Source: an uncultured Pseudomonadota bacterium (GTDB lineage: Bacteria; Pseudomonadota; Gammaproteobacteria; CAJXQU01). From it: DNA of 64,000 nucleotides. The translations under genes were made by a program, and so were the position numbers. A model generated the notes under the pieces. The model saw nothing but the letters and a program-made list of their open reading frames with translations, did no database searches and was not told the origin of the DNA. Positions 1 through 64,000 of the stretch are shown here, in pieces; the first letter of the stretch is position 1, and the number at the start of each line of letters is the position of its first letter. The DNA is taken from the NCBI GenBank assembly GCA_913058255.1, contig CAJXQU010000002.1, positions 169,352 to 233,351 on the forward strand, in the 5' to 3' direction.

Positions 1-2
1 AT

Positions 3-995
3 CTGATCGAAAAGTTACAAACGCTTAAAAACTGTCTTAAGCCCGCAGCGGAAAGAGGTCGCACCATTGAAAATTGTCTGATTCGTACAGAACAAATACT
101 TAGCAGAGTGTTGGGTTTCTCTGATCAACACACCACAGCAGAGACAGCCGATGAAGGCGTATTGCAATGGTTTGAAACTTTCCAACGAACCTTCGTATTA
201 AACACAACGCCTTTAGAAATCTCGCAGGTATTTCAGGCTCGCCGACAAAGCTATCAATGCAGCTGGGTTTTTACGTCAGCGACACTGGCGGTTGGGAATA
301 ATTTTAATTACTTTTCACATCGACTCGGGCTTGATGAGGCCACAGCAAAACTTTGGGATAGTCCTTTTGATTATCAGAATCAAGCACTGCTGTATTTACC
401 TGGTCTTGGCTTAGAGCCCAGCCATAACCTCTATACTTCTACAGTTGTTGATGCTGCTATTCCTGTCTTAGAAGCGAGTAAGGGTAGAGCCTTCATGTTG
501 TTTACCAGTCACCGCGCCTTGCAAGAAGCCGCTGAATTACTAGCAGTTAAAACGGATTTCACCTTACTTATCCAAGGCAAAGCGCCTAAAGCAGAGTTGC
601 TCGATCAATTTATTAATACCCCTAACGCCGTATTACTCGGCACAAGTAGTTTCTGGGAAGGTGTCGATGTTCGTGGTGAAGCATTGTCCTGTGTGATCAT
701 CGATAAGCTTCCTTTTGCCTCCATGGGCGAACCTGTTATGCAGGCACGTTTGGACGCCATGCGTAAACAAGGTAAAAACCCATTTATGGAATATCAATTA
801 CCTGAAGCAGTAATTACCTTAAAGCAGGGTGTCGGTCGTTTGATCCGTGATGTCAAAGACTCTGGCGTCTTGATGATCTGTGACCCACGGTTGAACACAA
901 AACCGTATGGCCGAACATTTCTTGCATCTTTACCACCAATGCGACAGGTAAGAGAATTACAAGATGTAAAGACTTTCTTTAAAGAATATCAATAA
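3..995 (+). CDS. yoaA: DinG/YoaA-family ATP-dependent DNA helicase, C-terminal part (5' end outside window)
   Basis: Frame is open from base 3. Motifs FTSATL, LFTSHRAL, SFWEGVDVRG, IDKLPF and KQGVGRLIR are typical of the Helicase_C_2 domain of YoaA/DinG. Confidence 0.9.
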   Translation: MIEKLQTLKNCLKPAAERGRTIENCLIRTEQILSRVLGFSDQHTTAETADEGVLQWFETFQRTFVLNTTPLEISQVFQARRQSYQCSWVFTSATLAVGNNFNYFSHRLGLDEATAKLWDSPFDYQNQALLYLPGLGLEPSHNLYTSTVVDAAIPVLEASKGRAFMLFTSHRALQEAAELLAVKTDFTLLIQGKAPKAELLDQFINTPNAVLLGTSSFWEGVDVRGEALSCVIIDKLPFASMGEPVMQARLDAMRKQGKNPFMEYQLPEAVITLKQGVGRLIRDVKDSGVLMICDPRLNTKPYGRTFLASLPPMRQVRELQDVKTFFKEYQ

Positions 996-1087
996 GTCAT
1001 TGAAATACTAGCGAGTTACCGTTACCTTATCTTAAAGTTTAGCGAGTAACTTACGCTAAGCTAACTGTTAGTGTAGTCATTTGAAGA

Positions 1088-1327
1088 GTGAGCGTAATGT
1101 TAGTAGCTGAAGAAATAGGTGAAATGGAATCCACGCTTGATCATTTTGGGATGCTTGAGTTATTGAAAAATCATTATGGCGATGGATCGGTCTATGTCCC
1201 AGATGGTGCTTCAACCGATCTGCTCGTTATGGCTGTCCAACAAGGCTACGTAAACGAAGAAGGCTACTTAACTCGCAAAGGTCGCAAGTATGTTACCGAG
1301 CATCGATTACAAAAAAACCGTTATTAA
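1088..1327 (+). CDS. Small hypothetical protein, possibly winged-helix-like
   Basis: 79 aa ORF filling the gap between genes. The C-terminal GYVNEEGYLTRKGR resembles a wing motif. No family recognised. Confidence 0.6.
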   Translation: MSVMLVAEEIGEMESTLDHFGMLELLKNHYGDGSVYVPDGASTDLLVMAVQQGYVNEEGYLTRKGRKYVTEHRLQKNRY

Positions 1328-1346
1328 TGGTTAGCGTTAAATTTGA

Positions 1347-1838
1347 TCAGCTCTTGGTTTGAAAAACACCTTCCTCGCAGTTTTTTCTTACATCATCCCA
1401 AGGAAAAAGTTTTCCATTCATAGCGATGTAGATACCTTCCTGCAAACATTGCACCGCAGATATCGCACAGCCTAAATTAAACATACTATCTGAGTAACTG
1501 ATCGTAAACGGCACCATCGCACCGAACAAAACCACGGTCTTGCCTGTCAGGTTTGCTGCTAGAACTGCCGCAGTTTCAACCATCGTATCCGTACCATGAG
1601 AGATAATAATCATCTGTTCCTTACTCTCGAGGCAGTGCTGATTGATCAGGCTGCGATCATTATCATCCATCTCTAAACTGTCTTTTAGCATGACCGTTTC
1701 AGACATTATTTCAACTTTACATCGAGACTGATCAAGCATTGCAGGCATATGGCTTTCTGTAAATGTCAGGCTGCCATCTAATTCGTTGTAGATTTTGTCG
1801 ATGGTTCCACCGGTAATTATAAATTTAATAGCTGACAT
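1347..1838 (-). CDS. Single-domain asparaginase-family protein
   Basis: Catalytic motifs TGGTIDK and HGTDTM; only 163 aa (N-terminal domain). Confidence 0.85.
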   Translation of the reverse strand: MSAIKFIITGGTIDKIYNELDGSLTFTESHMPAMLDQSRCKVEIMSETVMLKDSLEMDDNDRSLINQHCLESKEQMIIISHGTDTMVETAAVLAANLTGKTVVLFGAMVPFTISYSDSMFNLGCAISAVQCLQEGIYIAMNGKLFPWDDVRKNCEEGVFQTKS

Positions 1839-1956
1839 TTAGAGCCTCGTGTTGAGTTATTGTTATGACTTCTGGTTAGCATAGTAAAGATTGTCAGAAA
1901 TTATACATGGCAAAGTATAAGTAAGTTGAACGTCTAGTGAGATACTAACAGCAGAT

Positions 1957-1985
1957 AAAAAAATGGCGCCTTTAATAAAGGCGCC
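1957..1985 (-). terminator. Rho-independent terminator
   Basis: Perfect 9-bp stem ggcgccttt/aaaggcgcc (1965-1985) followed on the minus strand by A and seven T. Confidence 0.8.
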
Positions 1986-2034
1986 TAATTTAAACCAAAG
2001 GGAGGAGCGTAACCGTCAAGGGTGACGGATTACA
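1957..2034 (-). ncRNA. Candidate sigma54-dependent base-pairing sRNA (~78 nt)
   Basis: 5' hairpin GUAAUCCGUCA-CCCU-UGACGGUUAC, then single-stranded GCUCCUCCCUUUGG, then terminator GGCGCCUUU-AUU-AAAGGCGCC with a U run. It starts ~12 nt downstream of a -24/-12 element. Confidence 0.6.
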
Positions 2035-2044
2035 AATGAGAGTT

Positions 2045-2060
2045 TGCATATGTCATGCCA
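2045..2060 (-). promoter_or_regulatory. sigma54 (RpoN) -24/-12 promoter
   Basis: Minus strand TGGCATGACATATGCA, GG-N10-GC, close to consensus TGGCAC-N5-TTGC. Confidence 0.7.
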
Positions 2061-2153
2061 TTATTTTAAATCACATATAAAACAATGAGATATAAACATG
2101 CTTATTTTTTTTCTACTTTTTTAGAGTATTCCTCGCTCAAATGTGTCCCAATT

Positions 2154-2167
2154 GTCGTGTTTTTGAC
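2154..2167 (-). promoter_or_regulatory. Possible enhancer-binding-protein site (FleQ-box-like)
   Basis: Minus strand GTCAAAAACACGAC resembles the 14-bp GTCA-A-rich-TGAC FleQ box, ~120 bp upstream of the predicted sigma54 start. Confidence 0.35.
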
Positions 2168-2319
2168 TTTCAGTATTTTGATGATTGCAGTCTCACTATA
2201 AGCTAAATTTAGGTAAGTGCTAATCGCCAGATTAAGGTGTTGTGCTTGGTACCCAGATTAATATTGAATACATAGCAAGAGGATAGTTTATATGCCTAAT
2301 AACATCATTAAGGTTAATA

Positions 2320-2466
2320 GTTAGAGATAGAATAACGTTCTAGCTATCTTTAATCCCTAACTCAGGTTAAATAAGGAAGGTGGCCATCCTTGGCCAAGTT
2401 TATTACAGGCCATTCCTTGGCCCGTAAATTACCAGCAGCTGCATGTCCGTGTGCAATCACTGCTGA
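2320..2466 (-). ncRNA. Candidate CsrA/RsmA-sequestering sRNA (Rsm/Csr type)
   Basis: Three hairpins with ANGGA in the loop: CAGCAG..UGCA-CACGGACA-UGCA..CUGCUG, UUACGGGCCA-AGGAA-UGGCCUGUAA and GGCCA-AGGA-UGGCC. A fourth AGGGA and a possible terminal hairpin lie near 2322-2360. The 3' end is uncertain. Confidence 0.65.
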
Positions 2467-2471
2467 AATAT

Positions 2472-2499
2472 GTATCGGGCAAAGGAGCAAATTCCTTTA
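2472..2499 (-). promoter_or_regulatory. sigma28 (FliA)-like promoter
   Basis: Minus strand TAAAG-N15-CCCGATAC versus consensus T(A/C)AAG-N14-GCCGATAA. One mismatch at each end of the -10 element, and the spacer is 1 nt long. Confidence 0.45.
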
Positions 2500-2580
2500 G
2501 CTTAAACCTCAGTTATTTTTTATCTTCTAGGATAACAAAGACTTGCAGAATGCAGTATGTGGCGTGACAGAATATTGACG

Positions 2581-3957
2581 CTATTCCGTATCTTGAATAG
2601 GCAAGTTGAGGTTTTGTTCACGGTTTTCAGGCTCATCGTCATAATTACTATCTAATTCAAGCGCTGAAATAGCCTGCACAGAAGAACCAATTATTCCTCT
2701 GACGTCACCATACATTCCTATCGTATTGCTTGTAATACGCTGGATCTGCTTTTCACGTTCTTTCCAGATACGCTCCATGGCACGTTTTTCTTTATGAAGC
2801 TGCTCTTGCATACTGCTGAAGGTTTCTACAATGGCTTCTACGCGTTGTTTAAACTCATCGCCAGAGAGGTAGCTGAACATCATTTCCATCTTTTCTCCTT
2901 TACCTTGAGAGGCATTTCTTGCGAAATTTATTTGGATCAATTGTTCACGTAGAGCGGAAGCTAAGGGCAAGGCTGACTGAACATCACTGACCCAGACACC
3001 CTCTAACAAACCAAAGCCTTTTATGCCCTCAGGCAAAGCTACAGTGACGAGGATGGATAAATTTGCACCGATATCACGTTGATCATCTTTTAACTTTGGT
3101 ATCCACTGCTGAGACCAGTTTTTTGTATTCTTTGCTTCCCAGATGATTTTTCCACAATCGTTCATCGTCGTGTCACGTACATCTTGGATCACATCAGCAC
3201 CTTTGATCCCTTTTGGTACAGGTGATATTTCATCATGCACAAACTGGCTACGTAGCCTTCTTTCTAGATCCAGCTCTAAAACCTCGCCTTGGATCTCCAT
3301 CGAGCCTTGTTCACTTTTGCGCTTAGCTTCCTCCAATGACTTACGCAGGCCGTCAATCTGCATCTCTTTTTCTCTAAGCTTAAGGCTAGTTTCATCAGAA
3401 AATTGTTTACTGATCTTCTCTTCTATTCCTTTACGCTCCTCATCAATTTTACGTTGAAACTCAAGATCCATATTCTTTTGCTTTTCTTCTAGTTCTCTCG
3501 CTTGTTTGCGGATCTCAAGTTCTTTCTTTTGTGCTTCTTCGACACGACTATCTTTTTCTTTTATTTGTGCTTGTAGATCATTGATCTCAACAGCTGCAGC
3601 TTGTTTGGCTTTTTGCTCCAGTTGGCTACGTAAAATCTGCTCTTGTTTTTTTAAACGTGATTCAAGTTCTTCATCTAACTGCTCACTTTTAGCCTCTAAA
3701 TCTCTTTGTTGTTTCTTTAGGCCTAACTCTTTTTGACGCGCGAGTTCTAGTCGTTGGTTCTGTTCGTCCAACTGTAGCTTCATATCTTCTTTTTCAATAG
3801 AAAATTGCTGTTGCGTCTTCTTCTCCGCTGCTGCAACTGCCTGTGAAAGCTTCTGTTCGTTGTCTTTTCTCAGTTCATTTTCGATCTGTTGTGACAGTAC
3901 CGTTGAGATCTCGATTTCAGTATTACACTCAGGGCATTTAATGGATTTGTCTGTCAT
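2581..3957 (-). CDS. DUF2130 domain-containing coiled-coil protein
   Basis: N-terminal CPEC, long coiled coil, and C-terminal QGEVLE..GADVIQ..IIWEAKNTKNWS..KLKDDQR typical of DUF2130. Confidence 0.85.
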   Translation of the reverse strand: MTDKSIKCPECNTEIEISTVLSQQIENELRKDNEQKLSQAVAAAEKKTQQQFSIEKEDMKLQLDEQNQRLELARQKELGLKKQQRDLEAKSEQLDEELESRLKKQEQILRSQLEQKAKQAAAVEINDLQAQIKEKDSRVEEAQKKELEIRKQARELEEKQKNMDLEFQRKIDEERKGIEEKISKQFSDETSLKLREKEMQIDGLRKSLEEAKRKSEQGSMEIQGEVLELDLERRLRSQFVHDEISPVPKGIKGADVIQDVRDTTMNDCGKIIWEAKNTKNWSQQWIPKLKDDQRDIGANLSILVTVALPEGIKGFGLLEGVWVSDVQSALPLASALREQLIQINFARNASQGKGEKMEMMFSYLSGDEFKQRVEAIVETFSSMQEQLHKEKRAMERIWKEREKQIQRITSNTIGMYGDVRGIIGSSVQAISALELDSNYDDEPENREQNLNLPIQDTE

Positions 3958-4113
3958 GGCGGTTCCGTCTATTATGAGTCATGTGTAAACACATCAGGTT
4001 AGCGTGAGATAAGAAGATCTACCACCGTTTTAGAAAAACAGTAGAAAGAAATTCATAATATACAATAACAATAATATCCAAAAAGGATAAAATCGAAATG
4101 AGGAGGAGCACAG

Positions 4114-4530
4114 ATGTACTCAGGTTTAGATAAGAGCTCTAAGGGGAGAAGCTTGCTCATCTTTGTCATAGGAGCGTTAGTCTTAGCAGCCGGTCTGATA
4201 GGAATAAAACCCAGTTGGACGATTTTTAATATTATTCTTTCAGAACTAAAACTCCCTGGCTCTCCGTACGATTATGCCAGTCTAGTCTATGCTGCACTAT
4301 GGATTGTCGCTACTGTATCAACCAGCATTGCGGGTATTAGCCTTATCGTCTCCGCGATTAGGCGTAAACAATTTGACCTAATTCCAGGACCAACGCTTTA
4401 TTTCTTAGGTTTAGCACTTGCAGTTATCGGCGGTTTTTTATTGACAGGTGGTCTAAGCTGGCAGGCTGTTATGGCTGTATCAACTGGTATCTTCTTAATC
4501 TATTGGGAATGGGAATACCACGTTAGTTAG
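4114..4530 (+). CDS. Hypothetical membrane protein
   Basis: 138 aa, about four hydrophobic segments, strong RBS GAGGAGGAG. Confidence 0.75.
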   Translation: MYSGLDKSSKGRSLLIFVIGALVLAAGLIGIKPSWTIFNIILSELKLPGSPYDYASLVYAALWIVATVSTSIAGISLIVSAIRRKQFDLIPGPTLYFLGLALAVIGGFLLTGGLSWQAVMAVSTGIFLIYWEWEYHVS

Positions 4531-4568
4531 ATTTAAACTTTAGTAGTTTCAACTTTAAGGGGATCAAC

Positions 4569-5240
4569 ATGGAAAACAAACAAACATTTAACCTTCAAAG
4601 CGTCATTGAAGATGCAAAGTCAATGATTACAAATCCGGTTGGCTTTTATCGCAATTTATCAAAGACAGGCGGTTTGTCTGATCCGATCATTTTTGTCTTA
4701 GTCATGGGTGTAATAGCGGGTTTAATCTTTGCTGTTTTCTCACTATTGGGACTTGGCCGAATGGCTGGAGCTGGGTTTGGGGCAGTTATATTTTTACCGA
4801 TAATGCTCTTGATCGGTAGTTTTATTTTCGCCGCTATTTTATATGTTATTTGGAAACTTATGGGGTCAGAGAACAATTATGAGACAGCTTATCGTTGTGT
4901 AGCCTACTCACTGGCCTTACTTCCTATTATGGCTGTGTTATCCGCCATACCTTACATAGGCACATTGATACATACTCTATGGGGCTCTTATTTAATGTAC
5001 ATCGCCAGTATAGAAGTACATCGCCTAGCGCCTAAAATTAGCATGATTGTTTTTGGGGTTTTAGCATTAATTGGTTTGATGTCTAATCTTGGCGCAGAAA
5101 AATCCTCAAGGATGATGGATGTTCACATGGGCAAATTTGGTGAACATATGGAAGGCATGGAAGATATGACGCCAGAAGAAATAGGCCGAGCCGCAGGGGA
5201 GTTCATGCGGGGTTTAGAAGACGGTGCTAAGGCCGAGTAG
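4569..5240 (+). CDS. YIP1-family membrane protein
   Basis: ITNPVGFY start, five TM segments, NYETAYRCVAYS motif. Confidence 0.8.
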   Translation: MENKQTFNLQSVIEDAKSMITNPVGFYRNLSKTGGLSDPIIFVLVMGVIAGLIFAVFSLLGLGRMAGAGFGAVIFLPIMLLIGSFIFAAILYVIWKLMGSENNYETAYRCVAYSLALLPIMAVLSAIPYIGTLIHTLWGSYLMYIASIEVHRLAPKISMIVFGVLALIGLMSNLGAEKSSRMMDVHMGKFGEHMEGMEDMTPEEIGRAAGEFMRGLEDGAKAE

Positions 5241-5292
5241 TTGTAAAGAGGACACACTTTTTCATCGTATTATCGAAAGGCTTTGTTTAAAG

Positions 5293-5326
5293 AGGCTTAT
5301 TGTCATCAAGATAATAAGCCTTTTTT
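5293..5326 (+). terminator. Rho-independent terminator
   Basis: Stem aggcttatt/aataagcct followed by a T run, downstream of the YIP1 gene. Confidence 0.7.
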
Positions 5327-5613
5327 CATTTTCACATCATTAAAGATTCCTGTCAGGTTTCTCTTCTCTAAGCGTGAATGAGCTTATAAAGCAACGTAAA
5401 GGTTTCTTGGGGATTTGGCTTATCATTGGTAGATACTAGCTTGCGAGCGTTCGCGGCACTGGCAGACTAACAAGAAGTACTTAGCGACATTTAAGCTCGG
5501 GATTCATTGTTTTAGCTTATGGAAAGTATGCATGACTCAAGCTTGATCGTGAACCGCATTTGTTGTCAGAGGGAAACAAGAAACAACACATAAAAATATA
5601 AACAAGAACTCAC

Positions 5614-5642
5614 GGAACTTATTGAGGTGTTTTTTAATCAAC
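5614..5642 (+). promoter_or_regulatory. RpoE/ECF-type promoter candidate
   Basis: GGAACTT-N16-ATCAAC versus sigmaE consensus GGAACTT-N16-GTCAAA, 65 bp upstream of the 5707 start. Confidence 0.45.
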
Positions 5643-5706
5643 TATTCGTTACCGCAAATATATCGATACCGTCAATCTAAAACAATTTAATGTTGGAGAC
5701 TTTATA

Positions 5707-7884
5707 ATGGGAACTGAACGTTCTAAGCAAAACTCCCAAGTAAAACGGTTTGTTTTGATCTTACTCGTAACAGTAGTTGGGATATATTTATACAACCACT
5801 ACGATTTAGGTCAAATATTAACCTTAGATTCATTGAAAGAAAGTCGAGACAAACTGGATGCTTATTATCAACAGAACCCCTTAGTTACGGCCGTTATTTT
5901 TTTTGCTGTCTATGTGACGACTGCGGCCTTATCGTTACCTGGCGCAGCTATTTTAACCCTAGCCGGTGGTGCCATTTTCGGTTTGGTTAAAGGCTTGGTT
6001 TTAGTTTCATTTGCTTCAAGCATTGGTGCCTTACTGGCCTTCTTAGTGGCAAGGTATGTTTTGTTTGATTCTGTGCAAAAACGTTTTGGAAAACAATTGA
6101 AACCGGTCAATGAAGGCATTGAACGTGATGGGATCTTATATTTACTAACAATGCGTTTAGTGCCGGTCTTTCCATTTTTCATGGTTAACTTACTGGCTGG
6201 CTTGACGACACTTTCGGCAGGCCGATTCTATTGGGTCAGTCAGCTGGGTATGTTGGTTGGAACGGCTGTCTATGTTAATGCCGGGACACAACTCAGTAGC
6301 ATTGAAAGCCTAGGTGACATTATTTCGCTTCCCATTTTAATCAGTTTTGTTCTGTTGGGTATTTTTCCATTTATTGCAAAGTTCATTGTTCGTAAGATCC
6401 AAAGTAAAAAAGTTTATAAGCCTTGGACAAAGCCTAAGCATTTTGATCAAAATCTAGTCGTTATCGGTGCAGGTGCCGGCGGACTTGTTACTTCTTACAT
6501 CGCAGCAGTGGTCAAGGCTAAAGTGACCTTGATAGAAAACCACAAAATGGGTGGCGATTGTTTGAATTATGGCTGCGTACCAAGTAAGGCGTTGATCCGT
6601 TCAGCAAAGATGGCAAAACAGCTTTCTAAAGCAGAGTCCTTAGGCATTACTGAGGCTACTGGGAAAGTGAATTTTTCAGCCGTTATGGAGCGTGTTCATC
6701 AGGTAATTAAGACGATCGAACCACATGACTCCATCGAACGCTATACCGAACTAGGTGTTAATGTGGTACAGGGTTACGCTAAGATAATCTCTCCTTGGGA
6801 AGTCGAAGTTTCGTCAGGCGATAATGTTCAAACTCTGACGACACGAAGCATTGTCATCGCAACCGGAGCTAGCCCTTTTGTACCGCCTATACCCGGACTA
6901 GATAAGGTCGGTTGTCTAACTTCCGATACGATCTGGGGCTTAACTGAGTGTCCAAAACGATTGCTAGTTATGGGTGGAGGACCTATCGGCTGCGAATTGG
7001 CTCAGAGTTTTGCAAGGTTAGGCTCAACAGTAACCTTGATAGAAAAATCACCGCGTCTAATGGTCAGAGAAGACCCTGAAGTTTCACAACTTGTAAAAGA
7101 AGCATTAGTAGAAGATGGTGTTGAAGTCCTAACGAATTTTGAGGTTGTCTCATGTGATCAGGATGTCAGTCAAAAGTGGTTAGTTGCCCAGTCTGCTGAT
7201 AAAGAAAAGATTATAAATTTCGATGAACTACTATGTGCAGTTGGTCGTCGGCCGAGAACAGAAGGCTTTGGTCTTGAAGAGCTTGGGATTCCACTTGCAA
7301 TACGTAACACGATTGAAGTGGATGACTACCTTCAAACAAACTATCCCAATATCTATGCCGTCGGCGATGTCGCAGGCCCTTATCAATTAACACATACAGC
7401 CGCTCATCAGGCGTGGTACGCGGCAGTCAATGCACTATTTGGACGTTTTAAACGGTTTAAAGTTGATTACTCAGTTATTCCTTGGGCGACCTTTACTGAT
7501 CCAGAAGTCGCACGTGTCGGCTTATCGGAAACGGAGGCAAAAGACCAAGACATCCGTTATGAAGTGACACGCTACGATTTGGATGATCTCGACAGAGCGA
7601 TCGCTGATGACACTACAAAAGGCTTTATTAAGGTATTAACCGTACCGAAAAAAGATCGGATTCTAGGCGTAACCATCGTTGGTGAGCATGCTGGCGATTT
7701 GTTGGCCGAATATGTGTTAGCTATGAAGCAAGGCATTGGTCTAAACAAGGTACTGGGAACTATCCATACTTATCCGACACTGGCTGAGGCTAACAAATAT
7801 GTAGCAGGCCAGTGGAAACAAGCGCATAGCCCAACTAAAATTTTATCCTGGGTTAAAAAATTCCATAAGTGGGAGCGCTCATGA
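5707..7884 (+). CDS. VTT (TVP38/DedA) domain fused to a pyridine nucleotide-disulfide oxidoreductase (LpdA/MerA-like)
   Basis: N-terminal LSLPGAAILTLAGG..RLVPVFPFF (SNARE-associated/VTT), then GAGAGG, redox motif GGDCLNYGCVPSK, GGGPIG and HTYPT. Confidence 0.9.
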   Translation: MGTERSKQNSQVKRFVLILLVTVVGIYLYNHYDLGQILTLDSLKESRDKLDAYYQQNPLVTAVIFFAVYVTTAALSLPGAAILTLAGGAIFGLVKGLVLVSFASSIGALLAFLVARYVLFDSVQKRFGKQLKPVNEGIERDGILYLLTMRLVPVFPFFMVNLLAGLTTLSAGRFYWVSQLGMLVGTAVYVNAGTQLSSIESLGDIISLPILISFVLLGIFPFIAKFIVRKIQSKKVYKPWTKPKHFDQNLVVIGAGAGGLVTSYIAAVVKAKVTLIENHKMGGDCLNYGCVPSKALIRSAKMAKQLSKAESLGITEATGKVNFSAVMERVHQVIKTIEPHDSIERYTELGVNVVQGYAKIISPWEVEVSSGDNVQTLTTRSIVIATGASPFVPPIPGLDKVGCLTSDTIWGLTECPKRLLVMGGGPIGCELAQSFARLGSTVTLIEKSPRLMVREDPEVSQLVKEALVEDGVEVLTNFEVVSCDQDVSQKWLVAQSADKEKIINFDELLCAVGRRPRTEGFGLEELGIPLAIRNTIEVDDYLQTNYPNIYAVGDVAGPYQLTHTAAHQAWYAAVNALFGRFKRFKVDYSVIPWATFTDPEVARVGLSETEAKDQDIRYEVTRYDLDDLDRAIADDTTKGFIKVLTVPKKDRILGVTIVGEHAGDLLAEYVLAMKQGIGLNKVLGTIHTYPTLAEANKYVAGQWKQAHSPTKILSWVKKFHKWERS

Positions 7885-8732
7885 AAATATTTTTTAAATT
7901 TAATAAACAAATAGCCACGTCTAACACGTCGTATTTTAGTGTCTTGAGCCTTTTGTTTTTGCTGATAACTAGCTTCTCAGTCTCAGCATTTGATCATGAG
8001 CATTCAGCTTGGACTAATCTGTTACAAGCTCACATAAAGGTTTTGAATAACGGACAGTCCTCACAAGTAGACTACCTAGGTTTTAAACAAAACCGATCAA
8101 AATTACAGGTGTACTTAAACAGTTTATCAGTCGTCAGCGAAAAAGATTTTTCAAGCTTTACTAAAGGCGAACAAAAATCTTTTCTGATCAATGCTTATAA
8201 TGCATTTACGATTGATTTAATTCTAACAAAATACCCTGATTTAGAATCTATTAATGACCTGGGCAGACTTTTCATAAATCCTTGGAAGAAGCGTTTTATC
8301 GATTTATTTGGAAAAACAATAAGCCTTGATGACATTGAACATGGCAAATTGCGAAACTCAGATACTTATGATGATCCAAGAATACATTTTGCAGTGAACT
8401 GTGCATCTATAGGGTGTCCACCGTTGCGAGAAGAAGCATTTATTGCTTCAAAAATTGATGCACAACTGGATGAACAGTCGACACGTTTTCTAAGCGATCA
8501 TACGCGTAACCGATTTGATGAAAAAAATATGGAACTAAACGTCTCAAAAATATTCAAATGGTACGATGATGACTTTGAAAAAGGTTATCGTGGCATAGAG
8601 TCGTTAGAACAGTTTTTTGCTGGTTATGCAGAGCAGTTGACTGATTCAAAAACTGCACAGGAAGTGATCAGATCACAGCAAGTTGATATTAAATTTTTAG
8701 ACTATGACTGGCGACTAAATGATACGCAATAA
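7881..8732 (+). CDS. DUF547 domain-containing exported protein
   Basis: Signal peptide, then INAYNA, DPRIHFAVNCASIGCP and YDWRLN. The ATG at 7881 overlaps the upstream TGA. Confidence 0.9.
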   Translation: MKIFFKFNKQIATSNTSYFSVLSLLFLLITSFSVSAFDHEHSAWTNLLQAHIKVLNNGQSSQVDYLGFKQNRSKLQVYLNSLSVVSEKDFSSFTKGEQKSFLINAYNAFTIDLILTKYPDLESINDLGRLFINPWKKRFIDLFGKTISLDDIEHGKLRNSDTYDDPRIHFAVNCASIGCPPLREEAFIASKIDAQLDEQSTRFLSDHTRNRFDEKNMELNVSKIFKWYDDDFEKGYRGIESLEQFFAGYAEQLTDSKTAQEVIRSQQVDIKFLDYDWRLNDTQ

Positions 8733-8751
8733 ATTTTAAGGACATATAGAC

Positions 8752-9744
8752 ATGAGTTCTACCTCAACAATAGATAAAAGCTACCTAAATACAACGAAAG
8801 ATGTTTATAAAGATGCTGCCCTGACTCCGGATGTCGGTTTGTGTTGTACAACCACGCCTATCTGGCAATTGCCTGAATTGGAAATCCCAACGATCATGTT
8901 AGAAATGAACTATGGTTGTGGAAGCACCGTTAACCCAAGAGATTTAGTTAATGATCCGAACATACTTTACGTGGGAGCCGGTGGTGGTATGGAACTATTA
9001 CAGTTCGCATATTTTAGTCGTAAAAAATCGGGCGTAATCGGTTTGGATGTTGTCGAAGAAATGCTTACTGCGAGTGACACTAATCTGACAACAGCTGCTG
9101 CGACGAACACTTGGTTTCAACGAGACTTTGTTGATCTACGCCATGGTGATGCATTATCGTTACCCATCGAGAATGAGAGCATCGATGTCGCCGCACAAAA
9201 CTGTTTGTTTAATATTTTTGAAGAAGCTGAGTTAAAGACGGCATTAGCTGAAATGTATCGTGTGCTCAGACCAAACGGTCGGTTAATTCTTTCTGATCCC
9301 ATTTGCGATCAATTGATACCAGAAGCACTACGCAATGATGAAGTTTTGCGTGCGCAATGTTTGTCAGGTGCTATTCCATTAAGTGATTATTTACAGCGTT
9401 TAATTGATGCGGGTTTCGGTACGATTGAAGTCAGAGCAAAAAGACCCTATAGAATGTTAGCGCCTGAACATTACGCAACGGATGAAAAGCTATTAATCGA
9501 AAGTGTAGAAATCTGTGCGATTAAAGATCCTATTCCTGAAGATGGAGCTTGTGTGTTTACAGGTCGTACGGCGATCTATTACGGTGATGCTGAAATTTTT
9601 GATGATGGTAAAGGCCATGTGATGACGCCTAACCAACCACTTTCAATTTGTAATAAAACAGCCTTAGCTTTAGAAAAACTGCAACGAGATGATTTATATA
9701 TCTCTGAGTCAACTTGGTTTTATGATGGGGGAGGTTGCTGTTAA
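8752..9744 (+). CDS. arsM: Arsenite methyltransferase of the arsenosugar-biosynthesis type
   Basis: GLCCTT, NYGCGST, SAM motif YVGAGGG, AQNCLFN, RAQCLSGA and C-terminal YDGGGCC. Confidence 0.8.
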   Translation: MSSTSTIDKSYLNTTKDVYKDAALTPDVGLCCTTTPIWQLPELEIPTIMLEMNYGCGSTVNPRDLVNDPNILYVGAGGGMELLQFAYFSRKKSGVIGLDVVEEMLTASDTNLTTAAATNTWFQRDFVDLRHGDALSLPIENESIDVAAQNCLFNIFEEAELKTALAEMYRVLRPNGRLILSDPICDQLIPEALRNDEVLRAQCLSGAIPLSDYLQRLIDAGFGTIEVRAKRPYRMLAPEHYATDEKLLIESVEICAIKDPIPEDGACVFTGRTAIYYGDAEIFDDGKGHVMTPNQPLSICNKTALALEKLQRDDLYISESTWFYDGGGCC

Positions 9745-10037
9745 GATTTAAGAGCTGATATCTTTATAAGGAATGACTTGATTGGCTGGAATGAAAAGGT
9801 CTCTATAGCATTTTTTTCATATATATTTAAAGATAATTTTCATCATAACTTTTATATTTTTTTATTTGCAACGCAAAGCTTATCCTAAAGAGTGTCGGCA
9901 TAAAATATATAATGCTCATTAGACGGTAAGATTACTGAGTATGTAGATAGGTTTATTCTGAGATTAATGTTTCGAGGTGAAGTTTTTGATACCGAGATCA
10001 AAAGGATGACAGAATAGTATTTTTGATCTTTTAAATT

Positions 10038-10070
10038 ATAGGAACCTTTACCTTCAGCAAAGGTTCCTAT
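10038..10070. terminator. Hairpin between convergent genes (likely terminator)
   Basis: 12-bp stem ataggaaccttt/aaaggttcctat just downstream of the MCP stop codon. Confidence 0.55.
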
Positions 10071-10092
10071 CTTTGAACTTAATGAGAGAGCT

Positions 10093-11967
10093 CTAAAATT
10101 CTTCCCACTCGTCACTATTAATGCTTTGATTTGCTGCCGCTGCTTTCATTTGCACAGGCCTTCTTGCCGGCGCTTTCTCAGCTGGTTTGTCTTCATTCCA
10201 GGGACGCTCATTTGATCGTCTATTGTCTTGTGTTGACGCTTGAGTTTGCATTACCTCTCCTGTATTGAAGAATTCCATTTGTTCTAGTAGGCCTTGAGAT
10301 TGTTCTTCCATAGACTCACTGGCAGCGGCAGCTTGTTCAACCAAGGCAGCATTTTGTTGTGTGCCTTGATCCATTTGCGTGACCGCTTTATTAACCTGCT
10401 CGATTCCAGTCGATTGCTCCAGTGATGCTGCGGCAATTTCGGCAATGATATCACTGACTTTCTTCGCAGAAACCGTGATTTCTTCAAGCATAGTTCCAGA
10501 TTCATCAACCAGCCTTGAGCCTTCTTCAACCTTTTGAACACTATCGTTTATGAGGCTCTTGATTTCCTTCGCTGCACCTGCAGAACGTTGTGCAAGGTTT
10601 CGGACTTCTGATGCTACGACTGCGAAGCCTCGTCCTTGTTCACCCGCTCTTGCTGCTTCTACCGCAGCATTCAAAGCTAACAAGTTAGTTTGGAAAGCTA
10701 TCTCATCAATGACACCGATGATGTCTGATATCTGACGGCTAGATGCATTAATTTCTGACATCGCAGCTACAGCACTACTGACAACCGTACTACCTTTTTC
10801 TGCTTGTTCTCTTGAACTAGCTGATAGTTGGTTTGCCTGACGAGCATTATCGGCATTTTGTCTCACTGTACCGGTAATTTCTTCCATGCTAGACGCTGTT
10901 TCTTCTAATGATGAAGCCTGTTGTTCAGTTCGGTTACTTAAATCGGTATTACCTTGTGCAATTTCACCTGCTGAAGACTGAAGGTTGACAGCACCCTCCC
11001 TAATATCAGCCACCATATTCTTAAGGTTTAGAACACACTCGTTAACAGATGTTTGAAGACCATCAAATTCATTACTGTAGTCGCCATCCATCGTTTGAGT
11101 TAAATTACCTGCAGCGATAGCGCTCATTACATGGGATGTTTCATCCATTACTTGTTCTAATTCTTGGGCCTTATTTTTTTGTTCCGTAATATTTGTCGCG
11201 TACTTAACGACCTTAAAGGCTTCCTTTTTAGGATTAAAGATAGGGTTGTAAGAAGCTTCTAACCATAGCTCGCTTCCATCTTTAGCTATGCGTAGGTATT
11301 GTCCTGAATCAAACTCACCATTCCCGAGTTTTTTCCAAAACTGTTGATATTCAGCACCGTTTCGTTCGTTTTGCTCAACGAACATACTATGATGTTTACC
11401 TTTGATCTCATTAAGGCTATATCCGACGGTTGCACAGAAGTTATCATTGGCTGTAATAATCGTACCGTCGAGTTCAAACTCGATAACCGCTTGAGCTTTG
11501 CTAATGGCTTCTAGCTGGCCAACAAAGTTGGAGTTTTTATGTATATCTTCAGTAATATCGGTAGCATATTTAATGACTTTAAATGGTTTTCCATCTAAAT
11601 CGAGTATAGGGTTGTAGCTTGCTTGTAACCAAAGGTCACTCCCATCTTTAGCTATGCGCAGGTATTGGCCTTCATCGTACTCACCTTTTGCGAGATTTTT
11701 CCAGAAGCCTTTATATTCAGCACTTGTTCTCTGGCTCTCTTCTACAAACATACTGTGATGCTTGCCAACAATTTCTTTTAACTGATATCCAACGGTTGAG
11801 CAAAAATTTTCATTCGCATTGATGATAGTTCCATCCAACTCAAACTCAATCACCGCTAGAGCTTTGCTGATAGCCTCAATCTGTGCGGCTTGTTCAATTT
11901 GTTTTAAACGTTCATCTTGTGACATCTTAGTGTTATCCATTATTTTATTTTTTTGAGTTGTTGGCAT
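10093..11967 (-). CDS. Soluble methyl-accepting chemotaxis protein (PAS-PAS-HAMP-MA) with C-terminal pentapeptide
   Basis: Two AVIEF..DG.I..AN.NF PAS repeats, signalling motif [31 protein letters not shown]-terminal EWEEF, no TM segment. Confidence 0.95.
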
Positions 11968-11985
11968 CTCTGGCCCTCTTTATTA

Positions 11986-12015
11986 TTTGATGTTTACGAG
12001 CCTGTAAACATCAAA
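11986..12015 (-). promoter_or_regulatory. Stem-loop just upstream of the MCP ribosome-binding site
   Basis: Perfect 12-bp inverted repeat tttgatgtttac/gtaaacatcaaa with a 6-nt loop. Confidence 0.5.
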
Positions 12016-12247
12016 AATTTAATTCTAGTAGCTTGACTATCCTGTACTAATTATCAAAGTGGTAACATTCAATAAGAATTTTTTGACCCAAAAAAGAGTG
12101 CGATTTAAGAAGCATTTAAATCAGTCTCATTAAAACAAATAGGTACAGTCTAATTATCAGATAGATCATGCATTGCGTTTGCAAGAGCATCTCGGTTAAA
12201 CAATCCACCCTAGGAAGTAACCACAAGCTTATTCCTAGTGCTCTTTG

Positions 12248-12274
12248 CTATCGGCATAGATGGTACAAACTTGA
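12248..12274 (-). promoter_or_regulatory. sigma28 (FliA) promoter for the MCP
   Basis: Minus strand TCAAG-N14-GCCGATAG, upstream of a chemoreceptor. Confidence 0.8.
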
Positions 12275-12431
12275 ATAGTCTATAAATACGGCGTATTAAC
12301 GTGCGCCATAAATTGGTTCATATGGGTATCCTTGACCGCTACAGTGATTAATTCATGTCAGAGGAACTAGAATATAGTAGGAAAGGAGTGTAACTACCGA
12401 GTAACGGCATTGAAAAACAGTAAAAGTAGAA

Positions 12432-12863
12432 TTATTCTAAAGTGCTTAGGTTGGTTTTGATCGCCTTCCTTACAGAGTCGATAGCAATGATGATTTGATC
12501 CACTGAAGGTTTCTCTTCAGTCATGGTGCTCCAATTGTCAGACCATATTTTATTCAAGGTATTAGCTGCATTCTTTACGTTTGAAGTTGTAAGTATGCTT
12601 AAGTCAGAAATTAACCCCACCTTTACCCAGCCTTTTCTTGGGTTTCCTTCTTTTGTATCACCATCATAATGAGCAGCATAAACAAGCTGTTCTAAAGATG
12701 ACAACTCTAAGAGCATTTCGAAGCAGGCAGTACGAATATTGTTATTTTTTTCAGAGGCTTCCATTCGCCAGACGTTGTATGAAAAGCCGACGAGTGTAAA
12801 CAAAACACTGAAAATAACCGTGGCTTGATATAGGTGCATACTATTTTTATTAATTGTATTCAT
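12432..12863 (-). CDS. Hypothetical protein with N-terminal membrane anchor
   Basis: 143 aa, one TM segment, motif GNPRKGWVKVGLI. Family not identified. Confidence 0.75.
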   Translation of the reverse strand: MNTINKNSMHLYQATVIFSVLFTLVGFSYNVWRMEASEKNNNIRTACFEMLLELSSLEQLVYAAHYDGDTKEGNPRKGWVKVGLISDLSILTTSNVKNAANTLNKIWSDNWSTMTEEKPSVDQIIIAIDSVRKAIKTNLSTLE

Positions 12864-12964
12864 AATGTTATGGACCGAATAAAAGTGATAGCAACCGGAG
12901 TTTATAAATGAAATACAAAGAACAGTATTCCATTACTTAAAGTTCAACCTAAAAGTGCAAGTGG

Positions 12965-13921
12965 TTATAAAAGATGTTCTGCCATTTTATCGGTCATAGA
13001 TACTAATGCATCGATCATGGCTGGTTCATTAGCAAGATGCCCTGACTCTGGCAAAATTGTTATCGATGATTTTGGAATCGATTTATGTAGTCTCCAAGAT
13101 GATTCTAATGGGCAGGTAATATCTCGACGGCCATGCACGATTACAATAGGGACTTCAGGAAGCTGATTAATATTTTTTAATAATTGATCATTATCTAAAA
13201 AATACCTATTCAACGCATAATGGATTTCAAGATGGATTTCTCGGATCAGTTTTTCAAGATCTTCTTCATCCTGTTTTTCGTCATTTTGCGGTAATGTCCA
13301 CGTGACCACTTTACTTGTCCATCGCGACCAAGCCTTAGCAGCGTTAGCTCTTTCATCATCATAAACCGATGTAATCATTTCGTGATAATCTGTAATAAGA
13401 TCATCATAGAAATTATCAGTATCTTTTGTTAGTGAAGTGAACCTCTGCCACTCATCTGGAAAAATACGGCCGACACCATCCCCAAAAAACCATTCAAGGT
13501 CACGTTTTGATGCGAGAAAAGTACCACGAAGAATAATCCCTGAAACTTGTTTAGGATAAGTTTCAGCGTAGAGCAGGGCAAGGGTGACGCCCCATGAACC
13601 ACCAAATAATACCCAGCGATCAATATTCAGCGTGTTCCGAATAATTTCCATATCAGCGATCAAATCATGAGAGGTATTTTCTTCAAGACAACCATGCGGT
13701 GTTGAACGGCCACAGCCGCGTTGATCAAATAAGACAATTCGATATTTTTCAGGATCAAAAAATTGTCGATGATAAGGCTGACATCCAGAGCCTGGGCCAC
13801 CATGTAAAAAAATAACGGGGATCCCGTTCGGATTGCCACATTCTTCTACATATAGTTGGTGCTTGCCAACGTTAAGAACGTATATTTTTGGATCGGTTAT
13901 TTTGGGGTACAGAGTTTTCAT
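12965..13921 (-). CDS. pip: Proline iminopeptidase
   Basis: HGGPG, FDQRGCGRS and nucleophile motif GGSWG. Confidence 0.92.
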   Translation of the reverse strand: MKTLYPKITDPKIYVLNVGKHQLYVEECGNPNGIPVIFLHGGPGSGCQPYHRQFFDPEKYRIVLFDQRGCGRSTPHGCLEENTSHDLIADMEIIRNTLNIDRWVLFGGSWGVTLALLYAETYPKQVSGIILRGTFLASKRDLEWFFGDGVGRIFPDEWQRFTSLTKDTDNFYDDLITDYHEMITSVYDDERANAAKAWSRWTSKVVTWTLPQNDEKQDEEDLEKLIREIHLEIHYALNRYFLDNDQLLKNINQLPEVPIVIVHGRRDITCPLESSWRLHKSIPKSSITILPESGHLANEPAMIDALVSMTDKMAEHLL

Positions 13922-13935
13922 ATCAGAGACAAACG

Positions 13936-14511
13936 TTAAGCATTCATTTTCAGTAATGCATTGGCCAGATCAGCGCCAACGGATTTAACAGCAGTCACTT
14001 TTTTCTGATCAACGAGGACGCCATTGTCATCAAAAGCTTGATGTGCCTGTGAGAGTGACTGTTGGTTAGGCAGAACTATCATGCTGAGATACTCCAACTG
14101 TAGGCGTAAAAATAGTAGTGCTTTCATACCACCAGAACCACCGGGAGTCGCACACATGATCGCAGCGATTTTGTTCTGATAAGCTGAAAGTCGAGTTTCA
14201 TCGGGTGATTCTGATCGTGAAGCCCAGTCGATGGCATTCTTTAATAAAGCTGGGAAACTACTGTTGTACTCAGGAGATGCGATTAACAGACCATCATGCT
14301 CAGTTAACAGTTTCTTGAAAGCTTGCGCATGCTCTGGCATTCCTTCGTTATTTTCTAAATCACCGTTATAGATCGGCATTGGATAATCTGCCAAATCAAT
14401 CACGGTGACCTCTGCGCCAGCGGTTTCAGCACCAACGATCGCAACGTTGAGCATTTTTTTGTTGAAAGAATCTTTTCGGCTGCTGCCTGAAAATGCGAGT
14501 ATTTTATTCAT
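13936..14511 (-). CDS. NADPH-dependent FMN reductase family
   Basis: GSSRKDSFN, ASPEYN and LKNAIDW. Confidence 0.9.
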   Translation of the reverse strand: MNKILAFSGSSRKDSFNKKMLNVAIVGAETAGAEVTVIDLADYPMPIYNGDLENNEGMPEHAQAFKKLLTEHDGLLIASPEYNSSFPALLKNAIDWASRSESPDETRLSAYQNKIAAIMCATPGGSGGMKALLFLRLQLEYLSMIVLPNQQSLSQAHQAFDDNGVLVDQKKVTAVKSVGADLANALLKMNA

Positions 14512-14999
14512 TTTTTATTTGCCTCTTTTTTAACTTCCCAGGTATCAATAATATTCGTTACCGTTCTGGCAGCCTGCTTCATGTGTGTATGAGCCAGCTC
14601 CATGTTTTTATCGAGAAATGCATCCCATGCTTTTTGTACATCAACACGCTCTCGCCCGAGTAGGTTTTCTTCTCGAAGCATGACGTAGGCTGTATCCAGT
14701 GCCTGTATCATCGGTTCGATCGATTCTTTTTGTAGCTCATGTTCTTGTAGAACAACCAAACACGCTGCAAGCGGAGCGGCATCAAAAATGGTCGAGGCTG
14801 ATAGCTGGCCCATCGCGCTCCAGTGATGTTGATAAAGATCACCAAGATCACGAATGAGCGTCATTAGGGCAAGCATTGATGGTAAATCATTAAATAAATC
14901 GGGGTCGCCACGTGCAGCTGCGACATCAGCAACAGCATGTAAAGAAGGGCCGATGACAGCTTGATATTCTTCAGGTTTGAGGTTCTCTGTTAGGGGCAC
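14508..14999 (-). CDS. Hypothetical protein
   Basis: 163 aa helical ORF tightly coupled to both neighbours. No family recognised. Confidence 0.7.
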   Translation of the reverse strand: MPLTENLKPEEYQAVIGPSLHAVADVAAARGDPDLFNDLPSMLALMTLIRDLGDLYQHHWSAMGQLSASTIFDAAPLAACLVVLQEHELQKESIEPMIQALDTAYVMLREENLLGRERVDVQKAWDAFLDKNMELAHTHMKQAARTVTNIIDTWEVKKEANKK

Positions 15000-15002
15000 G
15001 AT

Positions 15003-15245
15003 CTACTTTTCCTGTTTGGTTATGATGATTTTTTCATCGTTGAACTCAATAATATCACCGGCCATGATCTTTTTGCGTTTCTGTGTTTCAAGCTGGCCAT
15101 TGACGCTTACAAGGCCATTCGCAATAACGAGCTTTGCCTCACCACCGCTGGGCACCATGCCTTCAAATTTAAGTATTTTATATAACTCTGTCGGTTCTTG
15201 AATTATTTCGACTTCACGAGTTGTATCGTTGGATTTATCGTTCAT
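15003..15245 (-). CDS. S4-domain RNA-binding protein (YbcJ/YaaA-like)
   Basis: SGGEAK..VSVNGQLETQKRKKI motif. Confidence 0.88.
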   Translation of the reverse strand: MNDKSNDTTREVEIIQEPTELYKILKFEGMVPSGGEAKLVIANGLVSVNGQLETQKRKKIMAGDIIEFNDEKIIITKQEK

Positions 15246-15358
15246 TACTAACCTTTATTTCTAGAGTAAACAGAAGGGTAGCGGTTTTGTTTTGACATGT
15301 CTCTCCATTCTGTAGATTTTTTGATACTATCTGCACACAAAAAAGGAAGCTAAACAAC

Positions 15359-15841
15359 ATGAGTATAGAAAAAAATAAAGTAGTCACCTTTAATTATCGT
15401 TTAAAAGAGCCAGGTTTAGACTTTTTTGAGGATTCACGCGATACGGAACCCGCTGTTTATCTACACGGTTACAATGGCATGATGCCCGGTTTAGAAAAAG
15501 CACTAACAGGTAAAGAAGAAGGTGAGACGGTCAGTATTACTTTACCGCCAGAAGAGGCTTATGGTCTTCGCCACGAATCTGAGCCGCAGCGAGTGCCGAT
15601 CAAGTACGTAATAACTAAAGGTAAGCTCAAGCCTGGCATGGCCATTCAGCTGAATACTAAAGACGGTCCACGTGATGCAACCGTCATAAAGGTTGGGCGA
15701 TTCAATGTCGATATTGATTCAAATCATCCACTAGCTGGAAAAACGCTGGAGTTTGAGCTGGAAGTGATGAATGTGCGCGACGCGAGTGAAGAAGAAATCT
15801 CTCATAAACACGTTCACGGTGAAGGTGGTCATCAACATTAA
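15359..15841 (+). CDS. slyD: FKBP-type peptidyl-prolyl isomerase SlyD
   Basis: YLHG, PEEAYG, NHPLAGKTL and a His-rich tail. Confidence 0.92.
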   Translation: MSIEKNKVVTFNYRLKEPGLDFFEDSRDTEPAVYLHGYNGMMPGLEKALTGKEEGETVSITLPPEEAYGLRHESEPQRVPIKYVITKGKLKPGMAIQLNTKDGPRDATVIKVGRFNVDIDSNHPLAGKTLEFELEVMNVRDASEEEISHKHVHGEGGHQH

Positions 15842-16219
15842 GGTTAAGTTAGGTATATCAAGGAGCACTAGGCGTCAAAAAATGGGGTGATCGCATTATC
15901 TATTACTTCAATCATCTTGGCTGTAATGTTCTTTGCACCAGAGAGACCTTAAGGTCAAGCGTATTATAAACTTCGCTGATCAACGGGCTTTTCTGAGTGT
16001 ACCTAACCTTCTCAAGGTTACTTCTAACGTATTATTTATAATTGACGGTGTTTTTTTTGGTGTCTATGATTGACTAAAAGACCTGAAGCAGGCCTGTTAT
16101 AGCAGGGCGTGCGTCTGCTATAAGAGAGCACTATCCAACGAGCTGATATTTTTAGAGGGACTTTGTTGTTGGTATAGCTTCGAGCTACCTCCAATACAAT
16201 CTAATAAATTGAGGCGATC

Positions 16220-17611
16220 CTAGCGTACTAGACCACGTTTTAAAGAGAAATAAATACCTGGCAGACAAAGGCTCGCAGCAATTAAGAATGATAGCTGGAT
16301 GACTTTCGCAAGTTGCCCATATTTATCGGGAGTTATTTCTACAGGACCGATCAATAAACTCATAACCAAGGTCACGATGAACATGCTGCTTAATTGACCT
16401 AACATGCGCATGGAAGAATTGGTTCCTGCTGCAATGCCATACTGTGTTTTCTTCACCGCACCCATGATCGCATTTGTGTTTGGGGATGAAAATAATCCAA
16501 ATCCTGCCCCTGTAGTCATCAGTGCAATAATTAGAATTTTTGTTGGACTTTGTGCATCTAAAGTAGCTAGGATCACAAGGCCCAAAATAGTTAGCAATAT
16601 CCCTAGAGAAGCTAATATCCTCGGTTCAAAACGATCAGAAAGTTTACCTGATATCGGTGCAAAAATAGCCATAACTAAAGGCTGAGTCATCATAATCATT
16701 CCAGCAGTGCTGGCAGGAAAGCCTTTTATATATTGCAAATATAAACTAACCAATACGACATTCGCAAAAGTAGCTGTGTACATCAAATATGATGTACAAC
16801 AAGATAAGGTGAAAATACGATTATTGGTAAATAAACTGAGATCAAAAATAGGATGGGTTGCTGTTTTTTCAATACGAATAAACCACCAAATGGCAAGTAA
16901 GCCAAATACTATTAAGAGGTAACTAACGTTTGTTGTTAGTGTTGATATACCTACAGAAAACGCCACTATTGATGAGGCGTAAATGACTGTTCCTTTTATA
17001 TCTAAATCAGAAAAAGAATGCACATTTTCTGTATTAGACCAATCACCCTGGACTTTAACTAGGCCAATATATAAAACGATAAATGACAAGGGTATTTGAA
17101 AAATAAAACAAGCTTGCCAACCAAACTGCTCGATTAAATGGCCTCCAATAAAGGGCCCTGCGGCAAGACCAAAATATAAAGTGGATATAACGATCCCGAT
17201 CGTAGCCCCACGTTGTGCTGGTGGAAAAACAGAAGAAATAATGGCTACTTGAGTCGCATAGAGCATGGCTGCACTTACGCCTTGCAATAGCCTGAAAAAT
17301 ATCAACGCTTCACCACTTGTTGACATCGCTGCAGCAATAGAAGAAACAATCGTTGAAGCAGTACCTATCAGGAATATTTTCTTCCGCCCAAACATATCTG
17401 CCAAGCGTCCAAAGAAGAGCACGAACATCGCACCAGCCATCAGATAAGCCATAGGGATCCAACTCAACATGACTGCATTCATCGTCAGACTTTCAGCAAT
17501 CGAGGGTAGGGCAACATTGACTGATGAAAGCATTAACGGTGTTGCCCATGCGTTCAATAACACCATAAACAATGTATTTCTTTGCAATGGTGCTAATGAA
17601 AAAATATTCAT
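16220..17611 (-). CDS. MFS transporter (DHA2-like)
   Basis: NVALPSI, GRLADMFGRKK, about 14 TM segments. Confidence 0.9.
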   Translation of the reverse strand: MNIFSLAPLQRNTLFMVLLNAWATPLMLSSVNVALPSIAESLTMNAVMLSWIPMAYLMAGAMFVLFFGRLADMFGRKKIFLIGTASTIVSSIAAAMSTSGEALIFFRLLQGVSAAMLYATQVAIISSVFPPAQRGATIGIVISTLYFGLAAGPFIGGHLIEQFGWQACFIFQIPLSFIVLYIGLVKVQGDWSNTENVHSFSDLDIKGTVIYASSIVAFSVGISTLTTNVSYLLIVFGLLAIWWFIRIEKTATHPIFDLSLFTNNRIFTLSCCTSYLMYTATFANVVLVSLYLQYIKGFPASTAGMIMMTQPLVMAIFAPISGKLSDRFEPRILASLGILLTILGLVILATLDAQSPTKILIIALMTTGAGFGLFSSPNTNAIMGAVKKTQYGIAAGTNSSMRMLGQLSSMFIVTLVMSLLIGPVEITPDKYGQLAKVIQLSFLIAASLCLPGIYFSLKRGLVR

Positions 17612-18321
17612 TAAATAAAGCTAGCGAATAAACCGATCAAGCCACCCAATACACCGCCCCAAACGACTAACCAGCCAAGGTGTTTGCGGATCATTTCTTG
17701 AATAATTTCCTTGACCATTTGCGGAGTGAGTTCGTCTAGGCGTGAATTGACAATGGACTCTATATTTTCTGTAATATCGCTGCCTAATTTATCGGTATTG
17801 AGGCCTGCATGAAGTGCTTTTTGAAATTTCTCACCAGCGGTCATATCTTCTAAAGCTGAGCGCATTTTAATTGAAACGGGTTCCCGTAAAGGTTCTAATG
17901 CTTCTGCACCACCCACCATTGCAAGCATAGAGCCTAGCGAGGAAGCATTGATTGCATCGATTAAAGATTGAAAAATTGTATCGTAATCGACCGCATCGAG
18001 AATGGGGGAAAAGTTTAAAACATTTTCTGATGAACCTTCTTCTGATTTTATAAATCGTTGAATATTTTCAGTCGTGAAAAATTGCTTCATCATGATATTT
18101 TTTATGCCTGTTTTAAATTCTTCAAACTGGTTTGGGATCACACCAGATCCATATAAAAACGGGACTTTTTCAAACAACATGTGAATCGCTAACCAGTTTG
18201 TGATAGCACCTGATAATGCAAACAAACCAACCGATAAAATGATCTTAGAGTGGACAGGAGAAACTAAGCCCGCAATAACTAGAGCGAGCGCAAGAATATT
18301 CGTGATCAGGCTTTTATTCAT
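17611..18321 (-). CDS. DUF445 family membrane protein
   Basis: TNWLAIHMLF..GVIP and C-terminal HLGWLVVWGG. Confidence 0.85.
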   Translation of the reverse strand: MNKSLITNILALALVIAGLVSPVHSKIILSVGLFALSGAITNWLAIHMLFEKVPFLYGSGVIPNQFEEFKTGIKNIMMKQFFTTENIQRFIKSEEGSSENVLNFSPILDAVDYDTIFQSLIDAINASSLGSMLAMVGGAEALEPLREPVSIKMRSALEDMTAGEKFQKALHAGLNTDKLGSDITENIESIVNSRLDELTPQMVKEIIQEMIRKHLGWLVVWGGVLGGLIGLFASFI

Positions 18322-18662
18322 GATAACTCCAGCGCAGGGGTATCGAATTTAACGCCACTCAAACCATGTAGGATGAAGTTACGTATATTGGCGTGATCAG
18401 TCGCGTCTGGATGTTGTAAAACATCTTCACGATAGTAAACACCAAAACAGGCCAGCGTTTCTTGTTCGGTCAGATCATTTAATTTTCCGAATGCAAAGAT
18501 CTTACAAGAACCTTCATTGGCTCCACTCTCGTTGACTGTATCGCCATTGATAAAATCCGTAGGTGTATAACGGTAGTTGTCTTCTATCACCTGCATCGTT
18601 TGTTGAAACTCAATGGACTCAGGACGAGTCTTAAGCTGAGTAAAAAATTCTTCTAATGTCAT
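18318..18662 (-). CDS. HopJ-domain protein
   Basis: NEGSCKIFAF and DHANIRNF motifs of the widespread HopJ family. Confidence 0.85.
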   Translation of the reverse strand: MTLEEFFTQLKTRPESIEFQQTMQVIEDNYRYTPTDFINGDTVNESGANEGSCKIFAFGKLNDLTEQETLACFGVYYREDVLQHPDATDHANIRNFILHGLSGVKFDTPALELS

Positions 18663-18694
18663 AAGTTTTTTTTAAACCTTTTAGTCTTATTTTT

Positions 18695-18922
18695 CTAATG
18701 AATGGTGGGCGTATTCTTTAACGGTTCAATCAAGTACTCTAGTCCGTTGATCTTAATCTCCAAGGCAAGCTGTAATAGCATTCCCAATTGACCTTCTGGA
18801 AAGCCTTTATCAGAAAACCAGAGTAAATAAGGCTCAGGCAGATCAATCAGTACTCGGCCTTTATATTTTCCGAACGGCATGGGGATTTTTGCCAGTTTAA
18901 CTAGATCTTCCTTTTCAAACAT
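18695..18922 (-). CDS. DUF3820 (YpeB-like) protein
   Basis: MPFGKYKGRVLIDLPEPYLLWF..KINGL. Confidence 0.85.
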   Translation of the reverse strand: MFEKEDLVKLAKIPMPFGKYKGRVLIDLPEPYLLWFSDKGFPEGQLGMLLQLALEIKINGLEYLIEPLKNTPTIH

Positions 18923-19002
18923 TTAGATAGGAGCGCTTGTTCGTTATGATAGTGTGGTAATTTTACAGATTTTTAAACAGAAGCCTAGAGCCGATCTTAC
19001 GT

Positions 19003-19650
19003 ATGAGTTCATCACAACTAAAACCAATCCCCATACTTTATTCATTTCGTCGTTGCCCTTATGCCATTAGAACACGTATGACTCTACTTTATAGTGGTGT
19101 ACAGGTTGAAATACGTGATTTGATCTTGCGTGACAAGCCTGCATCCATGTTGGCGTATTCAGAAAAAGGAACCGTTCCTGTGCTGGTATTAGAAGATGGA
19201 ACGGTTCTTGATGAAAGTTTGGACATTATTAAGTGGGCTCTGGCTAAAAATGATCCACAAGCATGGCTGGGAGCAAAAATTAGTCTATTGGTCACCGAAA
19301 ATGATCATGCATTTAAACAGCATCTTGATCATTATAAATACGCTGATCGGTTTCCTGAATTTCCAGCAGAAGAATATCGCACACATTGTGAAGCATTCTT
19401 ACGGCAACTGGAGACAAGATTAAACAAATCAGTTTTCCTAGACGGTGCCCAATGTACATTAACAGATATAGCGATATTTCCATTCATCCGACAATTTGCC
19501 TTCGTTGATAAAGACTGGTTTGATCAAACACCTTACCCGAAGTTACAAGCATGGCTTGCAGATTTTTTAGACAATGAGATATTTGTTAGATCAATGAAAA
19601 AATATCAACTTTGGAAAGAGGGAGATCCAATAACACTTTTCCCCGATTAG
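19003..19650 (+). CDS. Glutathione S-transferase
   Basis: YSFRRCPYAIR, GTVPVL and DESLDI. Confidence 0.92.
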   Translation: MSSSQLKPIPILYSFRRCPYAIRTRMTLLYSGVQVEIRDLILRDKPASMLAYSEKGTVPVLVLEDGTVLDESLDIIKWALAKNDPQAWLGAKISLLVTENDHAFKQHLDHYKYADRFPEFPAEEYRTHCEAFLRQLETRLNKSVFLDGAQCTLTDIAIFPFIRQFAFVDKDWFDQTPYPKLQAWLADFLDNEIFVRSMKKYQLWKEGDPITLFPD

Positions 19651-19787
19651 ATAAGTTTAATTTTTACCGATTATCTAACGACTTAAATGGTCTGGTTTAA
19701 ATGATGTGTAACTTACCTCCACTTAAGCTCCTTGTTTCAAGTACTAATCAAGCTCTTTGTAAGTTATTAACCATACAAGAGCTTTAA

Positions 19788-19818
19788 ACCAATAAGGCTA
19801 GAGTTTAGCCTTATCGGT
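19788..19818. terminator. Hairpin between convergent genes
   Basis: Stem accaataaggcta/tagccttatcggt. A second imperfect hairpin lies at ~19750-19784. Confidence 0.5.
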
Positions 19819-19907
19819 ATCTACCATCACCTTTATAAATTTACATTTGGTTATTAAATATAAGCGTCATTGCAGCCACTTAATTAAGAATAAGCGGTTA
19901 GCGATAC

Positions 19908-22145
19908 TTAATAATGAACGTAGTTACGACACTCTTTAGGAAGGTACTTATTAATAATGCCCGACTGACACTTCCATTTTGTTGAACTGTCATCGTTTGG
20001 TGGCGTCATTGTTAAGGTGTTAGTCGCTCCTGTTATAGGTAAATTATTGAACTCAACAATTACTTTACCCATATCTGCAACTACTGTAACAGTGTAATTT
20101 GGCGCTAGTTTATTGAGCTGCAACTGATCAATTTCTACTGCATTGGGATATCGTGAATGTTCGATTTTGAACTGATTCAGCGCTATGGTGACAGTTTTAG
20201 CATCGAATATGGTAGCAGCCATTTCAGCACGTACAGAGTAATCTTGATAAGCAGGGATTGCTATAGCGGAGAGCGTGCCAAGCGCTGCAAAACCCATATA
20301 ACCGCTTTGTGTAAATAGCAGTTCTAATGGATTATGTTCATAGACCAACTCAATCGCTAACTGTGTTTCACTTGACGTGATTTTTACACCTGCGGCACCT
20401 GAACGGGGTAAATTCGCTTCTCTTGGTGAGGGTAGCTCGAAGAGATCAATAGGACGATCAACAACATCCCCTAAGAAACTCAGTAGACCAAGCTGCAAGC
20501 GATAGATAAACTCGGCGCTGCCCTCATTTCGAGCGGTCAACATAAAGAGTGAGCCTTTAGAATCAATTCGCTGTTCTTTCTCTAACCACTGATCAACAGG
20601 TCTTGTTGGTTTCACATGATGACGATCCATCAATATTTGAGGAATATTAGCTGTTATTAGATAGTCACCTTCTTGCTCCCAATATAAATGACTAGGCACT
20701 GAAAGTACCCGTTTCAGTAGGGTTAGCTGTGCTGCATTTTTAGGCTGCCCAAGAAGCTCATCAAACTCTGATGAGTCAAACGATGGTATTTGAAGATGGT
20801 GATAGGTATGACCACTAATAACGCGTTGTTCGTATGATAAATTAAACTCTTTGACAGAGTTCTCCAACATCTGTTTAAAGGCTGTTTTGTTGTTTAAACG
20901 TATTGCGAAATGCAGGCCAGCTTCACCAGAGATCAAACTTACGTCTTGACCAAATAGATCAAAAATATCTTCTATTTCAAAACCTAAGGTCTCAGAAAAC
21001 TTCTTCTTACCGAGGTTATATCCTTCCACCACCTGTGGTGGTGCGCCAAGCATAACGAGCTTCTCAATAGAAATAATATCCGACTTGCTAGGTAAGCCAA
21101 ACACCGCTACAAGATCTGTTTTACCGGCTAAATTAAAAGTAGGTGCAGACTTAATAGTGGGCAGATAGCCACGAAAGCCAAAAACAGGCATATCTATCAC
21201 ACACTTTAAACGGTTGATGCCATTGCTTGTGCCCATTCCAACGGCAATGTTTTTCATTGAACCAACACCCATCATTGCTAATGCTAAAAACTCTTGCTCC
21301 ATCCCCATTGCCTTGCTGAGGTACGAGAACTCTTTAGGATTCACCCATGCAAAAAAGCCTTGGCCACTGTCATCAATGGTTTTTTCAACCGCTAGCATAG
21401 GGTGGGTTTTATTCGCCTCCAGTGTTGCCAACAATTCATTGAGATTATTTGGCTGCAAGCTTAAGCCACCCAAAACAAACAGGCGTGACAAAGATTTGTC
21501 CCAAATAACCTGTGCATCCATTCCCTCAATGGTCACTTCTGCATAGCCCTCTGGGCTCATTGCTTTGGTGACTTCAATCGGTATAGATGTTTCTGATAAT
21601 TGATAAAATAGCGCTTGAATGGACTCCACTGACTCAAAATTCACTCCAACACTGAATAAGATATTCGGTGTAGCAACCGCAGGGTCAGAATTTTTTATAA
21701 CGGCTAACTCTATTGGCGATGTGAACGACGTTGTCATCAAACGTGCGAATGAGTGCAATTCTGGTGGAAGTTCAGGAATAATATTGTTCGTAAACCCATC
21801 TTTTATCGACTTGGTGGCGTCAACAAACGGTTTAGAGCTAGCGGCGGCGTTAAATGCATTATCTTTAGGCGTACCGATAAAACTCCATAGATTAGGCACT
21901 CGTGCATATGCGAAGGAAGACTCTGTCAACCTTTCACGCAAATATGCATCTTTCACCAACGCTTCTCCCTTAGCTTTAATTAAAGGACGTAAATCAGTTG
22001 TCTCAACTATATGAGCTGCAACAGACTCAGCTGTATGTGGTGAGCTTGTATTTTTAGTTGGCGCTTTATCACTCTCACAAGCGGCTGTAAAAATTGTCAA
22101 AGAAGCACATAGCGATAATTTCGCTAATGTTGAATATGAATGCAT
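19908..22145 (-). CDS. Large lipoprotein with C-terminal type IV pilin-like domain
   Basis: Lipobox-like FTAAC. Near residue 620 it has ALGTLSAIAIPAYQDYSVRA, then a C-terminal WKC..YLPKEC disulfide loop. Confidence 0.8.
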   Translation of the reverse strand: MHSYSTLAKLSLCASLTIFTAACESDKAPTKNTSSPHTAESVAAHIVETTDLRPLIKAKGEALVKDAYLRERLTESSFAYARVPNLWSFIGTPKDNAFNAAASSKPFVDATKSIKDGFTNNIIPELPPELHSFARLMTTSFTSPIELAVIKNSDPAVATPNILFSVGVNFESVESIQALFYQLSETSIPIEVTKAMSPEGYAEVTIEGMDAQVIWDKSLSRLFVLGGLSLQPNNLNELLATLEANKTHPMLAVEKTIDDSGQGFFAWVNPKEFSYLSKAMGMEQEFLALAMMGVGSMKNIAVGMGTSNGINRLKCVIDMPVFGFRGYLPTIKSAPTFNLAGKTDLVAVFGLPSKSDIISIEKLVMLGAPPQVVEGYNLGKKKFSETLGFEIEDIFDLFGQDVSLISGEAGLHFAIRLNNKTAFKQMLENSVKEFNLSYEQRVISGHTYHHLQIPSFDSSEFDELLGQPKNAAQLTLLKRVLSVPSHLYWEQEGDYLITANIPQILMDRHHVKPTRPVDQWLEKEQRIDSKGSLFMLTARNEGSAEFIYRLQLGLLSFLGDVVDRPIDLFELPSPREANLPRSGAAGVKITSSETQLAIELVYEHNPLELLFTQSGYMGFAALGTLSAIAIPAYQDYSVRAEMAATIFDAKTVTIALNQFKIEHSRYPNAVEIDQLQLNKLAPNYTVTVVADMGKVIVEFNNLPITGATNTLTMTPPNDDSSTKWKCQSGIINKYLPKECRNYVHY

Positions 22146-22394
22146 ATAAAAAAACCTAAAGAAATTTATTAATGAGTAGTGTCAATGAAAAAACACATGG
22201 ACAGAAGTCTTTGCAAAAAATAGACCAATACATTGAGGTTCCAAAGCGACTCTATATCTTTATTTTGATTTATATTATATATACAGAATATTCAAAGGTC
22301 ATTGGTTCGCATAAACAATGAGAGCCAAGACCTTGCCAGCCATATCAAGTTAGAGAGAAGCTGATCAGAAAAGTCACTTTCCTGATCAATTTAA

Positions 22395-22628
22395 CTAGGA
22401 TCTTAGCCGGGCATCCAGCTGATCAATGACATCTGTCCAGTCGGAATCTTGCTCGAGAGACTCGCGCAAAAAAGTAGCCTGACTTGTCGTCCAAACTCTA
22501 GCTTTATCGATGGAAATCATTCTACTGATGCCTTTGTTATATTCAATAAAGATATCAATAGCTTTTTCAGAGCTGGGTAGCCCGAGTTGTTCGAAAAGAC
22601 CACTTAAGTTGTGATTTGAAAGATCCAT
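22395..22628 (-). CDS. DUF2789 family protein
   Basis: LFEQLGL..WTTSQATFLRE..DSDWTDVIDQL. Confidence 0.85.
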   Translation of the reverse strand: MDLSNHNLSGLFEQLGLPSSEKAIDIFIEYNKGISRMISIDKARVWTTSQATFLRESLEQDSDWTDVIDQLDARLRS

Positions 22629-22894
22629 GACTCACCTCCGCAGGAATAGATCTATATTTTGAATGAACTTATTATTTTAAATCTCCAGTACCTATATTAA
22701 AGATAGTTCGTTTTATCAAGATTTTCAACGAGAACGATTGTTCATAATAGACATTAGCGCTAAAAAAGAAGCTAAGGCAGTACTGTTATTAAGTACATTA
22801 CTGCTAATAGATCTTCTCAGAATATTTAATTAAACTTTTTGCATTTTACAGGGTCTACTAATGTCTATTAATATTTTATCTCAATAAATATATA

Positions 22895-23599
22895 ATGAGC
22901 CAACAACCTTATACTCGCTTGTCTGCAGAAGAAAAATTTGATCTCTGCCTCCAACGTTTTCCTGCTCTACAGAAGATGGAAAACGTTCATTCTGAACAGT
23001 TAAGAAAAAAGATGCAGTTTAAGTCGCTGGATACTGAGCAGATAGCGTACGAGCCTGGTTGGGAATGTGATCATTTTTTTATGTGCCTAACGGGCAAAAC
23101 TCGTGTATTCAAACGTTCCGAGTCTGGTCGAGAGATCTTGCTCTATCACGTTAACAAGGGAGAAACATGCGTTTTAACGACATCTTGTCTAATTACAGGC
23201 CAGTCATTCCCTGCAAACAGTATCGCAGAACAAGAAACACATCTTGCGGCAATACCTGCAAATACGTTTACGGAACTTCTATCCATTTCACCTGATTTTA
23301 GAAGCTTCGTACTGGATAATTATGGCCTGATGCTATCCAGCCTTATCACGCTGGTCGATCAAATTGCATTTGATCGTACCGATCAACGGCTTGCAAAACT
23401 TTTAATAAAATTGAGTGATGAGCAGGGCATTGTTAATTGCACTCATAATGAACTAGCTTTAGATCTTGGCAGTGTTCGAGAAGTAATATCTAGGCAGTTA
23501 CAGGACTGGGAATCTCGAGGTTTTGTGCGAACAAAACGAGGCCGCATTGAAATACTTGAAGCAGAGGACTTAGCACGACACACACAAGGTTCTCCTTAA
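22895..23599 (+). CDS. Crp/Fnr-family transcriptional regulator
   Basis: SGREILLY cNMP-binding-like region and HTH THNELALDLGSVREVISR. Confidence 0.92.
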   Translation: MSQQPYTRLSAEEKFDLCLQRFPALQKMENVHSEQLRKKMQFKSLDTEQIAYEPGWECDHFFMCLTGKTRVFKRSESGREILLYHVNKGETCVLTTSCLITGQSFPANSIAEQETHLAAIPANTFTELLSISPDFRSFVLDNYGLMLSSLITLVDQIAFDRTDQRLAKLLIKLSDEQGIVNCTHNELALDLGSVREVISRQLQDWESRGFVRTKRGRIEILEAEDLARHTQGSP

Positions 23600-23617
23600 G
23601 CTTTAAAGTTTAATATT

Positions 23618-23635
23618 ATGTGACTCAAGTTACAT
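23618..23635. promoter_or_regulatory. CRP-family binding box
   Basis: ATGTGA-CTCAAG-TTACAT, matching TGTGA-N6-TCACA with one mismatch. Confidence 0.65.
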
Positions 23636-23723
23636 ACTCTATGATTTTATAACCGTACTATTGTTAATGTTCCTGTCCTTTTGGCAGGCGTTAAATAAAC
23701 CATATCTCATAGAGGAATGTTCA

Positions 23724-23987
23724 ATGAATTTAAAAACTATCATAAGTACAGCACTAACCGGCACCATTCTCGCTATTTCTCACACAGTTTCTGCTGGTGA
23801 GTATAATGATCAATGTGCGATGGGCCTTGCGCTTGAAAAGCACTTCGAAACAGACTGCTCTATTAACTTAGAAATTAGCGACAAAACGTATTGTTTTGGA
23901 AACAAGGAAGCGAAGTCATTATTTCTTGAAGACACAAAAGGAAATATTGAAAAATCGATAGCTTACTACGAAAATTCAAAATCTTAA
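23724..23987 (+). CDS. Small exported Cys-containing protein (YHS-like)
   Basis: RBS AGAGGA before ATG 23724. Signal peptide, then CAMG..C..KTYCFGNKEAKSLF resembling the YHS Y.F motif. Confidence 0.65.
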   Translation: MNLKTIISTALTGTILAISHTVSAGEYNDQCAMGLALEKHFETDCSINLEISDKTYCFGNKEAKSLFLEDTKGNIEKSIAYYENSKS

Positions 23988-23996
23988 CATGCTTGA

Positions 23997-24030
23997 TGAA
24001 GGAGGCTTGCGAACAGTTTAGCCTCCTTCA
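23997..24030. terminator. Terminator-like hairpin
   Basis: 11-bp stem tgaaggaggct/agcctccttca just after the stop codon. Confidence 0.55.
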
Positions 24031-24424
24031 AAATCAACAGTCTAGAGCTAAGTAAGCTATTCAATTAGATAGTAATTCTTAGTTCTCTTTAAAACAGCTA
24101 ATCGATTGTAAGTAAAGTAATTATCATTTTCTGAGTTTTGATAGCGTTATGAACAGGTTCTTTCTAGTTATTGACTTATTACTGATGAAATGCTTCATGT
24201 TGTAGATCGAGAGTAACGTCTCTATCTACACTTAGATCTCAGATAAGACATATTTAAATATGTATTAGTATTCGTTGCTTTCTATAGGTATCTTGACTAG
24301 GTTAGGTTCGTTTAGTTGGTAGCAGATGAATGATTTTATTCAGAAGAGATATGCGGCCTGTCTATTTCACATATCCATTGTTTCGGTCTAGCCCATCTTC
24401 TAAAGTGGTAATCTGTACAAGTAA

Positions 24425-24688
24425 TCAACCAAACCGTTTTTTAAGATAAGCAACTATATCTGAAGATTCATACATCCATTCAACATCGTTTCCTTTTTCA
24501 ATACGTAAACAAGGAACCTGTGTCATTCCACCTTCGGTAAATAAGGTTTGTCTATGATGGGGATTTTTCATGGTGTCACGGATTTCTATTTCGATACCGA
24601 GCTTTTTAATAGCACTTCTTGTTGTCATACAAAAAGGACAGAAGTTATATTGATAAAGACTTAGATCCGAGGTGTTTTTTTGAGTCAA
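24425..24688 (-). CDS. Glutaredoxin-family protein
   Basis: CPFC and QVPCLRI..WMYESSDI. Confidence 0.9.
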   Translation of the reverse strand: MTQKNTSDLSLYQYNFCPFCMTTRSAIKKLGIEIEIRDTMKNPHHRQTLFTEGGMTQVPCLRIEKGNDVEWMYESSDIVAYLKKRFG

Positions 24689-24692
24689 AATA

Positions 24693-25142
24693 TTACCGTC
24701 TTTTTTTAAAAAATGATTTTAGCATATCAGAGCATTCTTGTTCTAATAAGCCACCGCTAAATTCAATGGTGTGGTTTAATTTATTTGTCCCTACAATTTC
24801 AAAAACACTACCCGCAGCACCACCTTTTGGGTCATACGCGCCGAAGACAATACGTTCAATTCGTGCATGAATAATAGCACCTGCACACATTGCACAAGGT
24901 TCCAGCGATACATACAAGGTCGTGTTTGGAATTCGGTAATTCTGTAAGATTTGCGCAGCACTCCGTATCGCTACAATCTCAGCATGTGCGGTTGGATCGT
25001 GATTGATGATCGGCTGGTTCCAACCTTCACTAACTAATTCGTCATCTTTCACAATGACAGCCCCTACAGGAACCTCACCAAGTAGCTCAGCTTTTTTAGC
25101 TAGTTCAATGCAATGGCGCATCCATTTTTTATCCATAAACAA
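24693..25142 (-). CDS. tadA: tRNA adenosine(34) deaminase
   Basis: GEVPVGAV, HDPTAHAE, EPCAMCAGA and FFKKRR. Confidence 0.95.
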   Translation of the reverse strand: MFMDKKWMRHCIELAKKAELLGEVPVGAVIVKDDELVSEGWNQPIINHDPTAHAEIVAIRSAAQILQNYRIPNTTLYVSLEPCAMCAGAIIHARIERIVFGAYDPKGGAAGSVFEIVGTNKLNHTIEFSGGLLEQECSDMLKSFFKKRR

Positions 25143-25356
25143 ATTAGTTATCTACTAATGAACATTGACACTTAATAGATAATGTTCCTTTTTGTGATTC
25201 TGAGTGATTAAATTATAAAAGAACTTTACTGAGAATATCTCACTTTGTCTTTTCTAAACGACAAATAATTTAAATATTTACCTTATATTTACACCTGAAA
25301 AGTTCAGTATCATCATTAGTATACTGTTTACAATGGGGTAGTTTGGTTGATAAGTT

Positions 25357-25372
25357 TGGCATCACAGTTGCT
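25357..25372 (+). promoter_or_regulatory. sigma54 promoter upstream of the VPLPA-CTERM gene
   Basis: TGGCATCACAGTTGCT (GG-N10-GC). Upstream TGTC-N10-GACA (~25246) and TTTACA are candidate activator sites. Confidence 0.75.
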
Positions 25373-25435
25373 CTGTTCCTAGTTACAGTCTAGACTTAAA
25401 CGCTAGAATTAACTCATCAAAGTAAAGGAAAAGTA

Positions 25436-26338
25436 ATGAAAAAAATAGCAATGTCATGTGTGCCGTTTGCGCTCGCGCTTTGTTCACAAATGGTTTCAGC
25501 CGCTGCAGTAATGGATCGTTGGGGAACTGCTACCAGCACATTTGCATTCGAATGTGCGACACAATACTGTAACGACCTCGACCGCGGAGGTCCACGTGGT
25601 TCTAGAAATGATAACGCCTACCATGAAACAATTTCCTCTTCTAGAGTCACAGATGAAGAAAATTTTAATGCCCGAGCTATCGCTGAGATTGAACATACTG
25701 GGGCCATAGCCTTACCTCATTTGCGAGGAGAGGTTTTGTCAGGGCGGAATCTTTATACAGAAGCTAGTGCTTATGCATTAGAAGGTTTCTCGTACAGTGG
25801 TATCTCACAAACCGTTAACTTAGGGATTGGGCTTGAGGGATCAATACTTGATCCCATGCCTAATAACATTTCTGATGGAACTTCTATAGCTAGTAGTGTG
25901 TATTTATTTACTGATGCGCTAGCGCTTGAAAACACATTAGCTCCAAATCAAGTTCGACTATTTGGAGCTGCTCTATTTGACTTGGCAAGTGCTGAAGAAT
26001 CATTAATCTTAAATAACTCTTCAGAACCTACGAACGGGATTCTTGCAGACACAGCAACAATAAGTTTTGATTTAGAAGATGGCGATACTTTTTATATTTA
26101 TGCAACACATCAAGTCATGTCTTCAGGTCCAGGGATTGATTGTCCCACCTGTCCTGACTTCACGAGTGCATCATCGATGAATAGTTTGAACCTAGATCTT
26201 ACAACTTTGAGTGGCGACCCCGTAACAGGTTTAACAGCAAGCTCAACAGTTGCAGCGGTGCCTTTACCAGCAGCAGTCTGGCTGATGGGCTCTGCCTTAA
26301 TGGGTTTGGTTGGTTTTAGACGAAGGAAAACGTCTTAG
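25436..26338 (+). CDS. VPLPA-CTERM (PEP-CTERM-like) exosortase substrate
   Basis: Signal peptide, Ser/Thr-rich body and C-terminal VPLPAAVWLMGSALMGLVGFRRRK. Confidence 0.92.
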   Translation: MKKIAMSCVPFALALCSQMVSAAAVMDRWGTATSTFAFECATQYCNDLDRGGPRGSRNDNAYHETISSSRVTDEENFNARAIAEIEHTGAIALPHLRGEVLSGRNLYTEASAYALEGFSYSGISQTVNLGIGLEGSILDPMPNNISDGTSIASSVYLFTDALALENTLAPNQVRLFGAALFDLASAEESLILNNSSEPTNGILADTATISFDLEDGDTFYIYATHQVMSSGPGIDCPTCPDFTSASSMNSLNLDLTTLSGDPVTGLTASSTVAAVPLPAAVWLMGSALMGLVGFRRRKTS

Positions 26339-26352
26339 GCTTTAGGGTCATA

Positions 26353-26385
26353 ATACCGCAGCATCGTAATTAGATGCTGCGGTAT
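26353..26385. terminator. Bidirectional terminator hairpin
   Basis: 13-bp perfect stem ataccgcagcatc/gatgctgcggtat between convergent genes. Confidence 0.7.
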
Positions 26386-26410
26386 GAATTACTGTTGCTT
26401 CTTGTGAAAC

Positions 26411-27982
26411 TCACTCCCACTCAATCGTTGCAGGTGGTTTACCTGATATATCGTAAACCACGCGAGATACATTTGGGATCTCATTAATGATCCGTCGTGA
26501 GAGCAGATCAAGAATATCATAAGGCAGATGCGCCCATCGGGCAGTCATAAAATCAATAGTTTCAACGGCTCTTAATGCAATCACGTAGCTGTAGTTTCGA
26601 CTGTCTCCAGTGACTCCGACAGATTTCACTGGTAGGAATACAGCGAAGGCTTGGCTGACCTTTTCGTACAAATCATTGTTATAAAGCTCTTCCATAAAGA
26701 TCGCATCAGCAAGACGTAGAATATCAGCATATTCTTTTTTCACTTCGCCCAAAATACGGACGCCGAGGCCTGGGCCAGGGAATGGGTGTCGATAGATCAT
26801 TTCGCTCGGTAAACCAAGTCCAACGCCCATTTTGCGCACTTCATCTTTAAATAGTTCGCGAAGTGGTTCGATCAGTTCTAATTCCATATCATCCGGTAAA
26901 CCACCAACATTATGATGTGATTTGATCACATGGGCTTTACCATTTTTTGTTCCTGCAGATTCGATCACATCAGGATAGATTGTGCCTTGCGCTAACCAAT
27001 TTACATCGGTTAACTTACGCGCTTCCTCTTCAAAAATTTCGATGAAAATATTACCGATAATCTTACGTTTCTTTTCTGGATCAGCTTCGTCTTTGAGACC
27101 ATTTAAAAAACGGTCTTCAGCATCAACTCGAATGACTTTTACGCCCATGTGTTCTGCAAAGGTGGTCATGACTTGATCGCCTTCATTTAGGCGAAGCAGA
27201 CCATTATCAACAAATACGCAAGTTAGCTGATCGCCGATAGCACGATGGAGCAGGGCAGCCACCACAGAAGAATCAACACCGCCTGATAGACCTAATAATA
27301 CTTTGTCATTCCCCACTTGCTGACGAACCGTTTCAATACTATCTTCGATAATATTCTCGGTTGTCCAGCCGGATTCACAACCGCAGATTTCATGTAAGAA
27401 ACGATTCAGAATGCGCATACCTTGGCGAGTGTGTGTGACTTCTGGATGAAATTGTAATGCGTAAAAATGACGCTCTTCATCGGCCATTCCTGCGATAGGT
27501 GCGCTGTCTGTTGAAGCTATGACTTTAAAACCTGCAGGTAAGGTTTTAACACGATCACCATGGCTCATCCAGACATCGAGCATTCCCCAGCCTTCGGGTG
27601 TGCTGTGATCTTCAATTTCTTTTAATAGATTAGAGTGACCACGCGCCCGAACTTGGGCATAACCAAACTCTCGGTGATCAGATTTTTCGACTTCACCACC
27701 TAATTGTGCCGCCATGGTTTGCATGCCATAGCAGATACCTAGTACTGGAACACCAGCTTCAAATACAGCCTGAGGTGCACTGATCTCCGAGTCTGTTACC
27801 GACTCAGGACCACCCGAGAGAATAATGCCTTTCGGTGCTAGTTTACGGATCGCTTCGGCCGATAAATCATAAGGGTGTAGCTCACAATAAACTCCAGCTT
27901 CACGTACGCGGCGGGCAATCAATTGTGTGTATTGTGAACCGAAATCCAGAACTAAGATTCGATCAGCATGTATATCAGTCAT
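26411..27982 (-). CDS. guaA: GMP synthase (glutamine-hydrolysing)
   Basis: LDFGSQY, GICYG, SGGVDS and KPPATIEWE. Confidence 0.98.
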
Positions 27983-28038
27983 TCTTTTTGGCTCTATAGA
28001 TTGTAGATTTTACTTGATCGTACAAAAACTAACGGCGG

Positions 28039-29505
28039 CTAGCTCTGACGATAGTTGGGTGGTTCTTTGGTAATCGTCACATCGTGTACGTGACTTTCAC
28101 GCATACCTGCGGGTGAAACACGAATAAACTCTGGCTTAGTACGCATTTCGTTTAGGTTTGAACAGCCGGTATACCCCATTGAGGCACGAATACCGCCGAT
28201 CAATTGGTGAACGATGGCGGAAAGCGCTCCTTTATAAGGTACGCGACCTTCGATACCTTCAGGGACAAGCTTTTCAATCTCATCATTTTCTTGGAAATAG
28301 CGATCAGACGAACCGTGTGTTTGTGACATAGCGCCCAAAGAACCCATTCCTCGGTAAGATTTATACGAGCGACCTTGATAAAGTTCGATCTCGCCCGGTG
28401 CTTCCTCAGTACCGGCGAATAAGCCACCGACCATAATACTATGTGCACCAGCAACTAATGCTTTAGAAATATCTCCGGAGAAACGGATACCGCCATCAGC
28501 AATCATTGGAACGCCTGTTCCTTCTAACGCTTCGACAACATTATTAATCGCTGTGATTTGTGGAACACCAATACCGGTAACGATTCTGGTCGTACAAATT
28601 GACCCGGGGCCAATACCGACCTTAACGGCATCTGCTCCAGCATCAACGAGTGCTGTTGCTGCAGCGCCTGTAGCGATATTTCCACCGATGATTTGTACAT
28701 CATTTGCATGGTTTTTACTCGTCCAAGCAACCATGTCCAACACGCCTTGCGAATGACCATGTGCGGTGTCGACAACAATCACGTCAACGCCGGCTTCGAT
28801 CAAGGCTTCGATACGTTCATGCGTGCCTTCACCTGTACCAACAGCTGCACCTACACGTAGACTTTCTGTGCTGTCTTTGCAGGCATGAGGATAGCGATCG
28901 GATTTGCGAATATCTTTTACGGTGATCAAACCACGTAGTTGGAAGTTGTCGTTTACGACGAGCACTTTTTCAATGCGGTGCTGATGCAACTTTTCTATTG
29001 CTTCTTCTTGGCTTGCGCCTTCTTTGACGGTAACGAGTCGATCTTTAACAGTCATGATGCTGGCAACAGGCTTATCTAAATCATTTTCGAAACGTAGATC
29101 ACGACTTGTCACAATACCAACCAGATCTTCGCCATCCACCACTGGCATACCTGAAATATGATAGCGTCTTGTCAGATCAAGAACTTCACGGATACTGGTG
29201 TTGGCTGTTACAGTAACCGGATCTTGTACAATGCCACTTTCGTATTTCTTAACCTTACGAACTTGAGCCGCTTGTTCTAAGGTGCTGAGATTTTTATGGA
29301 TAATTCCAATACCGCCTTGCTGAGCTAATGAAATCGCTAAACGTGACTCTGTAACGGTATCCATCGCTGCTGAGATAATCGGAATATTTAACGTGATGTC
29401 ACGAGTGAGCTGCGTTTCCAAACTCGCTTCGCGAGGCAAAATGTTTGAATAAGCTGGGACCAGCAAAACATCGTCAAAAGTAAGTGCTTCACCATTAATA
29501 CGCAT
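28039..29505 (-). CDS. guaB: IMP dehydrogenase
   Basis: [11 protein letters not shown] pair, [10 protein letters not shown] and YRGMGS. Confidence 0.98.
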
Positions 29506-29619
29506 AAATCAGATCTTCCTACAGTTAAACTCTAGTCTCAACTGCAATTTAGGGATGAAAAGCGACTTATTATAACGTGTTTTGTTGTTGTTCTTCCAGA
29601 GAGATATTAAGATCATTCT

Positions 29620-30966
29620 ATGAATTCTATTAAAGGTACTGGCGAGATCTATTCTGTTTCGCAGCTCAATAGCGAAGTTAAATCGGTTATCGAAGGAAAT
29701 TTTCCAATGGTTTGGGTTGAAGGAGAGATTTCTAATCTCGCACAACCCGCATCAGGGCATATTTATTTCTCACTAAAAGATGCTAAAGCTCAAGTGCGTT
29801 GCGCGATGTTTCGCATGCGTAGAAGTATGCTTAATTTTCAGCCTGAAAACGGTATGCAAATCATGATCTACGCCAGAGTTGGGCTTTATGAAGGGCGCGG
29901 CGAATATCAGCTGGTGGCTGAGCGTATGGAACCATCAGGTGAGGGCGCTCTGCAACTAGCTTTCGAACAGTTAAAAACGAAGTTAGATAGTGAGGGATTA
30001 TTTGATCCGGCGACTAAGCAAGCACTGCCTGCATTTCCGAAGACTGTTGGTATTGTCACATCGCCAACAGGCGCTGCCATTAAGGATATTCTCAGCGTTC
30101 TGGAGCGACGCTTTCCTGCACTTGAAGTCATTATTTACCCAACCTTAGTTCAGGGTGACACGGCTTCACATTCGATCGCTCGAATGATTATGTTGGCCAC
30201 TGAACGTCAGGAGTGCGATGTTTTGATCGTTACGCGTGGCGGCGGATCATTAGAAGACTTATGGTCTTTCAATGAAGAAGTGGTTGCGAGAGCGATTGTT
30301 GATTGTGATATTCCAGTAGTCTCAGGTGTCGGACATGAGATCGATTTCACTATCGCTGACTTTGTTGCCGATCTGCGGGCGCCAACCCCTTCGGCTGCAG
30401 CAGAGTTGATCAGCCAAGATCAGGTTAAAATTCGTCAGAATATTGAGGGGTTTCAGATCTGGATGCACGATCAAATCAAACAACAGCTCAAGCATTTAAC
30501 TCAAATGGTTGCTTGGAATGAGAAACGCTTGGTCGATCCGCGTCGCCGTTTAGAAGAACATGCTCAACGATTAGATGATCTTGTCGTGAGGATGAATGCA
30601 ACGATACGGTCGGAACTTGATCAGCGTCGTGTTGGCTTGAGTCTCTTGATGGCGGATCTAAAGCAACACTCACCAGACAAGGTTATCACGATGAATACGG
30701 AACGTTGTCATCAGTATAGCGTCAGGATCAAGTCTGCTATGCAGCATCAGCTAGAAAAGCTATCGGCTAAATTAGGTGAAGCAGGCCGGACTTTAAATAC
30801 AGTTAGTCCTTTAGCGACCTTAGATCGAGGCTATTCGATACTACAAACCGATACAGAGCAGGTCGTCAGATCAATCAAAGATGTAAATAAAGGCGATAAA
30901 TTAACCGCTCGTCTACGCTCCGGCACACTAAAATGTACGATTAATGAGTGTATTGATTCTGAGTAA
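29620..30966 (+). CDS. xseA: Exodeoxyribonuclease VII large subunit
   Basis: WVEGEISN, RGGGSLEDLWSFN and GHEIDFT; divergent from guaB as usual. Confidence 0.97.
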   Translation: MNSIKGTGEIYSVSQLNSEVKSVIEGNFPMVWVEGEISNLAQPASGHIYFSLKDAKAQVRCAMFRMRRSMLNFQPENGMQIMIYARVGLYEGRGEYQLVAERMEPSGEGALQLAFEQLKTKLDSEGLFDPATKQALPAFPKTVGIVTSPTGAAIKDILSVLERRFPALEVIIYPTLVQGDTASHSIARMIMLATERQECDVLIVTRGGGSLEDLWSFNEEVVARAIVDCDIPVVSGVGHEIDFTIADFVADLRAPTPSAAAELISQDQVKIRQNIEGFQIWMHDQIKQQLKHLTQMVAWNEKRLVDPRRRLEEHAQRLDDLVVRMNATIRSELDQRRVGLSLLMADLKQHSPDKVITMNTERCHQYSVRIKSAMQHQLEKLSAKLGEAGRTLNTVSPLATLDRGYSILQTDTEQVVRSIKDVNKGDKLTARLRSGTLKCTINECIDSE

Positions 30967-31001
30967 CTAAACTTCACTAACATTTCACACTTCCTCACTC
31001 C

Positions 31002-31028
31002 TTGAGGATTTTAAATGTAAGCCGATAA
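31002..31028 (+). promoter_or_regulatory. sigma28-like promoter
   Basis: TTGAG-N14-GCCGATAA: perfect -10, degenerate -35, 25 bp upstream of the ATG. Confidence 0.55.
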
Positions 31029-31053
31029 AGTAGACTTAAAACTTCGATTCAGA

Positions 31054-31998
31054 ATGGACTCTGGTATGAGAAAGGTAATTATTGGTTGGTTGAGCTTAGT
31101 CATCAGTTTTTATAGTAGCGGCGGTTATGCGGAGCGAGCTTCATTAATCGTTGATATCCAAACAAATCAAGTGTTGTATGCACATAATGCAAATCTTCCG
31201 GCCTATCCGGCTTCATTAACGAAGTTGATGACGGTCTATCTGATTTTTGAGGCTATCGAAAACCAGAAACTTTCACTAACAGATCAGTTCATAGCTTCTA
31301 AAACCGCACAAGCGCAAATAGGGTCGCGACTAGGACTACGTGAAGGTGACGTGATTACAGTAAAAGAGTTAGTGTTGGCTTTGATCGTTCGTTCAGCCAA
31401 TGATGCCGCGATTGTCGCTGCTGAAGCGCTTGCGTCAACAGAAGCAGAATTTGTTAGGCAAATGAATTTTCGTACTCGTGTTTTGGGAATGAAAGATACA
31501 GTCTTTAAGAATGCTTCAGGTTTGCCTGACCCTGAACAGGTGACAACAGCGAGGGATTTAGCCGTTTTAGCGGTGGCTATTCAAAAACGATATCCACGTC
31601 ATTTTCATTTATTTTCCGTCAAAACTTTCAGTTATAAAAATCGAGATTACAAAACACATAATCATTTCACTAATAATTATGCTGGTGCTCATGGTTTGAA
31701 AACGGGCTTTACCTGTAATGCAGGCTATAATTTAGTGACACTTGTGCGACGTAATAAACAACAATTGATCGGTGTGGTATTAGGTGAGGAGTCCTCAAAA
31801 CAACGTGACATCTTGATGGCTTCTTTGATGGATAAGGCTTTGGAAAAGTCCATGAAAGTTGATAAAAATCTAACACTTGATCGACTTCGTTATCAGCAAC
31901 AATATGGTGCGGGGGGGAATGCAAACTTAACCGCAATAGCTATTTCTTGTGGTTCGAAGAGCTTCATTCGTAAACCTGTTCTAGCCAGCTCATCCTGA
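31054..31998 (+). CDS. D-alanyl-D-alanine carboxypeptidase family (peptidase S11)
   Basis: PASLTK (SxxK), SAN (SxN) and KTG motifs. Confidence 0.92.
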   Translation: MDSGMRKVIIGWLSLVISFYSSGGYAERASLIVDIQTNQVLYAHNANLPAYPASLTKLMTVYLIFEAIENQKLSLTDQFIASKTAQAQIGSRLGLREGDVITVKELVLALIVRSANDAAIVAAEALASTEAEFVRQMNFRTRVLGMKDTVFKNASGLPDPEQVTTARDLAVLAVAIQKRYPRHFHLFSVKTFSYKNRDYKTHNHFTNNYAGAHGLKTGFTCNAGYNLVTLVRRNKQQLIGVVLGEESSKQRDILMASLMDKALEKSMKVDKNLTLDRLRYQQQYGAGGNANLTAIAISCGSKSFIRKPVLASSS

Positions 31999-32063
31999 TA
32001 CAATCAATTAGAAAAACTAGTACTGATCATCTTACTTGAATATATATAAGCAATTGCTAAACT

Positions 32064-32510
32064 ATGTTTTCAATTATTAGGAGCAATTTTATGAAAAGCA
32101 TTTCCAAATTTCTTCAACTTGTCTTTCTAATAACAACTCTGTCATTAATGGCATGCTCTTCACCCGATCCTGACATTGACTCTGCAGGTGTTTTATCAAT
32201 AACCGCTGTTGATGCCGAGAAAAAATATACTCGCGAAGAAGCCGTTATAATCGATGTCCGTGAGAAAAGTGAATGGGACGAAAAACATATCCCAGGTGCG
32301 ATCCATATCCCGCTCGCGCAATTAAGTAATCGTATTGCTGAACTAGACCAATATAAAGCTTCGTCTATTATTATGCAGTGTCATAGTGGTATGCGTTCCG
32401 CTAAAGGCGCTGTGATTTTACACTCTGAAGGTTTTCAAAAAGTGTATAACATGGACGGTGGCATTTTAGCATGGGATGGCGCGGGTTTAGTAACCGAATC
32501 GGCGAGATAG
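32064..32510 (+). CDS. Rhodanese-like lipoprotein
   Basis: Lipobox LMAC, IDVRE, HIPGA, CHSGMRS and GGILAW. The start may be the ATG at 32091. Confidence 0.88.
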   Translation: MFSIIRSNFMKSISKFLQLVFLITTLSLMACSSPDPDIDSAGVLSITAVDAEKKYTREEAVIIDVREKSEWDEKHIPGAIHIPLAQLSNRIAELDQYKASSIIMQCHSGMRSAKGAVILHSEGFQKVYNMDGGILAWDGAGLVTESAR

Positions 32511-32580
32511 ATTTTCCTTTGCAAGACATAGCTGATCTATATGATAGATCAGTTGTGTCGTTTTATTTTTGCTCTTCAGG

Positions 32581-33621
32581 TTATGGGCTAGGGTTAGGAT
32601 ATTTTTGGTGAATGGCTTCTATTTCAGTCATCACCTCCTCACTTAGATCCAAATCAATACTGTTAATATCAGCTTTCAATTGATCCATCTTGGTTGCGCC
32701 GATAATCGTGCTCGTTACAAAGGGACGACTGTTTACGAACGCTAATGCCATTTGTGCTGGGTCGAGATCATGCTCTCTTGCCAGCTTTACGTAAGCTTCA
32801 GTCGCTTCTACTCCTTGCCCTTTCGTATAACGGCTATATTCTTGGTATAGCGTTAAGCGTGCGCCAGCGGGCATATTTCCTTCCAGATATTTTCCAGAAA
32901 GAACACCAAAACCAAGTGGAGAGTAAGCAAGCAAACCAACATTCTCACGGCAGGCGACCTCAGCTAGACCTACTTCAAAGCTACGGTTTAATAAACTGTA
33001 TGGGTTTTGGATACTAACCAGTCGTTCTTGTTGCTGCTTTTCAGCTACCTGAAGATAACGCATGGTTCCCCAAGGTGTTTCGTTAGAGACACCAATGTGA
33101 CGGATCTTCCCAGCTTTGACCAAATCAGACAGTGCATCTAATGTTTCTTCAATAGGCGTAATGTCATCATCCTGTTTATGAACATAACCTAGCTCACCAA
33201 AAAAATTAGCCGATCGATCTGGCCAATGCAGCTGATACAGATCGATATAATCGGTTTTAAGCCGTTTCAGACTTGTTTCAACCGCAGCAACAATATTGTC
33301 TCGATCGAGTCGGTTTTTACCATCACGGCAATATTTAACCCATTTACCACGACCGCAGACTTTAGTTGCGATGACTAATTGATCTCGATTTTTACGTTGT
33401 TGCATCCAATCGCCGATGATGATTTCTGTAGCACCTTGAGTTTTCGCTTGTGGTGGGATGGGGTACAGCTCAGCGGTATCTATGAAGTTAATACCAGATT
33501 CAATCGCGTAGTCTAGTTGTTCGAAGCCTTCTACAAGGGTATTTTGTTCCCCCCATGTCATGGTTCCTAGGCAAATTTTACTAACATCAATGTTTGTATT
33601 TCCAAGTTTGGTAAATTTCAT
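32581..33621 (-). CDS. tas: NADP(H)-dependent aldo-keto reductase (Tas-like)
   Basis: LGTMTWGEQN, DTAELY, DLYQLHWP and GVSNETPWG. Confidence 0.88.
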   Translation of the reverse strand: MKFTKLGNTNIDVSKICLGTMTWGEQNTLVEGFEQLDYAIESGINFIDTAELYPIPPQAKTQGATEIIIGDWMQQRKNRDQLVIATKVCGRGKWVKYCRDGKNRLDRDNIVAAVETSLKRLKTDYIDLYQLHWPDRSANFFGELGYVHKQDDDITPIEETLDALSDLVKAGKIRHIGVSNETPWGTMRYLQVAEKQQQERLVSIQNPYSLLNRSFEVGLAEVACRENVGLLAYSPLGFGVLSGKYLEGNMPAGARLTLYQEYSRYTKGQGVEATEAYVKLAREHDLDPAQMALAFVNSRPFVTSTIIGATKMDQLKADINSIDLDLSEEVMTEIEAIHQKYPNPSP

Positions 33622-33742
33622 AGCTTAAGCCCATTCTATTGTAGACAAGTTAAAGGTAGAGTATCGCACGATTCGTCATCTCGAAAAGAGCACAGTTAGT
33701 TCAAAAACCAACAAATACATTTTATGAGAGAATACTTGCATC

Positions 33743-34786
33743 ATGGCACAAAACGAAATTCAAATAACTCGACCAGATGACTTGCATTTACATGTGCGAA
33801 CAGGGGACGCTTTAAAAAGCGTCGTGCCAGATACTGCTAGACAGTTTGCGCGCGCGATTATCATGCCTAATCTGGAAACTCCGGTGACTTCAGTAGAGCA
33901 AGCCGGTAAATATCGACAAGAGATATTAGATGCTGTGCCTGAGGGAATTGATTTTGAACCGTTAATGACACTTTATCTAACGGATAATACCTCTGTGGAA
34001 ACGATCAAAGCCGCAAAAGACTCAGGGTTTATTCACGGATTGAAGCTCTACCCAGCAGGTGCAACAACCAACTCTGATGCTGGTGTGACAGATGTTCGAA
34101 ATGTTTATGATGTGTTAGAAACGATGCAGTTAGTCGATTTACCATTACTTGTACATGGGGAAGTGACGGATCCTGTCGTTGATGTTTTTGATCGTGAACG
34201 ACTTTTTATAAAAGAAATACTTGCTCCTTTAATCGAAAGGCTACCAAAACTTCGCATCGTGATGGAACATATCACAACAAGTGATGCTGTTGACTTCGTG
34301 ATGTCTGCATCTGATAAAATTGCAGCGACTATTACAGCTCATCATTTATTGATGAATCGTAATGCTATATTCACGGGTGGTGTCAGACCTCATCACTATT
34401 GTTTGCCCATTTTAAAACGTGAGGAACATCGACAAGCACTTGTCAAGGCGGCCACGAGCGGTAATCCAAAGTTTTTCTTAGGGACGGATAGTGCCCCACA
34501 TGCTCAAGGGGCTAAGGAGTCCGATTGTGGTTGTGCTGGAATGTATACTGCTTACAATGCTATGGAACTTTACACTGAAGTTTTTGATCTCAATAACAGC
34601 CTAGGCAAACTTGAAGGCTTCGCTAGTACCTATGGTGCTGCATTTTATCATTTGCCGCAGAGTACAGATTCTATTACTCTGCAACGACAAGATTGGAAAA
34701 TTCCAGCCTCGTTACCACTAGGTCAGGAAAAAGTAATCCCATTACGTGCAGGAGAAAGCTGTCATTGGACGCTAACGAACAAATAA
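33743..34786 (+). CDS. pyrC: Dihydroorotase
   Basis: DDLHLH, KLYPAGATTNS and FLGTDSAPH. Confidence 0.97.
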   Translation: MAQNEIQITRPDDLHLHVRTGDALKSVVPDTARQFARAIIMPNLETPVTSVEQAGKYRQEILDAVPEGIDFEPLMTLYLTDNTSVETIKAAKDSGFIHGLKLYPAGATTNSDAGVTDVRNVYDVLETMQLVDLPLLVHGEVTDPVVDVFDRERLFIKEILAPLIERLPKLRIVMEHITTSDAVDFVMSASDKIAATITAHHLLMNRNAIFTGGVRPHHYCLPILKREEHRQALVKAATSGNPKFFLGTDSAPHAQGAKESDCGCAGMYTAYNAMELYTEVFDLNNSLGKLEGFASTYGAAFYHLPQSTDSITLQRQDWKIPASLPLGQEKVIPLRAGESCHWTLTNK

Positions 34787-35424
34787 TCACTGAAAACAGT
34801 GATGAAAATGCAAACCTTATAAACTCTAGGTTTAGAGGTTTTTTACCGGTTGTTGTTGATGTAGAAACAGCAGGCTTTAATTCTGAAACTGACGCACTGC
34901 TTGAAGTAGCCGCCGTTATTTTGAGTTGTGATGAAGAGAAAGGTTGGCACCCAGTGCAAACGATCGCGAGCCATGTTGTGCCGTTTGAAGGCGCTAATAT
35001 TGAACAAGCAGCTTTAGATTTTACAGGAATTGATCCTTACCATCCTTTAAGACTTGCTTTAAAAGAATCAGAAGCATTAGGCAAAGTTTTTAAGCCTATT
35101 CGTAAAATGGTTGCTGATACCGGCTGCACTCGCGCGATCCTTGTCGGCCATAATGCCTCGTTTGACATTTCTTTTCTTAAAGCTGCAACAGTGCGTTGTG
35201 GGATAAAAAGAAACCCTTTTCATTCCTTTAGTACATTTGATACTGCTACGATGGCAGGCTTAGTTTACGGTCAAACGGTCTTAGCTAGAGCCATACAGGC
35301 AGCTGAAATTGATTGGGATGAAAAAGAAGCACATTCAGCCATTTATGATGCTGAGAAAACCGCCGATTTATTTTGCGGGATGGTTAACAAATGGGATTTT
35401 TTGACTCAACAAGCGACTAAATAA
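34765..35424 (+). CDS. rnt: Ribonuclease T
   Basis: RFRGFLPVVVDVETAGF and AHSAIYDAEKTA. Start placed at TTG 34765 behind GGAG; uncertain, overlaps the pyrC end. Confidence 0.93.
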   Translation: MDANEQIITENSDENANLINSRFRGFLPVVVDVETAGFNSETDALLEVAAVILSCDEEKGWHPVQTIASHVVPFEGANIEQAALDFTGIDPYHPLRLALKESEALGKVFKPIRKMVADTGCTRAILVGHNASFDISFLKAATVRCGIKRNPFHSFSTFDTATMAGLVYGQTVLARAIQAAEIDWDEKEAHSAIYDAEKTADLFCGMVNKWDFLTQQATK

Positions 35425-35865
35425 ACATATAATTTTGTGAAGTTTTGTAGTCATCCTTAAGTTAAAGCTATTCATAGAGTCAGATTTCTCATGAATTTAA
35501 TAGATGCAAACTTGATATTTCTTACGTGAAAGCACTTTTTCTCGAAATATTTAAATATGATGATTAACTGCTGCGAAAACTAAACTTTTTATATTGGTAC
35601 CGCTTGTTTATTTGCTAAAGGAAGTACTTTTTTTAACTTCTTTCATCAATAGTTATATTTGGCTCATAGTTTAAACCATAACTATATTAGGATAAATAGA
35701 ATTAGTCGTTAATATAAATCAGGTTAATAGAGTCACTTTTTCGCTCAACAAATGACTGATAAACATGAGGAATTGCTGATAGAAATAACCAGCTCTTTGA
35801 CTGTTTCATTTATTCTTATCGCGAGAATTTTTCAGATGATGAAAATAGTATAAAAAGACTAGTTT

Positions 35866-36612
35866 TTACTCTTTGTCATTTAGTATTTCAATGAGCAATA
35901 ATTTTACTTGTTCCATACCTTTCTTCAAGTGAAGTTCAATTTCCTTCATCGAAATTTCCTCTTGTCCCTTTTTGCCTGCGGCATGATTGGCTACGACTAC
36001 ACAAGTGGCATAAGCTAGCCCAGCCTCTCTGGCTAAAGCTGCTTCAGGCATACCTGTCATTCCAACGACATGGCAACCATCTCGCTCCATGCGGCTGATT
36101 TCGGCACTGGTTTCCAACCGAGGTCCTTGCGTTGCGCCATAAGTGCCGCCTTTAAAAATATTGATCTCAGCTTTTTTAGCCGCAAGAATGATCCGGTTAC
36201 GCAGATTTTTATCATATGGATGTGTGAAATCGATATGAACAACATTGCCTTCTGCGCCTTCACAAAAAGTGTTGTTTCGGCCCCATGTGTAATCGATAAT
36301 TTGATCTGGTATGGCTAGACGGGCAGGGTAGAGTTCTTTAGTAATACCTCCAACAGCCGCAATACTAATCACTTCTGATACGCCAATTTCTTTTAAAGCC
36401 CAAATGTTCGCTCGGTAGTTAATTTTATGGGGTGGGATAGTGTGGCCTGAACCATGTCTCGGTAAAAAAACAATTTCTTTATTATTGTATTCACCGAAAG
36501 TCAAAGGACCTGAAGGTTCACCGTAAGGTGTTCGCATAACACGCTTTTTAGTGATATTGATTCCCTCAAGCGTATTGAGCCCTGTTCCACCAATGATAGC
36601 AAGTTCGATCAT
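35866..36612 (-). CDS. S-methyl-5'-thioinosine phosphorylase (MTAP/PNP family)
   Basis: IIGGTG, PRHG..PPHKINYRAN, GPRLET, GMTGMPEA and VVANHA; adjacent to hpt as in Pseudomonas. Confidence 0.88.
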   Translation of the reverse strand: MIELAIIGGTGLNTLEGINITKKRVMRTPYGEPSGPLTFGEYNNKEIVFLPRHGSGHTIPPHKINYRANIWALKEIGVSEVISIAAVGGITKELYPARLAIPDQIIDYTWGRNNTFCEGAEGNVVHIDFTHPYDKNLRNRIILAAKKAEINIFKGGTYGATQGPRLETSAEISRMERDGCHVVGMTGMPEAALAREAGLAYATCVVVANHAAGKKGQEEISMKEIELHLKKGMEQVKLLLIEILNDKE

Positions 36613-36910
36613 AAGCTCTCTTCTTATCTATTTATTTTGATAAGATAGTGTAACGATTTCACAGACCTTTACTAGTTATTTTGATGTTAGACGAGTTTTA
36701 TACAAACTATTCAGTTCTAGGCTATTAACACTTATTCTTAGCAAGAGCTTATTCAATATTGGGTTCTAATTACATGTGATTTCATTTATAGATATATGGA
36801 CATTTATCGAGATAGGCGTAGCTTAAGAATGATGGTAAGAAAAACAACCTTATATTAAAGGTGCTGACCTGTATTTACTTTAAAAACAAGTGTCATATGC
36901 CATTAAGTTT

Positions 36911-37456
36911 TTATTTAATTTCAACGGCTGAAATATTTTCTAAATTCCTAAAATAGCCCTTGTAATCCATGCCACAACCTACGAGATATTTATCCGGTGC
37001 GACTAAGCCTGTGAAGTTAGCTTTTTTGACGCCTGCTTTAATCACTAAATTTTTTTCTATCAAGACGGCTGTTAGTGTTTCCTTTGCTTCCTCTCCCTTA
37101 CAATAGTCGATGATCGCTTCTAAGGTTAAACCTTCATCAAGAATATCATCGATAATTAAAACAGTTCTATTTTTCAGGTCGATTTCTGGTCGTTTAAGCC
37201 AGTGTAGATGGCCGCCACTTGTTTCTCCGCGATAACGTGTAGCATGAATGTAATCGAGTTCTAATGGGAAGTTTAAGCGTGGTAACAGCATACCTGTAGG
37301 AACGATCCCACCTATCACGGTACATAGAATAATAGGATTAGATTCTGAAAGTTCAAGGTTGATCCTTTCTGCCATTCTATCTATAGCAGATTCTACTTCC
37401 AGCTTAGAGAAAATTTCTTTTAAATTACTTTCTACTTGTCGAATGTGATCGATCAT
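36911..37456 (-). CDS. hpt: Hypoxanthine-guanine phosphoribosyltransferase
   Basis: HATRYRG, PRPP motif IIDDILDEGLT and GCGMDY. Confidence 0.88.
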   Translation of the reverse strand: MIDHIRQVESNLKEIFSKLEVESAIDRMAERINLELSESNPIILCTVIGGIVPTGMLLPRLNFPLELDYIHATRYRGETSGGHLHWLKRPEIDLKNRTVLIIDDILDEGLTLEAIIDYCKGEEAKETLTAVLIEKNLVIKAGVKKANFTGLVAPDKYLVGCGMDYKGYFRNLENISAVEIK

Positions 37457-37785
37457 TTTTTATTTTTTCTATTGTTTAGTGAATACTGTTTACCCGTAAA
37501 ATCTATTGCAAATTGCCGCGCAGATCGAAAGTTTCTATTTTCTGCTCGTCCAATAAAGACCTGCAATCGATTAATAAATATTTTGAATAAATAGTGGAAG
37601 GCCAGCCATAATAAAAATGCCTCATAATGTAGTTTACTCTCATACTTAGTTCAGCTTACAAAGATTTAAAACCTTGAAGTATTCAAAAGGTATTCTCATC
37701 GAACATAACGACAGCGGGTGACATACTCTAGTCAATTTAAATATTGGTGTGCTCAATCAAGAAGTTCTTCATCAGCCTCTCAGCA

Positions 37786-39135
37786 TTAATGAAACTTGAG
37801 TCGACGACGGGGTTTACGAGTCAGGCGATTTGCAACAGCATGTAACAAGGTGCCTGAATATCCATGCAGCGCAACAAGATGCATCTTGTAGAGCGATTTA
37901 TAGATAAGGCGAGCCATCAATCCCTCAAGCATAAGGGCCCCAGACCACTTACCGAGTAAATTACCCATAAGGTTACCAACCGTCGTGTAGGAACTCATAT
38001 TGACCAATGAACCATAGTCTACATATTTGTATTCTGGTAAAACTTCATCTATTAAACGATTTTGCATAGTTTTAACTAACATTGAAGCTTGTTGATGAGC
38101 GGATTGCGCACGCGGAGGCACCATAGTTTCAGAACCTCGTTCAGTAGGACATTGAGCGCAATCTCCAAAGGCAAAAATGTTTTCATCATTGGTCGTTTGC
38201 AGCGTTGATTTGACGACAAGTTGATTAATTCTATTTGTTTCGAGACCCTCGATTTTTTTCAAGAAGTCAGGTGCTTTTATACCAGCCGCCCAAACTTTGA
38301 TTTCCGAAGGAATGAATTGGCCCGCTTCTGTAAGAAAACCATCAGCTGTTGCTTCTGTTATTCGTTCATTGGTTCTGACGTCAACATTAATCTTGTGTAA
38401 CGCATCGACAGTTGCTTGTGAAAGTCGCTCAGGCAGGGCAGGTAAAACCTTATCAGCCGCCTCGATCAAAGAAATTTTTAAATCACGATCGGGATCAATA
38501 TTAGTTAGACCAAACGCAACAAGCTCACGTGTTGATTCATGTAGTTCAGCCGAGAGTTCTACGCCGGTAGCCCCCGCACCAGCAATAGCGACATGTAGCT
38601 GTCCTTCGCGTAATGGTTGTTGAGTTGTTTGCGCGCTGTAGCATTTTTTCAATAATAATGAATGAAATTTTTCAGCTTGTTCTCTAGTGTCTAGTGAAAA
38701 ACAATGTTCAGCTATACCTTTGATACCAAAGTCATTCGTCGTGCTACCAACGGCAATAATTAGCGTGTCATATTTAAAGCTACGGCGAGGAATAAACTCC
38801 ATACCTTCTTCATCGACAGTTGGGGCTAGACGTACTTCTTGATTCTCGCGATCGAGCCCATCCATTCGACCAAGGCGAAAACTAAAATTATGCCAGTTTG
38901 CTTGAGCTAGGTATTCTAGATCATCCGCATGAGAGTCCAGTGTTCCTGCGGCAATCTCATGGAGTAACGGCTTCCAGATATGTGTCAATGTCGCGTCAAT
39001 TAACATGATCTCAGCTTTCTTTTTTTTACCTAATTTATTACCGAGTCGAGTAGCTAGTTCGATGCCACCGGCACCGCCGCCGACGATGACAATTCTATGA
39101 GCGGTTGAGTTTTCGGGCATTATTGAACTTTCCAA
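37786..39135 (-). CDS. ndh: Type II NADH:quinone oxidoreductase
   Basis: GGGAGG, HIWKPLLHE, GAGATGVELSAEL and PPRAQSAHQ. Confidence 0.92.
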   Translation of the reverse strand: MESSIMPENSTAHRIVIVGGGAGGIELATRLGNKLGKKKKAEIMLIDATLTHIWKPLLHEIAAGTLDSHADDLEYLAQANWHNFSFRLGRMDGLDRENQEVRLAPTVDEEGMEFIPRRSFKYDTLIIAVGSTTNDFGIKGIAEHCFSLDTREQAEKFHSLLLKKCYSAQTTQQPLREGQLHVAIAGAGATGVELSAELHESTRELVAFGLTNIDPDRDLKISLIEAADKVLPALPERLSQATVDALHKINVDVRTNERITEATADGFLTEAGQFIPSEIKVWAAGIKAPDFLKKIEGLETNRINQLVVKSTLQTTNDENIFAFGDCAQCPTERGSETMVPPRAQSAHQQASMLVKTMQNRLIDEVLPEYKYVDYGSLVNMSSYTTVGNLMGNLLGKWSGALMLEGLMARLIYKSLYKMHLVALHGYSGTLLHAVANRLTRKPRRRLKFH

Positions 39136-39198
39136 ACAAAAGGCAGGCTATAATAACAGTATTATTAACCCGATAAAAATTAAGGTATTTGATTGATC

Positions 39199-39504
39199 AT
39201 GAATGAACAACAAAAATTAGAACTAGAAGCTGCTGCGTTTCGCCGTTTAGTCGAACACTTTAGAACACGAACAGACGTTCAGAATATCGATATGATGAAC
39301 TTAGCAGGATTTTGTCGAAACTGTTTATCTAAATGGTATATGGCTGCAGCAGAAGAACGTGATCTGGAGATGAATTATGATAATGCTAGAGAAGTTGTTT
39401 ACGGCATGCCTTATGATGAATGGAAAGATAAGTATCAAAAAGAGGCTTCAACTGATCAACTTAAGGCATTTGATACGTCGATTAAACAGCACGAAACTAA
39501 ATAA
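39199..39504 (+). CDS. DUF1244 family protein
   Basis: AAAFRRLVEH..DVQNIDMMNLAGFCRNCLSKW..YGMPY. Confidence 0.9.
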   Translation: MNEQQKLELEAAAFRRLVEHFRTRTDVQNIDMMNLAGFCRNCLSKWYMAAAEERDLEMNYDNAREVVYGMPYDEWKDKYQKEASTDQLKAFDTSIKQHETK

Positions 39505-39617
39505 TTGACATCTTTAAAGACCATGAGCTGTTCGATCCTGTTTAATCGGGTTACGTATAACTTAAATTCACACCTAAATCAGTTATTTGACCCAGTTTCA
39601 TATAAGAATAATATCAA

Positions 39618-41000
39618 ATGGCTAATCGTATAATAGGTATATGTAAACTACTCCTGCTGTGTGGTTTTTTAGCTGCTTGTGCTGAATATCAGCTGTACGA
39701 GCCTGCGCCGATTGATATCGAGGAAACCACGCGTATTTATCGTGAGATAGATCTAGACTCAGAACCCCTGAAAACCTTATTAGGATCATCAGGCCATGAT
39801 GTTAGTGATTGGCCCAAGCATCAGTGGGATTTGGAAGAACTGGTCACCGTTGCAGAGTACTATCATTCTGAATTAGCTATTTCCAAGGTTAAGCTTAAGC
39901 TTGCAAAAGCCAAAGAGGTCTCCGCTGGGCAAAAAAACAATCCACAATTGGCGTTTTCTACCGAGCATCACAGTGATCATACCGAGGGCAAATCTCCTTG
40001 GTCTTTTGGAACGATTTTTAGCTGGGTTTATGAAAGGCCCGAAAAGCGCCAAACTAGAATTGATCATGCCACAGCCATTACCGAAGTCGCTCGTTTAGAA
40101 CAGTTTGAGATTTTATGGACGATCCGTGATGATGTTACCGACAACTACCTCGACACCATTTCTGCAATCAATCAACAGACGATGCTGCTTGAGGAAAAGT
40201 CAGTTTTAGAGCAGGGCATTGATCTACTACAACGTCGAATTGAGTTCGGCCAAGCCAGTGAGTTTGAGATCAGCTCTCTGCGGTTAGAGCGACAACGTTT
40301 AACGCTTTCTCTTAGTGAGCTAGAAGCAGATGAAGTTCGAGCCCGCTCACGATTAGCTCTGGCTACAGGGTTACCTGCAGACGCCTTGCAGGCAACCGAT
40401 CTAAAACAAGATTACTTCCATAAATTGCCAATATTGAGCAGCGCTGATTTGGAACTAGGTTTGTTACAAACTCGTGCTTTGATCGAACGGCCAGATTTGC
40501 TTCGTTCACTATCAACTTACGTGGTTGCTGAAGCAGATTTACATTTGCAAATTGAAAAACAATATCCTGATATAACTTTATCTCCTGGGTTTATCTTTGA
40601 TCAAGGCGATAATGTATGGGCAATGGCGAGCGCTTGGGTTTTGCCCATAAAAGCAAAAAATACGGGGGGGATTGCTGAAGCAGAAGCGAGACGGATGTTA
40701 AAAGCTCAACAGTTTTTAGCTTTTCAAAAACGTGTCCTGAGTCAGGTTCATTACGCCAGAATATCTTATCAAGCCGCACTAAAAACACTTGCTGAGGCCG
40801 ATCTATTGATCAATGATTTAGATGTACGCAACCAAAAACTACAACGCCAGTTTGATTTAGGTTACACCGATCGACTGGCCTTGATCCGAAGCCAGCTGGA
40901 AACCTTAACTGTCCGTCGCTCACGTTACCTTTTAAAACTGACCGCATGGCGTGAGTTTGAGAGTCTTGAAGATGCGCTCATGTCGAGGCTGATCAAATAG
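39618..41000 (+). CDS. TolC-family outer membrane efflux lipoprotein
   Basis: Lipobox LAAC, helical OEP repeats, first gene of an RND trio. Confidence 0.88.
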   Translation: MANRIIGICKLLLLCGFLAACAEYQLYEPAPIDIEETTRIYREIDLDSEPLKTLLGSSGHDVSDWPKHQWDLEELVTVAEYYHSELAISKVKLKLAKAKEVSAGQKNNPQLAFSTEHHSDHTEGKSPWSFGTIFSWVYERPEKRQTRIDHATAITEVARLEQFEILWTIRDDVTDNYLDTISAINQQTMLLEEKSVLEQGIDLLQRRIEFGQASEFEISSLRLERQRLTLSLSELEADEVRARSRLALATGLPADALQATDLKQDYFHKLPILSSADLELGLLQTRALIERPDLLRSLSTYVVAEADLHLQIEKQYPDITLSPGFIFDQGDNVWAMASAWVLPIKAKNTGGIAEAEARRMLKAQQFLAFQKRVLSQVHYARISYQAALKTLAEADLLINDLDVRNQKLQRQFDLGYTDRLALIRSQLETLTVRRSRYLLKLTAWREFESLEDALMSRLIK

Positions 41001-41023
41001 AGTTAGACTCAACTAATATTCTT

Positions 41024-42160
41024 ATGAAAATAATAATTAAAATAATCCTGCTACTTACTCTCGTCATTATCGTTTTTATCAGTGTCAGAAACTTCTCGTC
41101 CGAAAAGGGTTTTGTTGCATCATTAGATGACTGGCTCGATCAATTTCAAGAGACTTCGAACAATGCAAGTCAACAACGGAATGATGATGAGAACGATGCA
41201 GAAGGTGACGATGACGATGTCCCTTCACGAGTAGAAGATTTTCAAGGTCTACCAGCCGTTAGATTAGAGAATGATGTGCTTGAGCGTAGCGGTATTCAAC
41301 TTGCTACGTTGAAGGTTAGCAACTATCAGCATGAAATACGCACCATCGCTAAAGTAGTCGATATGCAGGATCTGTTTCAACGCCGAACGACATACCAACA
41401 AGCCACTTTTGATCTGAACTTGGTTTCGGAAAGCTTAAGAGCCTCTTCACGAATTTATGAACGATTACGAGTTTTGCATAAAGAACGAGCTAATATCTCA
41501 CAACGCCAGGTTGAGGAAGCGCGTTCGCGGATGAATGCAGGTAAAACACGCGTCACTGCCGCAAAACAAGCGATACAAAACATTCGACAACAAGCGCAAC
41601 TCAAGTGGGGAGTGAGCTTGGTTGATGCAGCATTTAAATTAAACGAAAACGAATCTGATAATAGCTTTCAACATCTGTTGTCAATGCGCGATGTCTTGTT
41701 GTTAGTGACGTTTCCCGCAGGATTGGAGCAGAACAGCCTGATACAAGTCAATTCTCAGCCAGATCGTGCGACAGCCCAAGCCGCTAAATTTATATCACCC
41801 GCATTAAAAACGAACCCTCTTTCTCAAGGTCTTACCTATTATTATCAGGCTAGGGCTAAACACCTTCGCATGGGTATGAATGTACATGTTTGGATAAATG
41901 GTCATAAGAAAATAGGTGTTCAACAAGGTGTAAACATCCCACAAAATGCGGTCATTTGGTATGGCGGATCGGCGTGGATTTATGTCAATGTTGCCGACGA
42001 ACTCTATTCGCGTCGGCCAATCAAAACAGATCAAGGTACGGATGGTGGTTGGTTTGTTCAGAATACTTTTACAGTCAACGACACGGTTGTGATCAAGGGA
42101 GCACAACTACTTTTATCAGAAGAGCTGCGTTGGCAGATCCCTGATGAGGATGATGACTAA
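41024..42160 (+). CDS. RND membrane fusion protein
   Basis: N-terminal anchor, coiled hairpin and IPQNAVIW..VVIKGAQLL. Confidence 0.85.
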   Translation: MKIIIKIILLLTLVIIVFISVRNFSSEKGFVASLDDWLDQFQETSNNASQQRNDDENDAEGDDDDVPSRVEDFQGLPAVRLENDVLERSGIQLATLKVSNYQHEIRTIAKVVDMQDLFQRRTTYQQATFDLNLVSESLRASSRIYERLRVLHKERANISQRQVEEARSRMNAGKTRVTAAKQAIQNIRQQAQLKWGVSLVDAAFKLNENESDNSFQHLLSMRDVLLLVTFPAGLEQNSLIQVNSQPDRATAQAAKFISPALKTNPLSQGLTYYYQARAKHLRMGMNVHVWINGHKKIGVQQGVNIPQNAVIWYGGSAWIYVNVADELYSRRPIKTDQGTDGGWFVQNTFTVNDTVVIKGAQLLLSEELRWQIPDEDDD

Positions 42161-42166
42161 AACCTC

Positions 42167-45100
42167 ATGTTATCACTGATCGTTCGATTCTCAGTTCGTT
42201 ACGCAGGTATTGTTATCGCACTGGCAATACTGATGTTGATCTATGGTAGTTATCGATTGTCTAATGCGGGTCTCGATATTTTCCCAGAATTCTCTCCCAA
42301 ACAAGTTATCATTCAAACCGAATCTCCCGGATACTCATCGGAACAAGTCGAAATTCTAGTAACGCATCCGATCGAAAATGCGATTAGTGGCTTGATTGGA
42401 CTTGACTATTTACGCTCAGAATCGATCCAAGGTTTATCGATTGTAACCGCCACTTTTGCCGAAGATTCTGATATCTATCTGAACAGACAAATGGTGAGCG
42501 AACGTTTGCTCAGCGTTGGGGCAACATTACCCGATGGTGTTGCTACACCCGTACCCGTACCGCTAGCATCATCTTCGGCAACCGTCTTAACGATTGGTGT
42601 GCGATCAGATTCATTGAACATGATGGATCTAAGAAGCATGGTTGACTGGAGTATCGTGCCACAAATTCTCAGTGTTCGAGGCGTGGCAGATGTCAATGTT
42701 TTTGGTGGCGAGATAAAGCAATTACAGGTTCAACTTAACCCCGACAAGCTCCGTCAATATGGTTTAGGTATTGAGGATGTTATTAGCGCAACCAAACAGG
42801 CAACCGCAATCAAAGGCGCTGGTTTTCTTGAAAATGATAATCAGCGTTTTACGATTCAAACCAGTAGCAATACAACCAGTCCCGCCGATATTGCAAAAAC
42901 GGTGATCAAAACTGAAGATGGTTATTCAATTAAATTATCGGATGTTGCCGATGTTTTGATGGCAGCAGAGCCCCCTATTGGTGCTGCAGCGATCATGGGT
43001 AAACCAGCCATCGTCATGATGGTCATTGGCCAATTTGGGGCAAATACTTTAGATGTTTCAAATGCTGTTGAGGGCGTTTTAACTGATCTCGAAACCGTGT
43101 TAAGCGAAGAAGATATTATTTTTTATTCACGGTTATTTCGGCCTGCTGATTATATTGAACGCTCATTAAAAAACATTACTGAACATCTGATGATCGGTGG
43201 TGCTTTTGTACTCATTATTTTATTCATCTTTTTGTTTAATATTCGTACCGCGTTTATTTCTGCCTTGGCCATTCCACTGTCGCTGATCAGTGCTGCCATT
43301 ATCTTGCTCGAAAGTGGCGTTAACTTAAATATTATGGTTCTCGGTGGTTTAGGCATAGCACTGGGTGAGGTGGTTGATGATGCGATCATCGATACAGAAA
43401 ATATTTACCGCCGTCTGCGAGAAAACAAACGACTTAGCGTACCGCGTTCAATTGCTGATGTCGTCTATGAAGCATCAATGGAGGTTCGTGGCTCCGTGGT
43501 CTACGCCAGCTTTATTGTCGCCTTGGTCTTTGTGCCCTTGTTGACTTTGAGTGGTGTCGCCGGACGCTTGTTTTCGCCGCTGGGAGTCTCTTATATTTTA
43601 GCCATTTTAACGTCCCTATTAGTGGCTCTAACGGTCACGCCAGCACTTTGTTATCTACTGTTGGGACACAGTAAATTACCCAAAAATGATCCACCATTAA
43701 TCCGATTAATTCATCCGATCTATGCAGGGTTTCTACGTTTAACAACAAAACTCCCCACCTTGACCATCGGGGTATCTCTGTTGGTTTGTGTCGCAGGGAT
43801 TGCCATCATCCCAAGTTTAGGTTCTCGTTTTTTACCCGAACTACGCGAAGGACATTACATCGTTCATACCACCGCCATGCCCGGGACATCACTTGAGCAG
43901 TCTATTCAAGCGGGTAATCGACTGACGAACGATTTTTTAAAGATACAAGGTGTTCGTTCTGTTTCACAATGGGCGGGAAGGGCTGAACGCTCAGCCGATA
44001 CCTATGGTAGCCACTACAGCGAATTCGAGGTCGATTTAGAGCCGCTTTCCGGTCAGGAACAGCAAGAAGTTATTGATGGTCTGCGCGATGTGCTTAAACA
44101 ATTCCCAGGCTTGTTGTTTGAAGCGAACACCTTCTTGATCGAACGTGTTGATGAAACTATTTCTGGTTATACATCACCCATTGTAGTGAACCTTTACGGT
44201 AGTGAATTAGGCATTCTTGATAGAAAAGCCGAAACTGTCGCTGAGATTATGCGCTCCATCGATGGAGCAACCGACGTACAAATGCGTTCACCTCATGGTA
44301 CTCCGGTTCTACAGATCCAATTAAACCATGATCGATTAAGTAACCTTGGCTTAAGGCCTGTCGAAGTAATGAATGCTATCCAAACAGCTTATGAAGGCAA
44401 AGTGGTGGGTAAAAATTATCAAGGTAATCATACTTATGATGTTTCGGTGATAATTGATCCAAAGCTGCGTAAAAACCCGGAAGATCTAGGAAAACTACCG
44501 ATCAAAACCCCATCTGCTGCAATCATCACGTTATCAGACATCGCAAGCATCACCCAGCGCGATGGTCGCTATAACATTCTTCATCAAGGTGCTCAACGGA
44601 TCCAAGCTGTGACGTGCAATGTCGAAGGACGCGATCTTAATGGCTTCATGAATGAACTTAAACAAAGAGTACTCACTGATGTCAAGTTTGAAAGCGGCAT
44701 CTATCCAGAGTTTACTGGTGCAGCGATTGAGCAAGCAAAAGCCAGAGAAGATCTGATTCTACACTCGTTGATCGCAGGCATTGGCGTTTTGATTTTGATC
44801 TATATGGCGGTCGGCCGACTACGTGATGTTTTGATCATGCTACTAAACTTGCCATTCTCATTAGTCGGCGGTGTTATCGCAGTTTTGTTAACAGGAGCGA
44901 CCTTATCCGTCGGCTCTATCGTAGGTTTTGTCACCTTGTTTGGGATAACCGTCAGGAACTCAATTATGTTGATCTCACATTACCGCTATCTGGTTGAAGA
45001 AGAAAACCTGCCGTGGAATATCGATACGGTCATCTTGGGAGCAAAGGAACGTTTACCTTCGATCTTGATGACAGCCTTAGTAACAGCATTAGCGATGTTA

Positions 45101-45265
45101 CCCATCGCAATTGATAGTGATAACCCAGGTCGCGAGATTATGGGCCCGATGGCGGCGATCATTATTGGAGGAATGGCTTCATCAACGATTCTTAATTTAT
45201 TAATATTACCGACCATAGTATTTCATTTTGGAAAGTACAATTCAGGCAAAAAGACTGAACATTAA
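42167..45265 (+). CDS. RND efflux permease, CusA/CzcA-like
   Basis: LDIFPEF, GEVVDDAII, GFVTLFGI and ERLPSILMT; 1032 aa. Confidence 0.93.
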   Translation: MLSLIVRFSVRYAGIVIALAILMLIYGSYRLSNAGLDIFPEFSPKQVIIQTESPGYSSEQVEILVTHPIENAISGLIGLDYLRSESIQGLSIVTATFAEDSDIYLNRQMVSERLLSVGATLPDGVATPVPVPLASSSATVLTIGVRSDSLNMMDLRSMVDWSIVPQILSVRGVADVNVFGGEIKQLQVQLNPDKLRQYGLGIEDVISATKQATAIKGAGFLENDNQRFTIQTSSNTTSPADIAKTVIKTEDGYSIKLSDVADVLMAAEPPIGAAAIMGKPAIVMMVIGQFGANTLDVSNAVEGVLTDLETVLSEEDIIFYSRLFRPADYIERSLKNITEHLMIGGAFVLIILFIFLFNIRTAFISALAIPLSLISAAIILLESGVNLNIMVLGGLGIALGEVVDDAIIDTENIYRRLRENKRLSVPRSIADVVYEASMEVRGSVVYASFIVALVFVPLLTLSGVAGRLFSPLGVSYILAILTSLLVALTVTPALCYLLLGHSKLPKNDPPLIRLIHPIYAGFLRLTTKLPTLTIGVSLLVCVAGIAIIPSLGSRFLPELREGHYIVHTTAMPGTSLEQSIQAGNRLTNDFLKIQGVRSVSQWAGRAERSADTYGSHYSEFEVDLEPLSGQEQQEVIDGLRDVLKQFPGLLFEANTFLIERVDETISGYTSPIVVNLYGSELGILDRKAETVAEIMRSIDGATDVQMRSPHGTPVLQIQLNHDRLSNLGLRPVEVMNAIQTAYEGKVVGKNYQGNHTYDVSVIIDPKLRKNPEDLGKLPIKTPSAAIITLSDIASITQRDGRYNILHQGAQRIQAVTCNVEGRDLNGFMNELKQRVLTDVKFESGIYPEFTGAAIEQAKAREDLILHSLIAGIGVLILIYMAVGRLRDVLIMLLNLPFSLVGGVIAVLLTGATLSVGSIVGFVTLFGITVRNSIMLISHYRYLVEEENLPWNIDTVILGAKERLPSILMTALVTALAMLPIAIDSDNPGREIMGPMAAIIIGGMASSTILNLLILPTIVFHFGKYNSGKKTEH

Positions 45266-45590
45266 AATAAAAGTTTCAAAAATATTAAATATTTGCTAGT
45301 TTAAAAAAGAATATTATTACGAACAAAACTAACTAACATGAAGGGATGTTGTTGTTACGGTTCTACGTATGTTCAATACAAATGAATGCTCAGAATAAGG
45401 TTCAAAAAATGATTAAAATTTGGAATGCAGCTTGGGCATTAAAAGAATTAGGTTGGGGGATAATAACAAAACTCAGAAAGCTTTCCGTAAGCTAGATCAT
45501 GCTTGCTTCTTTAACCATTGATCAAACTATGCGGCATGATCAATGGCAGAATTATAAGTTAGTAATAAATACGTTCAATAAAAATAGGGA

Positions 45591-46037
45591 TCAGGAACGT
45601 GCAAGAAACAACCCTCCAATCATCAAAGCAACCCCCATCGTTCGACTTACACTTAAATTCTGAATTCCTGCACCAAATAATCCAAAGTGATCAATCAACA
45701 CCGCCATAATTATTTGCCCGGTGACAATAAAGCAGATCACATTACCGACACCCATGCGCGGAGCAAGAAAGGTGATCGACAGTACATACGTGGCGACAAT
45801 AATACCACCTATGTAACTGTAAGTTGGCGCGGATAAAAAGTCTGCAACGGAAGGCACCTGGACTCGGTTAAGAAGAATAAAGCTGACCACAACACCAAAT
45901 CCCAAGGTAAAAAGAACCAATGCAGAGTAAGCCACGCTACCTATAAATTTACTTAGTGTCGCGTTGGCTGCTGCCTGTATGGGGATTAACGCACCCGTAA
46001 AAAGTGCAGCCATGGAGAACAATATTGTCAGCTTCAT
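45591..46037 (-). CDS. DMT-family transporter (YdcZ/DUF606)
   Basis: QAAANATL..GQIIMAVLIDHFGLFG. Confidence 0.88.
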   Translation of the reverse strand: MKLTILFSMAALFTGALIPIQAAANATLSKFIGSVAYSALVLFTLGFGVVVSFILLNRVQVPSVADFLSAPTYSYIGGIIVATYVLSITFLAPRMGVGNVICFIVTGQIIMAVLIDHFGLFGAGIQNLSVSRTMGVALMIGGLFLARS

Positions 46038-46061
46038 TACTTCTTTCCTTTGTTTGATTTT

Positions 46062-46283
46062 TTATTTACTAGGCTTTCCTTGCTTACTCGCTTGGCGCAA
46101 GTCAGAAACTAGTTCCCCAGCGATTCCCCAGTTATCCATATTGACTTCATCTATCACAACAACAGTCGTCGCTGGATTCTTATCAAGCACATCGACCAGG
46201 AGTTGAGTTGCTCCCTGAATAAGTTGTTCTTTTTGTTCCCTGGTAACACCTTCATCGGTTACTTTTATATTTACGTAGGGCAT
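46062..46283 (-). CDS. 4-oxalocrotonate tautomerase family
   Basis: MPYVNIKV start with catalytic Pro1 and an RBS AGGAG; NWGIAG. Confidence 0.92.
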   Translation of the reverse strand: MPYVNIKVTDEGVTREQKEQLIQGATQLLVDVLDKNPATTVVVIDEVNMDNWGIAGELVSDLRQASKQGKPSK

Positions 46284-46326
46284 GTTTATTTTCTCCTGAT
46301 TAATAAAAATCGATGATAAAAACTTC

Positions 46327-46896
46327 TTAGCTAACTTTCTTGTTAGCGAGAAAATCTTCGTTGAACATATCGCGCAAATAGTTCTCAAGAAACCCTACCG
46401 AACAGGATCCTGAAACAATATTTTCACCATTGAATAAAAAGGTTGGTACACTCTTCATTTTAATTGCGTTCACTTTTATTTGTTTGGCCTTTAACTCTTT
46501 CGCCAGCTTTCCTGACATCAAGGCCTGCTTTGCAGCAATCGAGTCCAATCCAATCTGATCACATAGCATAAGTAAAGCTTCTAGAGCACCAATATCAAGC
46601 CCATCAGTAAAATAGGCAGGAATAAGCACTTCATTTAATTCGGTCTGCTTTTCGAATTTTTCAGCCCAATGGATCAAACAATGTGAATTAAGCGTATTGT
46701 AATAATGGGTACGTTTTGCAAAGTCAAAATTAAGTCCAGCTTCGGCTACGGTTTCTATTAGATCTTTCCGGTATGACACCACCTGCGCCTTGCTCCAGCC
46801 ATTCCTTTTCATAAGGTGGGCAACAATCTCTTCTCCCTCTACCGGCATACCCGGATTCAACTCATAAGGTAGAAATTGAATGCTGGCCTCTCTCCT
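46327..46896 (-). pseudogene. 5'-truncated FrnE/DsbA-family oxidoreductase
   Basis: The frame reads ..QFLPYELNPGMP..SVPTFLFN but has no CPWC motif or ATG. It runs back to the TAG of the upstream gene. Confidence 0.65.
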
Positions 46897-47274
46897 CTAG
46901 CATTCTGCATACATTTTATTGACAATGGACCAGCGATCGTTTTCTTTAAGAAAGCCGAGGTAATCAACATAGTCATGACCAAGTAGAGGGCAATCCACCG
47001 TCGCCATCGCCTGATCACCAATCACTTCCAACGCACGGATCTTGTAACCGTATTTATCCCCTTGTTGATCAGGGACCGGGCGTCCAGAAATATCTTTCAA
47101 CCAGGTTGCTTTATTGCGACGACTACCCGGCGCTTTCAAAATCACATCATCATGAAAAATATGATCAAGCTTTTCTATATCCGCATAATGAAGACCATCA
47201 AAATAATCTGTGATCATTTTTCGAATAGTTTCACTATCAAGATCCCGATCATTATCAAATCCCTGTTTCTTCAT
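46897..47274 (-). CDS. NTF2-like protein (putative lumazine-binding family)
   Basis: DYFDGL..FH..YVDYL..WSIVNK. Confidence 0.85.
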   Translation of the reverse strand: MKKQGFDNDRDLDSETIRKMITDYFDGLHYADIEKLDHIFHDDVILKAPGSRRNKATWLKDISGRPVPDQQGDKYGYKIRALEVIGDQAMATVDCPLLGHDYVDYLGFLKENDRWSIVNKMYAEC

Positions 47275-47882
47275 TACGCAGCAACCTGCTTCTGTTCTTC
47301 CATGAGAGCAAGTTGAAATGAAGGACGATTGATCACGGCTTGAGTCATCTCTTTAACCTTTTTTCCCACCATAATATCTACTGGAAAAAACTCGCCCCAA
47401 CGCGAATAAACACTCAACAAGATATCTGCCGCAGAAGGTAGATCTCCTCCTAGATAAGGTTTGTCCTGTAATTGATCTTCAATGACTTTCCACAGTGCAG
47501 AAATTGAATCCGCCGCTGCTATAAACGCTTCTGTCTTGGCATCCTGATCAGTGATATTCTGCGCGATAAAAAACAGACGACCATAAGCAGGGTGCATCGT
47601 GGCATTGGAAAACATAAGATTTTGTATAGCTTGATCCCTAGCTTCGCCACCCTTAGGCAACATAACGCTATTATGTTTATCCAACAGATAAATCATCACC
47701 GCTGCACCTTCGGTCAGAATTTTTTCACCATCGATTAAAACGGGAACTGTTCCGACAGGATTAATCTCAGCAAAGTTTTTTGCCTGACTTTTTTCAATAA
47801 TTTCGACAGGTTCACCGAGTTCATGCAGAACTGTTTGCGTAGCTAACGAACAAGCACCATTAACATAATAAAGTGTGTACAT
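47274..47882 (-). CDS. Glutathione S-transferase (beta-class-like)
   Basis: MYTLYYVNGACSLA, INPVGTVPVL and TEGAA; RBS AGGAG before ATG 47882. Confidence 0.92.
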   Translation of the reverse strand: MYTLYYVNGACSLATQTVLHELGEPVEIIEKSQAKNFAEINPVGTVPVLIDGEKILTEGAAVMIYLLDKHNSVMLPKGGEARDQAIQNLMFSNATMHPAYGRLFFIAQNITDQDAKTEAFIAAADSISALWKVIEDQLQDKPYLGGDLPSAADILLSVYSRWGEFFPVDIMVGKKVKEMTQAVINRPSFQLALMEEQKQVAA

Positions 47883-48023
47883 CTTTCTTCTCCTATTTGA
47901 TTGAGAGTCACTTTTTCTCGAGCCCATCATTCGAGTGGCCTCTAAGAAGGCTCAGTCTAGGCAGTTGGTTTGTTTTCATATATAGCTATAATCAGAACAA
48001 ACTATTCTCAATTTGGAAACCTT

Positions 48024-48908
48024 ATGGATAAGCTACGTGCGATTAAATTGTTTGTTCGATTAGCCGATCTGGGGAGTTTCACCAAGGTGGCGGAGGAACA
48101 TAACGCCTCAAAATCTATGATCAGTAAAGAGATCAGCCGTCTGGAAAAAGATCTGGGCGTTCGACTCCTACATCGTTCAACCCGCAACCTGACGCTGACT
48201 CAGCTAGGTGAAGGCTATTTACGACGGTGTCGGGAAATCCTGACCAAGATAGATGATGCAGAATCCTATCTGCAAGACTTACAGGGAAGCCCGCGAGGAA
48301 AATTAAAGATCAACGCGCCGATGGCCTTAGGCTTACTTGATCTGGATAAAATGTTCTCTGCTTTTATGCAAGCTTACCCCGATATAGAACTGGATATTCA
48401 TCTAGGCGATGAATCACTTGATCTGATCGAGAATGGCTTCGATTTAGGCTTTCGAGCTGCAAGCCAACCTTTTGACTCCAGCTATGTAGGACGCGTACTA
48501 ACAAGCTTCAGTTATAAAGTTTGCACGTCACCAGAGTACTTAACCAAACACCCAAAAATCAAAAAGCCTGTCGACCTTCAGAAGCACAACTGCTTCGAGT
48601 ACAGCTATTTTCGAGGTAAGAATGCCTGGCCGCTAGATGATGGGATTACGATCAGCGGCAACCTTAAAGTGAACAGCGTGATGTTTATGAGGCAGGCGAT
48701 TAAGGATGGTGTTGGTATTGGCTTCCTGCCCGACTTTATCTGCAACGATGCAATCGAGCACGGCGAGATGGTAGAAATTCTTCCCAAAGCGAAGCGTCCA
48801 CGCTTAACCCTTTATGCTTTATATCCCGCAAGACATTTTGTGCCACCGAAGTTGACCAAGTGTATTGAGTTTCTGGATGCCTGGTTTAATGCGCCTGCTA
48901 ATACCTAA
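48024..48908 (+). CDS. LysR-family regulator (CrgA-like)
   Basis: MDKL..GSFTKVA..LEKDLGVRLLHRSTR; divergent from the GST operon. Confidence 0.95.
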   Translation: MDKLRAIKLFVRLADLGSFTKVAEEHNASKSMISKEISRLEKDLGVRLLHRSTRNLTLTQLGEGYLRRCREILTKIDDAESYLQDLQGSPRGKLKINAPMALGLLDLDKMFSAFMQAYPDIELDIHLGDESLDLIENGFDLGFRAASQPFDSSYVGRVLTSFSYKVCTSPEYLTKHPKIKKPVDLQKHNCFEYSYFRGKNAWPLDDGITISGNLKVNSVMFMRQAIKDGVGIGFLPDFICNDAIEHGEMVEILPKAKRPRLTLYALYPARHFVPPKLTKCIEFLDAWFNAPANT

Positions 48909-48961
48909 CTAACCCTAGGCGGATTCCACAATCAATGGCAAATCATTAAAGAGGTGTTTCC

Positions 48962-49054
48962 ATGAGTAGACAAGCTCGTTTCGTATTATTGGCTCATCGA
49001 CAAGATGTTATTATTCGTAGAAATAGCTCCGATCTTATCTTTTGTATTGGGAAT
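48962..49054 (+). pseudogene. Degenerate N-terminus of a Y1/REP-associated tyrosine transposase, cut by IS30
   Basis: RBS AGAGG, then MSRQARFVLLAHRQDVIIRRNSSDLIF, resembling the RAYT start MxRxxRxxxPGxPxHVIxRGNNRxxIF. Confidence 0.5.
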
Positions 49055-50150
49055 GCCCGGATCCACACTGGAAGTGCACCACTGTAGGTAGAACATAAAA
49101 CTCCCCGTTGTTAGTGTTTGGTTTGCCAACTAAACAACACAGCGAGAAACCTTATGTCCTATAGTCATCTTACAGAGCGAGAACGATATGTCATCAGCCA
49201 TTTGTCTATGGCAAAAGTGAGTCTTCGAGAAATTGGTCATCGTTTACTCCGCTCCCACACGAGTATTGGCCGAAAAATCAAACGCAACACAGCACTTCAT
49301 GGAGTTTACTGGTATAGCTACCCCCATCAGGAAGCGTTAAAAAGACGGCAAACACCCCGTCACAGAAAAGTACAAAACAACACACGCTTAATGCGTTATA
49401 TCACTCATCATTTATTCCATAAATGGTCACCTGAACAAATCGCTAATAGGCTGATAGTTGATTATCCTGAGCACGACACGATGCGTGTCAATACGGAAAC
49501 AATCTACCGCTGGATTTATCAGCAAGCACGTCTAGGTCATGCGTTAGCACCGTGTTTAAGAACCGGTCGAGGTCGACGAAAGAAACAAGGTAATAATGCC
49601 AACGGTAGCGGTATTATCAAACATCGAGTGTCCATCACCGAACGACCTGAATGTGTCGCTTTACGACAACGTTATGGCCATTGGGAAGGCGATGATAACA
49701 GGGCAACAAGGAGCCGGGGCCATTGTGACGCATGTAGAAAGAAAAAATTTATATCTCGTCGCAGGCAAGCTGGCTTCAAAACACGTGAAGCCTTTGACTG
49801 AAAAAACGGTTCGTTTATTTAGAAAAATCCCTCTTAAGTTTCGTCAGACATTAACGGTCGATAATGGGACTGAGTTTGCGGATTTTAAGAGCATAGAAAA
49901 GGCCAGTCATTTAAAGGTTTACTTTGCTGAACCTTACTCATCATGGCAACGAGGCTGTAATGAAAATATGAATGGTTTACTTCGACAGTATTTTCCTAAA
50001 GGGAGTGATTTTAGAAAGATAAAGGATGAGGCGGTTGATAATGCCGTCAAAGCATTGAATAATCGACTAAGGAAATCATTAAACTATCAAACACCCAACG
50101 AGGTGATGAAGTTCGCTAAGAGGTGGTGCACTTAGAAAGCGGATCCGGGC
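49055..50150 (+). mobile_element. IS30-family insertion sequence (1096 bp)
   Basis: 28-bp imperfect terminal IRs GCCCGGATCC-N7-AAGTGCACCAC at 49055-49082 and 50123-50150, enclosing an IS30 transposase. Confidence 0.9.
49154..50135 (+). pseudogene. IS30 transposase with frameshift
   Basis: WSPEQIA, ETIY and GHWEGD lie in one frame; TVDNGTEF and WQRGCNENMNGLLRQYFPKG in another. The shift is at ~49694. Confidence 0.85.
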
Positions 50151-50176
50151 TCTCCTTTAGTTGATCGAGACATTTT

Positions 50177-50590
50177 TCACGGTGTCTCTTTGTTGTCTTT
50201 TATGCTCTCGATAATCGGGCAATCGTGGTTGTCACCACTTTTAAAGCATGCATTGAGCATGCCTGAGAGGTCTTTTTTGAGATTCATTAGATCAATCAGG
50301 CCTTGCTCAACCTCCTGAAGCTTTTCCGAGATCAGTTTCTGTGCTTGTGGTTTGTCAATAAGCTCAGCTGTTTCTATCCTGATTAGCTGGTGAATTTCGC
50401 TAAGTGAAAATTTCATTCGCTTGGCTCGTTTTATAAATCTTACTCGGTCAATGTCTTTGGGCTCATAGCGACGACGTCCACCCTCATCTTTAGTAATATG
50501 AGGGAGTAAACCAATTTTTTCGTAGTACCTAAGTGTATGAATAGACACTCCGATTTCTTTAGATACGTCACCAATAGATTTTTGCATTAG
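50177..50590 (-). CDS. MerR-family heavy-metal-responsive regulator
   Basis: SIGDVSK..TLRYYEKIGLL..GGRRRY, FSLSEI and C-terminal C..CPII. Confidence 0.92.
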   Translation of the reverse strand, partial: LMQKSIGDVSKEIGVSIHTLRYYEKIGLLPHITKDEGGRRRYEPKDIDRVRFIKRAKRMKFSLSEIHQLIRIETAELIDKPQAQKLISEKLQEVEQGLIDLMNLKKDLSGMLNACFKSGDNHDCPIIESIKDNKETP

Positions 50591-51039
50591 TGACATGCCT
50601 TTCCCATTTTTTCAAGTCGCCAGTAATTGTAGGGCAGTGGGGTAATAAAGCCAGCCAATAACATTGGTGGAATCGCCCACCATATTAACCTTGCTTCGCC
50701 GACTAGAAAATAGTCAACGAGGTTCATCGCGGCTTCCATTGAAATCATACTGACGAGGCTCATTCCAACGGCAGTCTTAAATGCGATGAGAAATGCCATT
50801 TGCCTACTTAAAATGAAACTTTCAAGTGCAATGCTGGTGAAAATCCCGTTCACCGCTGCGATAGACATGACAGTTAGTGTTACTGTTCCGGGAGAATAGG
50901 TTTGAAACCAAAGGATCGTGCCAAAATCACCGATGACACAGCCCAAGAGGCACCACGCAGTATTTTTTGAGGATTGCTTCCAATTGAGTTTGCTAAACCA
51001 ATTAAAAGATGAATTGAGGTTTTTGTTTGTACTTTTCAT
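50587..51039 (-). CDS. DUF4396 membrane protein
   Basis: TAWCLLGCVIGD..SMISME..PYNYW. Start set at ATG 51039 because upstream starts fall inside the promoter. Confidence 0.85.
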   Translation of the reverse strand: MKSTNKNLNSSFNWFSKLNWKQSSKNTAWCLLGCVIGDFGTILWFQTYSPGTVTLTVMSIAAVNGIFTSIALESFILSRQMAFLIAFKTAVGMSLVSMISMEAAMNLVDYFLVGEARLIWWAIPPMLLAGFITPLPYNYWRLEKMGKACH

Positions 51040-51045
51040 GGTTGC

Positions 51046-51076
51046 ATGATACAACCTAGAGTTAACTCTAAGTCAA
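51046..51076 (-). promoter_or_regulatory. MerR-type promoter/operator
   Basis: TTGACT-19 bp-TATCAT with perfect dyad TAGAGTTAACTCTA in the spacer. Confidence 0.88.
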
Positions 51077-51109
51077 GAGCTTTTCTAAGATACTAGGCAT
51101 TTACAGAAA

Positions 51110-51442
51110 GTAGCCCTTAGAGTAACTTTTCGTACCGTTGGACTTCAAACCCCTCTTAGGCATACATTTTTTTAAGCTGTTGGTTTTCATCTTCAAGCGC
51201 TTTCATCCGTTTCATTAGTGATGCATCCATGCCGCCATACTTCGCACGCCATTTATAGAAGGTTGCATTGCTCATTCCGTGTTCGCGGCAGAGTTCAACA
51301 ACTGATGTGCCCGCTTCATTTTGTTTCAACAATAGGCAGGATCTGACTGTCGGTGTAACGTGATTTCTTCATAGAAAATTCCTCTATTTAGTTTACGAGT
51401 ATTTTCTACTTAAAACTCCTGTTATTTTTCGGGGGGACTACA
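51110..51442 (-). mobile_element. Truncated IS3-family element (left end plus degenerate orfA)
   Basis: Left end TGTAGTCCCCCC.. at 51442. orfA from 51372 reads MKKSRYTDSQI, then a frameshift, then ELCREHGMSNATFYKWRAKYGGM..LKKMYA-stop. No orfB. Confidence 0.85.
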
Positions 51443-52495
51443 TTCATCATCAGGTAATGTAGTTCCCATTTCCTGTGCTCTTTTTTTCCACATTCGTTTT
51501 GCATATTTTTGCATATCGGGAGTCTTATCACTTTCATCCATTATCTCTAGACCTAATAATGTTTCGAGAATATCTTCCATCGTTATTATTCCTTCCATAC
51601 CACCATATTCATCGACAATAACCATAATGTGAACGCGTTTGTGCAGTACTTTTTCAAAGGCGTCAGAGACTGTTGTCGTGTCTGATAAGGTGCTTAGTTC
51701 ACGTCTATACGTTTCTAGGGGTTTATCTGTATTATTTCGTGCTTGAGCGAGTAGCAGGTCATCTTTTAGTACAAAACCTGTGAAGATTTCATCATCTTCG
51801 GCATAGATGGGGATGCGTGAGAAACGAGAGTCATAATGTTCGTCGAAATATTCAAATACGGTGACTGATTCTGGTAATGAAAAAACGACAGGGCGTGGTG
51901 TCATGACGTTCGTTACTCTCATCTCATGTAACAAGAACATATTTTTTAAAATGCGAGATTCACGTTCTTCAAGTTGGCCTTCTTCTTCGCCTAACTCTGC
52001 CATTGCAGCGAACTCTTCGCGACTGAAACCTTCTATTCTTTTATTATGTGAAAGGCCTCGTGTCAGGAATTCAGACATGACAACAAAGGGATATAAAATT
52101 CTAATAAGGTATTTCACACTATGGGCTGTGACACTAGCGAGAGAACGCCAGTAGGTTGCCCCTAAGGTTTTGGGAATTATTTCAGAGAAAATTAAGATGA
52201 GTAGTGTTAAAAAGACAGAAAAAATGCCGACCCAAGCGTTACCGAAGACGATAGTTGCTTGCGCTCCAGCACCGACAGCTCCTGCAGTATGAGCAATCGT
52301 ATTTAACGTTAATATTGCTGCCAGAGGCTTGTTTATATCGTTTTTTAGTTCACGTAATAGTGGCCCAGAACTTTTCTTTTTTTGTTCTAATACACTGATA
52401 TGAGCAGTTGTAACGCTTAATAGGACTGCCTCATAGATAGAACATAAAAATGAGAGCAGCACTGTAATAATCACAAAAACTATCAGTAATGTCAT
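51422..52495 (-). CDS. CNNM/hemolysin-family CBS-domain protein
   Basis: SFLCSIYEAVLLS, EIIPKT, VMTPR, FSRIPIY and VDEYGG. Confidence 0.92.
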   Translation of the reverse strand: MTLLIVFVIITVLLSFLCSIYEAVLLSVTTAHISVLEQKKKSSGPLLRELKNDINKPLAAILTLNTIAHTAGAVGAGAQATIVFGNAWVGIFSVFLTLLILIFSEIIPKTLGATYWRSLASVTAHSVKYLIRILYPFVVMSEFLTRGLSHNKRIEGFSREEFAAMAELGEEEGQLEERESRILKNMFLLHEMRVTNVMTPRPVVFSLPESVTVFEYFDEHYDSRFSRIPIYAEDDEIFTGFVLKDDLLLAQARNNTDKPLETYRRELSTLSDTTTVSDAFEKVLHKRVHIMVIVDEYGGMEGIITMEDILETLLGLEIMDESDKTPDMQKYAKRMWKKRAQEMGTTLPDDECSPPEK

Positions 52496-52600
52496 ATTTA
52501 AAAGATACTTGACCGACTAGATATTGGCAAGTTAATTATTAGAGCGAATTGACTTGTTCTTTAAAATAACTAAACCATATGCTTTTTTATAAAGATAGGT

Positions 52601-52930
52601 TTAATCGGGGTTAGGCTTTTTTTTATTCTGTGAAGCTATAAGCTTACTTTCATCTTTTAAAGGTTTGCCTACAGGACAGACTTCTTGCATAAAGCCATTT
52701 AACGTATTTACGAGGCTTTTTTCAACGAGGCTATAGTGAACATACTGACCTTTTTTCTCACTACTGACCAAACCTGCATTCTCTAAGACACTTAGGTGTT
52801 TAGATAGAGAGGGCTTACTGATTTCAAAACGCTCAGCTATCTCCCCAGCAGTCATGCTGGTGGCGGATAGGTACGCTAGTATTTTACGGCGGACAGTAGA
52901 AGAGAGTGCTTGAAAAATTTTTTCCATCAT
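52601..52930 (-). CDS. ArsR/SdpR-like transcriptional repressor
   Basis: MEKIFQALSSTVRRKIL..MTAGEIAERFEISKPSLSKHL. Confidence 0.9.
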   Translation of the reverse strand: MMEKIFQALSSTVRRKILAYLSATSMTAGEIAERFEISKPSLSKHLSVLENAGLVSSEKKGQYVHYSLVEKSLVNTLNGFMQEVCPVGKPLKDESKLIASQNKKKPNPD

Positions 52931-52962
52931 TATGTGTTCTATTGTTGTACATGGGCACCATG

Positions 52963-53029
52963 TAATTAGCTTATTGACTAAATAACTAAACAGTGAATAT
53001 AATAAGTTAATTAGCTTATCAGCTAAATA
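52963..53029. promoter_or_regulatory. Duplicated operator between divergent genes
   Basis: TAATTAGCTTATTGACTAAATA (52963-52984) and TAATTAGCTTATCAGCTAAATA (53008-53029), each an imperfect TTAG-N8-CTAA palindrome. Confidence 0.75.
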
Positions 53030-53062
53030 TATCATGTGTGTGAATAGAGAGGCAAGATTAAT

Positions 53063-53461
53063 ATGAGTGAGGGAGTTGATGTATCTATTTTATATGATAA
53101 AGATTGTCCATTTTGTCATTTGTACCATCAAAATTTGCGTTTGGAAGACACTTTAGACAGCGTCACGATAATTAATGCTCGCGAGCCTTCTGACTTGTTA
53201 ACGGAGGTTACTGAACTGGGTTTGGATGTTGATGAGGGTATGGTTGTTAAGGTTAATAACGTTATTTATAACGGTGCTGATGCCTTACACGTAATCAGTT
53301 CATTTAGTTCTAAATCTACCTTGTTTAATCGTTTGAATTATTACATGTTCAGATCAAAAGGGGTTACAAAAATGATCTATCCATATTTACGATCTTGTAG
53401 AAGTCTCGCTTTGTGGCTCATGTATAAATCTAAAATAAAAAACTTGAAGGAAATTAAATAA
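53063..53461 (+). CDS. DCC1-like thiol-disulfide oxidoreductase (DUF393)
   Basis: YDKDCPFC (DxxCxxC) and GADA. Confidence 0.85.
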   Translation: MSEGVDVSILYDKDCPFCHLYHQNLRLEDTLDSVTIINAREPSDLLTEVTELGLDVDEGMVVKVNNVIYNGADALHVISSFSSKSTLFNRLNYYMFRSKGVTKMIYPYLRSCRSLALWLMYKSKIKNLKEIK

Positions 53462-54385
53462 ATGTCAGAGCAAGAAACACTAAAAAATAATAAACCTAAT
53501 CCTAGAATTATTTTTTTTATTTTATTATTAGGTTTTATCTACTTAATGGTTTATTTTCTTATAAAAAAGGATATTGATAGTTCTGCTGCGCTCTATATTG
53601 GTGTACCAATGATCCTTGCGATAGGACTTAGTCGTCTACCACATGCAAAGACCCCTATGGGGACGACGATGAAGGCGTTGACTATGTTGTTGATTTTATC
53701 AGTGCCACTGCTAAGAGAAGGTTTTGTTTGTATTATCATGGCTGCACCGATTTTATATAGTGCAGCTGCATTGTTTACACTACTATTTCAAAAGATAAGA
53801 AAGGCTGATAACCACAGTAATAAAATGCAGTTATCGGCAATTACTGTGCTGCTTACATTAACGTCTGTCGAAGGGATTGATGAGAGTTTAAGTTTCAATC
53901 GATATAACGAAGTTGAATACACGACAACGGTTAACCTTGATATTACGACGATCAGAGAAAACCTTTCTAAAGCAACAATTCCGACCGATAAACGACCATT
54001 TTTTCTACGTGTTTTTCCACTACCTATCGACATGCAGGGGAGCGGGTTAGATGTAGGGGATGAACGAGTTCTTAATTATGAATATAAAAAATGGATAGTG
54101 ACCAACATGCATAAAGGTTCAACGGTTTTTAAAATTACGAGTGCGACTCAGAACCATATCCGTTTTGAAATCCCACATGATGACAGTTACATTAGCAACT
54201 ACTTAACATGGCATGCTTCGGATGTCTTTCTTGAGCCGGTGGATAATGGAGCTACTAATGTCACATGGCGTTTGAGTTATGAGCGAAAGCTCGATCCTTT
54301 TTGGTACTTTGCACCGCTTCAACATTATGCAACTTATTTAACCGCAAAAGTTTTAACAGACAATGTTGTTGCAGAGCATAAATAA
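53462..54385 (+). CDS. Membrane protein with C-terminal SRPBCC-like domain
   Basis: Four to five TM helices (SAALYIGVP, EGFVCIIMAAP), then a soluble domain ending in YERKLDPFWYFAPL. The fold assignment is inferred. Confidence 0.65.
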   Translation: MSEQETLKNNKPNPRIIFFILLLGFIYLMVYFLIKKDIDSSAALYIGVPMILAIGLSRLPHAKTPMGTTMKALTMLLILSVPLLREGFVCIIMAAPILYSAAALFTLLFQKIRKADNHSNKMQLSAITVLLTLTSVEGIDESLSFNRYNEVEYTTTVNLDITTIRENLSKATIPTDKRPFFLRVFPLPIDMQGSGLDVGDERVLNYEYKKWIVTNMHKGSTVFKITSATQNHIRFEIPHDDSYISNYLTWHASDVFLEPVDNGATNVTWRLSYERKLDPFWYFAPLQHYATYLTAKVLTDNVVAEHK

Positions 54386-55313
54386 CCCCGATGTACTTAA
54401 TGCAGTCATCTTATTAGCGCCTATGATCGTACTAGGCGCTCTACTATTCGTGAGGCCAGCAAAATATTTTGAACGTGTAGGAATGATGCTTGGATTCCTA
54501 CTTTGTGTGCCAATGATATTGTTGATGAATGTATTGGCTGAGTATCTAGGATGGTGGAAGTATGCAGCAACAGCTAATAGTTATTACAATATTCCTATAG
54601 AAGTTATCCTTGGTTGGGCTTGCTTTTGGGGAGCGTTATTACCTTATTTATTTAAACAAAATAAGGTGTTGGTTGCATTCTTTGTAGCCTTGATGATTGA
54701 CCTGATTTACATGCCTTACATGACAGGTTTATTTGTTTTAGGTGAATACTGGTTGATTGGTGAGATCGCTGTTTTAGTAACATGTTTGCTTCCATCTTTA
54801 ATTATTTACCAACTAACTGCTACAAGAAAAAAAGTATTATTGAGAGGGGGTATTCAATCATATATTTGGGGGACATGGATCGTATTTCTTATCCCATCGT
54901 TGATATTAACATATGAACATAAAAGTATATTTGATATTTTTTCAATGAATGCTTTACGAGTACTCATTTTCTTGATCGGTATGGGGAGCAGTATGTTGAT
55001 CGGTTATCTTGCAGTCGTACAATTGGCTAAAGTTGGTTTAGGAACTCCTATACCCTTTGATTCAGCACAAAAACTTGTGCGTACCGGAATTTATCAACAC
55101 GTAGCCAATCCATTGCAGATATCAACAGCACTAATGTTTATCTGTATGGCACTTTTATATAAAAGCTGGATGATGCTCTGCCCATTGATAGCGCTTATTT
55201 TGTACACTGAAATCTTTGTTCGTTGGCATCATAGCGTAGATATAGAACAGCGTTTTGGAGAAGCGTGGTTTGAGTATAGAAAGCAGGTTAGAAACTGGCT
55301 CCCCAAATGGTAG
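54363..55313 (+). CDS. Polytopic membrane protein with ICMT/PEMT methyltransferase domain
   Basis: C-terminal GTPIPFD..LVRTGIYQHVANPLQ..RFGEAWFEYRKQVRNWLP. Confidence 0.8.
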   Translation: MLLQSINNPDVLNAVILLAPMIVLGALLFVRPAKYFERVGMMLGFLLCVPMILLMNVLAEYLGWWKYAATANSYYNIPIEVILGWACFWGALLPYLFKQNKVLVAFFVALMIDLIYMPYMTGLFVLGEYWLIGEIAVLVTCLLPSLIIYQLTATRKKVLLRGGIQSYIWGTWIVFLIPSLILTYEHKSIFDIFSMNALRVLIFLIGMGSSMLIGYLAVVQLAKVGLGTPIPFDSAQKLVRTGIYQHVANPLQISTALMFICMALLYKSWMMLCPLIALILYTEIFVRWHHSVDIEQRFGEAWFEYRKQVRNWLPKW

Positions 55314-55544
55314 TAATAAAACAGAAAATAGGGTCAGGCCTTTCCATATCATATTTTATTCATAGAGTTTGAAATTTTACTAGTCGTCGTGAGATGTGTT
55401 TCATCAGAAAATAAGTGCAACTCTATTTTCGGTGGTTTAAGCCCAAAGAGCGGCATTAACTACTTTCAAAAGACGCTTTCGGTAAGTGTGTATGGGGAAG
55501 CTTGAAATATAGTTTATGTTTGCTGTTTAGAGCACTCTCTAGCA

Positions 55545-56246
55545 TTAATTAAGAACCAGCAAACCATTTTCTAATTTAAAAACTTTATCCATTCGATTCG
55601 CCAACTCAATGTCGTGAGTGACGATTAATAAAGCTGAGTTCATCGAGCGTTGTAATTCCATCATTAGTTCAAAAACCTGATCGGCTGTATCACGATCAAG
55701 GTTTCCAGTAGGTTCATCAGCCAGTAGACATTTTGGGTTGGTGATCAGTGCGCGTGCGATTGCTGTTCTTTGTCGCTCGCCACCAGAAAGTTCGCTGGGT
55801 TTGTGAGCGATCCTCTCCGCAAGACCAACCTTATCTAAAATTTCTCTGGCTGCGCTCTTTGCTTTTTTAACCGATTCGCCAGCGATCAACAATGGCATTG
55901 CGACATTTTCTTCTGCAGTAAATTCAGGCAATAAATGGTGAAATTGATAGACAAAGCCAAGACTTCGATTTCTTAGTTTGCCGCGTTCGGATTCACTCAA
56001 GTTATTCATCTTTTCACCATCGACGATGACTTCGCCAGAGGAGGGGAGATCGAGACCTCCTAACAAATGCATAAGTGTACTTTTCCCCGAACCTGATGAA
56101 CCTATAATAGCGACACTTTCTCCTGCATTGATTTCAACGTTGATACCTTTCAGGACATCGACATGTAGGATACCTTCCTGAAAAGACATGGTCAGATCAT
56201 GGCAGGCCAATAAAGATTCTTGATTGTTATTCATTGTGCTACTCAT
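55545..56246 (-). CDS. lolD: Lipoprotein-releasing ABC transporter ATPase
   Basis: GSSGSGKST, LolD motif LGFVYQFHHLL and LSGGE. Confidence 0.95.
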   Translation of the reverse strand: MSSTMNNNQESLLACHDLTMSFQEGILHVDVLKGINVEINAGESVAIIGSSGSGKSTLMHLLGGLDLPSSGEVIVDGEKMNNLSESERGKLRNRSLGFVYQFHHLLPEFTAEENVAMPLLIAGESVKKAKSAAREILDKVGLAERIAHKPSELSGGERQRTAIARALITNPKCLLADEPTGNLDRDTADQVFELMMELQRSMNSALLIVTHDIELANRMDKVFKLENGLLVLN

Positions 56247-57486
56247 AACGCAGGGCTTCCGCAGGTTGGGTTCGACCAGCGCGCCAAGCAGGATAAAGCG
56301 TAGCGAGCAGACATAAGATGAAGGCAACAATACCGATATTGATCACTTCGTTCCATTGTAGATCTGAAGGTACTCCGCTGATCACATAAACACCGGGATC
56401 CATAAATTGAGTTTGTAACTTATCTTCAATCCAAGGAACAATCGTTTTAATATTTAGGGCTAATAACACCCCACCAATCATGCCGAGAATGGTGCCGACT
56501 AAACCAATGATCATGCCTTGAACAATAAACACCCACATAATGCTACGCGGAGTCATGCCTAAGGTTCTCAGAATAGCAACGTCGGCTTGTTTATCAGTAA
56601 CGACCATAATCAGGGTTGAAACGATATTAAAAGCTGCGACGGCGATGATCAGCGACAAGATAACCGCCATGACAACTTGCTCGGTTTTTAACGCCTTGAA
56701 GAAATTGGTGTGATGCTGTGTCCAGTCGATGACACCATAATAACCGGGCAGTTGTTTAACAATATCCCGGCTGATAGTTGGGGCATTGAACATGTCATCG
56801 AGCTTTAAACGTATGCCACTGACACCATTTTTGATCTTGAAAAGTTTCTTCGCATCTTCAATATGAATAATCGCCAGTGAAGAGTCATATTCATTCATGC
56901 CGATATTAAAAATACCAACGACATTAAAGCGTTTTAGGCGTGGAACAATGCCGGCGGGTGTCGAGTTGGGTTGTGGCGCGACGATGGTTACCTTGTCACC
57001 AACACTGACACGTAAGCTATTCGCCAGCGCATAACCTAAGGTAATATTATATTCTCCGGCTTTTAGATCGGTTAACTTACCTTGTACCATCTTGTCGGCG
57101 ACAACAGACACTTCAGGTTCTTTTTCTGGCAAGATCCCTCTGATAAGAGCACCTTGCACACCGCCACCATTGGTGAGCATCGCTTGAGTGCGGACAAAGG
57201 GTGCAACGCCCAAAACATGCGGCTGTTTCTTTAAGGTTTCTTCTAAAGACTCCCAGTTTCGTAATGCACGGCCTGGTTCTACAACGCTGGCGTGAGCGGT
57301 CATGCCCAAGATTCGATTACGTAATTCATTCTCAAAGCCATTCATCACAGAGAGAACGACGATCAAGGCCATCACCCCAAGTGCGACTCCTAGCATAGAG
57401 GATAAGGAGATGAATGAGATAAAATGATTACGGCGTTTGGCGCGGGTATATCTCAGGCCAATACTGAGTTCAATAGGTCGAAACAT
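56239..57486 (-). CDS. Lipoprotein-releasing ABC transporter permease (LolC/E family)
   Basis: RYTRAKRRNHFISFIS, SVMNGF, VAAFNIVSTL and PAEALRYE. Confidence 0.95.
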   Translation of the reverse strand: MFRPIELSIGLRYTRAKRRNHFISFISLSSMLGVALGVMALIVVLSVMNGFENELRNRILGMTAHASVVEPGRALRNWESLEETLKKQPHVLGVAPFVRTQAMLTNGGGVQGALIRGILPEKEPEVSVVADKMVQGKLTDLKAGEYNITLGYALANSLRVSVGDKVTIVAPQPNSTPAGIVPRLKRFNVVGIFNIGMNEYDSSLAIIHIEDAKKLFKIKNGVSGIRLKLDDMFNAPTISRDIVKQLPGYYGVIDWTQHHTNFFKALKTEQVVMAVILSLIIAVAAFNIVSTLIMVVTDKQADVAILRTLGMTPRSIMWVFIVQGMIIGLVGTILGMIGGVLLALNIKTIVPWIEDKLQTQFMDPGVYVISGVPSDLQWNEVINIGIVAFILCLLATLYPAWRAGRTQPAEALRYE

Positions 57487-57600
57487 AGATAAGGATTATA
57501 GCCTGCTCTGATTGTTTGAAGGATAAGGTTACGTATTGTACTTTATAATTTATAGCTTAGAAGGTTGGACTTGAGGAAAGTTTCCTATAATCTGCCGCCT

Positions 57601-58272
57601 ATGAAGATTTTAGCTATTGATACTTCCACTGAAGCCTGTTCGGCCGCACTTTCTGTTGATGATGAAGTGATTTCACGTTTTGAGATTGCACCCAGAAAAC
57701 ATACCGAACTGATTCTGCCGATGATCGACTCTTTAATGAAAGAGGCTGCTTTGCTACCAACCCAACTTGATGGTTTGGCCTTTACACGAGGGCCTGGTGC
57801 TTTTACAGGTGTACGTGTTGCGACAGGTATTATTCAAGGAATTGCTTTTGCTGCTGATCTGCCGGTGGCTCCGATTTCATCTTTAGCGGCTTTGGCGCAA
57901 GGTCAGTTCCGAGAGCAGGGTACAAATCACGTGATCAGCGCGATTGATGCGCGTATGAAAGAGATTTATTGGGGGTTTTATCAGCAACAAGCTGGGTTGA
58001 TGAAAGCTTGTCAGCCAGAAGGAGTCTGTCCTGCCGATCAGATCCCTATCCCTACAAATAACGACGAATGGTTAGGGGCAGGCACTGGCTGGGCTAGTTA
58101 TGGCGAGCTTCTCAATAATCGCCTAGCAGGAAAAGTTCATACAAGTAACTCATATGCCTACCCACATTCCGTAGATGTAATTACGCTAGCGAAGCCTATG
58201 TTTAAATCAGGAGAGTTGGTCAGTGCTGATCAAATTAGTCCGGTTTATTTACGAGATAATGTGGTGTCCTGA
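57601..58272 (+). CDS. tsaB: tRNA threonylcarbamoyladenosine biosynthesis protein TsaB
   Basis: MKILAIDTSTEACS, GPGAFTGVR, IDARM and PVYLR. Confidence 0.95.
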   Translation: MKILAIDTSTEACSAALSVDDEVISRFEIAPRKHTELILPMIDSLMKEAALLPTQLDGLAFTRGPGAFTGVRVATGIIQGIAFAADLPVAPISSLAALAQGQFREQGTNHVISAIDARMKEIYWGFYQQQAGLMKACQPEGVCPADQIPIPTNNDEWLGAGTGWASYGELLNNRLAGKVHTSNSYAYPHSVDVITLAKPMFKSGELVSADQISPVYLRDNVVS

Positions 58273-59023
58273 GTCGTTCCACTCCCGTTTTAATATCACC
58301 ATTAGGATGGAGTTTTAACCAGCGATATCCTGGCTGCATGTTATCCGTTCCAAATTGTTTCGCACCTGGGATAAACTGAGCACCGGTTGACGGTGTTCCC
58401 ATCAACTGCACGCCATTCCTTTGGCCAGAAAACTCTTGATGAATGTGTCCCCAAATAATGCCTTTAACATTCTGATAATCATCAACAATCTCAAACAGTT
58501 CATCCGCATTCTCAAGCATCATGCCGTCCATCCATTCGCTTTCGATTGAAACGGGGTGATGATGCAAGCAAAGCAATACATTTGTTTCTTTTGCCTTAAT
58601 AAGATTTCTTGTTAACTTATCTAACTCGCTTCGACTCAACATACCACCATGGCTAGCTGGCTTGTGAGAGTTGAGGAAAACAACCGACCAGTTATTTAGC
58701 GTTTCGATTGATGTATATGATTCGGCAAAAATACCTTTCATCATTGCCGGCTCGTCATGGTTTCCAGCTAAATAGAAAACAGGCTTATTTACCGTTGACA
58801 TGATTTTTTGTAAATTTTGATAAGCAATCACTTCAGGTTCCTGAACTAAGTCACCAGTAACAATCATATAATTAAACGTTGGGAAATCTTCATTGATTTG
58901 ATCTAAGACAGCGGTGAGAGAATCACTCGTGTTAATCCCATCAAAAGTCTCATTTTGATTTGTAAAAATATGTGTATCCGTGATCTGGATAAGTACGATT
59001 TCATTCTGTCTTTTATTATTCAT
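58235..59023 (-). CDS. cpdA: 3',5'-cyclic-AMP phosphodiesterase
   Basis: QITDTH, TGDL, GNHD, HHHP, WGHIHQ and TPST. Confidence 0.9.
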   Translation of the reverse strand: MNNKRQNEIVLIQITDTHIFTNQNETFDGINTSDSLTAVLDQINEDFPTFNYMIVTGDLVQEPEVIAYQNLQKIMSTVNKPVFYLAGNHDEPAMMKGIFAESYTSIETLNNWSVVFLNSHKPASHGGMLSRSELDKLTRNLIKAKETNVLLCLHHHPVSIESEWMDGMMLENADELFEIVDDYQNVKGIIWGHIHQEFSGQRNGVQLMGTPSTGAQFIPGAKQFGTDNMQPGYRWLKLHPNGDIKTGVERLRTPHYLVNKPD

Positions 59024-59190
59024 CTATATTCTTACATTAAAAGTATAACGATCTGTTTACTAAGTATATTTAGAGTTAAATCCTTAATTATATAAGGTCA
59101 AAAAACTACGCTTGAACAGTAACATACAGCATATTGCACTGGAGAACTTACTTGACCATAGAGCTTCGTATATTGTAACTTAGCCAGAAT

Positions 59191-59208
59191 ATTGACGTTA
59201 TAGTCAAT
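59191..59208. promoter_or_regulatory. Palindromic candidate operator
   Basis: ATTGAC-N6-GTCAAT, 48 bp upstream of the 59257 ORF. Confidence 0.35.
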
Positions 59209-59256
59209 GTGATCATAATAAAGCTGTTTATTTAGTTTAGAAGGGGACTTTTTTAA

Positions 59257-59544
59257 ATGGATATTTCAAAGGAAAACACTGAGCTAAGATCAGAAATTAA
59301 TAGATCCGAGATTCAAGAATTTAAGCATGCTGAAGATACTTATCAGCAAAAAGCTATACACCAAAGTTCAACTTCTTCTGAAGAAATTGAAAATGCGATC
59401 AAATTATCTGCCGCTTCGTTTGAAAGTTGCGACGCAAACGAATTGATGCACTGCTACCAGATTGCAATCGACTTCGGCGTTCCTACGGCACAACGTGCAT
59501 TGGCGATGTATCAATCAAAATCTTTGTTAAAAGATAGCTATTAA
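59257..59544 (+). CDS. Hypothetical protein
   Basis: 95 aa ORF with RBS AGGGG. No family recognised. Confidence 0.65.
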   Translation: MDISKENTELRSEINRSEIQEFKHAEDTYQQKAIHQSSTSSEEIENAIKLSAASFESCDANELMHCYQIAIDFGVPTAQRALAMYQSKSLLKDSY

Positions 59545-59618
59545 GTTCTAATCTTTATCTTTGTTTAATTAAGGATTGTTATCAAAAGGTTAAGCCCTGT
59601 TAGGTTTATAGATAACAA

Positions 59619-60092
59619 TTACTCTCGCAGCCAATCGCCTGATTTACCGCCTGATTTTGCTAATACGCAAACACCTTCTATCGACATGCCACGATCAACG
59701 GCTTTACACATATCATAAATCGTTAGTAATGCGATTTGAGTTGCAGTTAAGGCTTCCATTTCCACGCCGGTTTTACCATCAGTTTCAACAACCGTCTGAC
59801 AGCGAACGGTATTATCGCTTACCGGTGTCAGATCAATTTGAATATGAGTGATCGATAACGGATGACAAAGCGGGATCAGCTCGGCTGTTTTTTTCGCCGC
59901 CATAATGCCTGCCACGCGAGCGATGCCTAAAACATCGCCTTTTTTATGGCTACCCTCAATGATGAGTTTCAAAGTTTCGGGCTGCATAACAATACGACCC
60001 TCGGTTTTTGCGACTCGATGAGTGATGTCTTTTTGGCCGACATCCACCATGTGTGCATCACCGGACTGATTAAAGTGAGTGAGTTTGCTCAT
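59619..60092 (-). CDS. moaC: Cyclic pyranopterin monophosphate synthase
   Basis: [20 protein letters not shown] and IYDMCKAVD. Confidence 0.97.
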
Positions 60093-60143
60093 AATGCGAT
60101 CAAGTATCCTTAAATCTTTAAACTTAGATTATAATTCAAAACC

Positions 60144-60377
60144 ATGACTATCACGGTAAAGTTTTTCGCCAGTTTAAGCGAGCAATTAGGTAAGAAAGAA
60201 ATTTCACTCAATGCACAAGATAATTTGACGTTAGAGAATGTTTGGAGCCAAGCGACGAATAATGCTGTCATGCCGACAAAATTATTAATGGCCATCAATA
60301 TGGAATACGCACAGCTAACGGATCCGGTTAATGATGGCGATGAAGTCGCATATTTCCCACCAGTAACAGGAGGTTAG
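60144..60377 (+). CDS. moaD: Molybdopterin synthase sulfur carrier
   Basis: C-terminal PPVTGG. Confidence 0.93.
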   Translation: MTITVKFFASLSEQLGKKEISLNAQDNLTLENVWSQATNNAVMPTKLLMAINMEYAQLTDPVNDGDEVAYFPPVTGG

Positions 60378-60379
60378 GT

Positions 60380-60811
60380 ATGAAAGTTACAGTTAGTTCT
60401 ATACCTTTTGATCCCTGGTCTATGCTCGAAGAGTATCAACAACAACTGCCTTCAGGTCAGTTTGGAGGCTCGAATATTTTTGTAGGCACGATGCGGGATT
60501 TTAATGTGGGAGATTCGGTTGCAGAAATGACCTTAGAGCATTATCCAGGTATGACCGAAAAACATTTAGAAAAAATATGCCTACAAGCCATTGATCGCTG
60601 GCAACTTGTCGGTGCATTAATCGTGCATAGAGTCGGATTATTATTACCTGACGATCCCATTGTACTGGTTGCGGCATGGTCAGCTCATCGCAAAGAAGCC
60701 TTTGAGGCCAGCCGTTTCATGATTGAAGATCTAAAACACTCGGCACCATTTTGGAAAAAAGAAAAAACGACTGGCGGTATACGTTGGGTGGAAAGCAACA
60801 CACCTTCCTGA
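60380..60811 (+). CDS. moaE: Molybdopterin synthase catalytic subunit
   Basis: LEHYPGMTE, HRVG, SAHRKEAF and APFWKKE. Confidence 0.95.
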   Translation: MKVTVSSIPFDPWSMLEEYQQQLPSGQFGGSNIFVGTMRDFNVGDSVAEMTLEHYPGMTEKHLEKICLQAIDRWQLVGALIVHRVGLLLPDDPIVLVAAWSAHRKEAFEASRFMIEDLKHSAPFWKKEKTTGGIRWVESNTPS

Positions 60812-60887
60812 GTAGAATAGCTAAATAGAAACAATAATATTTGTCTCAACTTTATCAGAAAGACTAAATCTAAGGTCAGCTAAATTT

Positions 60888-61622
60888 ATGAAAACACCTA
60901 TTTTACTTGGCGTAAATATCGATCATATAGCTACGTTAAGACAAGCCCGAGGTACTCGTTATCCTGATCCAGTTCAAGCAGCGCTTGATGCTGAACAAGC
61001 GGGTGCTGACGGTATCACTGTTCATCTAAGAGAAGACCGTCGTCATATTCAGGATCGTGACGTTGAAATTTTAAAAGATGTCTTACAAACGCGCATGAAT
61101 TTAGAGATGGCGGTGACGGAAGAGATGATCTCGATTGCAGAACGGATCAAACCTGCACATTGTTGTCTCGTTCCTGAAAAACGCGAGGAGTTAACAACAG
61201 AAGGTGGGCTTGATGTCGTTGGTCAGCGCGATAAGGTTAAAGCTGCTTGTGATCGTTTAGGTGCTGCGGGTATTGAAGTTTCTCTCTTTATCGATGCGGA
61301 TCAAAAACAAATAGAAACGTCAGCAGAAGTTGGCGCTCCAGCGATAGAAATTCATACGGGACATTTTGCAGAATATACCGAACAAAGCGATATAGCAGCA
61401 GAAATGCAACGTATCATTGGTGGTGTAGAGCAGGGCGTAAACGCTGGGCTAATCGTCAATGCTGGGCATGGTTTGCACTATCATAATGTCGAAGCCATTG
61501 CGGCTATTACTGAGATCAATGAATTAAATATTGGCCATGCTCTGATCGCAAGAGCCATGTTTACCGGCCTATCTGAAGCGGTTAAAGAAATGAAACGCAT
61601 TATGCGTGAGGCGAGATTGTGA
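60888..61622 (+). CDS. pdxJ: Pyridoxine 5'-phosphate synthase
   Basis: [24 protein letters not shown] and NIGH. Confidence 0.97.
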
Positions 61623-62017
61623 TCTTTGGGGTCGGTGTAGATATCGTTCTACTGAGCCGGATCCAAGCCGCGATGGATCGGCATGGTGAAAGTTTTGCAA
61701 AAAAAATCCTTACAGATTCTGAGTTCGAATCTTATCTAGTTAATAATAAGCAGGTGAATTTTCTTGCTAAACGTTTTGCTGCCAAAGAAGCTTTTTCCAA
61801 AGCACTCGGGACGGGGTTCAGCGATGGACTCTCGTTGAAGCATATCCAACTTGGCCATACTGAACGGGGGCGTCCTAAGTTTACTTTTACGGATGTTGCG
61901 AAGCAGAAAATTGAGTATTTTAATATCTTGCATTCTCATCTGAGCTTGTCAGATGAACGTGAACATGTCATTGCTTTTGTAACCTTAGAAGGACATGTTC
62001 GCCATAGCGATATGTGA
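61619..62017 (+). CDS. acpS: Holo-ACP synthase
   Basis: [23 protein letters not shown]; follows pdxJ. Confidence 0.95.
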
Positions 62018-62043
62018 CTTTGATTCTAAAAGGAACGAATAGC

Positions 62044-63069
62044 TCATGCTGTTTGGGTCAAGGCTTCTTCTGCTGTGACACAGTTACGACCATTTTTCTT
62101 CGCCTGATAAAGCGCGGTATCTGCTCGTTCGATGAGGTCTTCGCCAGCTTCATCTGGGCGATACATAGCGACACCGATAGAAAGGGTGATACTGTCTATA
62201 AATTCTTTACTATCTGTACGGCGTAATTTTTGTTGTTGAATTATGTTTCTTAAATTTTCTGCGACGGTCATTGCTCCAGCAAAAGGTGTTTCCGGTAGGA
62301 TAATAGCGAACTCTTCTCCGCCAAAACGCGTTACCATATCTTGCCCTTTAAGGTGCTTTTGTAAGATTTGAGCAACAAACCTTAAGACTTTATCACCGAG
62401 TTGGTGTCCATAATTGTCATTGAACTTCTTGAAAAAATCGATATCAGCTATGAGTAAGCAGAATGGTGTTTTCTCTTTAATACAAAGAGAAAACCGACTC
62501 TCAAATGCTTGTCGATTTGGTATCCCCGTAAGAATATCCGTGTTTGCCGCCTTTCTAGCTTCATCAAGCTCTTTTTTAAGTGTGCTCAACTGTGTCGATG
62601 AGTTATTCAGTTTTTGAGTCAAATCTCTGTTAACCGTTTGCATAACATGAGTTTCTTGAGACAGGTTCTTTACAACATCATGTAAATGACCTGACCCTGA
62701 TTCCACCTCAAGCTCTTTATCAACAACATCAAGTACTTCATTATAGTGCATCACCTGATCACTTGAACTGACAAGTTGATCTGTCAACGCTTCCATAACC
62801 TTATTAACACCTTCATGTACCTGCATTGAGACGGCATCATGATTTTGTAAGTGTTTTTTGTATAAAGCGTGGCTCATCTCGGCACTAACAGAACCTTTAG
62901 CTTCAATAACTTGATTAATTGCTTTGGTTAAATTTGAATTTTGCCCACTGGCATAAGCATACCAAACAGTATAGTGTATTGGATTAGGGGGAATGCCATG
63001 CTTGTTCAGCAGAGGTAATGCTATGCGCAAGTACTCCGAAGCCTGTTCAACATTATCAGTGTAGTCCAT
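62044..63069 (-). CDS. Soluble diguanylate cyclase (GGEEF)
   Basis: DILTG, DIDFFKKFND, RFGGEEF and GRN, with an N-terminal helical domain (P.P..Y.VWY.Y). Confidence 0.93.
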   Translation of the reverse strand: MDYTDNVEQASEYLRIALPLLNKHGIPPNPIHYTVWYAYASGQNSNLTKAINQVIEAKGSVSAEMSHALYKKHLQNHDAVSMQVHEGVNKVMEALTDQLVSSSDQVMHYNEVLDVVDKELEVESGSGHLHDVVKNLSQETHVMQTVNRDLTQKLNNSSTQLSTLKKELDEARKAANTDILTGIPNRQAFESRFSLCIKEKTPFCLLIADIDFFKKFNDNYGHQLGDKVLRFVAQILQKHLKGQDMVTRFGGEEFAIILPETPFAGAMTVAENLRNIIQQQKLRRTDSKEFIDSITLSIGVAMYRPDEAGEDLIERADTALYQAKKNGRNCVTAEEALTQTA

Positions 63070-63141
63070 TTCGTATTTAATTCCTTAAACTAAGCTAACC
63101 TAGGTTTTATTTTGATGTAATTGATAGCAATCTGCCCTCCT

Positions 63142-63168
63142 ACAGCGGCAGAAATTAAAAACTCTTGA
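63142..63168 (-). promoter_or_regulatory. sigma28-like promoter for the diguanylate cyclase
   Basis: Minus strand TCAAG-N14-GCCGCTGT: good -35, partial -10. Confidence 0.5.
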
Positions 63169-63304
63169 GAGCAGAAAGCAATACGAATGAAAATTAGCGT
63201 TAAACCTAAATCATTGAAACGGATGACTACAGACGAAAGTTAATGGTTTTAAGCAATTCACATAGACAAAAACAGGACTTATGAAGTAGAATTTAACAAA
63301 TATT

Positions 63305-63341
63305 AAAAACGGGACTAACCAGTAGGCTAGATCCCGTTTTT
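63305..63341 (+). terminator. Terminator-like hairpin in the carA leader (possible attenuator)
   Basis: aaaaacggga..tcccgttttt with a T run, ~65 bp before carA, with no co-oriented gene upstream. Confidence 0.6.
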
Positions 63342-63407
63342 CTATATCTGAATCATGGATTTTTACTGATCTTTCACAGGTCACAGGCAGATTTTCGGAG
63401 TTATAAC

Positions 63408-64000
63408 TTGACCCAACAACCAGCTCTCCTTGTACTCGAAGACGGAAGTGAGTTCCAAGGAATTTCTATAGGAACATTAGGATCGACAGTGGGCGAAGTC
63501 GTATTTAATACGGCAATGACCGGATATCAGGAAATTCTAACGGATCCATCCTACTCACAGCAGATCGTAACACTAACCTATCCGCATATAGGCAACACAG
63601 GAACCAATTTAGGTGACGAGGAGTCATCTGCAGTGCATGCTAGCGGTTTAGTTATACGTGATCTGCCAATGATACACAGTAATTGGCGTGCTTCTATGTC
63701 CTTACCGGAATACCTGCAACAGCATAATGTTGTTGCAATTGCTGAGATAGATACACGCCGCTTGACCAGGATCTTGCGTGATAAGGGTTCTCAAAGGGGA
63801 TGTATTGTGGCTGGAGCAGCTAATATCAATGCTGCCGAAGCCTTAGTCGCAGCAAAAGCTTTTCCGGGATTGAAGGGAACAGACCTTGCGAAAAAAGTCA
63901 CTAGCAAAGCACCTTATGCTTGGACAGAAGGCGTTTGGAGCCAAGCGACTGATGAACATACAGTGCCCACTGAAACACCTAAATTTAAAGTCGTTGCTTA
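63408..64000 (+). CDS. carA: Carbamoyl-phosphate synthase small subunit (3' end outside window)
   Basis: Not in the ORF track. TTG start behind GGAG; reads [44 protein letters not shown]. Confidence 0.95.

Follow-up and report, generated by a model that had tools for sequence, protein, structure and literature searches.

The window analysed here, a stretch of 64,000 nucleotides (contig CAJXQU010000002.1, positions 169,352 to 233,351), belongs to an uncultured gammaproteobacterial genus, a marine-type bacterium. Within it, the ORFs of an asparaginase N-terminal-domain gene and of a DUF2130 gene are separated by 742 bp, in agreement with the ORF-free gap of about 740 bp described in a first-pass annotation: between positions 1839 and 2580 the ORF list holds no frame of 60 aa or longer and only five of 36-42 aa. 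The gap accommodates two RNA-like cassettes, here referred to as sRNA A and sRNA B, which are read in one direction from the minus strand, as are the two genes that flank them:

1347..1838, minus strand: asparaginase N-terminal-domain gene, 163 aa (Pfam PF00710, E 3.3e-23); downstream flank, outside the RNAs
1957..2036, minus strand: sRNA B, ~80 nt (5' end predicted at ~2034)
2320..2467, minus strand: sRNA A, ~150 nt (5' end predicted from the promoter, 3' end predicted after hairpin 4)
2581..3957, minus strand: DUF2130 gene, 458 aa (Pfam PF09903, E 2e-69); upstream flank, outside the RNAs

The fold of sRNA A has an energy of -50.5 kcal/mol (z -4.35) and that of sRNA B of -26.8 kcal/mol (z -4.97); in either case 0/200 shuffles folded as well. 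For sRNA B, 93.7% of cells were paired, compensatory changes were seen in 6 of 18 pairs and none of 500 shuffles reached its covariation score. When the locus was searched by blastn against 41 genomes, matches were returned from the source genome (G000) and from 6/6 of its genus relatives, and from 0/34 genomes of other families. Both cassettes and both promoters are kept in all seven genus genomes, and the promoter spacers and the intervening DNA are variable; the tandem co-occurrence in relatives, by which the first-pass annotation had proposed to judge its suggestion, is thereby present (7/7). The observation of two co-oriented RNA-like cassettes is confirmed and stands above chance by folding, conservation and covariation.

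The surroundings of the tandem are largely stable. The DUF2130 gene is syntenic in 7/7 genus genomes (its identity was verified for the upstream gene of G004), with cassette A following its conserved C-terminal coding part every time. An asparaginase-domain gene lies 3' of sRNA B in 6/7, with G004 carrying a convergent mazG at this place. The locus is found far from flagellar genes, and both RNAs are free-standing.

No match at the gathering score was obtained with Rfam for the whole window. In the gap (positions 1750-2700, E up to 10) there were eight sub-threshold matches of 16-21 bits, none of them to Csr/Rsm, Qrr or GlmY; weak matches to MicA, suhB and RsaE-like families were discarded, being due to the terminator and the C/U motif. 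With purpose-built covariance models, sRNA A scored 102 bits (model R2) and sRNA B 97 bits (model R1). Among 151 sampled genomes of the class, A was found in this genus only, and the R2 search of G000 detected no paralogue of it. Judged by these searches, A and B are two predicted RNA families absent from Rfam.

sRNA A, its promoter and CsrA

The following elements belong to cassette A:

2320..2361, minus strand: hairpin 4, probably a terminator, its U tract weak (from folds and dyad lists)
2381..2396, minus strand: hairpin 3, UGGCC-AAGGAU-GGCCA, GGA in the loop, in 7/7 genomes
2403..2427, minus strand: hairpin 2, GGA in the loop, covarying stem
2433..2465, minus strand: hairpin 1, loop CACGGACA, sequence nearly invariant
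2473..2499, minus strand: sigma28 (FliA)-type promoter, TAAAG-N16-CCGATA, conserved in 7/7 genomes
2566..2579, no strand assigned: Box 1, GTCAATATTCTGTC, GTCA-N6-TGAC-type dyad (FleQ-box-like), ~80 nt upstream of the sigma28 -35

The sigma28-like promoter that the first-pass annotation had placed before one of the cassettes holds up, with -35 and -10 elements conserved in all seven genomes over a variable spacer. In six of them CTAAAG and CCGATA are identical, and G004 has TCAAG-N15-TCGTTA instead. The spacer measures 16 nt in the same proportion of genomes (6/7), as against 15 nt in the other 18 matches found genome-wide; sigma28 promoters would be expected to tolerate one extra base. Altogether, the motif has 19 matches in the genome, whereas shuffles gave 2-11. 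Fourteen of the 19 fall between genes; twelve of these 14 have a downstream ORF, which encodes a GGDEF, EAL, HD-GYP or HDOD protein in six cases and an MCP in one. Both flagellin genes are preceded by a motif of the same class, TAAAG-N15-TCG[AT]TA. FliA itself is encoded (273 bits) and is the sole sigma factor above the TIGR02479 cut-off. A sigma70 scan revealed no minus-strand site upstream of A. Classical Csr/Rsm RNAs have a sigma70 promoter accompanied by a GacA/UvrY-type box, TGTAAG-N6-CTTACA; with up to two mismatches allowed, such a box is absent from the region around C2:171.7-172.0 kb, i.e., upstream of A. Box 1 recurs within one mismatch at a similar place in 5/7 genomes.

The first three hairpins of sRNA A present GGA in their loops in all seven genomes, giving 3-4 GGA sites in total, which is few for a decoy. 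In hairpin 2, four of the eight pairs were changed on both sides (covariation score 0.411 versus 0.179 in shuffles, 0/500 of which reach it), whereas hairpins 1 and 3 never vary and so lend no covariation support. At the position of hairpin 4, a hairpin of differing sequence exists in 6/7 genomes, with only a weak dyad in G001; a clear UUUU tail is seen in G005 only. Taken together, sRNA A looks like a CsrA/RsmA decoy in its predicted anatomy. One copy of CsrA is encoded in G000 (92 bits), CsrA is present in 7/7 genus genomes and FliW in 0/7. Flagellin leaders contain AAAAGGAGAAAGGACUAUG, in which GGA occurs twice at the ribosome site, in five of the six leaders recovered (four genomes), and the sixth (G006) has AACGGAC in its place. 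Scans for a classical second Csr RNA, by clusters of GGA hairpins, by density of GGA and by GacA boxes, yielded no convincing intergenic candidate; these scans were crude, and absence of such an RNA is therefore not claimed.

Known Csr/Rsm decoys (CsrB/CsrC, RsmX/Y/Z and Pf1-3 of Pseudoalteromonas) share with A several GGA-loop hairpins, an intergenic position and a CsrA encoded in the same genome. These RNAs, Pf1-3 included, possess 9-21 or more GGA sites, as opposed to the 3-4 of A, and the CsrA of Pseudoalteromonas binds flagellar mRNAs, including that of fleQ (PMC11882849). Further differences are that A matches none of the CsrB, CsrC, RsmX, RsmY and RsmZ covariance models, has no GacA/UvrY-type box and stands behind a sigma28-type instead of a sigma70 promoter; its binding of CsrA is a prediction. 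A second point of reference is the FliW-CsrA-flagellin partner switch reported for Bacillus and Campylobacter (PMC4894983). It shares its logic with the role proposed for A, in that the access of CsrA to its targets depends on how far the flagellum has been assembled. The flagellin leaders of the present genus, with GGA at the ribosome site, may be set beside this switch. The antagonist is the protein FliW in one case and would be a FliA-made RNA in the other, and the resemblance is one of mechanism, not of membership.

It is conceivable, if unlikely, that A depends on FliA without being a CsrA decoy, and acts as a base-pairing sRNA, a CsrA-regulated RNA or the ligand of another protein, with the GGA loops serving for pairing or for a different binder. 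The low number of GGA sites and the missing Csr/Rsm match in Rfam would suit such an RNA, as would hairpin 1, whose sequence is conserved well beyond the need of a GGA loop, and the sigma28-dependent sRNAs known from E. coli, Campylobacter and Vibrio, which reportedly act by base pairing. Against this, GGA is kept in three separate hairpin loops while the stem of hairpin 2 has been rewritten, a pattern expected of loop recognition by CsrA and not of a linear seed; moreover, CsrA is encoded in all seven genomes and A shows no extended pairing with B.

sRNA B, its promoter and candidate targets

Cassette B comprises the following elements:

1957..1985, minus strand: Rho-independent terminator, strong, with U7 after a G+C-rich stem of 9 bp
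1995..2008, minus strand: seed, GCUCCUCCCUUUGG / GCTCCTCCCTTTGG, predicted single-stranded anti-Shine-Dalgarno, unpaired in the centroid fold
2009..2033, minus strand: 5' stem-loop, 4 of 10 pairs changed on both sides
2045..2060, minus strand: sigma54 promoter, TGGCATGACATATGCA (GG-N10-GC), conserved in 7/7 genomes
2074..2087, minus strand: A/T-rich block CATTGTTTTATATG, IHF-site-like, alignment-conserved, between Box 2 and the promoter
2154..2167, no strand assigned: Box 2, GTCAAAAACACGAC, GTCA-N6-TGAC-type dyad, candidate enhancer site of B, 107 nt upstream of the sigma54 element

Thirteen nucleotides of the seed are invariant in 7/7 genus genomes, and a version of it, CUCCUCCCUUGGG, exists in a second family. 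An anti-Shine-Dalgarno seed followed by a terminator fits what is expected of a base-pairing RNA, and sRNA B may well act as one. Its build would be of the Hfq type, with the single-stranded CUCCUCCCUUUGG pairing with Shine-Dalgarno regions GGGAGGAG and thereby blocking translation of the mRNAs concerned; Hfq is encoded in the genome, along with RpoN, FleQ, FliA and CsrA.

The sigma54 promoter assigned to this cassette in the first-pass annotation was recovered as a GG-N10-GC element in 7/7 genus genomes and in 5/5 homologues of the second family. Upstream of it, Box 2 is perfect in G002, G003 and G005 and has one mismatch in G000, i.e., it is found with at most one mismatch in four of the seven genomes, at -107 to -131. 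A different dyad stands upstream of B in G004, and a half-site, TTTCTGAC, in G021. A block similar to CATTGTTTTATATG, ATTGTTT, occurs in the second family; CATTGTTTTATATG is a putative IHF site. The fleS promoter also has a box of the GTCA-N6-TGAC type, at -77 in 7/7 genomes, and fliL has one at -66; at the flgE promoter this box type was not matched, and two copies of GGCAATAGCTTGCC were seen instead. An extended box, GTCANNTTTCTGAC, was tried as a definer of the regulon and dropped, its genome-wide scan being too noisy.

Other sRNAs driven by sigma54 and a dedicated activator are Qrr, GlmY/GlmZ, NrsZ and CrcZ. Like B, they combine a GG-N10-GC promoter with a dyad farther upstream, where the enhancer-binding protein would act, and with an A/T-rich block separating the two. 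Rfam matched B to none of these families, and the spacing of its dyad fits FleQ (GTCA-N6-TGAC), not the sites of GlrR, LuxO, CbrB or NtrC. The Pseudomonas FleQ consensus, GTCaNTAAAtTGAC / GTCAaAAAAtTGAC, accommodates the Box 2 type (PMC6120874). Based on this FleQ-type box and on co-occurrence with flagellar genes, FleQ, the early master activator, is most likely the protein that would activate the promoter of B from the upstream dyad.

The Cuckoo/CcsR/alpha-r14 RNAs, defined by the anti-Shine-Dalgarno motif CCUCCUCCC, invite comparison with B, which carries the C/U-rich putative anti-Shine-Dalgarno CUCCUCCC in a genome encoding Hfq. Cuckoo RNAs consist of 2-4 adjacent hairpins with CCUCCUCCC in each loop (PMC4615179), whereas B has a single CUCCUCCC in the unpaired linker between stem-loop and terminator and does not share this architecture. 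It also belongs to Gammaproteobacteria instead of Alphaproteobacteria, and possesses a sigma54 promoter.

Beyond the genus, sRNA B is present with its sigma54 promoter and without sRNA A in a second family, where it was detected in five of nine genomes, all five carrying a FleQ-domain ORF 484-537 aa long. G157 and G158 (97-98% complete), both of which are without FliA and a clear full-length FleQ, yielded no B; in G156, which is only 72% complete, FleQ and FliA are present and B was not detected. The co-occurrence signal between B and flagellar genes amounts to one genus-level contrast. Among R1 matches outside the genus, G021 is a true B homologue. Five others (G031, G043, G102, G116 and G143) represent a different sRNA type carrying CCUCCUUUGGUG, with a sigma70-like promoter upstream in three of the five, and were rejected as B; G026 and G142 were unconvincing as homologues.

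Duplex predictions near start codons, compared among relatives, did not reveal a conserved target of B, and among five flagellar regions no gene start stood out as a match. An 11-nt complement in a PKS leader (C5:161279), behind a sigma54-like promoter, is absent from six relatives and hence strain-specific. The ribosome site of amtB (in glnK-amtB) was likewise rejected as a conserved target, its strong match in G000 not being conserved in the five relatives examined, but it bears on another explanation of B, namely a sigma54-dependent and non-flagellar regulon, for instance for nitrogen or amino acids, under an NtrC- or AauR-like activator, with an accidental position beside A. We regard this as a lesser possibility. 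In G000, the duplex predicted with amtB is one of the strongest around a start codon, and over its 19 positions a hand count gives 14 Watson-Crick pairs along with 4 wobble pairs; the asparaginase-domain gene follows B in most genomes; and the genome encodes ten strong sigma54 activators, with the short FleQ consensus rated unreliable genome-wide in the very paper that quotes it (PMC6120874). On the other side, all that remains of the amtB complementarity in those five relatives is the GGAGGAG ribosome site, glnK has no visible sigma54 element upstream, and an NtrC-type site (TGCACC-N5-GGTGCA, up to four mismatches) was found in 0/7 regions upstream of B. Furthermore, B does not adjoin asparaginase in G004 and G021, and it tracks flagellar genes in the second family.

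Functional reading of the tandem locus

The explanation that we favour, with a probability of roughly 0.55, is that the gap holds two independent, separately promoted sRNAs, A being a FliA-made CsrA decoy and B a base-pairing RNA of the Hfq type driven by sigma54 and FleQ. sRNA A would be made by the FliA (sigma28) RNA polymerase, and is therefore expected only after the late flagellar tier is on. Its three loops with A/C-N-GGA would mimic CsrA binding sites and most likely titrate the single CsrA of the organism. Such titration would provide CsrA with an input from flagellar assembly in a lineage that lacks FliW, as an RNA counterpart of the FliW checkpoint. That the cassettes are instead cis-acting parts of mRNAs, A as a structured 3' UTR of DUF2130 and B as a sigma54-driven leader or attenuator of the asparaginase-domain gene, is improbable: the common orientation with both neighbours, their constancy (7/7 upstream, 6/7 downstream) and the weak terminator of A speak for it, but each cassette has its own conserved promoter, the strong terminator of B ends ~120 nt before the asparaginase start codon, and seed and terminator of B are kept beside the convergent mazG in G004 and G021, as they are in four other second-family genomes.

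The first-pass annotation went further and joined an early base-pairing RNA and a late protein-sponging RNA into one post-transcriptional timing module. The anatomies of the two RNAs fit these roles; the single module is not supported, with B occurring without A in the second family. In 7/7 genomes, predicted A-B pairing was no better than in shuffled controls: the duplexes, at -27 to -36 kcal/mol, deviate from the shuffled means by no more than 1.3 sd, and a single genome of the seven gave a duplex stronger than the mean (by 0.5 sd). A coupling between A and B is thus unsupported, and a function of A as base-pairing sponge of B was rejected on these energies. A bolder version of the timing proposal is that, in this FliW-less lineage, the three-hairpin decoy A made by FliA reports completion of the hook-basal body to CsrA and lifts repression of flagellin and other late mRNAs. 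With FleQ-type boxes bracketing both genes, the locus, including the anti-Shine-Dalgarno RNA B under FleQ and sigma54, would then time the motile programme by RNA at two tiers. We consider this extended scenario doubtful.

Flagellar sRNAs have precedents in other bacteria. In E. coli, sigma28-dependent UTR-derived sRNAs reportedly exist (PMC10578931). Campylobacter has the RpoN-dependent CJnc230 (FlmE) and the FliA-dependent CJnc170 (FlmR) (PMC11187230), and Vibrio has FlaX under sigma54 and FlaY/FlaZ under sigma28 (bioRxiv 10.64898/2026.08.28.747715). As proposed for A and B, the sigma54 tier and the sigma28 tier each have sRNAs of their own. In contrast to the free-standing tandem genes described here, those RNAs are processed from flagellar mRNAs (flgE and flagellin UTRs) and act by base pairing, whereas the late RNA of our locus, A, resembles a protein decoy. 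Compared through Rfam, A and B displayed no sequence relation to them. The statement in the first-pass annotation that no locus with this pairing had been described needs to be divided accordingly. sRNAs of the sigma54 and sigma28 tiers are as such already in print, and what is added here are two predicted sRNA families in one tandem locus; a sigma28 (FliA)-driven decoy RNA of the CsrA type was not found in the literature searched.

As the organisms are uncultured, the value of the locus lies mainly in a testable design and in new family models, and less in immediate physiology. sRNA B is common to at least two bacterial families, always with its sigma54 promoter, and would extend the short list of activator-dependent sRNAs by one with a clean model promoter. 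In Firmicutes and Epsilonproteobacteria CsrA is linked to flagellar assembly via the protein FliW, and in Gammaproteobacteria its control lies with decoy RNAs under GacA/UvrY-type systems. A decoy driven by the flagellar sigma factor, if true, would unite the FliW-type checkpoint with decoy-RNA control, so that an assembly checkpoint would be wired into CsrA by RNA alone.

A conserved tandem pair of small RNA genes

The locus holds two new small RNA (sRNA) genes in tandem, a pair that is real and conserved. The window corresponds to C2:169352-233351 of its own genome (G000; 2.78 Mb, 33 contigs, 41% G+C), and the pair occupies a gap of exactly 742 bases in which only five ORFs are listed, of 36-42 aa each. 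As the first-pass annotation had described, two co-oriented RNA-like cassettes, A and B, lie in this ORF-poor gap. Both are on the minus strand, in the orientation of both flanking genes.

1347-1838, minus strand: asparaginase-N-domain ORF, one flank of the gap
about 2034 to 1957, minus strand: sRNA B
2045-2060, minus strand: sigma54 promoter of B, TGGCATGACATATGCA, with GG-N10-GC spacing
about 2467 to 2320, minus strand: sRNA A
2473-2499, minus strand: promoter of A, CTAAAG-N16-CCGATA
2581-3957, minus strand: DUF2130 ORF, the other flank of the gap

No part of the 64-kb window matched Rfam at gathering score. A permissive scan of 1750-2700 gave eight matches only (16-21 bits), all of which owed their scores to a terminator or a C/U-rich stretch; the Csr/Rsm, Qrr and GlmY families were absent among them.

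In a blastn search of 41 genomes, the gap matched its own genome and all six same-genus genomes, and none of the 34 genomes that represent other families of the class, one each. Both cassettes were matched in five relatives and A alone in the sixth, G004, whose copy of B was recovered by reading and by a covariance model (E 1.6e-16); the expected co-occurrence thus extends to all seven genus genomes. The proposed placement between DUF2130 and asparaginase genes held in part: the former is upstream of A in 7/7 genomes and the latter downstream of B in six, with a convergent mazG in its stead in G004. In public genome contigs, a pattern search returned six records, all Gammaproteobacteria MAGs. 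Elsewhere in the window, a 114-aa ORF (18321-18662) with housekeeping genes as neighbours has a Pfam match to the HopJ type III effector family (E 2.6e-47).

Cassette B, its promoter and its spread

The sigma54 promoter before B is well supported, as TGGCATGACATATGCA and its GG-N10-GC spacing are kept in all seven genus genomes; RpoN is encoded in G000. A conserved A/T-rich block, CATTGTTTTATATG, lies ~35 nt upstream of the sigma54 element, and a GTCA-N6-TGAC dyad at -107 to -131 is perfect in G002, G003 and G005, with one mismatch in G000 and two in G006. The dyad was not found in the G001 upstream region, and a different one occupies its position in G004.

The RNA itself (~80 nt; -26.8 kcal/mol, z -4.97) comprises a 5' stem-loop, an unpaired GCUCCUCCCUUUGG identical in all seven genomes, and a terminator whose 9-bp stem is followed by U7. 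Pairing holds in 93.7% of cells, two-sided changes affect 6 of 18 pairs, and the covariation score was reached by 0/500 shuffles. Hfq is encoded in G000. Anti-SD base pairing would be the best reading of this anatomy.

Ten strong sigma54 activators were identified in G000, among them a FleQ homologue and an adjoining FleR-like protein. The pattern TGGCA[CT]-N5-[TA]TGC[ATC] occurs 30 times in this genome (8-12 in shuffles), and its 17 intergenic sites include those upstream of fleS, flgE, fliL, flgJ and fliK, before a glycosyltransferase gene beside the flagellins, and before a pilin gene. At the fleS promoter, a perfect GTCATC[AC]GCTTGAC lies at -76/-77 in all seven genomes, overlapping the terminal part of the fleQ coding sequence, and the fliL promoter has GTCAATGGACTGTC at -66; because these promoters carry similar boxes, that of B is similar to the class to be expected for FleQ. 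The B box agrees, too, with the Pseudomonas FleQ consensus GTCaNTAAAtTGAC / GTCAaAAAAtTGAC, which its source reports to predict poorly on a genome-wide scale (PMC6120874). An NtrC-type site was found in none of the seven B upstream regions. At flgE, two direct copies of GGCAATAGCTTGCC (G000 C5:136520-136600), rather than a GTCA-N6-TGAC-type box, lie upstream of the sigma54 promoter, as a candidate binding site of the FleR-like protein. Within the window, another sigma54-like element, TGGCATCACAGTTGCT (25357-25372), is followed 63 nt downstream by an ORF of 300 aa (25436-26335) with no Pfam match.

The covariance model of B (R1) had matches in 10 of the 151 genomes sampled from the class. On inspection, one of these, in a second family (G021), proved a true homologue, the sole such case outside the genus among the inspected matches, with the same stem-loop, CUCCUCCCUUGGG, terminator, promoter TGGCACGGCATCTGCA and TTTCTGAC half-box. 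Five matches were rejected as belonging to another kind of sRNA, one that carries CCUCCUUUGGUG and in three of the five cases follows a sigma70-like promoter, and two others outside the genus were unconvincing; none of the outside-genus matches had a counterpart in Rfam. This separate sRNA type (loci L074, L075, L078, L079 and L080 in G031, G143, G043, G116 and G102, of five other families) combines CUCCUCCAUCCUCCUUUGGUG-like C/U-rich motifs with a strong terminator, likewise without an Rfam match.

In the order of G021, B was found in five of nine genomes, with the sigma54 element equidistant in each; a FleQ-domain ORF (484-537 aa) occurs in every one of these five, and FliA over the cut-off in four. 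B was not found in the near-complete G157 and G158, neither of which has FliA at E 1e-40 or better and whose FleQ-domain matches lie in 251-256-aa ORFs only, plus one marginal match in G157. G156 (72% complete) has FleQ and FliA, yet B was not detected; in G162 (53% complete) all three went undetected. The co-occurrence of B with FleQ/FliA is one genus-level contrast and so suggestive only.

B is convergent to mazG in both G004 (L073) and G021 (L076), which argues that it is a free-standing gene and opposes its being a leader of the asparaginase gene. The presence of mazG next to B in both the most divergent genus member and a distant family hints at an older B-mazG neighbourhood.

Cassette A and CsrA

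The sigma28-like promoter proposed before A is also well supported: CTAAAG and CCGATA are invariant in 6/7 genomes over a freely variable 16-nt spacer, the G004 version being TCAAG-N15-TCGTTA. The two flagellin genes of G000 carry TAAAG-N15-TCGATA and TAAAG-N15-TCGTTA, and FliA is the sole sigma factor above the TIGR02479 cut-off. GTCA-N6-TGAC-type boxes, often GTCAwTTTTCTGAC in relatives, bracket A at 2566-2579, upstream of the sigma28 promoter, and at 2154-2167, downstream of A and upstream of B; the former, an enhancer-type box, is puzzling beside a sigma28 promoter.

The fold of A (-50.5 kcal/mol, z -4.35) was equalled by 0/200 shuffles. It consists of three hairpins with GGA in each loop, kept in 7/7 genomes, followed by a fourth with a poor U tract. 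Hairpins 1 and 3 are nearly invariant and therefore uninformative on structure. The sequence of hairpin 2 is rewritten across species with pairing retained: 4 of 8 pairs are altered on both sides, 80.4% of cells are paired (counting the G002 row, offset by one base), and the covariation score of 0.411 was reached by 0/500 shuffles (0.179 +/- 0.054), a control inflated by the relatedness of the sequences according to the tool's warning. Alignment gaps of 1-5 columns exclude a conserved reading frame. The covariance model of A (R2), searched against 151 genomes, each from a different family of the class, found it in G000 and G004 only, with no second copy in G000.

CsrA is encoded in all seven genus genomes and FliW in none. 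Flagellin leaders carry AAAAGGAGAAAGGACUAUG, which places two GGA at the ribosome site, in five of the six recovered (from four genomes); the sixth, of G006, has AACGGAC. The anatomy of A would best be read as that of a CsrA decoy. No CsrA-sequestering RNA under FliA control was found in the literature searched, including PMC11882849.

Predicted targets, proposed timing and the late flagellar tier

A and B had been proposed to form one post-transcriptional timing module. This is not established: predicted A-B duplexes were at chance level. Target prediction for B in G000 ranks the amtB ribosome site in glnK-amtB highest (C6:135481-135510; L094 880-912), with 14 Watson-Crick and 4 wobble pairs of 19 by hand count; relatives retain plain GGAGGAG only, which speaks against a conserved target. 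A ~320-nt leader behind a sigma54-like promoter, before an AprA-like PKS gene (G000 C5:161142-161480, L095), holds an 11-nt perfect complement to the seed, AAAGGGAGGAG; it is absent from the six relatives, hence strain-specific. Among the flagellar gene starts searched, no match stood out.

Two-tier flagellar sRNAs are already published for other bacteria. Campylobacter has RpoN-dependent CJnc230 and FliA-dependent CJnc170 (PMC11187230), Vibrio has sigma54-linked FlaX and sigma28-linked FlaY/FlaZ, with FlaY a proposed sponge of FlaX (bioRxiv 10.64898/2026.08.28.747715), and E. coli has sigma28-dependent UTR sRNAs (PMC10578931); the flagellar sRNAs of all three are UTR-derived and base-pairing. 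The cuckoo family of anti-SD sRNAs is described with CCUCCUCCC in the loops of repeated hairpins, an arrangement that B lacks (PMC4615179).

Genome-wide, TAAAG-N14-16-CCGATA occurs 19 times in G000 (2-11 in five shuffles), the spacer at A being one base longer than at the other 18 sites. Fourteen are intergenic (for example C1:46840, C1:212168, C1:456355, C2:296190 and C5:134617), and this set is a plausible FliA regulon. Twelve of them have a downstream ORF, which encodes a GGDEF, GGDEF-EAL, HD-GYP or HDOD protein in six cases and an MCP in one. Many genes for c-di-GMP signalling are thus preceded by sigma28-type promoters in G000, and the late flagellar tier may reset this signalling in the organism.

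Follow-up and report, generated by a model that had tools for sequence, protein, structure and literature searches.

On comparison between species, an intergenic element in the genome of an uncultured gammaproteobacterium appears to be a real, conserved small RNA that is restricted to one genus and has the anatomy of a Csr/Rsm sponge. The element lies within a 64,000-nt stretch of DNA (the window), behind a conserved sigma28-type promoter, an assignment which holds up well on alignment. We favour, as somewhat better than an even bet, the reading that this is a CsrA sponge RNA driven by the flagellar sigma factor FliA. An earlier interpretation made from the letters of the window (the sequence-only reading) had already proposed a FliA-driven, CsrA-titrating RNA here, and the comparisons described below partly support it. 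Its hairpins, GGA loops and -35 and -10 elements were checked against the sequence and are all correctly placed on the minus strand (Table 1).

The candidate RNA occupies a 742-nt gap bounded by a DUF2130 gene (2581-3957, minus) and an asparaginase-like gene (1347-1838, minus), in a genome of 2.78 Mb (33 contigs, 41% G+C). This gene order is common to the genus with one exception, L013, in which an asparaginase-like match downstream of the RNA was not found. The end of the DUF2130 gene lies 100-134 nt upstream of the RNA, on the same strand, in all species. A small open reading frame overlapping the element (2362-2490, 42 aa) was rejected as coding sequence because the indels between orthologues are not multiples of three. 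Elsewhere in the same assembly, the end of contig C3 (1-1234) carries a 16S rRNA-like fragment, the signature of which we take to recall Bacteroidota rather than Gammaproteobacteria; this contig end may be mis-binned or chimeric.

Table 1. Features of the candidate RNA, its promoter and the neighbouring small-RNA candidate (window coordinates).
Feature	Position	Strand	Remarks
-35 element CTAAAG	2495-2500	minus	sigma28-type; TAAAG at 2499-2495
Promoter spacer, 16 nt	2479-2494	minus	length conserved, sequence variable
-10 element CCGATA	2473-2478	minus	8-mer CCCGATAC spans 2479-2472
Predicted transcription start (A, +/-1 nt)	2464	minus	inferred; second base of hairpin 1
Hairpin 1	2433-2465	minus	two-part stem, 8-nt loop CACGGACA, ACGGA at 2450-2446; fold and alignment
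Hairpin 2	2403-2427	minus	loop AAGGAAU, AAGGA at 2418-2414; fold and alignment
Hairpin 3	2381-2396	minus	GGCC stem, loop AAGGAU, AAGGA at 2391-2387; fold and alignment
Pyrimidine/U-rich tail after hairpin 3	2366-2380	minus	possible weak intrinsic termination site
Fourth long hairpin	2319-2362	minus	AGGGA at 2358-2354 in 5' arm; fold only
Second small-RNA candidate	1957-2060	minus	directly downstream; conserved in genus

Folding of a 186-nt stretch formed the three hairpins with a dG of -55.6 kcal/mol (z -3.9), and none of 200 shuffles folded as well. RNAalifold recovered the same three hairpins from nine sequences, comprising the seven genomes of the genus and two members from metagenomes (L057 and L062); these sequences are not independent, since all come from one genus. 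An A-N-GGA motif in a hairpin loop is the binding signature of CsrA/RsmA. The GGA is retained in all 26 loops available among the nine sequences, hairpin 3 being counted without L057, which ends before it. Hairpin 1 carries ACGGA or AUGGA (GGA in 9/9), hairpin 2 carries AAGGA, AUGGA or ACGGA (A-N-GGA in 9/9), and hairpin 3 carries AAGGA, AGGGA or AUGGA, with both its GGA and its GGCC/GGCC stem invariant in 8/8. The sponge anatomy proposed from the single sequence, with GGA in all three loops, is therefore found again across the nine sequences. A fourth site, AGGGA, had also been listed; it is present where it was reported, but its place and context vary between species, the others having a different hairpin at this position with CGGA in its stem. 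The fourth long hairpin may or may not belong to the RNA.

The proposed structure has 89.4% of cells paired, against 10-47% with slid partners, and its covariation (0.085 vs 0.055 +/- 0.009 in shuffles) was reached by none of 500 shuffles. This covariation comes from hairpin 2 alone, the stem of which varies between species and has three pairs altered on both sides; hairpin 1 is nearly invariant, without covariation. Hairpins 1 and 3 hardly vary and are therefore mute for or against pairing, and their constancy means that their conservation could serve something other than structure. The DUF2130 protein shares only 58-79% identity between members of the genus; at that divergence neutral intergenic DNA would be expected to have become scrambled, and most of it has: the remaining intergenic spacer cannot be aligned between species, unlike hairpin 1, which is about 91% conserved.

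By BLAST, the element was detected in all six other genomes of the genus and in none of 34 genomes from other families. A covariance model (91 positions, 22 pairs) scored 83-100 bits in 7/7 genus genomes, with a single copy in the genome studied here, in which a search for paralogues with model R1 at E values up to 10 returned none. The same approach gave no matches in a sample of 149 genomes taken from other families throughout the class; the genus is the sole one of its family among the genomes compared. An exact-pattern scan of 185,579 species genomes returned six genomes of the genus only. The corresponding metagenome scan returned nine stretches, namely two duplicates, the two new members L062 and L057 (the latter running into a contig end) and five stretches of unrelated coding DNA; two of these five, L054 and L061, were run against the covariance model and neither matched, while L058-L060 were counted with them on their resemblance to L054 on reading.

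The comparison with known Csr/Rsm models that the sequence-only reading had called for brought up no family. Rfam gave no match at the gathering score over the whole window, and at E values up to 10 between 1800 and 2700 it gave no Csr/Rsm family, the weak matches there being unrelated ones on the neighbouring element (1950-2103) or spurious. Genome-wide searches for RsmY (best 15 bits), RsmZ (best 19 bits) and CsrB (none) stayed below threshold, with none at the RNA locus; the CsrC and RsmX models were covered by the window scans. On this basis, the element is in our assessment a new RNA family which current Rfam models miss.

How unusual such a cluster is within one genome depends on the criterion. 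One criterion, set after the element had been seen, asks for three or more hairpins in 110 nt, with stems of 4 bp or longer that contain two or more G-C pairs and with A-N-GGA in loops no longer than 9 nt. It gave exactly one cluster in the 2.78 Mb genome, which is the element itself; eight first-order Markov genomes gave 0, 1, 0, 0, 0, 0, 0 and 0. With at least three G-C pairs per stem, hairpin 1 is lost and no triples remain, and pairs of such stricter hairpins within 60 nt occur at about the chance rate (2 in the real genome vs 0, 0, 2, 0, 0 and 1 in simulated ones). A loose scan for GGA hairpins gave 61 clusters, mainly inside genes, and does not discriminate. The simple density of ANGGA in intergenic DNA is also shared with other places: the 4 in 130 nt seen here are tied with others, and the maximum is 5. 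The promoter motif by itself is not beyond chance either, TAAAG-N16-CCGATA occurring once in the genome vs about 1.9 expected per spacing (arithmetic from 41% G+C). The hairpins and promoter rise above chance because they are conserved across species.

That conservation is sharply focused in the promoter. In the eight sequences with a 16-nt spacer (six genus genomes and the two metagenome members), none of the 11 columns of TAAAG and CCGATA varies, vs 15 of the 16 spacer columns (hypergeometric p 9e-7). In an ungapped stack of the upstream DNA of the seven genus sequences, anchored at the start of hairpin 1, majority identity reaches 90% in CTAAAG and 95% in CCGATA, compared with 65% in the spacer and 62% further upstream, and the -10 element stands 7 nt from hairpin 1 in 9/9 sequences. 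The ninth sequence, the most divergent of the set, reads TCAAGTTT-N11-GTCGTTAA at canonical spacing; its -35 (TCAAG) is shifted by 1 nt and its -10 is TCGTTA, and the variant GTCGTTA also occurs in one of the flagellin promoters of our genome (C2:37565). An AAAGGA/TCCTTT hairpin inside the promoter spacer of our genome was set aside as an RNA feature, being without conservation.

The CTAAAG block matches the sigma28 -35 consensus TCTAAAG as quoted in the excerpts available of PMC12784957. The same excerpts give P. aeruginosa fliC a -35 of TCTAAAG at -36 to -30 and a -10 of GCCGATAA at -15 to -8 (PMC12784957). The predicted start was placed where it is because it lies 8 nt past the -10 8-mer, as in that fliC numbering, and it agrees with the start at about 2465 expected earlier. 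The spacer length is the irregular feature. TAAAG-N15-CCCGATAC, the form in which the promoter was first described, equals TAAAG-N16-CCGATA, and the spacing is N16 in 8/9 sequences and N15 in 1/9 rather than the canonical N15 throughout. Sigma28 spacers are described in these excerpts as conserved neither in sequence nor in length (PMC12784957), and the passages on spacers in the part of PMC12282069 seen concern sigma54 only. The claim of a sigma28 promoter thus stands as regards its two blocks, which are the sole conserved upstream sequence, and is weakened by a spacer 1 nt longer than those of the 18 other strict sites, and of both flagellin promoters, in the genome. This N16 spacer counts against a FliA-driven sponge, as does the fact that one N16 match per genome is the chance level.

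The element could instead be a CsrA/RsmA sponge which is not driven, or not driven alone, by sigma28. We consider this rather unlikely. Another factor might recognise the conserved blocks, the promoter might depend on an activator acting from upstream, for example a response regulator of a divergent GacA type or of another kind, or transcription might read through from the DUF2130 gene. The unusual spacer would fit such an arrangement, as would the proximity of the DUF2130 gene in every species and the presence, at about -45 to -95, of an A-rich tract (about -45 to -58) and partly conserved inverted repeats. These include a GTCA..TGAC motif near -80 to -95 (window about 2520-2565, minus; upstream regions of L010 and L062), TTGTAA-N6-TTACAA at -71 in L010 and TTATC-N6-GATAA at -70 in our genome, and an activator of another kind is therefore possible. 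Across the genus, however, the upstream repeats vary while TAAAG and CCGATA are kept, and the divergent ninth sequence retains a sigma28-type promoter with a flagellin-type -10. No sigma70-like hexamers were found at the promoter; the sole match between 1840 and 2620 lies at 2223-2195 and is no more than shuffles produce.

Textbook accounts place Csr/Rsm sponges under the control of GacS/GacA-type two-component systems, and the upstream activating box of GacA has the consensus TGTAAG-N6-CTTACA. With up to three mismatches allowed, no such box was found between 1393 and 4224 of the window, and the spacing of the inverted repeats does not fit it. A UvrY-like regulator is present in 7/7 genomes and speaks for a Gac-type input, but its best scores against the UvrY/SirA/GacA equivalog NF007018 (202-213 bits vs 280) are above the cut-off in none of the seven genomes. 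The best such regulator in our genome lies beside, and in the same orientation as, a HAMP-HisKA_3 kinase, not one of the GacS type, and does not adjoin uvrC. The best match to PRK11107, which we take to be the BarA model, is a BarA-like hybrid kinase at 476 bits vs a cut-off of 890. The regulator and this hybrid kinase could be a divergent Gac pair. Dependence on GacA had been named beforehand as the outcome that would count against FliA, and neither a GacA box nor a GacA equivalog was seen.

As anticipated, fliA is present (TIGR02479, 273 bits; C7:91933-92592), above the cut-off in 7/7 genomes, and flgM is also found in our genome. The canonical form of the motif, TAAAG-N15-CCGATA, occurs 18 times genome-wide vs about 1.9 expected, and 19 strict sigma28-type matches divide into 14 outside long open reading frames and five inside. 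The 15 downstream open reading frames scanned include four GGDEF or GGDEF-EAL proteins, an HDOD protein, an MCP, a PAS hybrid histidine kinase with two receiver domains and an Hpt domain, and an Hpt protein; the remainder comprise an SLT lytic transglycosylase, a short-chain dehydrogenase, a GAPDH-like protein, a sugar transferase and three without a family. The sites before the GGDEF or GGDEF-EAL, HDOD, MCP and hybrid kinase genes are spread over contigs C1, C2, C5, C12 and C17 (L021, L023, L025, L028, L031, L033 and L034). It is believable that this set of motifs represents the FliA regulon, and since the motif precedes GGDEF/EAL, HDOD, MCP and hybrid kinase genes, the putative regulon would be rich in c-di-GMP functions. 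Both flagellin genes are preceded by a sigma28 motif, TAAAGTTT-N11-GTCGTTAC at C2:37565 and TAAAGTAA-N11-GTCGATAA at the other gene. Within the window, a further TAAAG-N15-CCGATA at 11556-11581 (minus; C2:180907-180932) falls inside an open frame spanning 628 aa; it could be a FliA promoter within that frame or could have arisen by chance.

The presumed binding partner is also encoded. There is one csrA gene (PF02599, 92 bits), present in 7/7 genus genomes, in line with the expectation that the organism would have CsrA. Over 58 aligned residues its product shares 49 with P. aeruginosa RsmA (1vpz) and likewise 49 with E. coli CsrA (1y00). The gene for the protein antagonist FliW, which had been expected as well, was detected in 0/7 genomes (93-99% complete). 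Because FliW, a Gac equivalog and RsmY, RsmZ or CsrB were not found, the RNA is the only recognisable candidate for a CsrA antagonist.

A sigma28-driven small RNA need not act on CsrA. It could base-pair with mRNAs through hairpin 1 or the tail CCUUCCUU, or bind a different protein, with the GGA loops being secondary. Hairpin 1 is conserved in sequence far beyond the needs of pairing, as is typical of a seed or protein site, known sigma28-dependent small RNAs base-pair, and the element has just three GGA sites. Three firm sites are few for a sponge, and this is a point against our own reading as well. Yet GGA persists in every loop of every species, whereas the loop bases beside it vary, as does the hairpin 2 stem. 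Hairpin 3 (CCAAGGAUGG) is close to the CsrA SELEX consensus, and the genome has a single csrA gene for which another antagonist was not found. We regard action by other means as quite improbable. As each loop carries the A-N-GGA signature of CsrA/RsmA sites, sequestration of CsrA dimers is the most likely role of the RNA.

The length of the RNA is less clear. Hairpin 3 and its tail CCUUCCUUAU score as a weak terminator in our genome, and in L011 a different hairpin followed by UUUU scores as one; these are the two of eight full-length orthologues with a terminator after the hairpins. In the other six, the first terminator found is the strong one that ends a second small RNA, 300-500 nt further on. 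As a terminator is seen in just 2/8 orthologues, the transcript may be longer: it may be about 95 nt, about 150 nt, or the 5' part of a longer transcript.

The second small-RNA candidate has a sigma54-type promoter, TGGCAT-N5-ATGCA (2060-2045). A hairpin comes next, then CUCCUCCCUUUGG as an invariant single-stranded stretch (CTCCTCCC at 2007-2000), and finally a strong terminator at 1985-1957 (1985-1965 plus a U7 run). Compensatory changes occur in both of its hairpins, and Rfam gave weak matches only (mmgR/suhB 19 bits, BjrC1505 19 bits). Its sigma54 site lies at +406 in our genome vs +227 to +275 in relatives. The DNA between the two RNAs (window 2061-2362) is about 130-180 nt longer than in relatives and is possibly an insertion; the long hairpin at 2362-2319 is found in our genome only.

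The three hairpins could accordingly be the 5' domain of a composite transcript of about 330-500 nt, which would run to the terminator at 1985-1957 and include the sigma54-promoted RNA. The scarcity of canonical terminators between the two elements would fit, as would the strong terminator after the second RNA in 7/7 orthologues with enough downstream sequence (L062 ends earlier) and the adjacency and synteny of both elements in the genus. Against this, the DNA between them is unalignable and variable in length, with the sigma54 site anywhere from +227 to +406, and hairpin 3 with its U/C-rich tail, or the hairpins that follow, may terminate or be processed. We hold it to be the least probable of the alternatives discussed, and it would affect how long the RNA is while leaving both the sponge and the sigma28 reading intact.

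Returning to a FliA-driven sponge, what the sequences show is the anatomy of the element and its conservation, the footprint of the promoter, and that csrA and fliA are present; transcription by FliA, binding of CsrA, the targets and the 3' end are inferred. Sigma28 (FliA) would transcribe the RNA from CTAAAG-N16-CCGATA, starting at about 2464. Under a FliA promoter the RNA would appear only after FliA is released from FlgM, together with the late flagellar genes, and so would be made alongside flagellin and many c-di-GMP genes. The three loops would then bind CsrA dimers and lower free CsrA at the late flagellar stage. The flagellin mRNAs would be plausible beneficiaries, relieved of CsrA. 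The tandem flagellin genes share an identical ribosome-binding region, AAAAGGAGAAAGGACUAUG, with two GGA motifs, AAGGAG and AAGGAC (C2:36535-36566 and 37684-37715), and the second gene has a leader of about 130 nt (C2:37590-37715) with six GGA, of which one falls in a predicted hairpin loop. Such motifs look like CsrA sites, and because GGA lies both at the ribosome-binding region and in the leader, the flagellin mRNAs are plausible CsrA targets. The RNA would thereby link the state of flagellar assembly to the CsrA regulon in a genome in which FliW, a clear GacS/GacA pair and another Rsm-type RNA were not found.

The candidate resembles RsmX, RsmY, RsmZ, CsrB and CsrC in being intergenic, in its consecutive A-N-GGA hairpins, in the canonical CsrA of its host and in the presumed titration of CsrA dimers. 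Unlike them it has no Rfam match in sequence or structure, only three firm sites, a range of one uncultured genus, and a sigma28-type promoter in place of a sigma70 promoter with an upstream activating sequence, neither a GacA box nor the equivalog having been found. It is like the sigma28-dependent small RNAs in joining the late flagellar regulon through a FliA promoter. In E. coli these are MotR, FliX, UhpU and FlgO, which act by base-pairing, and we know of none among sigma28-dependent small RNAs that has been described as a GGA-hairpin CsrA decoy. Sigma28-dependent small RNAs are also reported in the sections seen of two studies of C. jejuni (PMC11187230, PMC4626219).

The nearest precedent for the wiring, from the portions of the source available, is the flaA mRNA of C. 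jejuni, which is sigma28-dependent and titrates CsrA alongside FliW (PMC4894983). According to the same portions, flaA is a coding mRNA and is itself the main CsrA target, with FliW as the main antagonist (PMC4894983), whereas the candidate RNA is non-coding and dedicated, in a genus with FliW in 0/7 genomes. Where FliA is mentioned in the parts seen of a recent study on new Csr RNAs (PMC11882849) and of a review on CsrA circuitry (PMC7652899), it is only as a CsrA target. In the literature surveyed, judged mostly from titles and the starts of abstracts, no FliA-driven dedicated sponge RNA is described.

Coupling of CsrA relief to flagellar assembly is also achieved in Bacillus subtilis, where a FliW-flagellin-CsrA partner switch operates and the FliW protein is freed by flagellin export. 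The arrangement proposed here is alike in tying CsrA relief to the assembly state, and differs in that the antagonist would be an RNA, made when export of FlgM frees FliA. To our knowledge, the only links from a flagellar checkpoint to CsrA are the FliW protein and, in Campylobacter, flagellin mRNA.

A further-reaching version, which we put forward tentatively and hold to be possible rather than probable, is that in this deep-branching lineage the sigma28-made sponge is the only CsrA antagonist, such that completion of the hook-basal body, through FlgM export and FliA release, would directly switch off CsrA. This would parallel the FliW partner switch, reached convergently and by means of an RNA. 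Together with the adjacent sigma54-promoted anti-SD small RNA, it would then form a 'flagellar hierarchy' RNA island that couples motility to a c-di-GMP-rich FliA regulon.

The compact, three-hairpin candidate sponge is testable in a heterologous host. If FliA does drive it, the sigma28 sponge would be a third, RNA-only solution to the problem of placing CsrA under flagellar control. It would also show that evolution can give the Csr system an entirely different input.
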